Notes: generated from the sequence alone by a model not told the origin. A stretch of DNA of 63,211 nucleotides, filler included, from Phoronis australis (GCA_002633005.1; 8 parts of 8 records of this genome joined end to end with filler, not necessarily neighbours in it); one strand, 5' to 3'; counted from the whole stretch's first letter, positions 1 to 63,211 are shown. Numbers and translations are program-made.

Positions 1-168
1 AATGTGATCAGAGTAATGTGATCAAAATAATGTGATCAGAGTAATGTGATCAGAATAATGTGATCAGAGTAATGTGATCAGAGTAATGTGATCAGAATAA
101 TGTGATCAGAATAATGTGATCAGAATAATGTGATCAGAATAATGTGATCAGAATAATGTGATCAGAGA
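1..168. repeat. 14-bp tandem minisatellite (AATGTGATCAGART) x12
   Basis: Directly visible 14-bp period; runs off the window start. Confidence 0.95.
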
Positions 169-283
169 TAACATAGAATTGCAGTGTTGTTACAAATACA
201 CATCAAAGTCTCAAAATTAATAACCAGTCATTATTCAGTTGATGAAATATGTGATTTGTGACATAAATCTTTGTGTCATACAG

Positions 284-433
284 ATATACTCATTCAACAA
301 ACAGTTCATGCCAAGTGACCATATTGTTCATGTGTGCTGGGCCTGTCAGCTAGGTAAAACAGAATGGAAACAATGGAAAAGGAAGTTTTTAGTTTTGCGA
401 GGACCTGATGTGTTGGTGTTTGATGCACCTCCA
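284..433 (+). CDS. SNTG1: Gamma-syntrophin-like internal exon (PH2 region)
   Basis: cag|...|gtaag, 150 bp, phase 0-0; IYSFNKQFMPSDHIVHVCWACQLGKTEWKQWKRKFLVLRGPDVLVFDAPP resembles the gamma-syntrophin N..F....IV..GW...FLALRG......APP segment. Confidence 0.8.
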
Positions 434-1539
434 GTAAGTACAAGTAATTTGTTACAGCTGATACATGTATTAAAAACTGACTTAGTGACTATGAGACTAT
501 TTTCAAGAGATACGTGAGTAAAACTTGAGGTGCACCTTAAGACCTGCTGCGGAATGGAAATCTGTATTTTCAGGCTTCTTTAAATCCCGCTGATATATGA
601 ATGGAGTATTGCCAGATTGTTTGCAAGAGATATTGAAGAAGTCAAATTAACTTTTAAGTAAAAACACCAGGTGCAGAATGAAAATATGTATTTTTAAGGT
701 CCTTTTCTTAAATTCTGCTGATGTATGAATGTGAACTTTTGAACATTCTGAGACAATTTGTCTGAGGTATTTGAGTAAAACATCCAATTTTCTTAAATAC
801 AAAATGCAGAATGGAAATCTGTATTTTTCAGACTTCCTCAAATTCTGAATGTCATGCAAATTAAACATAGTAGTTCTATTATTTATNTTATAATACCTTT
901 GAAATGAAGTTAGGGATTGAGTTTGTGTCAGTCTAGTTATCAACAGTTTCTGTCTGAAGGTTTTGCTTCTCTTGCTTTTGTACAATGTTGTGTAAAGTTT
1001 TATGGAACGTAGCAGTTCTTTCTCTTTAATCTTCACTTTCCTCCTGGATCTTTGCACGGATTTTTACAAACATTTTGTCAATTGTAAATGGTGTGTACAA
1101 CTAGATAGCTGCAGACTTTTGTTTCATCTAAACCTTTGTTCGACCTATGTAGTGGCACTTGGTATGACTGCTGTGTCTAGGGGGCATTTGTTTACAATGG
1201 ACAATATAAGGGCTGTGCACTACTCTAGTTTAGAGTTCTACTTTAATTGTAAACTGTCCATAATCTTACATTTTTGGAAGTTTTGGTGACTCATTCCCTT
1301 TTGGGATGGCTTCTTAAAAACCAAATGTCAAGAACCAAATTGCACACGCCACTATGTGTAAACTATGTTGTACTAAGGAACTTGAGTTCATTAAAACCTT
1401 TTTGGCAATATGTTTCAGAAGGTGCAGACATATATTGTCTGAATTGTTCAAATAAGTATTCTTGCATGGTCTTATCACTGTTATTGTTCTTTTTTTCTTT
1501 TACGTGTTGGATTAGTAAAGCATTGCTTGTTTGTTACAG

Positions 1540-1611
1540 GTTAAGACAAGAGATTGGGTACGATGTACAGATGTCTTTAAAATCTGTGAAGTAATGTTCC
1601 ATTCAGCAGAG
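1540..1611 (+). CDS. SNTG1: Gamma-syntrophin-like internal exon
   Basis: cag|...|gtaag, 72 bp, phase 0-0, in frame with 284-433; VKTRDWVRCTDVFKICEVMFHSAE resembles VTTWDW.RAEKTF..YEIM of gamma-syntrophin. Confidence 0.8.
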
Positions 1612-2616
1612 GTAAGTCAGCCCACACTTCCATTGTCAACTACAAGTTGCATCATTTTCATTGTATTTTTACCAAAATTAATCATTTGCCTCATTTTTGT
1701 ATGAGTGTTGATTCAGAGGAAAGGTTGAGTTGATCACGTTTTTGTTACCTCAGAGTGGTTTTAGAAAGTCTCATTTTTGTTGCTGTAATGGAGGTCTGTA
1801 AAGTGCCCCATTTGGCTGTGCAGTGTCAGGCCCCCCTTTAATCATGATCCTGGATCCAGGTCTGTTATATTGCAATCTTTTTTATCAGTTTGGTCCACTT
1901 AAATTGGCATGACGATTTTTAATACTTATTACTTGGTGAAATGAAATTTCTTTAAGTTTGTTGCTTTGTCATAAAATTTTGTTTTTTTAAATTTTTAGTT
2001 CATTTCTTTGTTCACACATTTTGAATCTCATTAACATGGAATTCACACACAACATGTATCTTGTGAATGGCTCATTATTGGTTGGCGGAACCATAGCTCC
2101 ATTGTCGCTGGAGGAATTTTTTTCTCTAAGACTTATCGTTCTTGTGTAATTCCAGACTTTCTGATGGCTGCTTTCTATTTACTTAAGTTTTTGTGCCGTA
2201 CCTTCGGCATTCCTTAAAATATGTCTGAAATTTGGTATGTGAATTGGTCGTTTAAAGTACTATTAGCACGTTGAAACCTGTTTCTTGATACGACTTACTG
2301 TTTTCGCAATACTCTAGATTTACCGCCTAGATGACTGCTCTTTTATTGTCTTATTTCTAGCTGCACTTTGTTAGCCTATCATATCCATGCTTGAGATCGA
2401 ACTTTGTGTCTAATCTGCATGAAATTTTCGTAGAGTTTATCTAGTCAATGACACAAGGAATGTTGTTTTTGAGCGAAATCTGATGCAAGATGGTCCTTTT
2501 TCAAATTTGTTGGTGATCCTTTGACTAAACCTTTTCAAGGCTATCTGTATTCTAGTGATAAGTTTCTTGCTGGAACTTATCTACTCAAGTTATTCTAGGT
2601 TTTCTACCTTCTCTTC

Positions 2617-2728
2617 TATTGACTGATTCCTCAGTGCACTTCTGGTGTGAGCGCTCTCTTTTATTGACTGATTCCTCAGTGCACTTCTGGTGTGAGCGCT
2701 CTCTTTTATTGACTGATTCCTCAGTGCA
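2617..2728. repeat. 45-bp tandem repeat, ~2.5 copies
   Basis: TATTGACTGATTCCTCAGTGCA recurs at 2617, 2662 and 2707. Confidence 0.9.
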
Positions 2729-2954
2729 ATTAAATGTTTCATCATTTGCTATACGTTGCTGTAATATAACTTGGGTTCGTGGTTGTTGAAGTTGTTTGTA
2801 TTGTCGTCGAACTCGTCTTTAAACTTTTCTGTTCGATTTCCCCAAGTGTCATTCTTCAGAGCCTTTTCATTTTAATGAGCGTTAAAAATCTTTCATGTGC
2901 CAGTATTAAACTATTGTCGCCAAATAGAGTTGCAAATAAATTTTTGATTCTGTA

Positions 2955-3123
2955 TTTTTATGCGCCCACATATTTATATGTGGACGCATTATGCCGTCAT
3001 CTCTGTCCGTCCGTCCGTCCGTCCGGGCGGCATCCGTCCGGCGTCCACTGCTCTATCTCCAGAACCCTTTGACATACGTTCATGAAATTTGGCACATATG
3101 TTCCATTCATGAATGGGACGGCA
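2955..3123 (+). mobile_element. Non-autonomous Helentron (HINE/DINE-1-like) 5' end, truncated by contig end
   Basis: T-run, subTIR ATGCGCCCAC with hairpin, (TCCG)n microsatellite; near-identical to 49671 onward and to the inverted copy ending at 54221. Confidence 0.8.
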
Positions 3124-3223
3124 NNNNNNNNNNNNNNNNNNNNNNNNNNNNNNNNNNNNNNNNNNNNTTAATTAATTAANNNNNNNNNNNNNNNNNNNNN
3201 NNNNNNNNNNNNNNNNNNNNNNN
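3124..3223. other. Artificial contig spacer
   Basis: N44-TTAATTAATTAA-N44, stop codons in all frames. Confidence 0.97.
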
Positions 3224-3399
3224 AAAACTGTTTTGGAACACATGTGTAGATTGATATAGGTCCGAGTTGACTTGAGTACGAAAATGAAATGACTTGTTCC
3301 ATAACCTATAGAATTATGCCCTCCCCCAGCACCAAGGTGAGAAAGTCTAAATTATAAAATTGCAATTCTTTCATCCTCTTCTTTACAATTCACAGTCGA

Positions 3400-3572
3400 T
3401 TATTCCAAAGTGGTTCTCATTCTTTCCCTTGCATACATTTATTCACTCACTAGTAACACCCCGCTCAGTCTGGGAGAAGTAAGAGACAGTTATGTTCAAT
3501 GCTCAACTGCATGCCAGTGAAAGCCAGAATTCGAACTTGAGTCTCACTAGCTCAAACCACTGAGCCACACTG
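3400..3572 (-). mobile_element. Degenerate tRNA-derived SINE
   Basis: Minus strand reads A-box-like TGGCTCAGTGG (3567-3557) then B-box-like AGTTCGAAT (~3537-3529); no cloverleaf; 3' limit approximate. Confidence 0.5.
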
Positions 3573-4805
3573 TCTACAAATAATCAGAGACCTAACACTT
3601 TTTGATTGATTTGCTATAATGCAAAAAAATCCCAGTTTTATCAATGAAACTGGTATCTATCCACGGCTGAAACACGATTCACCAATGGGGATATGGGCGC
3701 CTGGGACTGACTGGTAAAGCACCTACTTTTGAATTAAAAAAGACCAAGTTATAATTCGCGGTTGTAAGATACATATTGATAATATTCTTACCAATCACTA
3801 ACATCTAATCGCAAGTCCTGCGCACCTTCAGCCTGTTGACGTTCACAGGACGAACCCGCTGGGAGTGAGTCTTCGGCGACCAGAGAAAGGGCCGTGAAAG
3901 GGATCGAGGGAGAACGGCTCCACTACAGAAAAGCTATGGACACATATTGTTCCTCGGGGATCTGTCACCTCCACCTCCACGTCCGAAAGGTCGGAATCAT
4001 CCGAAAAGTCCACCTGTCCGTCCCTGTATCGTTCAAAGTATTCCTCATCTACGCTGCTGTACTCACTTGGACACACATTGCTTCCTTTGTGTTCCCCAAA
4101 ACCACGTCACAGATGTGTAACGAACGAAAATGGCGCCGTTTCTATTCTCCGTTACAACGATGGCGTTACAACNACACCAAGGCACTAAATATGTAAATAA
4201 CTTTGTATAGCGGGGTACAATTCAGCTAATGTTAAGAATATAGCAATGATAATTGTAAACTAGAATTTAGACCATATTGTTGTTCAGATTGGTTTGGACC
4301 TTGCAATTTCCTCTTTAAACTCTAACATCATGGAATCATTTGGAATGATCCCTATTCTACCGTAGACAAACTACATACAGTAATCATTGCCTTGACCTCA
4401 TGGGGCATGTCAATCAATTAGTGCTGTCTACACATCGCAGAACAATGCAATAAGACGTATCAAATTAATTGTTCACCTGTTAAGCACGAGAGCATGAGAT
4501 GAAAACAAGTTTAGTTCGCAATCTAATTCACATGCACGTAAAGAACCATTTTTCCAAAAGCTGCGGTATCATTAGAAATCGTGTTTGGCTACTCCGAGGT
4601 GAAGTCAGAGACGCAGTGCAAGGAACTATGTAAACATCAAGTTATATTTACCTGTTGATCTCTCCCGTATTTATGTCTCTATACCAGGGTCCATGGTCTA
4701 ATACCAGCTCGGCCTCGGCAATCGACATTGGAAAATTGACAATAGAAGTCTTTGAGTAAACGTTGACTATTTGTGTGCTAAAATCTTTCGGCTTGTTTGA
4801 TTAAT

Positions 4806-5054
4806 CATGCGCGCATTAAGCCTTTAATATGGAAGTGCTCGAATTTCTTACGATGTGGACCTTTTGCTGACAAAAAAGCAGGAGGACTAAAAAAAGAAAC
4901 GGGGTACCATCTTCACTGTGTGTCTGCGCCTTTTTAGTGAGCTTTTGTCTCGTAATCCCAGACTTTTTGTTTCTCTGAAGCGGACCTTAATTTGCCCACT
5001 TCGCCAAATGGGGGGGGGGTTCGTTCGAGTCCCCACCCCCTGGGTGCGCGCATG
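4806..5054. mobile_element. MITE with CATGCGCGCA TIRs and 5-bp TSD (TTAAT)
   Basis: TIRs at both ends; TTAAT at 4801-4805 and 5055-5059; related copies at 38705-38937 and ~23360-23420. Confidence 0.75.
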
Positions 5055-5127
5055 TTAATGTTCGTCTCTAAGTCTGTGTTTGGAGATGAGATCCTGGAAT
5101 CTGATTGGACTGTGTATAATGTGATAC

Positions 5128-5714
5128 CTCTTGCTGGTTCCCTAGGTGCCTAGCCATGCAGCACGCAGGTACATGTATCACGCAGTAGTACGCGCTTTAG
5201 CATTGGTTGATGTAACCTGGGTAGCCATTGGTTAGCTTTACAACAGCGTGAAAAAATGGCGGACAATGAACGATTTTTAGCCTTGTTATGCAAGTTGCGT
5301 TGCAGCAACTATTTCGTTTCTGCAGTGATATTTAATAGCCGCGTGCTTGAAGCACACACATGTACAATAAAGACACACAGTATCTGGCCGATTTAACCAG
5401 TGTGTTATTCATATTGTATGAATACAGGACAGTATCGTAAACAAAAGTCAGTAGAAAAATGCACTCTGGAAAGGCGCAACCACAATTTCTGGGATTTACA
5501 TTTCCTGAACTCAATTTTTGATCACCGATTTGTCCGTACAACAGGCCGTATTTACACTTCCATCAGTCATGCCACTTTGTTTGCGTAAAGCGCTACCTGT
5601 TGAGAATTCTACCAACCAAACGGAAACGCCGGTGGAAAAAATATTTCCCCTGGAAAATTAAATGATACCTACGTGCTGGCTACCACCTAGCGGCACGCAG
5701 GGAACCAGCGAGAG
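5128..5714. mobile_element. Unclassified MITE with 6-bp TSD (TGATAC)
   Basis: CTCTTGCTGGTTCCCT...AGGGAACCAGCGAGAG inverted ends of ~50 bp; TGATAC at 5122-5127 and 5715-5720. Confidence 0.75.
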
Positions 5715-5830
5715 TGATACCTTGGCAACTGCACCAAAATTTACTAACATGCGCATTTAGTTAATAACCTGTGGTCTTCTATATTGCACGTGCACTGGTG
5801 ATGCTTATCATCTATGTACAACCATTTTAG

Positions 5831-5965
5831 GAAGCCGACTTCATTGGAAAAACAGCTCTGCAGAAAATCAAGGCTGATGAACTGAATCGTCGTCTCGCTT
5901 ACATGACGGTAGACACAACGGATGTAGATTGTGAAGGAAATGAGACAATATGGTTCGAGGACAAG
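5831..5965 (+). CDS. DMGDH: Dimethylglycine dehydrogenase, penultimate exon
   Basis: tag|...|gtatgt, 135 bp, phase 0-0; [45 protein letters not shown] matches the DMGDH ADFIGK.AL...RRL......DVDPEGNESIW motif. Confidence 0.92.
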
Positions 5966-6559
5966 GTATGTGTCGTGTTTCAACTCAAAACCTTCATTTA
6001 CTCATGTTTTGGTCAACATGATCTCATTAAAATTTGAACTATGTTTTTGTGAGCTAAAACAGACCAAATTATCTATTTGTCACTTGTCCACGGGCATTAA
6101 TGGCATTATCATAATTGCCTGTTCTACTAGGAAACTTTGACAAATTTTTGTAGTTGAGCTGAAACAGCTGGTCTATAGCCGATCTTTTTTGAGTGAACGG
6201 AAACAAAATTTTGTAAATCCACGCAAAGCTTCGTGGCTGAGGTGAAACCTGCCAACTTGAAGCCAGAATAAACCTAGTTTGTGTTGGAGAAATTTGCTGC
6301 AAAAGCAATGAAAGATCTCCCGTCGGAAAATCTTTGGGGACAAATCCGAATTCTTAACACGACGATAAAATTTGTTTTTCCATCCAGAAATTCATAGTTA
6401 TCTCACAGATGTTGTCAGCAAACGTGACTTTTCTTCTTTCTCCGATTTCAATAAACGATCGAAGCATCGCTCCTTATATGTTGGCTTATGTTAGTGATGA
6501 ATTTGAACTGTGCTAAACTGTGGAAATAACAACAAAACAAAGTGCGGTTAGTGCGAGGA

Positions 6560-7740
6560 TAAAACAAGCTTTATTATTTACTGAGTAAGGTTTATGTTTG
6601 AGATGTGAACTTCTCTGACTTTATTGTTTCTGATGAGATGGCATGTTGTGGGAGTCTATTCCAGAACAAAATAATAGGTGAGAAGAAAGAGTAGTATGCA
6701 GTGCAAATGTATGTTTTCTCAACCGTGTAAGAGTGTCGTTAATTACTTGATCTAGAAATATGTAGCGGTGGAAGATTTGTGTGGAGCATGGCAACTAGAT
6801 CGTGTATGGTCTTGTGCATGAGGACCCGTCCCAAACGTCGTAACACCATTGAAGAGTCTATTAAATGCATGCCGTTACATGCTTGCAGCTCATTGTAATA
6901 TATTACTACAATATGTTATACACTGTAACACTCTTCAATAAGCCTACAATATCAGACGGCCTTTTTTGAGCAACGAGGACAAATGTGAAGTCGCGAGACC
7001 TAAGAGTTCTGGGATAACGACACTTTCATCTGAGGCTGCCATTTTGTAAATTCGGCGAGAAATACAGATTGCCGCTAGTCTCGAAGCTGAATATAAGCGA
7101 AAATCTTGGCAACAATAGTAAACATAGACTTGATCCTGGGGCGCACTGTAACATGCATGTAGGACTCGTTGAAGAGTGTTACGGTGTATAATGTATTATA
7201 GTAGTATATGTATATTACAGTGAGCTGTAAGCATGTAAGGGCTTGCATTTAACAGACTCTTGAATGGTGTTACGGCGTTTGGAACGGGAGAAATAAACAG
7301 TTTGTTTCGAGCACGTTTTCTTGAAGTGTGTTCCATTTGAGAGTGGTGAGCATAGAGGTAACAGAGGAGTATCTGGAGTGGTCATTAATTGGGACGAACC
7401 TGGCTGCTTTAAGCTGTATTCTTTCTATTTGTCAATACTGGAGCGTGCAGAGGGATACCAGACACTAGTGATGTGTAGGACAAGGATTTTGTTTCACAAG
7501 GTGCAAATATGAGGTCCCGTTTAATGAAAGCAAGAGTTCTGTTTGGCTAAGACTGAGGTACTTGTGTCTATGTGAGTGTTCCATGATAAATTATTGGTAA
7601 GAGTGACCCCAAGGTATGAGGCTTGATTTATACGTTTCAGTGGTGAGTTGTGACAACTGTAATTGTATATTATGGTGGAACGTTTTCTGTGGACACTTGA
7701 AATATTGCATGTGGAAACGATGCTTATGTCTTCCTCAGAC
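6560..7740 (-). mobile_element. Degenerate CR1/L2-group LINE, 3' part of ORF2, split by a MITE
   Basis: Minus-strand fragments YLGVTLTNNLSWNTHI, ERIQLKAARFV, SSVTSMLTTLKWNTL, LMHKTIHDLV, SFF...WNRLP, with frameshifts and stops. Confidence 0.8.
6825..7288. mobile_element. MITE with ~125-bp TIRs (CCC...GGG ends, EnSpm/CACTA-like) inserted in the LINE
   Basis: 6825-6948 is an imperfect reverse complement of 7158-7288; LINE homology resumes on both sides; no clean TSD. Confidence 0.8.
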
Positions 7741-8076
7741 TAATAGGTGGCGCTGCGGATATTGCAATGTAGACCTGACTGAGTGCCCTGTAAGCGCCCT
7801 CATCATGGTTCACAGCAGACATTTCTTGATGAATTAAAGTACATTCTCGTGCTCTCCTTTTGAAATCAGCTCATTTCAAATAAATGACAGTCACTTCCTT
7901 CCGTCAGTAATTGCATTACGCCTTATGGGGGGGGCTTTAATTGTAGGACGTATTGTTTTGTGTCACTTCGATCTTACTGCATAAACTTTTATGTCCAGCA
8001 ATGACGTTCAACATGACGTTGTGCGTCTTGTAAGTTTAAAAAGTCTAAAGAATCTTTATCGCGAATAATTTTACAG

Positions 8077-8274
8077 GTAGTGGGTAACACAACCTCGGGA
8101 GCGTATGGATATCAAATTAACAAGAGTGTGTGCTTCGGTTACTTGCCCATGGAACTACAAGCTCCTGGCACTCAAGTTCAGGTGGAAATAGTGGGAGAAC
8201 GTCACGTGGCCACCGTTTTGAAAGCACCACATGTAATGGTCGAATCCATGAGAAATACCAGGAATTTGAAATAA
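8077..8274 (+). CDS. DMGDH: Dimethylglycine dehydrogenase, terminal exon
   Basis: cag|GTA, in frame with 5831-5965; VVGNTTSGAYGYQINKSVCFGYLP...GTQVQVEIVG...* is the DMGDH C-terminal GcvT barrel. Confidence 0.92.
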   Translation, partial: VVGNTTSGAYGYQINKSVCFGYLPMELQAPGTQVQVEIVGERHVATVLKAPHVMVESMRNTRNLK

Positions 8275-8859
8275 CACTGAAGCGGAAGGAATGGTCGTGG
8301 ATGGGGACGAGTGAACACGTGCACACACCCTCCCAAAAAAATTTAAAAGCGCCTGGCTGACAGTGGCAACTTGCATACGACGACAGTCAGGAAAATGAGG
8401 GCACATCAAAACATTCCAGAGAGAAACATTAGACAACGTTGATCAAATTCCAGTACTCGACTTATTCTCTCCAAGAAGTACTCTCTGACAAGAGATAATC
8501 TGTCCTTCTATTTGCGTTTTTCAAATAATCTATCCCCCAAGTGGCAAAAATATTTTACGTCATTGCTACATTTACGTTGCTAGGCCTCTCCTAAAGTATA
8601 AAAAGTTGTTACATTTGATGTAATTGTTACAATTAATGTCGAATGCACATCCGAGAATTGTAAAATTGTTACATTTTACGGAAGCGACGTCATATTTCAT
8701 GAGTTTGCTTGCTATTTGTCACACTGAGAAAAACGTTGCTCGGATTGTTTGAACAAAATTCTCTCAAATGTGCTAGCTCGAATTTTTGTGTTCCTATAGG
8801 GCTTTTCACTGTTTTCTTAACAGGAATAGTATCTTTTTATAGTCAAAAAAATAATCAGC

Positions 8860-10002
8860 TTAGCAAATGTGATGCAATACAAAATAGGTATCAACGCTGT
8901 CTTCTCGGAGTCCACAATTTTGCGCCAAATGTAGCCGTTCAAGGCAGAATTGCCTGGCATGATTCTGCCTTGTGGAGGAATATTAAATGGTCAGACACTG
9001 GAATAGATTAGTCTCAATTGAGGACACCACAATTACTAAGATGATGTTTTCTTTTAGGCTGCAACAAAAATTGTCTTAAGAATTTAATAGTATTTTTATA
9101 CACTCTTGCAAGGTGAGTAGCATGCAATAGTCTGCAAAGGCAACTGGCTGACACTTGGTGAAACCAGATCCAAACACGCCCACATTGACAGGGCTAAATA
9201 CCTTCAAAAATGCTTTTGACATAGAACTGCCCATTAAGCTTCCACTTGACCGATCTTTACGATCATTTCTTATTCAAGTTCGCCAGAGTTCTTCCTCTTA
9301 GAGTAGGAACGGGACGCTTTATACGTTTATCCTTGGAGGAGAGACTGTGTGAGATACATGTATGTCACTCAAGACAAGTTAGAGATGAGCTTCATTTTTG
9401 TTTCACTGTTGACTTGTGTATATGACATTATTAGAGAAAAAATGTTTCATGGTTTTCACACTACATTTATCCTACTGTAGTCCACAAGTTATTTTTGAAC
9501 AATGAATTTTTATGTCTCATGTTTTCTAATGAAAGTACCGAACTTTCTTCAGCTAAATATCTCAGGGATGCTTTTTCAGTCCGGAATTAAATTGTATTCT
9601 ACTGTTTCGTAACTCTTCAGTGGCGGACTTAGAGTAGGGCCAAGGGGGCTATGGTCCCCTTAAATTTCTCCCAGATTACATTTGAAAGTTTTGGGGTGCA
9701 AATATCTGACGGCCAAATCCTGGCAAATTCCCTGATCTGGACCCCCTCGCATAAAACCCTGAATCCGCCCCCGCTCCTGTTGCTATTATTTGAGTGCCTT
9801 CCATGTTCTTGCATGTTTCTTTCGATGTTGTGATTAATTAATTATTCTTCAAATGCTACAGTAATGTATACAAACAGATTCTTCCATGTGCCTCCATGTT
9901 GTTATTAATTAATTTGTTTAAGTATTATAGTGTTGTAAGCCTCGTCAAGGCTGGGTGCTTTATAGGCACAATTCTTAAAATAATGATTCATTCATTCATT
10001 CA
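8860..10002 (+). mobile_element. Degenerate RTEX-like LINE 3' fragment
   Basis: IQNRYQRCLLGVHNFAPNVAVQG, LPLRVGTGRF, EERLC..C....DELHF zinc-knuckle remnant, and an (ATTC)n tail at 9986-10002. Confidence 0.75.
9618..9773. mobile_element. Short CAGTGGCGGA-type MITE inside the LINE tail
   Basis: CAGTGGCGGA...TCCGCCCCCG ends; flanks CTCTT/CTCCT form an imperfect 5-bp TSD. Confidence 0.65.
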
Positions 10003-11132
10003 GATGAAATAAGTTTCCAGGATCAGGTAACAAGTTTGTTATTGTGAAAGCGTTCTTCCAATCTTTTATTGGCGCTCACAGGTAGTAAACCAAATGTGTA
10101 TTCGGCATTACAACTAACACACTTCTCTCGGAAAGCAGAAAAAAACAAGAAAATCGTACTGTATTTTGGTTAATATTTGTGGTATTTCTTCGGGGAAAAC
10201 CGAACACAACATGTTTTGACGGAGAATTCAATGTCGGAAGCCACTTTGATAGCAAAATCACCCGTTTTATCCACGATAGCTTGATTTATTTCAGCCAGTG
10301 TTTTATTGCCTTGAAGTCATTATTAATGCGGTAAGTGCTCTGTTCCATTCAAAAGGAGCAAGATCAAAATTTCTGATACCGACTGGTTCTGTCTACCACC
10401 TTTGTTGTAAAAATCAATTGACGAACCACTTGTTCACCGCTGTGCAGGCCAAGTTTCTTATCAATCACGCCATTGGCGTGCTCACACGCGCACATACACA
10501 TGGTGACAATAGCAAAATACACCTGGTCCAGAGAAATAAATATTCCATAGGTATCCACCACTCCAAAATTTTCAATCTCTTGTGATTACAATATTCATTT
10601 CTCTACACCATCATTATCTATAATCTTCATTTTGGCAACTTCTAAATTTAGTTGATTTTATCCTTCTTTTGAATATCTGTAGTATTAAAGTACATAATTC
10701 AGACCTATCAGATTGCTCAAAATATATGTTTGGGCGTTATTTCAAATGGCTGATATGTTTTTGACATATACATTTCAATTAACATCATCCAATTAAAAGA
10801 TTGTACAGCGTTGCTAAACCAGTGCAGACGGAATAGATCCGCTGTCTCGTTGTAACACAAAGAGTAGTCAGCATTTGGAAAAACCAATCTTGTGAAGACA
10901 AACATTTGTATTGAAATTTCTGTAGAACCACATTAATTTGGTGTCCCAAAGTTGTTGGGTCAAGCGGTAGATTTTTAACGTGAGTACTTATGTTTAGAAC
11001 GTCATGTACATCCAACCTCCAGAAAAGTTCAATTTACCAACATTTCTTCTGTCACGTCGTGAAAATTGAGGCCTTAAATATACAGAGTTCACTTTGAAGT
11101 CATTCTTGATGAAGGTAGAAACAGATTTGCGT

Positions 11133-11470
11133 ATCACAGGCAACGCAAGCGTTGTTGTGATCTCCAATTATCGCAAGATGGGGCAACTTGATGAAACTAG
11201 TCTTTCTCATCAAAACTGATAGGTAAGCGAAATTACTAAGTAGCTCTTCTCTTTGAAAATTATATGACCTTTGCACCAAACGACCTTTTCCGGTGCAATA
11301 TGGAATATGATTATAAAACCAATCAAAATTTATTTACTGTCAAAAGTCATATGCTGAATTTAAAGACCGTACCTGCACCCAATTTGGAGTTATTAAGCCT
11401 CAAAGTTGGTCGGAAGAAGAATAAGAATAAGAAGAACTAGAAAGATTATTGTCATGGAGTGACAATAATG
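11133..11470 (-). mobile_element. Second HINE-like element (degenerate)
   Basis: Hairpin ATTATTGTCA-tggag-TGACAATAAT beside an (AAG/AAT) microsatellite at one end; CAACGC-aa-GCGTTG hairpin at the other. Confidence 0.45.
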
Positions 11471-11587
11471 GACTCTGTGCGTGAGTATTAAAGGAATTGT
11501 TATGGGAAGTCACTGACAGCAACCCCGTTTACCAAATTATGAAAAGAAATTCTTTAAAATTGTAGGAGTAATTACATGCTAATGTTT

Positions 11588-11687
11588 NNNNNNNNNNNNN
11601 NNNNNNNNNNNNNNNNNNNNNNNNNNNNNNNTTAATTAATTAANNNNNNNNNNNNNNNNNNNNNNNNNNNNNNNNNNNNNNNNNNNN
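11588..11687. other. Artificial contig spacer
   Basis: N44-TTAATTAATTAA-N44. Confidence 0.97.
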
Positions 11688-12201
11688 GGGGGCCCGCCCC
11701 CCCCCCCCCCCCCTCCTTGGCTGCCTCAAAAAAATAAAACAGTAAGAGTAGAGAAATGTTGAGTTTATTAATTAACCCCGGTAATTAAAATTATAAGGAT
11801 GAAAAAAGATTTAAATGTGTGCAGTTTGTCCAATTTCTTTGAAGTGTCAAATTCGGAACACGGCGCATTCGTAACGGAACTATGGCTAAGTATAGGCTCT
11901 CCCGCGATATCCCAGGCGACCGCCAGATCGTGAGTTCGAGTCTTAAGTTCTCGCAGTTTTTTCTGTTCGACACGTTCTCCGTTTTTTTTTTTGCCTCTTT
12001 TGTCTTCAGGAATCAAGGAAAATGCTTGATTTTTAGAGGTAAAAACAGAAAAATTTCTTGGGCGGGAGGGGGGCAAACCCCCCTACCGACCTCCACCCAC
12101 GTCGGTGCTATGCGCATCTACAATCGTGGTTCGGTTTGCGCAAATGCTTACAGCCGGACAAAAAGTTGGCCCCCCCTTGTGATATCCTAGATCCGCCACT
12201 G
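11688..12201. mobile_element. CAGTGGCGGATC-type MITE, left end lost in the gap
   Basis: Ends ...CTAGATCCGCCACTG at 12201; G/C-run subterminal motifs. Confidence 0.6.
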
Positions 12202-12274
12202 CTTAGTATCATGAAGTGTGAATATGGATTGTATAATCATGCTTCTGTGCACGCGACCACTAAATTAAAAACGC

Positions 12275-12290
12275 TTATCTTGTGCTGGTA
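12275..12290 (-). CDS. Secreted prepropeptide, putative last coding exon ((C)TSTR*)
   Basis: First good acceptor (tttttgttctacattag|) downstream of the 12537 donor; phase 2 completes TG|T = Cys. Inferred only. Confidence 0.45.
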
Positions 12291-12536
12291 CTAATGTAGA
12301 ACAAAAATTCAAAACAAAGGTGACTTCAAATTTAGAGACAGGATTTCGGACCTTGAGATGTTCTTGTACTTGAAAGATTGTGGATGTTCTCTTTGGTGTT
12401 CAGTGAAAAGGCGAGAGAAGTGATTTAATACGTTGTATTCAAAACGTTTGAAATATCAAGGACATGTATAAAAGCTCACTTTATTTCAGAAAAACAAGAG
12501 GTGACCCCTAAAATTTAAGACACCAACTTTGCTCAC

Positions 12537-12605
12537 CAGAAAGATTTGCTGCAGCGCGAAAACAGCCATTTCTTGCTCTCATCAATGCTTGACGTCTCTT
12601 CATCA
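12537..12605 (-). CDS. Secreted prepropeptide exon: (S)DEETSSIDESKKWLFSRCSKSF
   Basis: tttaattag|...|gtgagc, 69 bp, phase 2-2, compatible with the preceding exon. Confidence 0.7.
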
Positions 12606-13453
12606 CTAATTAAAGAACAGTAGATCTTAATTACTTTACAAATCTCAAAACATTTCAACGGTAATAACAGAAGTATGACCAGCCACGTTCGGGTGAGCCT
12701 TCTTAGATCTGACACCTGTGCATGGAAAGTGGCATTATACTACTGTCAAAGATCGTACGCACAGTCGTAGCTAAAACATGTCGTGTGCACATTTTGCGAA
12801 CACTGCATTTGTTTTTAATAAGAGCGAAATGTTTAAACTGTCATTAAAAATCTTTTTCATTCAGACTAAAGGACCACTCATAAGGCACGTCGTTGAATTG
12901 TTTGCAACTTTTAAGTTGCTTAAAAGCATCTATGTTACGACCCTCTTAGTTAAGACTGGGGTAGCAATCCCGGCGATAAAACGAGCCTCTGTTGTTTTCG
13001 CTTCACTTTTAAAGCATAAAACGCAGTTGTTTGAGACAAAGTGATTTATAATCACAACGTATTCTTCAGCGACGCTCTTTCAACACATAAACCTTTATCA
13101 AAATAAAAACATCATAGACATCAGTTGCGGTGTATCAACAAATCGATGGTACGGTAACAGCTGAACTCCTCTCTAAAAAGTGAACCGGACGTAAAACGCA
13201 AATACATAAAATGTTCCTACTTTAGTAATATCTCTCAGTTGACGAGACTCACTCAACGTTCTATACTAAACCAAAGGAAAAATATCGTTCATGCCTGGCT
13301 AAGATATATCAGGATTACAACCTACACAAACACAATCGTATCGTATTGTTCATAATATCAAGCTTTCATTTTGAATTTGAGTCCCATTTCACAGTCAACC
13401 ACTTCTCCTACACAAAATAAGTTGCTCCGGAAAGTTTTTACGTTTAAGCTTAC

Positions 13454-13541
13454 CTATCAAACTCGTCGTCTGTGTCTGTTAGTTGAGCATCACCCTCTTG
13501 CACCTCGCGGGCTAAGACTTCCGCAAACTCTTCATCTGACA
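13454..13541 (-). CDS. Secreted prepropeptide exon: (M)SDEEFAEVLAREVQEGDAQLTDTDDEFD
   Basis: ttgtag|...|gtaagc, 88 bp, phase 1-2, strongly acidic. Confidence 0.75.
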
Positions 13542-14946
13542 CTACAAATTAATTTGATTCTATCTAGTTCATGTTTCATTCCATCTCAACAGGTGTCATT
13601 ATGAGGATCACGTGACTCACTCGTGGGCTCCAGAATGCTTGGTTTAAGACAAAAAACAAAAAGAATAAGTTACGTGGGCGGCGCAGCACTGAAAAAGTGG
13701 GTGCTATAAGCCCCCCNNNNNNNNNNNNNNNNNNNNNNNNNNNNNNNNNNNNNNNNNNNNNNNNNNNNNNNNNNNNNNNNNNNNNNNNNNNNNNNNNNNN
13801 NNNNNNNNNNNNNNNNNNNNNNCCCTTTTTTTTGCGGCCCTGGTATTTTGCTATCGTATTTTCCACATGAACAATTCTTAACCGTTAAAACCACCACTTT
13901 CTTTGATCAGAGAGGTTTTACAACAAATGTTCACGATGTACATATATATGTAATTACCGATCTAATGGACATCTTTAATAACATGAGATTGCTGTCTGTT
14001 CCCTTTATAATGGAGACTGCCGTGGGGTTTGAAAAAGCAAGGCGCTTTGTCGGTGCCAGTTCATCAACGCAACCAGGTAAATAAGCAAGTCACGATGTAC
14101 AAAATCGATACCTTTTGCAACTGTTTGTGATTAAGAGCCCCAGGCAAATGTGGAATCATATGTTTGAATTGTTACTATCGGGCGCTTTTTTATCTTTTCT
14201 ATAGTTTACATCTATTCATGTAAAAAGTGTGTGTGAATGAGGAAACAGATTCTTAATTTACAAATTGCCTTGGAGCAACTTAGGCTTAACTACGCACGAC
14301 CTGTCAGACTTCATCATTTTTTAATTAAAGATTTCGTGACTGGATGAAAATTATATAGAAAGCTGTATTTCGTTTGCACCTACTGTTTAAAATGAAATTA
14401 AGAAATTAAATTAATTAAACCTGTACTTTGAGATCTCCTGCGATTGAATTGAGACGTTTCATAACTCGCAAAGGCTCTGGACGTGCTTACTGGTAACGGA
14501 AATAACGCACCGTTCTGGTAAGAAAATTTTGTGGACAAAGTTTGCAAGGACAGTCGGCAAGTTTTTTCTTGCAGTTGAATAGATGGAAACGCAATTTAAA
14601 ATACGTTTAAAATTGCCAAGTGTTTTTAAGAACGAGTTTTGTGTCGAAAATGATCCGCCGTAAATCCGTTAACAGTGTCCAGTAAGCATCGCGCGTGACG
14701 TGGTGTTGGTGAATAACACTGCATGATGCGGGCTATGTGAGCTCCCAAGGTACGTCATGGGTGCAAAGGTCACCTTTTTGCAGAATTTTTTGTTTTCACA
14801 TGTACAAGTTGTCAATGAATACATCTGCACTTGTTTAGCGTAGATGATGTTGAAGTAGCATTGCCGTTTAGTGCCTGCTATATATTAGCAGAGTTAGGAG
14901 AATTGTAACACATCTTTAAGTACTCAATGGGAAAATAATAACATAC

Positions 14947-15012
14947 TTTCGTCGTTGCCTCGAACTTTTGAGAAGTCGCGCTCCTCAATTTCCTGGTTCA
15001 ATTCGTTTTCTC
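14947..15012 (-). CDS. Secreted prepropeptide exon: (G)ENELNQEIEERDFSKVRGNDE
   Basis: ttttgtttgcag|...|gtatgt, 66 bp, phase 1-1. Confidence 0.75.
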
Positions 15013-15220
15013 CTGCAAACAAAATGTTTTGTAGCGGACTTTCAGATCAACATTACCCTCGATTTGCTATGTACTATATTTAAAACCTCCACTGTGGGAC
15101 AACTACATGTATAGATGGAAATCCCACGAAACGATCGTCTTTTCACATTCATCAGTTTGAACAAAATTTAACTTAAGGATACCATTAAATTCTAAAAGGA
15201 ATAACTTTAGAACTGCTAAC

Positions 15221-15286
15221 CGTCGATGTCTTGATTGTCAAAAACTTCCCCACGTTTCATCATGTTTTCATTCAAATCATCAGCTT
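15221..15286 (-). CDS. Secreted prepropeptide exon: (E)ADDLNENMMKRGEVFDNQDID
   Basis: ctttcttattacag|...|gttagc, 66 bp, phase 1-1. Confidence 0.7.
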
Positions 15287-16530
15287 CTGTAATAAGAAAG
15301 TGCACAGTGTGGTGGAGTGACGGCAGTGCTTTGGCGAGTTAAGAATCATAAAGCGTGAAAGCAGACGATCAACTATGTACAGTGTTGATGTTTTACAGCA
15401 AAGTCTGATCGTTATTTAAGGTATTGCACCCATAATATTACCGCGGATTGCAATGTGTGGTGCTGAGTAATATAAGCGAATTTCACGCAATTCCTCAAAA
15501 AAGCAATAGAGTTGAATCTGAACTTCCTTGGAAGCAACAAAAATTGACTACAAATCAACCGCCAATTTAAACTGAAACACTCCTACATTTGGCTTGAGGA
15601 CAAACTGCACGGAAACAGACAAGGTGCTGTCGTACAATATTATCATTGTCATTTTCATTGTTACTGTTTTTAACAATGTCATCGTAGTTAAATACTGACT
15701 AACGAATGACAAAAAGAAAATTGCAATTTCGAAATCAGACCAGCTGTTTTGATGTTACAGGCATAATAGGTAATAGATTTGGGTCTTATGCTTCGACTTA
15801 AAAATACTCGGAAACTTTGCTCAGTAGAGAGCTCATTGGCCCATTCCTGTGTATTGCATCGTAGTATAATCAGAAATATGCCAAACATTTTTCTGGCTAT
15901 CAGTGCATTCCAGTTAAGGTTATGTGGAATAGATTTGCACTGTGATGATCAACATGCGATCAGTCAAACAACGAAAGCATCTAAAAATACAATCACATAC
16001 AATATCTTTCAATTTGTTTTTGAAAATGTAATACTTCTTTCACAATAGTTTACGTAAAGTATATTGACTCAATGAATACAATGTGTTCTTTTACATGACG
16101 AATAAATAAATAGATAAATAAGTGTAAAGTAATTTTCAAAATAAACTAGACAGACTTCGAAAGAGCTTTTCTAGACTGCCAGAATTACTTTGGCAGCTTG
16201 ATCGAAAATTTTTGCCAATACAACAATGCTTTAGTCGAAAGTTTAACCGCCAATTGTCTGTATATACTTGCCAAACAAGTTGTTGCAATTTCGACAGCGT
16301 GGATGGAGTATCACCAGTCGAGATTTTGTCAAGATTTAGCCAGAATTGAAACGCCCTCTACTCGAAAATAAATGGTTAATTAGTCGCGGTTTTGTCGGCA
16401 GAAACTTTGTCGATGATGCCCAGTTTATTTTAAAAACTACCGTACGTAAGCTGCATGTCTTTCACCAGTAGCGTGACGGTCGTCAAGAACACAACACCTT
16501 AGTGAATGATATAAACAGTGGAATAGTTAC

Positions 16531-16594
16531 CATGACTCCGAGCCGCGGAAAACGTGGCGAGAAGGCACAACAGCGTTAGAAGGTAAAACTTCAT
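16531..16594 (-). CDS. Secreted prepropeptide, signal-peptide exon MKFYLLTLLCLLATFSAARSH
   Basis: ttttatttccag|AG-ATG...G|gtaact; classic n/h/c signal peptide, phase 1 end. Confidence 0.8.
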
Positions 16595-16897
16595 CTCTGG
16601 AAATAAAACATAGAGCTATAATATTTGACGGAAGTTTTCAGGTTATAAGATATTGTTGAAATGCTTCTCAACATACTACGATGCCATGAAAATAATCGAT
16701 TTAAACAAAAAATAAACTATCCATGTCTGGGAAATACTATGTTTTCATGAAACGGGTTATACCAAAAAATTGAAAAAGAGTTGCATTCAGAAAATTTAAT
16801 AAATGCCTACGACAAAGAAATTTAAAGGTCAAAAACGAAAAATACCTCATATTGAATTTTTTCAGTCGTGAATTTCAGTAACAAAATGCAGTCTTAC

Positions 16898-16950
16898 CTC
16901 TTCAATGATTAGATGAAATGTACAGATTTGAATTCGTCACTCTATATAAA
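16898..16950 (-). promoter_or_regulatory. TATA-like box and short non-coding first exon of the prepropeptide gene
   Basis: Minus-strand TATATAG at ~16948-16942, followed ~50 nt later by a strong donor GAG|gtaaga at 16898/16897. Confidence 0.5.
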
Positions 16951-17259
16951 ACCATACTGTCTAGTATGGGGTATTATGCATCCCGTTGTTGATGACCTGT
17001 AAATTTGTCACGAATTTTCAGGTCCTTGACTTGGCAATAAGTCACGAAGTCCAAACAAGATTCGAACGACTTGCATGCACGATTTACAATGTCTCATTGC
17101 TCTGCAGAAAATCGTCTATGCATGTAGCAATGTGCTTTTCTGAAAAGAAAAATGCTATAAGCTTCCTTTGCTTGTGGGAAGACAAGTGAACATGATTTTT
17201 TGACAACTTTTGTTTGCACAATGAAAATTTCAGTTTTAATAAATGCGTTGGTTTTTATC

Positions 17260-17480
17260 GTAATCTATTTTGCCCGGGGTACGCCACGAGCTATGTTGCA
17301 GAGTAAAACAAGAGGAGGATTGGGAATATTTGTCATTTATTATGACGTAATAGATAAAACTAACTAAGACTCTGCAAGATGGACATGCACAAAACGCCCA
17401 CCGGCGTGTACAATGAATAGCCCTGCAAGAGGGAACAAAACAAAAGAACTGCCTGAAGGGCTTAAAGGAAAAGTACGGAA
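17260..17480 (+). repeat. Dispersed repeat, homologous to 20870-21066 (inverted)
   Basis: Shared blocks CTATTTTGCC, TTATGACGTAA, AAGACTCTGCAAGATGG, CCTGAAGGGCT on two different contigs. Confidence 0.7.
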
Positions 17481-17825
17481 CATGAACACAAAACTTGAAA
17501 AAACCTAGCAGGAAATGTATACGAGCAAAGAGAAAGTGGAACCGCCACCCGGGATGGGGGGTGGGGGAAAAAATGAAGAGAACGAACGTAGGTCTTGTAG
17601 ACGACGAGGTAGGTGGCTGAATGAGAGACCACGTTGAACAGAACAAAGGAAATATGGGCGACCAATCAGGAGTCGCGTAGAGAAACGTATGAATACAAAA
17701 GTAGGCCCTAGAGGCTATAAATAGAGATGAGTAATGCAAAATAAACCCTAAGGACTGGTCTCAAAATAAAGAGACAAGTGTCAAAATAATGACGATAAAT
17801 GCATTTAACAAGTTAAATTTAATTT

Positions 17826-17925
17826 NNNNNNNNNNNNNNNNNNNNNNNNNNNNNNNNNNNNNNNNNNNNTTAATTAATTAANNNNNNNNNNNNNNNNNNN
17901 NNNNNNNNNNNNNNNNNNNNNNNNN
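17826..17925. other. Artificial contig spacer
   Basis: N44-TTAATTAATTAA-N44. Confidence 0.97.
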
Positions 17926-18129
17926 TTTTACGTAATTACGTCTTCATTCTCATATGATATGTGAGTTAGCAATTGACTACTTATTCGGTAAGCAAATTTA
18001 CAAATCTGTAGATTCGAAACTCTAATACACAGATTACATTACGGAAACAGCCGAATTCCTGGGGAGCGCAATGTTGAGGTCACTCCATTACAGGCATGTC
18101 AGGCTAAACACTGGAGTCAGTAGCGTATG

Positions 18130-18670
18130 TCTGTAAAACAAGCCTTCTGATCTGGTGTGCCTGCTTGTGTTTTGTATTTGGTAGCAGATCAGGTGATTTG
18201 AAATCGTTGATAGGGGTGAAACCTATAGCCGGTACAAATAGCACGATACTGCAAAGTGTATGATTGCAGTTGCACCAAATGGGTGCACCATGTACGTATA
18301 TAAAGCATTGGGGGCAGATGGAGTGACAAATACATTGTTGAAAAATCTGGATTTCCGGAATACCTTTTACCCAAAGACAAAGTCATGGCAGATAGAGGCT
18401 TTACTGTTGATGACCTCCTGTTTCCAAGGCGAGTTAAGTTAAACATAACAGCTTTCACCAAAGGCAAGTCACACATTAGTCAAAAAGATCTAACAAAAAC
18501 ACCGCTCATTTCCACAGTAAGAATCCATTTGGAGTGAGCAATACGAAGACTTAAAAGTTTTCAAAATTTTGAGTACCAGTATTCCAGTGTCAAGCACAAA
18601 ATCAGTGGACAACTACTTGATTGTCAGTGCTGAGCTTGTTAACCTAAGTGCTGATCTGATCAGAGATCAA
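18130..18670 (+). pseudogene. ISL2EU (IS5/PIF-Harbinger-related, DDE_Tnp_4) transposase remnant
   Basis: TYSRYK*HDTAKCMIAVAPNG, GRWSDKYIVEKSGF, VMADRGFTVDDLL, TVRIHLE*AIRRLK, LVNL; stops and frameshifts. Confidence 0.88.
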
Positions 18671-20869
18671 AAATTGGAAGACACAGACTGACTTCCAGAG
18701 TTTTTATGTTGCCCATTCCAAGTGGTAACATGTATTGTTTCATTTGGGATACAATTTGAGAAATTACAATTCATACCACTGGTGTATTTGAAGCAAAGCA
18801 TGCATGTATCATAATATATGATTCAAAGAGCTTGGAAAAAACATCCAAAGTACTTCAAGCAATGAAGTCAGTAAATGTTTTGCAAAAGTCAATTCTCTTA
18901 GCCTCAACTTCTTCCACGAGGCGTTCAAGAAATTTCTGAAAGTAAAATGTACGCAACCGTGCAACATTTTGCTCAACAAAGCTTTCATTGTGTGGCACAT
19001 CTACCTCATCAAAAGACATTGTCAAGAACTTTAAAGTTAGCGCGTACGTAAATAAAGTTGGTGCTTCTTTGACCTACAACAAACGTGATCAAAGTCATCG
19101 TCAGTTGAGTACAGAAATAGTTTGGCTTTCTTAAGTCCAGTAAAAACATGGTTATTGATACCATTTTTTAAACGGACTGCTTGATTTGTGTATCACTAGG
19201 ACAGTAGCCTAAAGTGGTGCAACTGAACTAAGTGACTCACGAAAACAATCTTAAAAACAGGTCTTAAGATTGTTTTCTGGGATGTTTCTGTGAACACTGT
19301 GTCATCCTGTTAAGAACATGTGTGGATAGATTCCAGGAGACAGTTCAGCCTCAAGAAAGTAAACAAATCATAAGAGTACATGACCAACGCTAGAGCAGAT
19401 CCATTTGAAATGATTAAAACCCAAGTTAGAATAATAAACAACAAATTCATGTCACATCACATATTTAATAAAACACAGACTTTATATAACCCACGAATAC
19501 GACTTTGAATAGCTCACAACCATGCTGAACAGCTGTGCTGTTTTTGTTTTTGACATTCCTGTAATGGCTGACTTCGGTATGCGAAGCCTATAAATTACAG
19601 TACGAAGTTACACGATCACTGTCTATACTTTATGTTATAACAGTGTAAAATTTTCTGAACGAGTCCAAACACGTTTCATTGGGAACCATCAATTATATGT
19701 GTTTTTCTATATTGCTGACACTTGTCTTTCTCGTCGTGATTAAAGCTCTTGTAAGATAAATTTTATTGTAAGTTCTTCGGATGAATCATAAACAATATTA
19801 TTTTGAACCCCTGCATTGTGAATTAATGTGGAGTTTTGTTTGGTACGACAACAGTTACTTTAAAAATCCGTAGCGGTACCTGTAACCAATAGAGATTTTA
19901 GTGATAGTTGTAACACGCCAGCACCTCAGAGCGGTTTTAGAAAGTCATACACGGCACAACTAGCGCCCTCTCTCTCCGTGTTGGCACCTTGCCTGCGTAA
20001 TCCAACATGAGCGTGTGCATTACCGTTATCAGTGGTAAGAGTTATCTCCACATGCATGGGAGTATTTTCAAAATGAAAACCGCGCGACACCTTGCAATTT
20101 CGGCCATCAAAAGCATTGTCAAAGGACTGTTTTCAAATAATCACATGTCATAAATTTAGTCAACGCGTTTGATAACTTGGCTTGTTACATATCATTTCTA
20201 CTACAGCCTTCACTCGTTCATTTTCCGAAAACAGAGATATTTTAGGGACTTTTCTATATCAGGAACCCCAAGGCAAATTTCTCAGGGATTTGTCACTGGC
20301 ACAATACTTCATGGTTTTAGGGGAAAGCCAATGTAATGCCAAATGTGGCATGAGGAGAGATACTGATCTCTTGAATGTATAGTTGATAACGAAGGTCGGT
20401 GTGTATAATCATGATTTGGACAACTAAACTTTTGTCAAGTTGCTCAGCTGCTTTTAGGTCATCCTCTTTTAAAAGCAAATTTCCAATCATTAGGGAGTGC
20501 CATTGTTGTACTGTATACTATCTAAAATTATCTTTTTACAATTATTGCAGTATTGTATTTTTTGTATTTTATTCGTTCTTATTATTGATTCAGACGTGTG
20601 GCATTGTTTGCTAATAAACATCTTAAGTAGACACCACTCTCTTGTCACTGACAGACATGATGACAGTCTTTGCAGAAAACATTTTAATGCTCATTGTTAC
20701 CTTAGCAACATTTTCACAACACCAGAGTCTGTTTCACGAAAAGTGACTTTTCAGTCTTAACTCAATTATTTCTGAAAATAAAAACAAATATCACTTGCCC
20801 AAACGTGGTACGATTTTTCTCAGTAATTTTCCCACCTTCCATCCCAGGAACGAGTTTCTTTTTTTCTTA

Positions 20870-21066
20870 TCATACATTTTCTGTAGAGCCCTTCAGGTTT
20901 TTCTTAATTCCCTCAGCTTTTCTTTTCCTATTAGACGCCTGTGTGGTTTTTCCACGCCCATCTTGCAGAGTCTTGTCATTCTACTTACGTCATAATCATA
21001 ATGTGACAACGCTTGTCTTGTTATACTTTTAACATAGTTCGTGGTATGCCACTGGCAAAATAGTTT
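20870..21066 (-). repeat. Dispersed repeat, homologous to 17260-17480
   Basis: Reverse complement aligns by eye with 17260-17480. Confidence 0.7.
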
Positions 21067-21464
21067 GCGATAAATTTGCCTTGAGCAAACGAGCAAAGTC
21101 TCTGTAATTATAATCATATTAACTAATATTTACTTGGATAATTTTTATGAATTATTTGTAGACTGTCTTACACTCATAATTACTTGACTACACGATTTTC
21201 AACCATGGTGAAATGAAAGCGTTAGACCAAATTTTTGTCACTTTTCAGAAACAGAGACCCCTGATGATGAATGTTCACAACTTACGTCCTACAAAAAGTT
21301 TTAAAAGCTTTCAATCTCGATTTGAGACGTGCTTTGCGCGACTATTTGTTAATCCGACTCACGAAATATCGTCGATTTCTAAGACATTCTTTGGCAGTGC
21401 GTGCGCGGCCAACGTGAACTAATTTGTGCGCATGCTCTTGCCGGCGATGAAGATATTGTTTTAT

Positions 21465-22232
21465 TATCCCATATATAATCCTCTCAAAAGAGGTTCTGTC
21501 CCCTTCAGAAAATGTGTGGTACATTCTTCAAATTACCATCAATGCGCGTAAATTATACGTCATTTCAAAGCTTATTTATTTCTTCATTGAATGTTGGGGA
21601 ATATTTTATTATTCATGAAACGCACTGCGTTGTACAGGGGGTCCAGAAAAGGCACAGAAGTCAATTTCAAAAACATCAAAATTGTCCTCACTCCTTACCT
21701 AAGCTCATAATGGCAGGTCGCTTAATTCTTGTCTTGATCAATGAATACCAACAGAGGGGACTATCTTTTGCCGTTATGCTGGTGGGTACTAAGCACTATT
21801 GGTTAAGCACATTGCTGTGTCAGCCTTAGGTGTTCGTTTGCCTAAAGTCTCTTGCTTGACAACGTTGTGGTGGAGAAGTTGACAATTTTAGAAAGTGCAC
21901 GTGCAATTGGTTTGGTGGAATCAGGGTGCACCTTGAATGCTGTTGCCAGACATTTTCGTGTTCACTGAAAGTCAGTATCCAGGCTGCTAGCCAGATAACA
22001 ACAGACGGGACGGTGATGTCAACAACAAAAACCGAAACGGTCAACCGCGTATCACAAGTCTCTGTCGGGAGCGAAACTGCTGCGTTTCCTTGCTGCACGT
22101 ACCGGGAAATTTCCCAACATTCAATACAGAAAATAATGATTTAAAATCTATGCCTATTGGTGGTAATTTGAAGAAAATGCCACAAATTTTGTGAAGGGGA
22201 CAGAACCTTTTTCAATGTGTTTATATGAAAAT
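21465..22232. mobile_element. Non-autonomous TIR element hosting a Tc1 fragment
   Basis: GGTTCTGTCCCTTCA...TTCTTCAAATTACCA (from 21492) is inverted at 22156-22207; outer limits approximate. Confidence 0.65.
21635..22020 (+). mobile_element. Tc1-like transposon 5' fragment
   Basis: TA|CAGGGGGTCCAGAAA terminus; ARAIGLVESGCTLNAVARHFRVH*KSVSRLLAR*QQTGTV paired-like HTH at ~21870-22015. Confidence 0.75.
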
Positions 22233-22329
22233 ACGGGTATTATATACGTCATGGTACATGTATTTACAGTGAAATACGAGAAAGTAGAGCCAGTCCTTAT
22301 ACAGGTGAAGAGCCCGTACAGACACACAA

Positions 22330-22460
22330 GACGTTCCGAGAGTGGCGTAGATGAAGTAATATCCCACGAGACATAATTCCGCGTATCGACCGGTTTCGGT
22401 AGATACGCGAAATAATGTCGAGTGGAATATTACTTCGTCTACGCCAATCGAGGTACGTTT
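22330..22460. repeat. Long imperfect palindrome (hairpin)
   Basis: TGGCGTAGATGAAGTAATAT...ATATTACTTCGTCTACGCCA, arms ~50 bp, centred near 22394. Confidence 0.85.
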
Positions 22461-23807
22461 TTTATTTATCTCATAGGCTTCAAATTCTTAATTTTTTTCA
22501 TATTTTCCGCACCTTTTTAAACAATTAACCCAAACCGTTCACGTGGCGGATCACACCTTACATGTATGTACGTGCGCACCATGTTACAAGTTTTCTTTAG
22601 TAAAAGAAACAGTTTTAAATGTAACAATTTATTACTTGAGAAGAAACATCAAAGACGGAACAACATTAATTGTGCAATAAACTTGCAGCATTTTCTGAAA
22701 ATAATTAAATAACAACAATATTTATCATTTTAGTTATAGAGGAATCGGCGACTGTGTTCAATTTGACGATATGATATACAGAAGTGTTATTTAATTAACA
22801 ATTTTGTACCAAACGTTATGTTTGGGACCTGATTGCATGCTGAGGGTTATTTAGACTGCTGCAACTATATTACTGTGAACTATTTAAGAAAATCTTGATG
22901 ACCAAGCTGGATGACGACGCCAAGTCGACGTTGACCGGCCATTGTCAATTTCCAATTCAGAGTTAAAGTAGTCCCGGGAGTGCAATAGTGAATGCCTTTA
23001 CTATATGGCGGTATTGCACTGAATTTCTTCAAAGCGTCTGGGATAAACATATGTCTGACTCTGCGATAGTAGATGTACGCTACACGAGGACACTAGCGTT
23101 CCATCCCATATACATGTGCACTACTAATATCAATCGTGGGAATGCTTTGAGTTTCTGGAATAAATGAAGCCGTGGAATCAGTTTTGGTACTTTTCCAAAC
23201 CGACACACTCGTGATTCTCGGAAAGCAGTGACATAATACGCACCTAGCCTAAAATAATTCGGCCCCGAATTTTTGAAAATGTGAACATTTTACTAAGATT
23301 CACGGGGTACATTCAGAGCTATGAATTGTGCATTCGCCGATTTTTGGTGGTTCCAGTCTTTTTAGTGGACTTTTGTCTCGTTTTCAACATTTTTTCTGAG
23401 TTTTTGTTTCTATGAGGCGGCTAGTTTTGTCCATGATATACGTTCACTATATGAAGTCTTAGGTTCTGTTGGATCCTAGCAAAATGCGATAATATGCTTT
23501 ATTCACTTTTCAAGTTGCATTTACTAAAAATTTCTAACTTTTGCAGGAATTTATCAAAAGCACAACTTTTGTGGAAAAATCTTAAGTATAAGACGAAAAC
23601 AGTGTTTTGAGGTATTTTGAATGGTTATATCGTGTGAAATTTGGTTAAGTTCTACGCAATTTCTGCTTTCATAAAATATATACTTTTGCTGAATTAAATT
23701 CTACAGTTTTGTACTAATTTAGATCAATGGAGTTTTTTCAATAAGGCCCTATATTACCTTAGCATGGATAGGCTTTGTATTTTGAGATCACGTGAGGGAA
23801 AATAAGG

Positions 23808-26570
23808 CTAAAAGACGAGGTAAACCCAAACGGCATGCGCAAACAATAGGATTCGTGCGAATCTCAATGAACTGCTGAGATTTGGAACTGTTGCTACACT
23901 TTCCCAGGTTCCAACCTCGTTCGTAGCATTACACAGTACACCTTTAGATCTGTGGATGATGTCAAGGGGTGTCAAATTTACACTCCCTTCAACGCGTAAT
24001 TTGGAGGGTAGAGTTGTGAATTCATGAGTGTCGCCAGCAGGGGAGACAATTGTGACAGTCGGTGTGGGATCTCCCTCAGACGAGCAAAACACTGCTAGGC
24101 TGCCATTCACTACTCCAAAACTGATTTCTGGAACAGAAGGCTTGGTGCATGTCAGATTGAGATTAACAAATTTCTCATGATTTGGACTCGAGAAAAATGG
24201 TGTATGACAAGTTGGTACATCGACTGCATGCAGAATACCAAATCCGCTTTTCCTAAATAAATCTCGAAAATCTCTCAATAAACAGTTGCAATGAAAAGGA
24301 TTCTTCTTAAGTTTAAGCTGAAAAGGCCTAAGTCTTGCTGTAGCATGTTCAATGATGATCTTGGGCAACACTTGTATTTGGTTGTTAGACACGTCCAAAG
24401 TGTACATATCTGAGAGATTTGGTAGAACAATATTTCCAATTCCTTTTATCAAGTTGTTATCCAAAGCTAAAGAGCGAAGATTGAGGAGCGACTCAAATAA
24501 TTTTCCTGGCACGTGATCGATGTTGTTGTGGCTCAGATTCAGGTTGACCACGCCCCTTAGATTAGCAAACGCGCTCTTGTCTATTGAAGTAATTTCATTG
24601 TGACTTAGCGACAGATGCACTAAATTTTGAAGGGGGCCGTTGAATGTGTATCTATTGATACTTTTAAGGCGGTTATTGCTAAGATCCATTTGTCCCAACC
24701 TAATAAGATCTTCGAAACAACTTTCGTCAATTTTCACTATTTCGTTACCTGACAAATCAATAATGTTTAATAGATTTAAATTGCTGAACAAACCAAGGGG
24801 TAAGTAGTTTATCTTATTACTTCCAAGTGACAATTTTTCTAAGCGTGGCAGTAATTGAAATGTTCCTTGTTGAATGTCCGCAATCAGATTACCTTTTAAA
24901 TTCAAGTTCGAAAGATATGTTAGACCGACAAAAGTATTATTCGTCAATCGCGTGATTTTGTTAAGTTGCAAAGATAACGAAGACACCATCATAGTTTCCA
25001 TATGTGCAAACACCTTATCTTCAATATGAGAGATTTTGCTGCCTGGAATACTTATTTTTTCAGCTCGCACGTGCTGCATAATTGACAATGATAGGATGAA
25101 GGGTTCATTTCCGAAATACGCGACAGATAATTGATCTGAATGTATGTCATGTTGTACAGGACCAGGCAAATTAAATTGAATGCTTAAGGTCTGAGCTGCT
25201 GTCGCCGGAAGTTGCGAGAGTGAATGTACGTGGATAACGAGATCAGTCAACGAGCAGTACTTGAAGATGTCATGTCTTACTTCCGAAAATTCATTGACAT
25301 TCATCTTAAGGTGAGTTAGCGATTGAGTAGGCTTAAAAAGTAAAGCAGGTACGCTTCTAATACTATTGCCAGTCAGGGACAACCTTTGGAGTTGTAATAA
25401 AGTGGCAAACGCATCGTTACTAAACGCTACAATTTTGTTGTAGGACAAAAGAAGGTGCTTTGCCTCAAATAAGCCGTACAGGGTTTCGTTTGTTACAATT
25501 TTCAGCGCATTGTGAGATAAATCTAGATACCACACAATAGGATTTTCTATCCAGTCTTGTTCAATCAGACCAATCTCATTATCATATAGGTCCAAGTGAC
25601 CCAGAAAACGAAGACCATCCATCGCACCTTTTTCAATCGTTTTCAGTCTATTGCCACTGAGGTCAAGAACTCGTAGCAACGGGAGGTGTTCAAACACACT
25701 CCTTTCAAGTCGTTCGATGTAGTTACGTCTGAGGTCCAGCTGTTCGAGTTGAGACAGTCCTCGCAAAGATGATGCGCTAACGGTTGATATTTTGTTATGA
25801 CCGAGATTGAGAGAGAGCAAGGCACCAAGGTTTCTAAACGGCGAGTCCACCAAACCATCGATATGATTAGAATACAAATTGATTACCTCGGCGTTCTCCA
25901 GGCCTTCTAAAAGGTTTGGATGCAAGGACGACAACTGGTTGCGCTCTAAGAAGATTTCTCGAACGTGGCTTCCTCTACTGAGAGCGGTGTTGTTTACGCT
26001 TGTAAAGACATTATCCGTCAAGTATAACCTAAATGGTGTGGACAACGTCGGAAGACAGGAGGCCGGGAATGAAGAAATTAAATTGGATTGCAAGTCCAAC
26101 ATTTTGAGACTTGACATTTCCGAGAAAGCGTTTTCCGAAATCGTCTGAATTCTATTAAACTTTAATTCCAATGTCTCCAGTTGTTTCAAACGAGTAAAAA
26201 CTGCATCCGGCACCACGGACATGTTGTTGTTTCCAAGGTAAATAGTTTTCAGATTTCCCAACTCAGTGAACGCTGTTTCAGAGATTGTCTGAATGTGGTT
26301 GTCTCTTAAGTCTAATGTCCTTACTTGTACTAGGTCATCGAAAATTCCACCTGGAACGAATTTGATCTGATTGCTTCTTAATCTTGCCGTTTTAACACGA
26401 ACAAAGTTCATGCCACTAGATAACATTTGCAGTACGTCCTGTATTCCACAAGACTCTACAAAAATATTTGCCCCGCGTGCAGCGGAAGCGGTGTTTTTTG
26501 TACATGCTTGAAAAGGTTTTACCAGGGAACACAATCCCAGAACAAGGGTAAAACAGGAGCTAAAGTCCAT
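23808..26570 (-). CDS. Intronless extracellular LRR protein (signal peptide, >20 LRRs, LRRCT, Ig-like domain, probable GPI signal), 920 aa
   Basis: Uninterrupted ORF; first ATG at 26570 gives a signal-like MDFSSCFTLVLGLCSLV; LxxLxLxxNxI repeats; NPFHCNC LRRCT; C.SEGDPTP...CNATNEVG Ig; hydrophobic C-terminus with no cytoplasmic tail. Confidence 0.92.
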   Translation of the reverse strand: MDFSSCFTLVLGLCSLVKPFQACTKNTASAARGANIFVESCGIQDVLQMLSSGMNFVRVKTARLRSNQIKFVPGGIFDDLVQVRTLDLRDNHIQTISETAFTELGNLKTIYLGNNNMSVVPDAVFTRLKQLETLELKFNRIQTISENAFSEMSSLKMLDLQSNLISSFPASCLPTLSTPFRLYLTDNVFTSVNNTALSRGSHVREIFLERNQLSSLHPNLLEGLENAEVINLYSNHIDGLVDSPFRNLGALLSLNLGHNKISTVSASSLRGLSQLEQLDLRRNYIERLERSVFEHLPLLRVLDLSGNRLKTIEKGAMDGLRFLGHLDLYDNEIGLIEQDWIENPIVWYLDLSHNALKIVTNETLYGLFEAKHLLLSYNKIVAFSNDAFATLLQLQRLSLTGNSIRSVPALLFKPTQSLTHLKMNVNEFSEVRHDIFKYCSLTDLVIHVHSLSQLPATAAQTLSIQFNLPGPVQHDIHSDQLSVAYFGNEPFILSLSIMQHVRAEKISIPGSKISHIEDKVFAHMETMMVSSLSLQLNKITRLTNNTFVGLTYLSNLNLKGNLIADIQQGTFQLLPRLEKLSLGSNKINYLPLGLFSNLNLLNIIDLSGNEIVKIDESCFEDLIRLGQMDLSNNRLKSINRYTFNGPLQNLVHLSLSHNEITSIDKSAFANLRGVVNLNLSHNNIDHVPGKLFESLLNLRSLALDNNLIKGIGNIVLPNLSDMYTLDVSNNQIQVLPKIIIEHATARLRPFQLKLKKNPFHCNCLLRDFRDLFRKSGFGILHAVDVPTCHTPFFSSPNHEKFVNLNLTCTKPSVPEISFGVVNGSLAVFCSSEGDPTPTVTIVSPAGDTHEFTTLPSKLRVEGSVNLTPLDIIHRSKGVLCNATNEVGTWESVATVPNLSSSLRFARILLFAHAVWVYLVF

Positions 26571-27051
26571 GTTACACTGCCGAAAGATGTCAAGTCGCTT
26601 CACTATGCTTGCACTGAAGTCTTTTAAACAGAACACGTTGAGTGCAGACGTTGGAATAAAGTCTCAACCAATGAACTGTTTCTTTTCTTTTTCTGGTTTA
26701 TAAAGTGTCATCAACGCCGTGATTGGTTGTTAAAAATAATAACTCCTATACGAGTGAAGTCGTGCGCGGTCCCATATAACTGTATGTTGTATTGGATGTA
26801 GCATGGGGAAGATGAACGGCGCAGACACATTTTTTACAGGACAAACCCTCGTGATAGCCCTGAAAATACGCACTACTGACGCCACTTTTTGGTCGGTGAC
26901 GAATGGGCCTCTTTGCCAATACATGACCTTCAAACTGCTTCGTATACAGTTTTCAGACTCTGATTACTTGATTAGATAGGCGCACTCAATATTTCTTTTA
27001 AATATCCGACTATTTCGCATGCGCAAAATGATGTATTACATGTATCTTGCA

Positions 27052-27202
27052 GTCGATGAAGCGACGGAGGAATTGTACCTTACATAAAGACGTCGACAAC
27101 GACTCGGAAGTACCGGCTGAAGAAAAAGATGACGAAGATGATGATGACGATGATATTGGTAGTGGTGATGATGGTGGAGGTGGTTTTGGTGGTGGTGGTG
27201 GG
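27052..27202 (+). other. (GAT)n/(GGT)n low-complexity tract, possible acidic/Gly-rich exon
   Basis: ttgcag|...|gtgagt bracket an open frame MKRRRN...EEKDDEDDDDDDIGSGDDGGGGFGGGGG; could be only a microsatellite. Confidence 0.3.
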
Positions 27203-30200
27203 GTGAGTTTAAACAAGACACATTATTGTGAGTTCGTTCGTTGGACATCAGTGATAAATGCATGGGTGTGGACTGTGGAAGCTTCCAACAGACGGTGACG
27301 AAAGACAACAAAAAGAGAGACCTTAAATGTTTGTTCTTAGCAAATTTGCTCTCACTGTCCCCATTGTCAAATATCTGGTTTTGCCACTGTTAGACACAAA
27401 TTTCTTTCAGTTAGTTAGAAATTTCAGATATAAACAATTTCAAGGGGTGTTTTCAAGGTACTTGTGTTATGAAAAGCTGTATGTTAACAGATGTTAAGTT
27501 GCATTTTAAACAAAATGTTGTTCATGAAAAGCAAGAAAGTTTTAAAAAGGAAACGGGTGCACCTGTACACAAATAAATGTGTGGCCTGAGCAGGAGACAT
27601 AACTAGCGAAACTTGGGCGTATGAGCCAAGATATGAAACACCTAGTTAAAAAAGCCGTGAAAAATGCATTATTTCGTATATAGGTTCATGGGCTTAAAGG
27701 TGCAGCAATATGCTAGAGCAACTGTCAATGACGACCTGCATCCACCCATCCGCAAGGGAAAACTTGACATGTATAAACAAACAATGTGTCAAAAAATCAG
27801 TGGTGTGCGATGTTCCCACCATAACTAAAGTTCTCAGATAACACAGAAGTGAATATTGTCAGAACATTAACTCTATATTTCTGGATATCTGGGTACACAT
27901 TAGCAAAATGGCCGCCACCGTTGAATAGAAGAAGAATATCTGATAGTAAACAAAAGCAAATACATGTCGGATTACAGTTTACGAAATATTCTGTCAATGC
28001 AATACCTCAAACACTAAATGAAAGAGCAAAGGTCAGTGATCTTTTTACTTTGTAAATTTCGACTTCAAAAATGTGACTCGTGCGCGCACTGAATCGTTTT
28101 TGCAACACAAGGGGGTGCGTGCTATTCGGGCAATTGAGTTTCAGAAGATTAAGCAGGATTCTATACAATTTCAGGTTAAGCTCTTAGAAAATGAGAACTA
28201 CGAAGGATGTTTAACTTTTTTGTTCACTTTCGCTCCGACACTGCCACAGGTCAGTCACACGAACACAGTCGAAATCCGATTACGCCAATTAAATAATCGG
28301 TCGCTGAGAGTATTATCTCCACTTCAGCTGCTGTAGGCTCATTATAGAATTTTCATTATCCTAATTGGAATTTTGAAATCAACTCGTTTATTTTTATGCT
28401 TTTGATAATCCGCTAGTTCATCACTCACTAAATGCAATTCTTTTGAAGTCATCAGCACATTTCAAATATATGTAAAAATCCAGTGTGACCGCCAGATGGA
28501 GTTTCAAAAACTCTTCTCGCTATTTTTTCATCCCAAAATCATCGGATATATTACATTTTTTTTTAGTTCGAGTGCGAGAAGTAATTTTCGTAAGTAGTTT
28601 TCGTAGTTGGATATCCAAAAAATCTTATATGGCAGCCAGATGCGTTTTGAATATGCAGATTTTACAAATTTCAAAATATATTTATGATGCCATATTCGCA
28701 TAAAAGATATCAAACTACACTTTTACCTGTTCTAACAAAACGGCAAACTTACAGTAGAAATGTTCGAATGCTTTCTTGGTCCAATACCACGGTACAGCCT
28801 CAAAAATGAATAAAATGAGGTGGGTCGGGTGTGACGACAGTTACGTGGACTAAATAGGAACTGTTTGCCACAAATGGTGTTCAGAAGTTCCTTGAATTTG
28901 TTTTAAGTACATTGAGTCCAGAAGACTGGCCTGTGATCTTGTATACTAAGATAAGAAAGTGCCGCCATTTTGAGAGCACATCCTTGTTGAGTCTTGAATT
29001 GACCTATTGCTAGGATTATGTTTGACGGCTTAACTGACCAATCAGAGCGCAGCATTCTTGACACACCTTCGTCTGCGTTTCCAAGCCGCCATTTTACCCG
29101 GCAAACAACACGTTGTCGGTAAAGATTATTTTAGTCTATAGCTCGAAAATTGTGCGATATGAATGGTGAAACGGAGTTGATATGGCGGGTGCAATTCTGA
29201 CAGCCGTTATACAGCTCGAGAAGAATATCCTGTCACTTTTTGTACATTTCCTAGCCGAAAAAGTGATGTCAGCTGTGTAAACGATGGATCAAACTGTGTT
29301 CGCGACCACACGAGCAGCTAAACTTGGCAATGTAGCTGGATTACGCGAAGGTTAAACACAAATATAGTTGTTCCAAGGTACTTTTCAGATTGTTGGCAAT
29401 AGGGCAGACCTGCCTGATTTTGACTAGAATTTCACTAGTCTGGGTGCACCTGCTGGATCCCAGCATAAGTCTAACAGTAGTCCCCAGAAATTGTAATTTT
29501 GATTTATTTTTCATTCATTTCGACCTACATGTATAATGGACATGGTTCTGTTTCGTAGCAGAGGTCCATTTTTGTCATTCATATACCCGTAAGCTGGCGT
29601 GAAACTGAACTTCTCACCAAAATTGACAGGTTCGATCGACACACGAAGGGAGGGGCACTAAATTACTGAACTCAAAGCCTCGTTCGAACTGTTGTCAAGA
29701 AAACATTATACAGTTGAATTATTTTCTGTTGAGAACCTCTAGTGTACACTGCACCGGTAGAGTTAGGGAGAGATCATTTTGTAGTTGTTCAAACATGATA
29801 CTTGGATTTATGAAGCTTTAAAAAACAATTTTAGTTATTTTTTTAAATGGCCAGTTTTTGCCACTACACTAAACTTATCATCTTTGTTACCATACCACAG
29901 CTTAGTGATCATGCTACCTTTAAAATCAAATGAAAATTACTTTTATGCAATGAAACAACAAAAAAATGTAAAGTTCATCAGAAGGTTGGCCTAACTTAAT
30001 AATGTCTTTATGGTGCACTAAATTCCGGCCAATTCCAAGACTTGGACACGGCCCTAGACCAACCGGAGCAAACTGCTTGCCGAAAATAAGATGAATATGT
30101 GCCTGAGCTATGAACAAGATTTTTGGTCAAAATATTTCGCTTGAAGATTAAAAAAATACGAACAGTGCTGTCGACTCGACCTGAAATACTAGGGAAATCC

Positions 30201-30439
30201 CATCAATTGTGACCTTCTTTTCATTTGGCGGAATTTAGCAGACGACAGATTAAAAATATCGGCGATTATTCACTGATTTTGTTCGAAATATAATGAAGTC
30301 TACGGCATTGTACAGATAATTCGACTTTAAGGTACACAGAGAGCTTTACCTGAACTTGTCGCATCAGTGACCTTTCAGGTGAAGGTAAACCCCGTGTGGG
30401 ATTCTTCGGATTTTCGCTGCATGGCTCCGAAATAATTTT

Positions 30440-30658
30440 CCTCGAACACTTATTTTTTCATCGTCGCCTTTACAAGTTCTCAAATCTTAAACGTACGATT
30501 CTCAGCTAAAAGTATCGCCTGTTGTCTTTGTCAAAGGGTTTTCGGAAAGTTCAAAAAATGCTAATCGATTCCACCAGGAACGTCGTTTAGCGACAGTGTA
30601 TTTGCCTCTGACTTGTCGGATGTCACGTGACTTTTTGGAGCTTGCGATAGGTCAATTC
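30440..30658 (-). mobile_element. Terminus of a DNA-transposon family (GAATTGACCTATCGC end)
   Basis: Inverted homolog at 36666-36900; a matching GAATTGACCTAT terminus at ~28997 may be its other end. Confidence 0.65.
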
Positions 30659-31319
30659 TTGGCGAGAATTCATGTTCCCCTAGACAAGTGAAAATTGTCC
30701 AAAATCTGTTTGGTATTGACATATATTAACTTGAATATGTGAAATCTAAAACACAAGTTGGTGTCCCCACGTAGCTACCTGCTCAACAGTTATCACAGAA
30801 CTATCTCAGCATATCTAGAAAGATAATTGTGAATAGACACACAGCCAAAACCTCAAGATTTGAACCTTAAGCATGGTTATAATGGTAATAACATTGATAT
30901 TCGTATCCTCACGTACTCTCTTTGATCATATAACTATGCTTCTCAGCAGGGGCTAAAATTCAGTCATCCTTCACTACAGTTTGGCAACATTGGAGTTAAA
31001 ATCAGCTTTGAAACGCTTTATCATAGTGTGCAATGTCCGACACTTCACTACAGATAAGAATCGGATTGAATATCGGATGCGGCAATCATGTTACCGCTAC
31101 ATCTTCAACTATAGACATCAGCCGGAACAAAACCTCTACTTAATGACCCCTTAAATTGTTATTTGTTGTCCAGACAAAAGCGAAAGGGAAAGGTGTAGTC
31201 ATATATGATAAAAAGATTACATCTCTAAAATAAATGTCACTGTTTCTGACCAGACCAAATTCTGTAAACTGAGTCATGACCCCACTGTTAAACGTGAATC
31301 TAGAATCCAGTTTTTTATC

Positions 31320-31482
31320 CAGTGTTGTAGTGGGGCGTAGGCGCACGTAGGCGCAGCCAACCACCTTTTGGCATTTGAACGTAACGCCTACGCACCGTAA
31401 GTTACTTTCAGTGCTCAAGGTGATACGGTGGGCTTTGGGCGCCTACTTACATTGTACCTCTAATTTTACTGCTACAGCACTG
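31320..31482. mobile_element. Short MITE with CAGTGTTGTAG TIRs and 7-bp TSD (TTTTATC)
   Basis: TIRs at both ends; TTTTATC at 31313-31319 and 31483-31489; internal GTAGGCG repeats. Confidence 0.75.
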
Positions 31483-32108
31483 TTTTATCCCATATGCGTT
31501 GAATCAGTCGAGGGAAATACTTAAGTTGCTTACATCGCTGAAATGGGAACGTCCCACTATTTCGAAGGTTCACTAGTTCAATGATTCACCAATCCGAAGA
31601 TTCAACGCCCCACAAATATCTAGACTTTCAAATTCAGATGCAATTTTTAAACTTTTACATGCAAAAATAAACGATATTTCGGTTATTAGATGCACCTATA
31701 TCGAAAACAACACCGGTTACTAAAACACTTGGTTTGGACTCCATGTAGATAGTGACCACTGTCTCCAGCTCGCGGCTGGCCAGCACAACCAGAAACCGTA
31801 GTCAGATTTGATGTGCATGCGAAATTGCCTGCATGTCTTAAAATGAATACGCACTTGCATTTCAAAATGATACGAAGTAGGAATACTGATGAATTATCAA
31901 CCATGACAGCGCGACGCACACGGCCAGGTCGAAACTAAATGAAGTTACTAGGCCACCCTGTCATTGCCACTTCTCACGAAATCAGGGAGTCCCATTTAGT
32001 CTTCTTAAATTTGAAACCGCCATTGGTCGCCGTAGCCGTGCCCCAGATGTTTTCTGCTTGAGAATGAGTCGTGATCACAGAATCAGAGTAGTGAAGTGTC
32101 GGAGTTCG

Positions 32109-32511
32109 GGGACCAGTCTCGAATTTTTTACTCGAAATGGAATTCGAAATTATGTTTGGCATATTTTACTCTACTTTAGTGCGAACTCAAGATAAGTGTC
32201 TATTACTCTATATGCTCGAGTACATGATGACTTAAGTGGATGATTTATTAGTCCTAGTTTGCAGTTGACAAATCCATCATTAAAGCTAAAAATTCGAGTT
32301 TGAACTCGAAAGTTCTAGTTTTCACTCGAGGTTGTAGCATGAATATAAGGTTTTTAAAAAGCAAACTTGGACTAGATACACCTATGCATAAACTATAATT
32401 ATTCGAACACAGTGTGATAACCACTTATCTTGAGTTAGTACAAAAGGAGCAGAGATATTGCCGAAAATAATTTCGAGTTCGTTTCGAGCACAAAGATTAG
32501 AGACCGGGCCC
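32109..32511. mobile_element. MITE with ~50-bp TIRs nested in an element with 15-bp subterminal repeats (~31545-32640)
   Basis: GGACCAGTCTCGAAT...CGAAATTAT is inverted at 32460-32511; flanked by TTCGGAGTA-type tandem 15-mers at 32520-32640 and an inverted remnant at 31550-31610. Confidence 0.6.
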
Positions 32512-33187
32512 TGGTTTTGGAATAGTCGAAATTCAAAGTAGTGAATTTTAGAAGATAACGAAGCTTCGGAGTAACTGGCATTCGGAGTACTGGACCTTCG
32601 GAGTATTGAACCTTCGTCATAGTGACATTGAACCTTGGAAATCTTTCCCATCAAGTTTGTAGCTCGTATGAAGTCTGCAGGGTTGTGCACCATTGACATC
32701 GATTGACTAGAGAATATTTTCATTGACCAAAGTTGAGGTCTACGCCTACTTTTCCATCATAACGTGAAAATGCTCAACGGTGTATTCTGAGTCCCAGAAA
32801 ACACGGTAGTTGAGTGTCTGGTATTTTAGCACGACGGAGGACTGCCTATAATGAACTTAACGTTAGCGTGTACTGAATTTAAAAGAACAGAAACGTTCAA
32901 ACGTGTACAGGCATACATGTCAATCCACCAATCCACAATCAAAGCGAACACAATTTGGATTTTGACGACTACTTTCATTTCAAAATTTGAAAATGCCTAC
33001 ACCTCTACCGTACTGTGCTTGCAATTAAACCAAAATAGCAGAATAACAAATCTCAAATTTCTGCTGTTTTGTTTCTTGGCTGAGCTTAAGGCATTCACAC
33101 CGCACTATTTTTGGGAGCTCTGTCAATGCCATTTACAAAACATGCATCTTACTTACTGAGGTTGTAGGGCTAGACTTTTATGTTTAG

Positions 33188-33359
33188 ATTCACATCTGGA
33201 CCGAGTCACCTGTTACCCTTTGGTGTAGCCACCACGCGCGTGGTTTATGAATTACATAAAGCCTGCTCTCATCATATGCACGATCCTGTCATCTACACAA
33301 GCAGCGGCACTCGGGTGAAGTTTGCCGAGTACGACTCGATGACACGTGAAGCGCTTTGA
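33188..33359 (+). CDS. Possible terminal exon of an unidentified gene
   Basis: ttttatgtttag| then 57 codons FTSGPSHLLPFG...EYDSMTREAL*; AATAAA ~33553; no family recognised. Confidence 0.25.
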
Positions 33360-35581
33360 ATCAGAGGCAAATTCAAAATTATTACTAACTTAGTTATTGT
33401 AGTTAGTATTACCAGTGGCTGAAACAATTTGTTGTTATTGTCCATTCATATCCCATGTTTAACGAATATGCTGGGGCTGGACCTTTTCGGCGAGGGGAGG
33501 GGTTCCATCGAACCCCCAGCCCCCCCCTCCGCTACGGGCCTGTACCATTAATAATAAAAGTAAAAAGGGGAAGCACCAACTATAATTTTTATTTAATTCA
33601 ACTTCAACCCTCTCCTCCAATGTTGATGCCCGGGGTCATCGCCACGGTGACTGAGCGCCATAAAGAAAGTCTATGAAAAGATAACGCGAACTTGTTCTAT
33701 ATTCACTATAAAGACAAAAAGCGACCAGTTCCATTGCCCGCATACAATGTATCTGTGTCATGCAAATGAAAGGATTGTCAATTTAACTAAACTGAAAAAC
33801 ATCAGGACACGTTATACCCACGAATTGGGAATAACATGTTTGCAACAGTGACCTTCACGTGACCTGTTTCCCGCCAGATGTGCGTTTGAAATTGTGCTGA
33901 AGATTTCTCAATTAACTTTCTGTATTTAAGNACACTGGGCGTAGCATTGCTTTGACTATTTTGACCAAGTGGTGAATGTGTTGAAAACTAGGCAACTAGC
34001 AATAATATAGTTTTTGAAAAAAGTAGTTACTTGTCATTTCCTACATGTAAGAATCATATTGCAAGAGAAGAAATCCTCCTTACACTATGTTAAACTTAAG
34101 ATATGCAATATATCATCGTCCAGAACAACTTGATCAGCATGGTAATACCTTTTTTGACTTTAGTATGTGGTACATTGTTCTTCTGCAATTTGAGTAAGAA
34201 CTTATTGAATTAACAGTTACTTACGAATTTATGCATGATGTAGGTGGGCAGTGACCAGAAGTTGTAGTGTGCGTACCCTTTTAAATAACTGCGCTGCATT
34301 ACGCCATTAAATTTTACTTGGTAGTTTTTGTGCAAAAATATTTTAGATTACCACCCTGGAATGATGATACTTTAGAATATCCCAGGTTCTACAGTTATAT
34401 GACAACCTTCATAAGTGGCCGCCGAATATGGACCTTGATTGTGATTTGCCAGAGTACCTTCGGTCCCAGTCGATGCGCAGAGTAATATGCCGTAGGGTAT
34501 TACTACACTTGCATGTACAGTAGCCTTCGACACTCCACAGATTTGCGGTGCGAACTAATATTATTAAAGAAAAATGTACCTTTAAACACCATGCCCAAGA
34601 CGAAATAACTCAGCACCGACGTCATCTTCAACTTTTCTTTCGACTGTAACAACGACGCAGACAAGCATGAGGCTTAAATACTCGAGACAGTGGTGTCACG
34701 TGCACACGTGAAGACTACAATGTACGTACATTCCGGGGTTTCTCGTACTAACAAGTAAGGATGGTACTTTTTCAGCAAATTTTGAGGTACCTGTGTGGTG
34801 TCCAGTAGGCCTTACATTTTCTTTTCATCCCTGAAAAAGACCACTGAAAAGTGGTGCATATTTCAGATTCGACTCACAAGTCCTAGGAATAAATGAACAA
34901 ATGAATACCGACGGTTACCACACGGCGTTAACCTTTAAATGCTCGGTAGTACGACAGTGTAAAGAAATCGAACATTTTTTAGGAAACAGCTTCAAATAAC
35001 TGTTGAAGGGTCGTCTGCTATAAAATCAGTGTATTAATACTCAGTTGAACTTTGACCACTTCACCATGATTCATGCTTCATTGTCACCGATTTTGTCTCT
35101 TTGTTGTAAATTGTCTCTGTTAGGTAAGGTATTGTTGTTCAAGACATTTATTGTGTTTTACCCCTGTTGGAAAATAATTTTGCATTGACAATGTACCATA
35201 GTGCTGCGTTGCCAATGTTTTGATGTAATGAATTAGAACTTTGAGTTTTGTTGCATGAGACATTGATACAGAGGAAGAAATCTTTACATTATTATTATTA
35301 GGGTAACCCTCCGGCTCCGCAGGTCTCGCGCAGACACAACGTGTGGCAGCTCGCGTGCAGGTTTCCGGCCAGCTGTAGTCACACCAAGGAGTGCTCGGTG
35401 GTTCCCTGGCAGAATGGTGAATGTTGGCCACCATAGAATATAGTACATGGACCGCCAACTCCGTATACTTTCAATGGACGAAATCTGTGAGCTTGCGCAC
35501 AAGACCTTATGTCATTATTCACTGGCGACACCTGGCTAAATTATCTGGTGTAATTTCCTGCAAGTACGTCGTCTGCTAATC

Positions 35582-35785
35582 ATGGTCGGCTGCTGTGTGG
35601 CCGGTTGTTCGGCTACGCAGGCGAAATGCAGAAGCGTTAGCTTCCATAGTGTACGGAGACCCCAAAATCCGCTGTGGGAGAAAAAGTTATGTTCTTGCGT
35701 CGACGTGAATGGAAGTTGTTCTTCCCAAAAAAATTGTACATTTGTTCACGTCACTTCGAAGATGGGTGTTTTTTAAGAGACTCTG
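35582..35785 (+). pseudogene. Frameshifted THAP zinc-finger domain (transposon-derived)
   Basis: MVGCCVAGC...SFH in one frame and RRREW...LYICSRHFEDGCF in the next form the C2CH THAP signature. Confidence 0.75.
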
Positions 35786-36665
35786 GTAGGCCTATTACTC
35801 AATCCTGTCTTCACAAATCCATTTTTCTTTTCTCCGTTTTGATGAAAACTATCTGATAAACTTCTTGACGAAAAATGTCCGCTAAATTTCTTCCAATGGT
35901 AGTGACTGGTGAACTCTTGTCCTTATGAGGACCTTCAGCCATAGTCTAGTGAGCGAATTAACCAAATTACTCTTCGGTGGCCCTGATCAGACGATTGCTC
36001 TCAGCATAATGCGCACATTTGGCCAGGATTTGGATCAGCGATTTCAACAAATTCACATTCGTGTACAAATAAATAGGACGCTAGTAAAACCTTTAACATA
36101 AATAAAGATTACATTAATACTTCAGAAATAGAAACCTGGACCTGTCAAAATCTACTGTATCCCGCAATTCAACAGCAGGTTACATACTCAATTATTTATG
36201 TCGACTGTATGCCGCACAAAACTTGAACCATCTTAGCCAAGTACGCTGCAGTCTATGAAAATACCGACAACTAACCCAACTTCTTTGCAAACATGGAACG
36301 GGGATATCAAAGGGGTATGAAGGTTGTTTTTATGCTTCAATGTTACATTTTTGTAAGCAGACAAATGTTTTTTTTTTAAATCTACCCTAATTCCTACTAT
36401 TTCAAAAGTATTTCCAAACCTTACGTCTTTCAAACGTTCATTGATGAAAAAACCATATTTCTTCAACCGGTTTTGTAAAGTCCTACAACCACCCCCACAT
36501 AATATGAACCAATCCTTATCCTAATGTAACAAAAAGGTCCCGTGCGTAACGGATACTAAGTATGGTCCTTCTGAAGTATTGGATAGGTTCTGCTAACGCA
36601 ACCTCGCGAAAAGTAACACAAGAATTCGTAACATGTACTATCGCGTTACAAGTGAGCAATTTAAC

Positions 36666-36900
36666 GAATTGACCTATCGCAAGTTCCGCCCCTATGCGAA
36701 AAGTCACGTGATACCCGACATTCGAACGAGATGTCAGAGGCAAGTGCACTGTCGCTAAACGACGTTCCTGGTGGAATTGATGAGTGTTTTTGCACTATTT
36801 GAAAACGCGTCGGCAGAGACAAGAGGCGATGCTTTTCAACAGTGAATCGTACGTTCATGATATGGGAATTTGTAAAGGTGACGATGAAAAAATAAGTTTC
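36666..36900 (+). mobile_element. Second copy of the GAATTGACCTATCGC transposon terminus
   Basis: Reverse-complement homology to 30440-30658. Confidence 0.7.
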
Positions 36901-37636
36901 AAATATTAACAGTATTAAATCCAACAATTTCTCCAGATTCCAACTTCTAAAAAACTTTGTTCTGTCTTACGATTATATGATTGTCGCTCTTTGTGAAACT
37001 TGTAATGTTACCAAAGACGACCTTGATAATGAACTAATCATTCCTGGTTACAGTGTTTCGTATCACAGCAACAGTGGCCGTGGTATCATTTTATTCACTA
37101 AAAACACACTCTCATTTAAATTATGTCCTAGCTTAACTTGTCCTCAGTTATGCAACTGCTGGATCGAAATTTATTTCGATCACAGAAAAATTTACTATGG
37201 GTTGTTTTATCGCTCACCTTCTCAATCTCCAACTGAAAGAAAACTCTACTTCAAAGCCCTAGCGGATCAGTTAGCGGAACTTAACCGCAATAGCGTTAGT
37301 ATAATCATAAATGGTGATTTCAATGCCCGAAACTCTACATGGTACAATGATGATCATGACAATACGGCCGGACTACAATTGTTTGATATTTTATTGTCTA
37401 ATGACTGCATACAACTAATTAATGAGCCAACCCGTATCACCGACGTTTCTCATTCATGTATTGACCTGTGTATAACAAACAATTTGAGTATCATTGACTC
37501 ATGTTCTGTACTACCTCCTGTTGGCAATTCTGATCACCACACTATCGAAACCACTCTAACACTTAAAAAACCGGTTAAAGAGCAACACACCACTCGAACC
37601 AACTGGAAATATGATCAGGTCGACACCGATAAACTG
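36901..37636 (+). mobile_element. CR1-group LINE ORF2 AP-endonuclease domain, truncated by contig end
   Basis: NINSIK, IVALCET, YRSPS, GDFNAR, NEPTR, IDLCITN, SDH motifs; one frameshift near 36975. Confidence 0.9.
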
Positions 37637-37736
37637 NNNNNNNNNNNNNNNNNNNNNNNNNNNNNNNNNNNNNNNNNNNNTTAATTAATTAANNNNNNNN
37701 NNNNNNNNNNNNNNNNNNNNNNNNNNNNNNNNNNNN
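37637..37736. other. Artificial contig spacer
   Basis: N44-TTAATTAATTAA-N44. Confidence 0.97.
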
Positions 37737-37828
37737 GTCTTATGCATCAAACAGTTTTCGTGACGGCATTTCGGTGAGGAAAATGTCCCGGGAACTTTTC
37801 GTTTGCGCGCCGGGTATACCCAAGTGTG

Positions 37829-40527
37829 CAGGGCTCGACGCTATTAAAATCGCCAGGTCGTATTTTGCAACCTAGCCAAAATCCCATTTCGCATTTTCAA
37901 AATCCAGCTCGCATTCATGAATGCCAGGTCACGAAATTTTCCCGCCAGTTTCCCCTCCAAAATTGATTTTTTTAGATCATCGATAAAATGTTTAGATTAT
38001 TCTCCAGTACCTGCAGCGTTAAATACTCACAAATTTCAGATCGCAAAATTGAATTCGTTCATGCACATACGGCGTTACTGTTCTTCACGACCGCCATTGA
38101 AAGGCTCTAGAGCGCAAGGCAAGTTGCCGACGTGAGGGTTGAATTAGTGCTCTCTAACTGACACGTGCATTCGAGTAGCTAAGTTTTCTATGTCAAAAGG
38201 GAGGAAATGCCCTTTGAAAAAGTATTTTGCTAGGTCTAATCTGCTATTGGCTGTCATCAAAGTCATTAAAAAGCCAAACTCACTCGGAGTGCAAATTCTC
38301 TCCACTTTTTGTTCGCAGCCCAAATTTTGCCTCTTAACTCGACGTTTGAAAAACATCTGTCGAAAAAATCCGTGAAACGATGCACCTATCTGGATGCGCG
38401 GGAACAGTTCAGTGCAAATTTCACTAACAAAAATGTGGTACTTGTGCTGTTTACGTACTCAACAATTAGTTTTCCATGAAATCAATAGCCTCGAAATAAT
38501 TTCCGACTCTCTCCGTGCGGGTTTCCATCGGGTAATGGTGAGTTTGCTCCTCAATACCTTCCAAGTACAGGAAAAATAGGACAGTCACAAAACGACACGC
38601 ATGTCACTAGCGATAACTTTCTTTCGGAGGTATAAAACAATGCCGGGATTTGGTTTTACATATTGAGAAAAGGCGTTTTTTGAAAACTGAAATTGTTGTG
38701 TAAACATGCGCGCACCCAGCCTAAAATACAGGGGGCTCGAATTCTTCGATATGCGGACCTTTTACTGAAAAAACCAACGAGGACTGAAAAAGCAGGTCCA
38801 CTAGGTTCAGGCCAGCCACATGTGCATCCGCGCCGAATTCCTGTGGACTTTGTGGAATTTTGTCTCGTTTACTTATGATTTCACTGGGGCGGACCTTTTT
38901 GCCCAATTCGCCAAATTGGGCCCGAGCCCCTCCCTGGTAAAACGAGAGTGACACACCGTATAGGCTGCGTGTTAATTTTAAACCACGCGCGGTCGTTTGT
39001 AGTGCGCTATGATGGGCGTTAGCGTGAACCGTGGTCGCTTAACTGGAAATTCTCAAAAGTTGAGAGGGAACACTTAGTAGATCAGTGAGCGCTTATTATG
39101 AAACTCTTCAAAGGTAGGGAGTAGACTTGTGCGTGAGCATTAGTCGTTAACCTGATAGAGTGTTTGCAATGATAAGATATTAAAAGACTGCAATGGTAAG
39201 AAACGTTGCAATAATACGATCTTGCGAGGCAAACTCCATCTAGTAGGATGACTTTCTGGATATCGTTACCAGCTACACTGTACCCTTTTCGGCCACCAGG
39301 AATAATTTTTTGTTTTTAATTGCCCGTTTCAGCAGGAACAAGATTGTTTCTGTTGGAGTCTGAACATTTTACGGCGACGGTGGTCCGGGAAGAGAAAAGT
39401 TGCCGGGGGGATGTATGAAGAGAAGAATAAAAAGTTCTCTAACCACAATTTTGCATCTAGTACCCATTTAATCGAATTAGCTGGCTATGGGCATAGAATA
39501 TACATGTAGGGTTTAAGGAACAGCGACCTCGGGAAACATCGGAACAGGAGAATATCAGTTCTGTGTAATATCGGACCCGGGGAATATCGTAAAGCATCGG
39601 GTCTTTTATAACCGCCGGGAATCTATGGGCTCATTTTCAAATAAACCACTGGCACCCGGGTGCTTAACAGAGACAAGCCGACATACTCTTTTATTTAGGA
39701 CTGTCGCTGTTCTGTTTTGATGTGCAGCTTTGGAGTGGTGCGCACGTGTGAGTTCACGCACTTGAATCGCTGTAGTAGGCCTAGTCACTTAAGGTTGGCA
39801 ACAACGTGTGAAAGACAAATCAGAAACAAGTAAAGGGGTTTGAGAATTTCTTGGCAACTGAAAGTAAAGACGTGGCCGTCGATTGGCTATTAATGGGGTT
39901 GCCATTTTCACTTTGACTGCCTTATGCGATTAAAACGAGACGCACATCAAGTCATGGTACCGCTTGCGGGCTAACAACGGGACCGACCGGCAGTGACGCA
40001 GTGCGATCAGGGATATTGTCGTGGATATTTGATACATGTAATAAGGACATCTTACGCGAAAAATAAACATACTTGTCCACCACAAAGTTTGGTAAGTTGA
40101 TCGCATAAGAATTAGTAGAAACACCGCTGTTTTGTGACGTTTTTTCACGTTTTATGCAGTGGCAGAAACTTTCTTCGGCAAATCCGGAAATTTGCAATAT
40201 TGGCCGAAAATGTTAGCCAATGAAAGGCGTCAAAGATCGATTCTGCATATCCCATGTTCACACGACTTGCTTACAAGTCATCGGGAGGGCTGTTGTCGGT
40301 TAGTGTTCGTTTGAACTTGGATGTGGCAGCAACCAAATAGCGGTCGAATCAACAAGAGTTGCTTTATATTTGCCAGGTATCTGCCGAGAAGTGTAAAAAC
40401 ACAGCTCGCATTCGTTGGAAATTCCAGGTCGCATTTTGCGACTTGATATGAGCTGGCAAAAATCTCAGCTCGCATTTCCAAATTTCAGGTCGCAAATGTG
40501 ATCTTCAGCTCGTTATGTCGAGCCCTG
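37829..40527. mobile_element. 2.7-kb non-autonomous hAT-like element with nested repeats, 5-bp TSD (GTGTG)
   Basis: CAGGGCTCGAC / GTCGAGCCCTG TIRs, shared subterminal CAGGTCGCA/CAGCTCGCA motifs, GTGTG at 37824-37828 and 40528-40532. Confidence 0.8.
38705..38937. mobile_element. Copy of the CATGCGCGCA MITE family
   Basis: Colinear homology with 4806-5054 (GGACCTTTT, TTTTGTCTCGT, TTCGCCAAAT). Confidence 0.7.
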
Positions 40528-41409
40528 GTGTGTATTCGTCATATCCAGTTTACGCCCGGGCATATATTTGGATTTGATATTTGATTTTCAAAGTGATACT
40601 TTTTCGAATGTGCGCTATGAATTTTTCTTCAGAGCTACTGAATTTGAGAGTGCAACCGTCTCAACGGGCAGTAGAGACGGTGGCTATCCCATAGGCCCTT
40701 CGTGCGCAAGAAGCTTGAGTCGAATTATGCCACACACAGGTTAAACTATAAAGGTCGTGATGCTAATATCTTGATGGTTGCTCACCAGGTACTATCCACT
40801 TTGCACGGGGTTGTACAATATGTCTTTTCAGTTGTTCTTCCTTATTATTTTCTAATTCTCTATTTATCTGGCCTTGAAGTTAATCTAGCAATGGATGGTC
40901 CTGTTGTGACGAAGTAAATAATAAGGATCTTTTGTCCCCTAAATTCTTGATAAAATTCTTACATTCAGTAAATTTGTCTTTTACAAAATGAATAGTTTGA
41001 TATCTTTTTTTCATCAACAGGCTTTCAAAAATCAGTTGTAAATTTTCGATATAGATTCTCTTTGTAGGGAAGTCTTGTATACTAGCTCCAAACTTCACGT
41101 ACAATAGTGTTAACTAAATTAACACAATTACTGTCACGGAGAAGAGAATTGTTAAATAGCCAAGGCTTCCGACCTTTGGAGAAATCTGCAATACAAAAAG
41201 AAAGGCTTATACCGAAATGGTCAATCTTGTATCAAAGATCAACTCTGGATGATTCCAACAAGCAACTGTTTTGAAACAAGAAAAAAAAATCCAATCGTGT
41301 CTTTTTAACTGGATCCATTCTCTTTTAAGTAAGTTGTTTTACCTTTGGATGAGCAAGACGCCACGAATCAATTAAGTTATATCTTGAAAAAACACTTTGG
41401 ACTTCTTGT

Positions 41410-41770
41410 CTTGGTTTGGGTTTGTCTGCGACTGCACTTGATAGACTTCGCCGGTTTCGTCGGGTCAACCGGCTAAGACATCTGGTTGGTGCTCGATGAC
41501 AACTTCCGGCTTATAAACTAATCAGCCTCCCGTTCAGTAACGCCAGGACCTCGCTAAAAAGCAATACCTCACAAGATTACGTGGGATAGTGTCGTGTATT
41601 TCAAATTAAAACACGTGATTTTGGCAAGATTTAGCTTGATCCTAGGGTAGGTATTAGCGCTACTGAAGGCACGCCAGATGTCTTAGCCGGTTGACCGAGC
41701 GGATCCGGCGAGGTATATCAAGTGTACTTATCATCTTGCGCGCGAAGCCAAATCAGACTCAAACACCAGT
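41410..41770. mobile_element. Foldback MITE containing a nested ~140-bp MITE (41531-41670)
   Basis: GGTCAACCGGCTAAGACATCTGG / CCAGATGTCTTAGCCGGTTGACC arms; the inner element recurs at ~43758-43860 and ~46985-47128. Confidence 0.75.
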
Positions 41771-41981
41771 AAAGGACTTAAATATCATCTCACACGCTAT
41801 ACATCTTGTTACATCTTGTCGGATTTCAACTTGAAATAGTACGAATACGACATGTATGTCTTAAAGAATTCCGGTTATCAAAGTTCACGGATATATTGAT
41901 TTTTTTCCTGGCCAGTTTTCTTTAAGATAAGACACACCTTCCATCAATGTGTATCGTCTATATCATGCCGATTTTCTCCAG

Positions 41982-42132
41982 GTTTACTACCACAAGTGGA
42001 CCCAGATAATCTGAATGCATTCCCCAATGTGTTCGTCGTGATCGTCACCAAATCTTTCTATGAGGTGTGCGTACCCCACGAAACACTGTTGGTGGGATTT
42101 TCAACCAACGCCATGCATTACCTGCAGACGAT
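41982..42132 (+). CDS. SABATH/Methyltransf_7-type SAM-dependent methyltransferase, internal exon (5' exons not in contig)
   Basis: ctccag|...|gtaag, phase 1-2; FPNVFV....KSFYEVCVP......GFSTNAMHYL corresponds to the family's SFY....P......SS..LHWL motif. Confidence 0.85.
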
Positions 42133-42763
42133 GTAAGTATGTTGCGTAGAAATGCAACTCGCACAAGATACAGTTACCATTTCGTTATCTTTCTTTATAC
42201 AGTTCAGCATTAAAACTTAAATCTCCCGTGTAGTTTCAATTCCAGTCTACAGCCTGTTTCTAAATTGAGTTTAGTCTACGTGTAGATATTAATCTAGTCC
42301 ACTGTAAGCATTTCCGTGGTCTTTTATCAGGATCACTACTCACCGGCCGATTATTTACCACCGTTCAAAGAGTTTCAAAAATCACTCATGAGGTTTACCT
42401 GTTTACCGATATCTAGGACATTTATTTTGCCAAATTTTTATCGTAGGTCTTCGGCAGAATATGGTCTTATATTAACATACCCAGGAATTCAATTTCGGAA
42501 ACTAACCAGATCGAAAAAATAATAGTTTAATTCCACGATATATCGCAACGGATATACGTTAATTGCCGTGATACCATTTTGAATGAGTCAATTGCTCTAA
42601 TGCAAAGCACAGCACCTTAGATCAGATGTCCTGATGAACAGTACTCTTCAAGACAGCCGTAAATCTATTGACGAAGTACAATGCTTTGAAGGAGGCGGAG
42701 TTTCTATTGCCTTCAAAGTTAGACAAGCTGCTTCAATCACCAATTCTTCATTTTCCTTGACAG

Positions 42764-42894
42764 TCCATGCAACATGTCCGGAGCTATCCACAGCTCTGAA
42801 ATGACAGTGCCCGATGAGATAGGACTATTTCGAAGACAGGCAGCCGAGGAATGGGAAAAGCTGCTGCTGGCACGGGCAAAAGAGTTGGCACCAG
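42764..42894 (+). CDS. SABATH-type methyltransferase exon
   Basis: gacag|...|gtacag, phase 2-1; PCNMSGAIH...FRRQAAEEWEKLLLARAKELAPG matches the Q...D...FL..RA.EL.PGG motif. Confidence 0.9.
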
Positions 42895-44936
42895 GTACAG
42901 TACTATATGTTACAATGCTTTTTGGTGTGTTTGGTTACTTTTGGAAAGGGGTGTTGTCCCCTTACCCCCCTAGATCTGCCTTCGTCGTCATTAAGTAAAC
43001 TTAAGCTAAGTTAAACCACATTAAAAAGCGACGGGAGTGATAGTGATTTGAAATCAGCAAAACAATCTTTTAAGATCCTGCCCATTGTTTGATTAAATGT
43101 TGCTGTGTCGTAAGTGAAAAATGATTAGGTATACGAATATGGCTGCAAAGAGACTACGTTTTATTTACATCGGATAGACAAGACAGAGACCTTAAGGGAA
43201 TTTCGTGTTTTTGAATGAATTTGTCAGTTTTGCACATTTCACCCTCTATAAAAGATGTTGCATACCTTGCAGCCAATTTCTATGAACAAATTGTTTAAGA
43301 TAATGTGAGATTTTATTGACGAGTCTGCGTATTTAGCCAAATATATACAGTAAAATTATGTTATTTCTGAAATTAAAAACCTGATAAAATTTGATTTTTG
43401 CCAGTCTATCCTTAATTGGTTCACGTTACCGTGTTTTTCTTTCGTAAAATTTAGCAGAATAGAAATGTACCTTGATAGCAAAAACGAAATCAATAACATG
43501 ATCAGCCATTTTGAGATAGTTTTCTAAAGTTAGCCAAATTCGGACATTGTTCTAGGGTCCTACATAGCTCTCAAGCAACAATTTCTCAAGTGGGTAGTGT
43601 GCTGCACTGGGTATGTTCTGCCGTCAGCTGGTCCGACCAATTTCTCTCTAATGGCTGTTCTCAATGGCTAAGAGGCACCTGCCGATTCAACCGCGACACA
43701 TACGGAACAAATTGACATTTGCCTGGGGTAATTAATCATGCTGGAAACAGGGTAGATTTCAATAACGTTAGGACCTCACTAGGAAAGCAAGGCTTCGCGA
43801 GATTGCACGAGATATTGCGGTATATTTCAAGTGACAACACGTGATTTTGGCTAGATTTTCTACCCGGAAGACTGATACTCAACTGAATCTAAACAAGTAA
43901 CTTTTGACATAAAGGGTTTGCATTGTGCGACTGGCTCACAATGTCACACTTGCGATTTGGAAGTTTATTGATTACATTTTGGTAAAAAAATGTACGAAAA
44001 AGGTAGGTTTAAGTTAACTTTCAAAGTACGTTCGATATGCTATCGCGACCGGTGGACGTAGGATCTATAATAAAAGAAATGCAGTGACACAAACATGTCA
44101 TGAATGACTGAATAGTGGATAAGATAAGTTCCTGAAAGTAGAGAGAGACTGTAGACTTTGATTTTTAACGCAATACGATTATGTCATTAATTAGCAGCTA
44201 ACGTGATGATGTCTTGTTGGATAAGACGAAACGTTGAGTTAACATGAACTTCTTTATTTGTGCGGCAATTGTCCGTTTTCTAATCGTACTTTGGCCAAAC
44301 AATGATGTGATTTCCTGAAAGTAGAGAGAGACTGTAGACTTTGATTTTTAACACAATACGAATATATCATTAATTTGCAGCTAATGTGATGATTAAATTA
44401 AGAAAAATGTACAACCATAGCAAAAGAATGGCCCAAACATGGTCAAATTATATTTCACATAAATTTTTTAAGATGAACACTCAATAACGCTCAGCTGCAG
44501 TTTTCTAATATATTCCGTTTTGTTGTATGCAGCTTTTGACTTTTGCACAAAAATCATTAAAGAAATCATTTCAGCCCCCAGTTCAAGTGAATGTAAATTT
44601 TTATTAACAATTCTTCAGACCATTTTGGAGAACTGAGTGTATGAACCATAACATGTGAATCCTACGTGTAATAGCCATTTCTGAGATGTGGCGTTGCGAA
44701 GCTGGACTCATTTGTAGCGTGTACTAACCTCTACTTTAATTTTCAGAACCAAATTCAACGAGTGTTCATCCATTCGGGGGGGGGGGCGTGATCTTAGAGT
44801 AACTAGCATTGAACACGTATTGCTTCAAATGCGTCCACAACACACGTGACTTAAAAGCAGCACTTTTCCCTGGTCACGACACCTTTGGTGCATTAATGTC
44901 TCGCCTGAGTTTTCATAATATACAAGACTCTTTTAG

Positions 44937-45073
44937 GTGGACATTTCATCATCGGCGCCGGCATGACTGGCGATGGACAATATATGGGGAAATCGAGGAA
45001 CGCGAAAGGAAGCACGTTTCAACTGATGACTTCTCTGTGGAAAAGGATGCTGAGTGATGGTAAAATTACGCAG
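44937..45073 (+). CDS. SABATH-type methyltransferase exon
   Basis: tttttag|...|gtattg, phase 1-0; GGHFII...DGQYMG...LWKRMLSDGKITQ. Confidence 0.88.
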
Positions 45074-45216
45074 GTATTGTTGGTAGTCGTTAAATAACGA
45101 CGATTCTTCGAGGCTTTCATTTACCTGTACTTTTGCGGGGTATTTTTATCTAGCCACCATCTCCCTGGGAAATCTTCAATCTGTGCCTTTGAAGGCAGAT
45201 CTCGCTTCCCACACAC

Positions 45217-45560
45217 TGTTTTCTGCCCTCTCTCTAAGGATCTTGTTCACTGATTGGATTTCCGCGTCAGGTTGATCTGGTTCGTACATCAATGGGAGCC
45301 GTAACCTTAATCCCTGTTAAAATTGGGGCGTCTGGTTTTAATGTACATGTAAGGAAGGTCAAGGAAGCCGTCTACATTAAAATCCCAATTTGAACAGGGA
45401 TTGAGGGTTACAGCTCCCAGCGTTGTACGACCTAATTCTAGAATCAGGTCAACCTGACGCGGGAAATACAGTCAGTGAACAAGGTCCGTAGAGAGAGGAC
45501 GGAAACGTCAGACTCACCAGACTCTCAATGCTTTTCAGTTGGTGATTTACCTATTAAACA
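45217..45560 (+). mobile_element. Penelope-like retroelement remnant with inverted partial pLTR
   Basis: RKVKEAVYIK..PNLNRD*GLQLPALYDLIL (GIY-YIG C-terminus); 45217-45283 is the reverse complement of 45441-45511; hammerhead-like motif at 45469-45515. Confidence 0.75.
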
Positions 45561-45631
45561 TATACAAACCATCTGTTATTTTCATAACATCACATCAACA
45601 TTTGACCCGTGCTAAGCCTTCTGTACTTTAG

Positions 45632-45806
45632 GAGGAATTCGACGACACCAATTTCAAGCAGTATTATCGCACTGAAGAAGAATTCCGTGCCCCCTTCCAA
45701 AATCCAGATTCTGAGGTATCAAAGGCTGGGCTGGAATTGGTGTCCATTCAATGTGTCTTGGTACGATGCCCTTACCACGAGAAGTGGATGCGGGACGGAG
45801 ACAGAG
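45632..45806 (+). CDS. SABATH-type methyltransferase exon
   Basis: ctttag|...|gtaggc, phase 0-1; EEFDDTNFKQYYRTEEEFRAPF...AGLELVSI...CPYHEKW. Confidence 0.9.
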
Positions 45807-47964
45807 GTAGGCTAGTGTAACCCACTCAGGCAGTTTTGTGTCGTGATGCATTTTCTTAAGGGCTAACAGCATAATGTCAAGACTATGAAGGGATATTACA
45901 GATTTCATGGCCATAAACGCATTTTTGAATTGGATGGGATAGACTGCTTGAAGTTACTTGCTTTTGACCAAGGCTATAAAACGACAGTAGTTGTGTTTTT
46001 GCAATTTTATTGGAAATCACCAATTCTTGTCATTGCTTGCCATACATTCGGTGCAATTAAGACCGGTGCATTACCTGTTCTACGTATCCATTTATGAAGT
46101 AGAGTTTAGCTCCGCCTGCAGCGAGTAGTTTGACCGCAAGTAGCAGGTTCAAATACGCATAGCAGCTGATCTCAGAAAATCACCTTTCTCGCAGATTTAA
46201 AGAGATTTAAGACGGTATGTAACAGGACATCGATTATCGAATACGTCTGTTTAGGTGTACCACTACGGTATGTCATCACTAAGATTAGTCTGCGATAAAA
46301 ATACAATAACACAATACAGTATTAAGCTCTCGGGAAGAGGACATGTAATTTCGTGCCTGGCATAATCTCACTGTATACGCGCGTCCTTTCTTTGCATATG
46401 TTAACTGTTTGATGAATACGTGTGAATTTTTACTTCTTCGCATCGCTGGGTCAATTTTGCACAGAGATACTCGATAATAGGCCATACTCAAATAAATTCA
46501 TTAAACAGGCTGCTTAAAATGAATGGCATGTTATAGTGAGAGCATAGATAGTCAGTTTGCAAGCTGGGGAGTTGCATTTTTGGTGATTCCGGATGGGAGG
46601 TTTCATTCAGTCAGTGAATTTCCTTTGTAAAAACTCAAGTTTCCCAAAGAAAAGGCATCACTTTCACAGAAAGATAACATTTAAATGATAAAATAGTGAC
46701 ATTCGACTTACATCTTTCCTTAAAGCATCTAATCCGTATCCAAACAGGCAAATCAAAACTTGCGTTTACGGCCGCTTGTGCATGTTGAATTGAAGCAAAT
46801 GACGGACACGTCATAGCTAAAGAAGAGTGATGACATATCAATCCACTTCACTTTACCAGCCATCTGCAAAATCTCTGTAATGTCACTTTATAATACTGTG
46901 ATTTTTTAAAAAGGATTTGAAAGCTAGTTTATCTTTTATTAACAATGACTAGATAACTTAAAAGGTTACCAAACCCACCTCCCATTCATTAGCGCTAGGA
47001 CCTCGTGAAAAAGCAAAACTTCAAGAGATTTCGTGAGATGTTGCTGTGCATTTTAAATGAGAACACGTGACTAACTAGATTTTAGCTAAGTCCTAGCGTA
47101 GGTCCTAGCGTTACTGAACGCACACCCGGTTTTGGCCTATTAAGATAAATTAAAAACGTCTTTCCCCGACAGTTCTCTGCCGACAACGGTTTGGAAAATT
47201 CCTCAACTTCTTTACACAGTTTGGAGTGTCTAATTGGTAGCGTGACTACCGCCCTTTGGCATGTGTGTTAGCCAAGACCGTGGCAGAAGACTGTCTACTT
47301 ACTGATCTATTTTACAACACGCAGTACATGTATATGTATATCAGATGAATATTGTTTTATTTTCTCAATGCAACTGCATTAGCAGCTAACGGATACAGTT
47401 TTGAGTGTAATCAAAAGCAGTTATAGCCAAACAGCCTTAGTGTTATGGTATAAGCTATCTAACTGGTAAAGCGAAAACAGCTAGAAATGAATGTAAAACA
47501 TGTTTAAGTTTTGTCGTGTTTTCTGAAGACTGCCAGGCAGTTGGGGTGGCTTTCCGAGAGTTCAATCTTTGTTCAGAAATTTTGTCCAATATTCCTTCTT
47601 CGTTTATTGCCATGTAATGTTTACAACAACACAGATTAGCACTTATCTCCACCCATTATCTACTGTACTTGACTAAGAATGAATTGAAAATAGCTGTGTG
47701 GACTTAAACAAAAAATTCTGACGAATATGTAAGTCATAACCAGTGTTTTTTATATAGACCCCTTATTTCAATAGCTGTTAGGGCACGTTCTATTATTAAA
47801 CGTCGGGCGTTTGGTCATATTCTGTACTACATTGTACATGCAGGTACTAGATGCTACTTGCTTGTACGACTGTGATACTTTTCATTACCTATAGTACCTG
47901 TGTGTGCACTTCAGTGTTCAACGCAGTTACTATCAATAATCATAGCATTTATTTTTCATTTAAG

Positions 47965-48206
47965 GCGATGCTAACGCCCGACGCCGGCAAGCTAAGTGGT
48001 TCCTTGGTAGCATACGCTATTGGTCCAATTGGGTTTTCATGGACGCGTTGTCCAAACATCGTTCTAGTGAAGAACGCAAGGATTTGGTTGACCTTTTCTA
48101 CACGTGGCTCGAGGACGCTTTAACAGAAAATCCGGATGACTATCACTTTGATGAAATCCAGTCCATTGTAGACGTGAGGAAGAAAGGAGAACGCGATGAA
48201 CAATGA
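47965..48206 (+). CDS. SABATH-type methyltransferase, terminal exon
   Basis: tttaag|, phase 1; AKWFLGSIRYWSNWVF..ALSKHRSSEERKDLVDLFY...P.DY...VRKK...*; AATAAA at 48262. Confidence 0.88.
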
Positions 48207-48295
48207 CTACGTGAACATGCATTTCACGCAAACAAGACTTCGGTCCACATTAGAAGTATATAATAAACAGAGAGTACAAGATATCTAAACCAACA

Positions 48296-48520
48296 CTAAT
48301 TTACATCAAGAAACTCGTTTCGATATTTCTCAACAATAATTAAATATTTAGCAATTTTTCTCAAGTTATTTAACTCGTGTGTCTGTAAGAGGTCCCTGAA
48401 TACTGTTTCATCCATCCTATCGAATCTAGGTAAAAACTGTATGCGCAAATCAGAATATAATTTACATTCTAGAAGAAGGTGCAATTTTGATTCAACCTTT
48501 CCACTACTGCAGGCTCGTTA
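48296..48520 (-). mobile_element. RTEX-like LINE extreme 3' fragment
   Basis: C....VE...HLLLECKLYSDLR...IAKYL zinc-knuckle/C-terminal motif. Confidence 0.7.
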
Positions 48521-48608
48521 CAGAACTTCACATATACAGTGCTGATCGAATCCAATGTCCTATCGAACGAACTTCAGCCTCAGTCAGGCCTCGGGTGACC
48601 TTCAACCG

Positions 48609-48708
48609 NNNNNNNNNNNNNNNNNNNNNNNNNNNNNNNNNNNNNNNNNNNNTTAATTAATTAANNNNNNNNNNNNNNNNNNNNNNNNNNNNNNNNNNNN
48701 NNNNNNNN
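48609..48708. other. Artificial contig spacer
   Basis: N44-TTAATTAATTAA-N44. Confidence 0.97.
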
Positions 48709-48989
48709 TATTATACTTAGTGACAACAATGAAGTTCCCTTGGCTGGTACAGGAATGGAATACATACTACATTGATATCATTGCGTGTGAAAGAGAAACT
48801 TCCTAAAAAAACATTTTGTGTCATCCATGTGTCTATTTATGAAATGGCTGTAGTTTTAAAACTGGTCGTATTACGTGATTGACCCTCAAGTTATACAATG
48901 TTCTCGTGAGTGGTGAGAAATGCCGTCAATTTTTTTCAGGCGTTTTAGCCAGACAGATATGCTACATGTATAAGAGACTTTTTTTGCAG

Positions 48990-49047
48990 CACGTAGTCTG
49001 TTTCCTCACCACGTGAATCACGTAGTCTGTTTCCTCACCACGTGAAT
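48990..49047. repeat. 29-bp tandem duplication
   Basis: CACGTAGTCTGTTTCCTCACCACGTGAAT x2. Confidence 0.9.
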
Positions 49048-49478
49048 TACTTTGAAAGCGAAAATAGACGAAGTTTTATAAAAGCTTGTTCACTTACTGC
49101 TGTGAAGTAGTTAATGCAATGATAAACAATGACCTCTTTTCCCTGTGCATGAGTGTTCTTTGAAGTGAGCAGTCGGGCTTCCAGAGTGTTAGCTTAAGTG
49201 CCTGGAACTCTGAGGTAAAGTTCCAGCAAAAGTGACACTTGACTTATAACTGCTCACAAGGCGTTTTGCCACTAGGGGGAGTGTAATGCCAATCATTGAA
49301 TGGGGCCGTGGTATGTAGCAGGGCTGTGCATTGGCTTTATGAAAGCTTTTTCTTGGTCACCACTGTCGGCAAATCACTGCCAAATATGCTTTGCATGTGT
49401 CCAACATCACGCAATGACAGTCGTGTGTATCTTCCGAGTCACTTTCATTGGCCACTGACATCAGAGTTTATTTTCCAG

Positions 49479-49606
49479 ATCACTCATACCACCCAATCAG
49501 CAGCTGCAGTATGACAGGCAGGCTCCCAGAATGCCCACCGGTAAATTACATGTGATCCGCCTCAGTAGGAAACAGAACGAAAATCTTGGCTTCTCTGTGA
49601 GGGGAG
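49479..49606 (+). CDS. USH1C: Harmonin-like exon (end of N-domain, start of PDZ1)
   Basis: ttttccag|...|gtaaga, phase 2-1; SLIPPNQQLQYDRQAPRMPTGKLHVIRLSRKQNENLGFSVRG resembles harmonin RPLIPLKHQVEYD.LTP....KLKEVRLDR...EGLGLSVRGG. Confidence 0.82.
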
Positions 49607-49670
49607 GTAAGAAGTGGCATGAACTCTGAACTCAAATAATGAAAATCGAATGGGTGTGGTATACTTTTTA

Positions 49671-50137
49671 TTATGCGCCCACATATTTATATGTGGACGC
49701 ATTATGCCGTCATCTCTGTCCGTCCGTCCGTCCGGGCGGCGTCCGGCGTCCGCTGCTCTATCTCCAAAACCCTTTGACATACGTTCATGAAATTTGGCAC
49801 ATATGTTCCATTCATGAATGGGACGGCATGTGCGAACTTTCGGACAAATCCGACTACCGGTGTGCCCCCTAGTGGCAATTTTAAGTTTTTTACGCTTACC
49901 TTTGTATCTTCACAAGTCCTTAACGGATTTTCATGAAATTTGGTATGCAGGCACCTATTAGTGAGATGACGCTATCCTCCCATTTTCAAATGGATTTGAC
50001 ATAGTTTGCGCCACCTAGTGGCCATTTTTAGTGTTTTCGAGTCTGTTTTTGTGCGTCCACCCCTCTATCAACCAAACCGCTCAAAGGATGATTGTGAAAA
50101 TTGGCATGTATATGCTTACTATGTAGAGGACGGTTGA
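49671..50137 (+). mobile_element. HINE/DINE-1-like element, 5' part, truncated by contig end
   Basis: Same subTIR hairpin and (TCCG)n head as 2955; continues into the repeat units seen at 52689-54221. Confidence 0.85.
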
Positions 50138-50237
50138 NNNNNNNNNNNNNNNNNNNNNNNNNNNNNNNNNNNNNNNNNNNNTTAATTAATTAANNNNNNN
50201 NNNNNNNNNNNNNNNNNNNNNNNNNNNNNNNNNNNNN
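50138..50237. other. Artificial contig spacer
   Basis: N44-TTAATTAATTAA-N44. Confidence 0.97.
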
Positions 50238-50743
50238 TATAAAAAACAGACAATAGCAAGTTTCCTCCTCTGACAAACTCACAATACAACAACTGGCACT
50301 CAGGATTAATTAAAATCAAAGAGAAATTACAGAGCCAACCTGACATTCTGTCTGTCTCCACCATCAAGAAACACCCTGCTCTTTCCTTCGCAGGCCTGAG
50401 ACTAATTTTGAGGGGAAACATGACGATCCCTCATTGCTGGTAACTTACACAAAATCTTGGTCATATTAGAGACTGCACCCTGTGACCCCCATTAAAACAA
50501 TAGAGCAGCAAGAAATGCCACTACAGTCTGCACTGGCATGTTATCATGTGGTGGTGTCTTGTGTGGTTTTCATTAATGACTTTTTCAATGGCACCTGGAA
50601 CTGGCATTTTGGCTAAGGTGTAGAAAGATTCCAGAGGAAAATTTTAAAAAATGACATTAGGTGAAAGAAATTCAAAATTTAAAGGTGAGGTCGGACTCTC
50701 CTCCCCCCCNNNNNNNNNNNNNNNNNNNNNNNNNNNNNNNNNN

Positions 50744-52040
50744 CCCCAGGTGCAGCTAAAATTAACTAATCAACAAAAAAGCCGTCATCTGAGCAGTAAA
50801 TCTCAAATATTGTGAGAACGGTAAGTCATAGCATGAAACGGGTTGCACAGTGCATGAAAAGCTCTATCCACGTACCAAATTTCAGATCGATCCGTCATGG
50901 TACACTGAAAATACCGCAAAAAACTAAGTTGTTTGTTGGAGATTAGCCCTCAGAAAATCTCGAATGACTCAAGAACGGTAAGAACTTAAGAAAAACAAAG
51001 GCGTCATTTGTGGTAGCCCTTGGAATGATCTATCCGCACAAAGTAAAGTCTGAAAAATCCGACCAGAAGCAGCGGGGCGATGGCTCCGCAAACAAAAAAG
51101 GGAAAAATGGCCAGCATCTTGTATCCGATTTCAACCAATAACAATAGGCTTTGAGCCATTCATGAAATACAATGTGTAAATTTCACGTTGATCAGATAAG
51201 AATTGCAATCTTTGGCATATGAATAAAGAAACAAACAAAAAACACATAAGTGCAGCAAAAATCAGTCAATAAAGGAGCAGGGTCGTACGCAAATCCTGAA
51301 CAATTAAAAAAAGAGAAATCCTGGGAAACGTCTTCTGAAAGCCTGTTCAAAATTCTACCCAAAAAAGGAGTTCCACAAATTTTTCGAAAAAAATTTTGGA
51401 TTATTTATGTTGAAAGTCACAAACTCAAAAACGGTAAGTACGAGGAGAAAATTGTAACTGTTCATTTGATAAAGTACACCCTAAAGAATCCACATGCAAA
51501 AATCTAGGCTCTTCGTGTTCAAAATAGCACCCTAGCACTCAATTGAAAAATGATGAAAATACATCGGATCCGCCATTTTGGTTAAGCAGCACTTGATAGT
51601 AGCAGCTACTCACAAGGAACTAACAAATGAAAAATTTCTAATCAAATGGTTCTATAATGCACCCTCTACAGGACAAAACATTTTCGTCCTGAAATCAAGG
51701 TGCACAAACGCAATGGTTGATATTTCCGCCATTTTTGACCGGAAATTGATGATTTACGCCATGTGTAATACACATCTCCTACAATAAATGTACAATTTTT
51801 CAGCCGTGTACATCAAAAATGGCGGTCTCTATGAGCATTTGAATCTGAATTTTGAAAACAAAATGGCCACCAGATCCACCATCTTGAATCTGATCATGAT
51901 GAAAAACTATTCACGAGGCACACCTGTGTAAATTTCGTTGAACCGGAAAGAATTGCGATCTGTAACGTGCGGACAAGAAACAAACTGAAAGCACTGACAA
52001 AGCAACATACTTAGAGAAATTTCATTTCAACAAGTAACTA
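50744..52040 (-). mobile_element. Degenerate HINE-like repeat(s) rich in CCGCCATTTT/AAAATGGC motifs
   Basis: Repeated CGCCAT(C/T)TT and AACGGTAAG units, (AAAC)n tracts, terminal TACTT..GAAAT/ATTTC..AAGTA hairpin near 52006-52036. Confidence 0.45.
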
Positions 52041-52688
52041 GTCCAAAACTCTCCAGGAAATACTTCATGGTGTCACGGGAAGTTCTTGGTCTCTTTAAAA
52101 ATGCAAAATTCCCCAAGCTGTAGTATCACACACTGATTCAGAGTAAGTGAACTCCTGTTGTGTAATGGAATATCCCATTACCAAATGGAATTCCTTAAAA
52201 TGACTCATAATACGTCAATGAAGTATAACATGAGACCTTGTAAAAAGTTAAATTTGTAACTTCAGAATTTCTTTATCGAATCACTTGCAAATGGATTTGA
52301 CTAGCAGTCAAATGTCATGAGACAGGAGTAAACTCTAACGTTAATCTGTGAAGGGAAACTATCTACAGGAGGTTCTCACTTATTAGGCACAGAAACACAA
52401 CGCCCAAAAACAAACTCCATTTTGTCAATTTGACATCTGGTGTCACAAAATCAAAAGGGAAGACGTGAAATGTAATTTAAAAAGCAGACAACTAAATGAG
52501 GTAAAGTTTTCAACATTTCAGAGTCCAATTGTAAGTTTCATTGCATAAGGTTTCATCTTCACAATACCGGTTTTTTTAAACATACCAAGCTGAAGCAAGG
52601 TTCTGGTCAAGTCCAAAATAACTATGAGTCGTAGTTGTTTGTATTTAGTAGCCTAAAACTAAACACAATAATAGGACAAAACAATATA

Positions 52689-54221
52689 ACAAGAGCAACG
52701 CGAAGGCGGAGCGTTGAAATGCCCCCACAAATGCATTGCAAATGGTGTGCTTTTAGGGTTATTTATTTGTATCATAAAAATGGCCACTAGATGGCACAAA
52801 AACATACAATCCATCCAAAAACAGGAACGTCCCATATTTCATAAAAATCTATAAAGGAACTTCAGAGAAACAAAGGCAAGCAGAATAAAATGAAATTGCC
52901 ACTAGCGGGCACAGCGTTCGTTAGATCCACCTGAAAGTCGTCGTTGTTATCTTCATATAAATACACTTATTAGATTTAATAAAGATCCTGCAGTGGCTTT
53001 AGGAGATACAACTATGGGCGCAAAACAAAACTACGACTAGGAGGTCCCACAGTAGTCACGTCACCATCATCAAAAGTCGTCTTCACACTGAGAACATATA
53101 TCCAATTTTCAAATGATTTGGTTGATACAGGGGTGGACGCCAAAAACAAGATTTGAAAACATCAACAATGGCCACTAGGTGGTGCAAAATACCCCGATTC
53201 CATCCAAAAACAGGAAGCTAGCATCATCACAGCAATAGATGCCTATCTTTAAAATTTTATGACCTTTGAAGATACAGAGTTAAACGTAAAAACCTTAAAT
53301 TGCCAATAGGGGGGACAGCAGCAGTCAGATCTGTCCGAAAGTCGTCGTCGTCCATAGTCAACATCATATAAATACACTTGCTAAATTAAGTAAAGATCCT
53401 GCAAAGAGTTTAGGAGACACAGCCATGAGCGCAAAAAAACTGCCACTAGGATGCGCCCCAGTAGTCGAAGTCGTCAGAAAATCATCGTCAGCCGTCCACT
53501 TCATAGTAAAAAATAATGCCAATTTTCACAATTATCCTGAAAACGGTTTGGTAAACGTAAAAAACTTAAAATTGCCACTAGATGGCACACCAGTCGTCAG
53601 ATCTGTCCGAAAGTCGTCGTCGTCTGTTGTTAACGCCATATAAATAAACTTACTAAATTTCGTAAAGATCCTGCAAACGGTTTAGGAGATACAGCCATAG
53701 GCGTAAAAAAAAATAAAACTAGGAGGTGCCACAGTAGTCGAAATCGTCAGAAAATCATCGTCAACCGTCCCCTTCATAGTAAGAACATACATGCCAATTT
53801 TCACAATCATCATTTGAGCGGTTTGGTTGATAGAGGGGTGAACGCCAAAAACAAGATTTGAAAACTGCAACAATGGCCACTAGGTGGTGCAAACTACATG
53901 GAATCCATCCAAAAACGAGAGGATAGTGTCATCTCACTAATAGGCGCCTACATACCAAATTTCATGAAAATACGTTCAGGACTTTTGAAGATACAAAGGT
54001 AAGCGTAAAAAACTAAAATTGCCACTAGGGGGGCACACCAGTAGACAGATCTGTCCGAAAGTTCGCTCATGTCGTCCCATTCATGAATGGAACATATGTG
54101 CCAAATTTAATGAACGTATGTCAAAGGGTTTTGGAGATAGAGCAGCGGACGCCGGACGCCTGACGGACGCCTGACTGACGCCGGACGGAGATGACGGTAT
54201 AATGCAGTGGGCGCAAAAAAA
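52689..54221 (-). mobile_element. Full-length HINE/DINE-1-like non-autonomous Helentron with internal ~140-bp tandem array
   Basis: 5' subTIR TGCGCCCAC and microsatellite head at 54221-54140; ten repeat units; 3' subTIR (52719-52728), CAACGC/GCGTTG hairpin (52696-52716) and CTCTTGT end. Confidence 0.85.
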
Positions 54222-55041
54222 TGAATGTCTCAGCATGAAACAGGAAGTGGTTTACACCAGCTGCTCATTAATGAAACTGGTTGATTTTTCTTGACAAATA
54301 ATTTACATTTGAGTAGATGATTTACATTTTCAAAATGTATGTCAGTTGGTTTCTTTTTGACAAAAAATGTCCTCTAAATGGGCAACAGAGAACCTCCCTC
54401 TTATGAAGCAGTTAAATCTACCATGTGAACAGCTTCAGAATAAGGATTAGTGTGCTGTGTCGCCATGTATACGGTTAATTCTTTACACCTATTTAGCACA
54501 CAACATAGCGACAACTAAAATTCTACTTTAATTGTTCAATTTCATAACAAAAATTGAGATGCACTGTGTCAACATTTGATAACGCCTCCATATATTTTAA
54601 TCAATCGGTCTTTGAAAAATAGAAAATGATGATTTCAGCAATAATTTTTGTGCGAACTAAAAGTTGAAAACAGATAGTGGCAATGTTGCTTTTGGGCAAA
54701 AATGACACATTTCTGCTGCAAAAAATCATAGTGCACTGTCTCTCGGCCACACAAAATTCATGCTGTAACTTTGTCGATGCCCACCAGTTCCCTTTAGTTA
54801 ATTTTATGTGGATAAATAAAATGTCATGAAATTCTTCTTATTACAGTTGATTAGTACAAAAAGTGATGTTTTGAAATCAAGCATATTTTACTTAATGGTC
54901 GCACATTATCCAATATTGATGGAACCTTAAGTATTTGATTAATCAATCAAATTTGAACTTTTAATACCATCCTTTCAAACAATACAAGTAGCGAGACTAT
55001 CATAACAGTACACAACTTTAAAGAATATAACTCCACTTTAA

Positions 55042-55550
55042 AGGCCCTTTCATATTGACTTAACTCGGGTCTGAACGGAGCGTCGACTTAAACAGCGCAG
55101 TTACCTGGACCGTACATACTGGCTTCGGTTAATGACCATCGAAGTAAAGGGTTGGTGACGCTGACATCATCGAAGACAAGTTATCACAAGGTAGAGCTGC
55201 ACGCTAAGATTTTTTTCAATGTGACAATTTGGGAACATTTAAATGTGATAAATGACATTAAACTCATTTTTAAATCGATTGGTTATCATTAGAGCAAAAA
55301 ATAAGTAGTTATTAGTGACGGCACTACTCTGTAAAGGTTGACGATAACAGTGGCACCTGGCGATAACTTCGATTGGACTGGAGTTAAGCATTCATACTGC
55401 ACCGCAGCGTCGACGCTGCGGTCTTAAATCCACCTGTTAACTGCGATGTTAACTGGAGCTGTTAACTGCGACCCAGGACCGGAGTTAAGCGTTCATACTG
55501 ACCGCAACTCCCCAAATCATCGACGTGTTGACGTTAGTACGAAAGGCCCT
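55042..55550. mobile_element. PIF/Harbinger-type MITE, TAA TSD
   Basis: TAA|AGGCCCTTTCATA...TACGAAAGGCCCT|TAA; internal GGAGTTAAGC.TTCATACTGCACCGCA repeats. Confidence 0.8.
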
Positions 55551-56180
55551 TAAATGACTACAAGGACTTCTAACCAAAACAAGGAAATCGTGAAATGGGT
55601 CGATTTACTACAACAAAACGGAGTTGAAATTTTCTTGCCATGTCAGCATTTACTGTCTGCCAATATTCCAAGATCACTTGTCACTGTTACGAAACCAACC
55701 ATTCTTGGGGCATTTTTTGGAAGCTGATGACCATAAAAAGGTCAGTTTGTAACACTGGACACAAAAGCATAATTGGATTTCTTACTTTGCCTATATTTTT
55801 CGTAACTTGCCCAAATTTTTCACTATTTTTTGGAAACTGATCCATCCTACCTGACACATCTGTGACCGCATGGGAAGCTTTGAGACATATTTTGTGTAGC
55901 TATATAATTTGTGTTTAAGGTGGTGAATAAAGCAAGAAATGCCCTTTTATTTTAGTCTCTATTCTGCAGCATGATATTATGTAATTTTATCCTCTTTCAC
56001 AGCTGGATGCAAATTGATTTTATGCTTCAGGGACAAATCTCTATCTCTACCTTTCTTGACACAGGCAACAACAGTCTGACTCCATAACAGTGCACCTCAT
56101 TAGATTAATCTGTAACTATTTCCACTTATGTTAATCAAATCAAGATCTCCAAAGACAAACAGAGCACACATTATTAACTT

Positions 56181-56340
56181 CCTCTGCATTCCCCATGGTC
56201 ATTTAGAATGGTCAGGCCCCTGACCAGCCAACCAAGTTGGGTTAGTCTCTGGCTAAAAGTACATCCTCTGCATTCCTCCATGGTGATTTGGAACCAACTG
56301 ACCCCCTGATCAGCCAACCAAGTTGGGTTGATCTCTGGCT
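56181..56340. repeat. ~84-bp tandem duplication
   Basis: CCTCTGCATTCC...CAGCCAACCAAGTTGGGTT...TCTCTGGCT twice. Confidence 0.8.
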
Positions 56341-56877
56341 GGTATATTCACTGCTTGATGACTGTCAACTGTTACCCTTACTAGAGTCCCATTTAGACAT
56401 TGGCTTTTGACATGGCACAAGATGTGGTATGAAGTGGCCAGTTACAAACACACAACTCAGACACCATAGCAAGGTTGTAAGTAGAAAATGTGTAGTGCTT
56501 CTGCTCAAAGATGCAAACTGCGGGAGTCACAGTTCATTACTTGTTTTATTTGTCATTATTATTATTGTTCCGGTTGTTGTTGTTATGGTGCTTCTAATTG
56601 ATCCCAAGTGTACATGACATTGTGTTTTGCTTCAATGACTGTACATAACCAAGCATTTGAATAGAACCCAGTCCTGACTGTTAACTATATTATTCTGACA
56701 ACTGCCAAACAAAATAAATGGTGGTCAGGGTTGAAGTTAAAAGACAAGGCACTGACTGGCAAATCGTAAAAATTGGGCGAAATTGATCACCTGAATATGT
56801 GCCTTTTTTTGCAAGCACAATAGAGATGATCCCTTCCAGCTTGCCCCAGTTTCGCATTTAGACACAAGCCACTTTTA

Positions 56878-59800
56878 CCGTAAACGTTCGGGTTAACGCC
56901 CTGGGCGGTTAAATTGGCAAACCCAAAAAATCGGGGGTGGGCGGTTAACCAGACATGGGCGCTTAAACGTGAAACTTCAAAAAATCCAGGGTGGGCGGTT
57001 AACCGAACATGGGCGCTTATTACGACAGGCAAGCGCCCTGGGCGGTTAATCTTACCTCGTGATCTAAGTACCCACACCACACACGTAGGCCTACTCGGAA
57101 CGCGTAGCACTTTTCAAAGAGCGTTATCATCACGTCCCCACATGACGGGAAAAATGTCATAACAGCGGATGATCCTAACAAAGGTTATCATGCCCTCAGA
57201 TTAGTTATTCACTATTAAATTTACAGAATTGCTGAGTAATAGCCCCGTGCCGTGCCGTCCTGTGGTCTTGTTATTTAGCCCTGAAGAGCGCAGACGACCA
57301 GTGACCACACAGCCTCTACTTGGATTGTAACTATTTCATCTTGCTAAAGTGCGCGCGTGCAAGCTTCACGTGTTGCAGAGGTCACAGCAGACATCAAATT
57401 TATGGTTCAGTCTCGTACTAGCTGCCAAGTTCATAGTCAGAGAGCAGTTTTAAAATTGGTTGTAATAAAAGTTTGAAAACCTTAATTCAGAAGCTTTTTG
57501 TGTTTGGGATGTTTATAGTCAACACTGTGTGACTCAGTGACATTTTCAGCGTATGGTACTGTGGCTGCCCGGCATTGCTCACTTGCCGTTGCGCCAAACA
57601 TGCTCGGCAAAGAAGTAGGCCCAAGACAAGAATCGGGGTTAAGCGGCCGTGTGCCACTCGTCAATCAAGAATAAAATTTCGAGCCACGGCATAAATATGT
57701 GATAAAACGCTACAAAACAGCGATGTTTCAGTTCATAAACGATCACCTTACCAAACTTCGTGGTGGAAAAACATTTATTTTTCATGCAAGATGTCCAGAT
57801 TATCCTATTTATATCACTTGCAATATTGCACTGCGGCACTGTTCGGTCCCGTTGTTAGCGCGCAATGACTCAGTCGGCTGACAATCATGACTTGGAAATG
57901 CCGTCAAGTAATATAGCGGCCTCTTTCAATATGCATCTCGTTTTTTATGGCTTAAGATAGCGGCGGGATTCAGCACACGCACAGGGCCTACGTGCGAGTC
58001 ACCTGTCAATCACATGTTGGTGTCAAGGTAACATGCACTCCAAAGTGTGGGAACTTGCGCGCGTGCACCACTACAAAGTCACACATCAAAAGAGAATAGC
58101 GACAGTCCTAACAGAAACGAGCGTGACTATATACTTTTAACCATTGTCTCATTTCTCTGGCCTGATTTTTTCGAATATATGTTTTATCAAGTGCACATGT
58201 GGGAACTTGCGCGCGTGCACCACTACAAAGTCACACATCAAAAGAGAATAGCGACAGTCCTAACAGAAACGGGCGTGACTATATACTTTTAACCATTGTT
58301 TCATTTCTCTGGCCTGATTTTTTCGAATATATGTTTTATCAAGTGCACTACAGACGAAAACTCAGCGCAGCAGACAAAGTCGCTGAAAGCACATTACCAG
58401 CAATTCGTAAACTAGGTCATCCGCCAGGTTCTCTGCGTAAACTAGGTCATCGCTTATGGACCAGTAAGCACTGCACTCTCCGCGTGTCCGAGTACTGGCG
58501 AGAAGCACCAGGAAGGTTGTTCAACATTATGTAGCCCAAAATTACCAAAGTTCAAATATATTCCGTTAAAAAGGAAAGACAAAACATATTAGTACAGATG
58601 TCTGACCAATATATCATGAGTCACCACTCGTAAGCAAATCAAAGCTGTCCTTACTCGTTGCCTTATCTCGCAATACCTCAATCGAATAGTTTTCAGTTTG
58701 CAATGCAACTGTACAATTCTCATGAATTCAACTTGTAATGACCCCTTTCTATTTTAAACCATGCCCAAAGTACCCAGAAACAAATTATTGTTAGGTACAA
58801 CGAGTTTTTTTTCTCTGAAGTGGATCGTAAACACCTCAAGTGAGTTTTCCGCTCATAGCTACTTTGGTTTAGAGCTGAATTCAGTTTGGCTCCCATACTA
58901 TGGGCCGGGCCAGGCCGGTCAAGGGCCAACCCCTGTTGTACGCACTACTTAGAACATGGGAATCAAACTGTTATATATAGCGAAAACGTTTATTAGTATA
59001 CTGGTGTGAATATTATCAGTGATTTAACCAAAAACTTCGAACTAACTAGACCCACTAATGATAGTCTATGGATGATAAACTGATATCAAAAGGCCAAAAT
59101 TGGCAATTTTCGGCCACCCCATGTTAAATACAAAATTTTGTCTAATTTTCTTCAGACTCCTACATTTCAATCTTGATTATACTGACATCTGTTGGGTCTA
59201 TCGGCAACTAAACGCACATGAAAGGCTTGATCGAAAATTATCGTTTTCTCACATGCACTTTCGGGTTTTTAGCGGCGATTCCACTGATCGAAGCGACAAA
59301 ATAAGCCAAAACTTTGACCATACATGAAATTTTTTCCAATTTTGCTGAAACTTGGCCACGTTTTAAACAAAATACTTATCTATGTTATGTGCTATCGGCA
59401 AATGTGATTGATTCATAAATAAGACCCTCACACTGTGTTTTCTGCGAAACCCATGTATCCTGAAGGGGGCTAACCGAGAGATTTTCGCGCATGCGCAGTT
59501 CATGGTTTCAATATTGCTGGTAATGGGAGGTTTTGACGCCGGCGGCGTTCTTAAACTTGGGAAGAAAATAAAGTGACAAAAACGTTCAAGTATTATATTT
59601 TGAAGTGAGTCCATGACCCAAGACAATAACTTGTTACTTGTATAATTGCAATTCACATTGCTAAACCATCGTCTCGGAGGCCCGGCGTCGTTGCGCTCAT
59701 TGTGATCATCGATCTTTTTCTCAAAGTCGGGGAATCGCGCGTTTCCTTAGCACTGGGCGCTAAATNCTTCATTCTTTAAAAGTCCGGGATGGGCGCTTAA

Positions 59801-59942
59801 CCGAGAGGTGGGTGCTTAACTGGAAATCTTCAAAAATCGTAGGGGGGCGCTTAACTGAGCAGTGGGCGGTTAAATCGAAAATCCACCTAAAGTAGGGGGT
59901 GGGCGGTTAACTGAGCATGGGCGTTAACCCCAACGATTACGG
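56878..59942. mobile_element. 3-kb non-autonomous Tc1/mariner (pogo-like) element, TA TSD
   Basis: TA|CCGTAAACGTTCGGGTTAACGCCC...GGGCGTTAACCCCAACGATTACGG|TA; subterminal GGGCGGTTAA/GGGCGCTTA arrays at both ends; no transposase ORF; carries a repeat (57640-58130) also found inverted at ~39670-40190. Confidence 0.8.
58046..58348. repeat. Near-perfect 152-bp tandem duplication
   Basis: 58046-58197 is repeated at 58198-58348. Confidence 0.95.
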
Positions 59943-60563
59943 TATATGTATGCTTCATACTGGTTGGGATTACAATAGCCACTGTACTGCATAGCCTGGG
60001 CTGGCTTCTTTTGTTTGGGGAACAAGGATGGTTATCAGCAATAGCCATTCCCTGTTACTGACGACATTCTTTCCCGATCATTTTAGAGACCGCAGACTAC
60101 AGAAACTAGACCTATCCTTGAAAATTGTACTTCTCTGTTTTTTGAAAAAGAAAAAGTGGTTAACTAGTAGTGCAGAAGACAAAAGACAGCACATTGTGAG
60201 TGCTGTTCCTTTGTTGATAACTGTCAACCTATATTGAGTAAACTGTGTGAGCAAACATACTATAAGGGAGTGACTTGAAAGTGTACATCACCCCCACGGC
60301 CCACAACAAACTTGCTTATCACAGTGTTTAAATACCAACAAAACTGCAGTGAAGTTTGAATGGGGGAGTACATTATGATATTACATGACCGGTTTCCTGC
60401 GAATAAAATTCCTAATTCAATTTTCAGTCTGCTAAACAGTGCGAAATGCAGCTTTTTAAAAGTTTGCGAATTTCCAGGAATGGGAGACTCCATGTTCACT
60501 AAAGTGCTGTCCATACACAGTCTACACAGTTGTCGCTAGGTTTGGAGGTTGTGTGGACGCTGT

Positions 60564-60654
60564 TTAAATTCGTTCAGCTTGTCCCACTTGTGACAGCTTC
60601 ACCTTATTGAGGTGCAGTAACATGCACTCCTTATGATCCTGCGTGGCTGCAAAC
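60564..60654 (-). CDS. Probable terminal coding exon of an unidentified gene
   Basis: ttccccag| then phase-2 FAATQDHKECMLLHLNKVKLSQVGQAERI*; family not recognised; acceptor lies at the contig edge. Confidence 0.4.
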
Positions 60655-60662
60655 CTGGGGAA

Positions 60663-60762
60663 NNNNNNNNNNNNNNNNNNNNNNNNNNNNNNNNNNNNNN
60701 NNNNNNTTAATTAATTAANNNNNNNNNNNNNNNNNNNNNNNNNNNNNNNNNNNNNNNNNNNN
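60663..60762. other. Artificial contig spacer
   Basis: N44-TTAATTAATTAA-N44. Confidence 0.97.
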
Positions 60763-60884
60763 CTCTGTGTCCATTCTGAATATATGGACACCAGCCCATC
60801 ATCTGACTGGACTGTGCACACCTTAGCAGAAGTAATGGAAGGTATGCCGGCCAAATCCTTGTAAATCTGCACAGCGTCTGCAAG
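60763..60884 (-). CDS. APEH: Acylamino-acid-releasing enzyme, exon 2 (truncated by contig end)
   Basis: ttcttttcag|; LADAVQIYKDLAGIPSITSAKV...VSIYSEWTQ resembles the APEH N-terminus A..LYR.L...P.LS.A.......V.TEWTQRDL. Confidence 0.8.
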
Positions 60885-61361
60885 CTGAAAAGAATATATC
60901 TTTGAAAATACATAAACACACAAGTATGCAATGGTAACTATTATGGTTGTAATTTTTTCCAGTATTGTAGGTCAATGACAATGCAGGTCAATGTAGGTCG
61001 ATGTAGGTCTGACTCAAGTCAACAAGGGACAATCCATTTTAAATAAATGCTCAGCGAGTTCTCACCACCCACCACAAGAACCCAAGCACAAAGGTCGTGT
61101 CTGCATGATGTAAAATGTAATTGGCTCATAAGTGAAGGCTACAATTCGCCCTGTTTAGCCAGCTAAAATAAAAAAGTTGATTTATGCCTGGTAGGTTCTA
61201 CTACCGACAATGTGTGAAGCTAACCAGCTTTGCAAGACTAACTGATCTAATACCTCAGACCTACAACGCCACTGTTACAATAGCTATTATGTCAAAGAAC
61301 AAATGAGAGATAAGGCAGTCCTTAAATGTTGATAAATAGGTTTTGGTGCAGAGAATGATAC

Positions 61362-61379
61362 CTCAACAACACCCGGCAT
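61362..61379 (-). CDS. APEH: APEH putative first coding exon (MPGVVE)
   Basis: ATG...GAG|gtatca, phase 0, compatible with exon 2; next to a promoter-like region. Confidence 0.55.
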
Positions 61380-61510
61380 TTCGAACAGGGAACAGGAAGC
61401 CTGTGTTTTGAGTAACCACCAGGGGCGCTATCTGAGCGCCTGGTCGTCGCTCACTTCTTTGTTCTACAAAAATGTCAAAGGACCAGTTGATTTCCAATAT
61501 GGCCGCCTCC
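61380..61510. promoter_or_regulatory. Compact, possibly bidirectional housekeeping promoter
   Basis: ETS-like CAGGAAG, CTCF-like CCACCAGGGGCGC and YY1-like AATATGGCCGCC between divergent ATGs (61379 minus, 61499 plus). Confidence 0.45.
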
Positions 61511-61723
61511 ATACAACTGATGCATCGCCTGTCACGAATTTCAGTTAATTCGTCTTTGATAAAAGGTGATTTTATATTTGTTCCTCTTGTTAAATACCTA
61601 AGTAATGAATTGAGGTGCTTTTTGTCTTGTAATGACCGATGTAGTCCTGTGTAGCATTTGTTGTATTACTGCAGGTTCACTAGCTAAGCCTCTACTAGTC
61701 TAGAAGTACTCACCAAGGCAAAA

Positions 61724-62649
61724 CATAGGCAATGACCATCGCCTCTGTTGGCCCGAACCAGAGGCGATGTAGAGGCTATAGGCGCTCTGTACGCCGAAAG
61801 CTTTTCGGCGAATTATGCCTCGCACCGACTAAACCATCAAAGCCACGTTGTTATAACTACCTTTTGCGCATAGACGAACACCTTAGGAGGTTGTTGATGT
61901 GTTTAAGTTCTTCCAACTCGAACAAATACNTCCCGTTATGAAACTTTTTCTTCGAGCAGTCCCTATTTCAGTTCCCAAAATCGTGAAATCAAAATTTTCA
62001 TTTTTTAACCAGGCTGAAGGTCAGAAGTTGCGGTCCTACCGGCGAACTTTGAAAGCTGAAGTTCCCGACCTTTGCGTACGTGCTGCCGGGAACCAGCCGT
62101 GCATTTGCCGTGTTGTTAAACATTAAAATGTCAAATATGTGCACAAAGACTGTTAAATGTCATATCAACAGCATTTATTTCTATCAAATACAAACAATAA
62201 TTCATTGAAATACAAACAGTTTCAAGTAACGCCAATTAAAGACAAGTATATGTGGTGGCATTTTGGAAACGAACATTTGACTGACAAGACCGCAATGGCT
62301 CACCTTTGGCCTATTTAAAGATTGAGGTCATGAAGTCACATCACCTAGCAAGCGCAATTGGAGCGTGCGCAGTACAAAAATTTTGATTTCACGATTTTGG
62401 GAACTGAAATAGGGACTGCTTGAAGAAAAAGTTTCATAACGGGAGTATTTGTTCGAATTGGAAGGACTTAAACACATCGACAACCTCCTAAGGTGTTCCT
62501 CTATGCGCAAAAGGTATTTATAACAACGTGACTTTGATGGTTTAGTCGGTGCGAGGCATAATTCGCCGAAAAGCTTCCGGCATACAGAGGGTCTATAGCC
62601 TCTGCATCGCCTCTGCTTCAGGCCAACAGAGGCGATGGTCATTGCCTAT
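61724..62649. mobile_element. Foldback element with ~270-bp TIRs (CATAGGC terminus, P-like), plus a diverged extra arm at ~62700-62890
   Basis: 61725-61998 is the reverse complement of 62377-62649; explains the twin ORFs at 61732 (+) and 62642 (-). Confidence 0.9.
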
Positions 62650-63211
62650 CCGGGCGGATACACCAAAAATAGGAGGCCAGTTGCCAACTTGGGCAACTGA
62701 ATGAAGGACTGCTTGAAGAAAAAGTTTGATAACGGGAGTATGTGTTCTACTTGGAAGGCATTAAAAATATTGACGGCCTCCGAAGGTGTCACAATATATG
62801 CAAAATTGCAAAAGGTATTTATAACAAAGATACACTGATGTTTTAATCAATGTGAGACATAATTCGCTGAAGGCCTCTGGCGTATGATACACCTGGGGAC
62901 CAGGTTCCCCTCAGATTCAAAGCATTGTGGGTAAATATCACAGAATCAGAGAGGGCGCTGCTGCATTGCAGGCAATGACTGTTGCTCTTATAGTCCATGT
63001 AAGTGCAAGTATGTTTAACAGAATGCCGATACCCAGTTGATGTACATGCTTGAAAGCTTAATATTTGTCGCATTTATCTTGATTACAAGTATTGTCATCT
63101 CATTTCAGACTACCTCGTGCATTTGAAAATGTGAATACAACAAGCCCACTAGCTGTATAATGTAGATACAAGTATAAACTCTACAAAGTTGAAGATGTCT
63201 AGAGGACTCCG

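What the first reader, a model, noticed from the sequence alone, without database searches (positions are those of the whole stretch)
12275..16950. Hidden multi-exon gene for an unrecognised secreted prepropeptide (signal, acidic pro-region, KK, cyclic cationic peptide)
Seen: TATA-like box and non-coding exon (~16920-16898), then six phase-compatible coding exons with canonical GT-AG sites (16594-16531, 15286-15221, 15012-14947, 13541-13454, 12605-12537, 12290-12275). They give 122 aa: MKFYLLTLLCLLATFSAARSHEADDLNENMMKRGEVFDNQDIDGENELNQEIEERDFSKVRGNDEMSDEEFAEVLAREVQEGDAQLTDTDDEFDSDEETSSIDESKKWLFSRCSKSFCTSTR. Established: signal peptide, anionic propiece, dibasic site and C-terminal cationic peptide is the architecture of antimicrobial peptide, toxin and somatostatin/urotensin-type neuropeptide precursors. 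Inference: the mature peptide WLFSRCSKSFCTSTR (net +3) forms a six-residue disulfide ring, the ring size of urotensin II and vasopressin, but lacks the FWK motif, amidation signal and neurophysin, so it matches no family I know. The last exon is the weakest part; the mature region could be longer, and a 30-bp exon near 15694-15665 is possible.
Basis: partly seen in the sequence, partly recalled or inferred. Interest (0 to 1): 0.85.

Follow-up and report, generated by a model that had tools for sequence, protein, structure and literature searches.

The report
Orphan peptide precursor with adjustable pro-region
This is a real, spliced and expressed animal gene for a small protein with a predicted secretion signal and a long acidic leader, likely shortened by exon skipping, which is likely cut to release a positively charged defence peptide whose end is probably missing from the assembly.

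Summary
The gene is real. RNA reads from three runs with the same species label join coding exons 3-4 and 4-5 at the stated minus-strand sites, and the depth falls on exons 1-5. The protein has a hydrophobic leader, an 87-residue pro-region (net -26), then KK and a Trp-led cationic stretch. A mixed loose end indicates transcripts that skip one or both 66-nt exons in frame (pro-region 87, 65 or 43 residues). The proposed last exon (12290-12275) has no RNA support. Read accounting favours use of the 12537 donor, and one read suggests the acceptor lies elsewhere; the assembled piece ends 849 nt further on. So the 'six-residue disulfide ring' is not established: the next codon could be Cys, Trp or stop. 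No homologue was found, but only single-exon queries were possible. The phase-0 intron shared by somatostatin/allatostatin-C genes is absent. Best reading: an orphan host-defence prepropeptide of a known architecture (about 0.5). Rivals are a toxin, the leader of a longer protein, or a neuropeptide.

The parts
16942..16948 (-). TATA-like motif
   Evidence: In the sequence; function untested
16898..16920 (-). Probable short non-coding first exon ending at a GTAAG donor
   Evidence: Sequence only; probably too short to lay reads on, bin depth 0
16531..16596 (-). Coding exon 1 (ATG at 16594): predicted signal peptide
   Evidence: Hydropathy peak 2.9 over 9 residues; RNA depth about 5.8x in X3; donor use inferred from the loose end
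15221..15286 (-). Coding exon 2, 66 nt, phase 1-1, likely cassette; acidic; carries a KR site
   Evidence: RNA depth about 7.1x in X3; skipping inferred from about 2 exon1-to-exon4 reads
14947..15012 (-). Coding exon 3, 66 nt, phase 1-1, likely cassette; acidic
   Evidence: Joint 13541/14947 in 11 reads; skipped in about 4 of 13 X3 reads (inferred)
13454..13541 (-). Coding exon 4, 88 nt, acidic pro-region
   Evidence: Joints on both sides; depth 12.6x in X3
12537..12605 (-). Coding exon 5, 69 nt: end of pro-region, KK, start of the Trp-led cationic stretch with one Cys; phase-2 donor
   Evidence: Joint 12605/13454 in 8 reads; donor use inferred from depth accounting
12275..12290 (-).
   Evidence: 0 depth in the gene's orientation in 4 of 4 runs
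11688..12201 (.). Interspersed repeats running to the end of the assembled piece; the true last exon may lie here or beyond
   Evidence: Many reads, mostly 90-99% alike, in both orientations with loose ends; spacer at 11588-11687

Best explanation
The gene is transcribed and spliced, and encodes a predicted secreted precursor whose acidic pro-region likely masks a short cationic, Trp-led peptide until it is likely cut off near the KK site, releasing a likely antimicrobial (host-defence) peptide. Shown: transcription, the exon 3-4-5 joints, strand, open frame and charge asymmetry. Inferred: secretion (hydropathy only); cleavage after KK (mature start Trp, net +2 over the 10 known residues) or after the last acidic residue (KK kept, net +4); in-frame skipping of exons 2 and 3, giving pro-regions of 87, 65 or 43 residues (net -26, -21, -15) in front of the same mature part; a short C-terminal remainder; membrane-directed activity against microbes.
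For: RNA joints and strand. Leader hydropathy. Charge and isoforms. Signal + anionic propiece + cationic mature part is described for aurelin and for AMPs in general (PMC2866484, passages) and for arminins and placozoan arminin-like precursors (PMC12013895, passages); short anionic propeptides neutralise centrocins and strongylocins (PMC10608444, passages). Two sea-urchin AMPs begin with Trp after their prosequence, and the centrocin precursors are about 120 aa (PMC4805251, passages). Helical hydrophobic moment of the Trp-led decamer is 0.53. About 2 reads cross the end of exon 5 against 17 that cross the start of exon 4; a simulation gives P of about 0.01 or less for a layable tail of 160 nt or more even with n halved, which fits a short remainder. 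Read share differs 6-10x between X3 and X1/X2.
Against: No activity data and no homologue: 0 hits. The mature sequence beyond 10 residues is unknown. The pro-region (87 aa) is far longer than the 15-30 residues given for sea-urchin AMP propeptides, and its charge far exceeds what the known cationic part would need. [quoted passage not shown] KK is a weaker convertase site than KR (own knowledge). None of the 5 kappaB-consensus matches in the window lies on this piece. The same architecture is used by toxins and neuropeptides. The depth argument is weak: the tool warns that a dip in depth is no finding, and several counts in it are inferred.
Confidence: 0.5

Rival explanations
1. Exons 1-5 are the signal and acidic leader of a longer secreted protein (lectin, pore-former or thrombospondin-repeat type) whose remaining exons lie off the assembled piece.
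For: The piece ends 849 nt after the donor; coding introns here are 208-1405 nt. The depth accounting points to one X3 read leaving at 12537 with 24 or more unplaced letters if untrimmed. The lay tool drops human-like reads without notice, which could hide a conserved downstream domain.
Against: About 2 reads cross the exon 5 end; a long transcript predicts about half of 19. No loose end at 12537 reached 3 reads in any run.
Confidence: 0.15
2. It is a venom or skin toxin precursor: the acidic propiece is removed to give a small disulfide peptide acting on ion channels or receptors of prey or predators.
For: Same prepro architecture; acidic propeptides ending in basic sites are common in animal toxins (own knowledge). 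One Cys is in the known mature part.
Against: No Pfam or PDB match; no paralogue in the window; low expression in these samples.
Confidence: 0.13
3. It is a neuropeptide or hormone precursor with a C-terminal disulfide ring, for example somatostatin-like if the next exon supplies Trp-Lys after the Phe.
For: Size and layout fit; expression is low and sample-dependent. Cys, three residues, Phe and then a TG|N codon would match the spacing of the somatostatin core if N is G (recalled, not from a call).
Against: All SSRP-like and ASTC genes examined in PMC9048919 share a phase-0 intron in the pro-region (passages; also PMC7536072); this gene has phases 1,1,1,2,2. The C.WK.C motif is not met. None of 44 AG sites left on the piece yields Trp-Lys. 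No neurophysin, and the peptide does not follow the signal.
Confidence: 0.12
4. The acidic chain itself is the working product (calcium-binding, granule-packing or skeletal-matrix protein), with several basic sites giving fragments and exon skipping varying its length.
For: 33 of 88 residues are D/E; there are extra basic sites (KR in exon 2, single R sites); the variable part is the acidic part.
Against: Composition switches sharply to cationic/aromatic right after KK; that the acidic exons can be dropped suggests they are a spacer.
Confidence: 0.1

Closest known systems
Hydra arminins and placozoan arminin-like prepropeptides (PMC12013895, passages)
   Same: Signal peptide, long highly acidic N-terminal region, basic C-terminal part, possible cleavage after acidic residues
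   Different: No sequence match found; C-terminal Gly not seen in the proposed end (true end unknown); low expression here; a Cys in the mature part
Sea-urchin centrocins and strongylocins (PMC4805251, PMC10608444, passages)
   Same: Signal + anionic prosequence; the mature peptide can begin with Trp; centrocin precursors about 120 aa
   Different: Prosequences of 16-30 aa against 87 here; no interchain/light-chain layout or six-Cys pattern visible
Aurelin / damicornin / AmAMP1 (PMC2866484, PMC11767717, passages)
   Same: Aurelin has signal, anionic propiece and cationic mature part
   Different: They have six Cys; only one is known here; no Pfam match for exon 5
Somatostatin / allatostatin-C / urotensin II precursors (PMC9048919, PMC7536072, passages)
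   Same: Short secreted precursor with a C-terminal peptide behind a basic site
   Different: No phase-0 pro-region intron; no C.WK.C; ring unproven

Membership tests
Prepro-type cationic host-defence peptide (architecture class) | N-terminal signal peptide | tested here: met
   Hydropathy 2.1-2.9 over windows starting at residues 3-9, Lys at 2, small residues at 16-18; SignalP was not available
Prepro-type cationic host-defence peptide (architecture class) | Anionic propiece | tested here: met
   87 aa, net -26
Prepro-type cationic host-defence peptide (architecture class) | Cationic amphipathic mature peptide | tested here: inconclusive
   Net +2 to +4 and moment 0.29-0.53 over the 10-13 known residues; remainder unknown
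Prepro-type cationic host-defence peptide (architecture class) | Processing in vivo and antimicrobial activity | not testable with these tools
   Needs peptidomics and assays
Somatostatin / allatostatin-C | Phase-0 intron in the pro-region | tested here: not met
   Phases 1,1,1,2,2 against PMC9048919 and PMC7536072 passages
Somatostatin / allatostatin-C | C-terminal disulfide ring with FWK/IWK or FXP core | tested here: inconclusive
   Last exon not found; 0 of 44 local AG sites give Trp-Lys
Urotensin II / protostome SSRP-like / consomatin | C.WK.C motif | tested here: not met
   The known Cys is followed by SKSF; motif from PMC9048919
Vasopressin/oxytocin | Peptide directly after the signal, followed by neurophysin (recalled definition) | tested here: not met
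   An acidic 87-mer follows the signal; no Pfam match for any of 5 exon queries
Arminin | Sequence homology and C-terminal Gly for amidation | tested here: inconclusive
   No hit with short single-exon queries; true C-terminus unknown
ShK-type cnidarian AMPs | Six-cysteine ShKT domain | tested here: inconclusive
   One Cys known; no Pfam hit; downstream exon missing

The most novel reading that the evidence does not exclude
The founding member of an unrecognised peptide family in a poorly sampled invertebrate lineage, in which in-frame cassette exons tune the length and charge of the masking propiece (and remove one KR site) and so control how or where one mature peptide is released.
Probability: 0.25. 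Interest if true: 0.6.

Novelty: new member of a known kind. Interest (0 to 1): 0.38.

Why it matters
Short, many-exon peptide genes are easily missed by annotation and homology search (own knowledge). This one is confirmed by RNA and had no detectable relative in the searches run, so it is a concrete new candidate defence or signalling peptide. The apparent splice-tuned propiece is an unusual, testable twist. The interest is limited because the architecture is well known, and neither the mature peptide nor its function is established.

Tried and rejected
Homology with single-exon queries (they include some intron-derived residues, so sensitivity is low): 0 hits in the 5.8-billion set (longer proteins only, 1 candidate scored), 0 among 1.84 billion representatives at E 0.001, 0 in PDB sequences, 0 Pfam families for 5 of 5 exon queries, no usable Atlas hit for exon 5 or exon 1, 0 exact matches in metagenome contigs. 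No search of the large databases used the spliced protein, so a real family could be missed. No paralogue in the window. Read-through of the 12537 donor (Phe-Trp-stop, AATAAA at 12485) was considered and judged unlikely: 0 of 348 X2 solutions pass 12537 and all 14 full-length solutions end exactly there; all 213 untrimmed-compatible X3 solutions of 3843 contain such a read. Exons 2 and 3 as a tandem duplication: not significant (25/66 identical, p 0.20; protein p 0.13). Rfam: 0 matches on the piece. No kappaB consensus on the piece. The taxon could not be placed: LRR protein hits were 22-31% identical among the 120 listed of 675, no exact record, no hit for a methyltransferase exon. No whole genome is held. 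The run search listed no indexed RNA holder; the raw-read runs came from the same species label. Run X4 laid 0 contigs on exons 4-5. Earlier scan findings: none in 3 look-ups. Literature searches listed nothing on this gene or on splice-varied acidic propieces; these few term searches do not show absence from print.

Full report
Setting. The window is animal DNA, probably invertebrate (GC 0.395, CpG observed/expected 0.85). Seven identical spacers of 44 N, TTAATTAATTAA, 44 N divide it. I infer that they join unlinked pieces, so the gene lies alone on a 6.1-kb piece (11688-17825), and the LRR and methyltransferase genes elsewhere in the window are not shown to be neighbours. No whole genome is held and the taxon could not be placed.

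Gene model. The six stated exons have AG/GT borders and give an open 122-codon frame with intron phases 1,1,1,2,2. Three raw RNA runs with the same species label were laid twice. One search shows the joints 13541/14947 (X1 2, X3 9 reads) and 12605/13454 (X2 3, X3 5), all first mate +, which fits a minus-strand RNA; 15 of 26 joints were displayed. Bins holding exons 1, 2 and 3 have depth in that orientation (X3 about 5.8x, 7.1x, 7.9x) and repeat-free intron bins have none. In one search, 22 of 25 laid reads are 99%+ identical. The exon 1-2 and 2-3 joints were not displayed, the 5' non-coding exon is untested, and the optional 30-bp exon has no depth.

Exon skipping. X3 has 9 reads running from exon 4 into exon 3, and 4 more with another loose end of agreement 0.7. 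Its first 12 letters equal the alphabetical tie of the exon 1 and exon 2 ends, and the rest equals exon 1. The simplest reading is two exon1-to-4 and two exon2-to-4 reads, about 4 of 13. Exons 2 and 3 are both 66 nt and phase 1-1, so the frame is kept: pro-regions of 87, 65 and 43 residues, net -26, -21 and -15, the shortest without the KR site. This is inferred from one consensus in one run; the tie-breaking rule is assumed, and splicing noise is not excluded.

The 3' end. No read in the gene's orientation covers 12205-12504. Enumerating the X2 depths, none of 348 solutions reads through 12537, and all 14 full-length solutions put one read end exactly on it with 17 letters left; 17 letters may be too few to place, so X2 is neutral on exon 6. 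In X3 all 213 untrimmed-compatible solutions contain such a read, which would then carry 24 or more letters. Pieces of 18-20 letters were placed, yet nothing was placed at 12290. That is one inferred read, and reads average 145 nt, so trimming could explain it. I put exon 6 at roughly one chance in three. The piece ends 849 nt after the donor, its last 500 nt are repeats, and two of the four confirmed-range introns exceed 849 nt, so the last exon may be off the piece. The split codon TG|N can be Cys, Trp or stop. The disulfide ring is thus a guess. Few reads cross the end of exon 5 (about 2 against 17 at the start of exon 4); simulation disfavours a layable tail above about 120-160 nt, but the tool warns that dips in depth may be filter artefacts.

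Protein. A hydrophobic leader of about 18-20 residues is followed by the acidic pro-region, then KK and a Trp-led stretch that is net +2 over 10 residues, or +4 if cleavage follows the last acidic residue. Read share is about 1.0, 1.7 and 9.8 RPKM in X1, X2 and X3; tissues are unknown.

Mechanism. Most likely (0.5) the chain enters the secretory route, the anionic part shields the cationic part, a protease cuts near KK, and the released peptide acts on microbial membranes. Only transcription, splicing and composition are shown. Support is by analogy: aurelin and AMPs generally (PMC2866484, passages), arminins and placozoan look-alikes (PMC12013895, passages), centrocins and strongylocins (PMC10608444 and PMC4805251, passages; PMC11767717, passages). 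Against it: an unusually long propiece, low expression, no kappaB site on the piece, no homologue. Rivals are the leader of a longer protein (0.15), a toxin (0.13), a neuropeptide (0.12) and an acidic functional chain (0.10). The somatostatin lead arises only if the next base is G; the spacing resemblance is recalled. It fails the phase-0 intron feature (PMC9048919 and PMC7536072, passages; their gene-structure figures and supplements were not seen).

Novelty. No relative was found, but queries to the large databases were single exons of 21-40 residues, so this is weak evidence. The architecture is a known kind, and no named family's defining test was met. Verdict: a real, expressed, apparently orphan prepropeptide gene with a likely splice-variable propiece and an unresolved C-terminus; new member of a known kind; interest 0.38.

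Noticed in passing
window 23808-26570, minus strand: Intronless 920-aa leucine-rich-repeat protein with a signal-like start and a hydrophobic end; the 120 listed database hits are only 22-31% identical.
   Followed up: partly
window about 41980-48210, plus strand: Multi-exon gene read by eye as a SAM-dependent carboxyl methyltransferase; weak Methyltransf_7 match for one exon (E 0.019, below cut-off), no hit for another.
   Followed up: partly
window 36896-37636, plus strand: Endonuclease domain of a LINE-type retroelement, cut by a spacer.
   Followed up: partly
window 224-517, plus strand: An exon-like stretch resembling a syntrophin-type PH domain (recalled resemblance; no matching Pfam hit).
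   Followed up: no
window 3124, 11588, 17826, 37637, 48609, 50138, 60663: Seven identical 100-base spacers (N44, TTAATTAATTAA, N44), probably joining unlinked pieces; gene order across them should not be trusted.
   Followed up: yes
window 11690-12201, 14600-14870, 17250-17820: Interspersed repeats whose copies are abundant in RNA; the last has a back-joint 17820 to 17254 in all four runs and resembles 20873-21074.
   Followed up: no
window 32109-32511 and 45220-45505: Long self-inverted elements about 70% identical, MITE-like.
   Followed up: no
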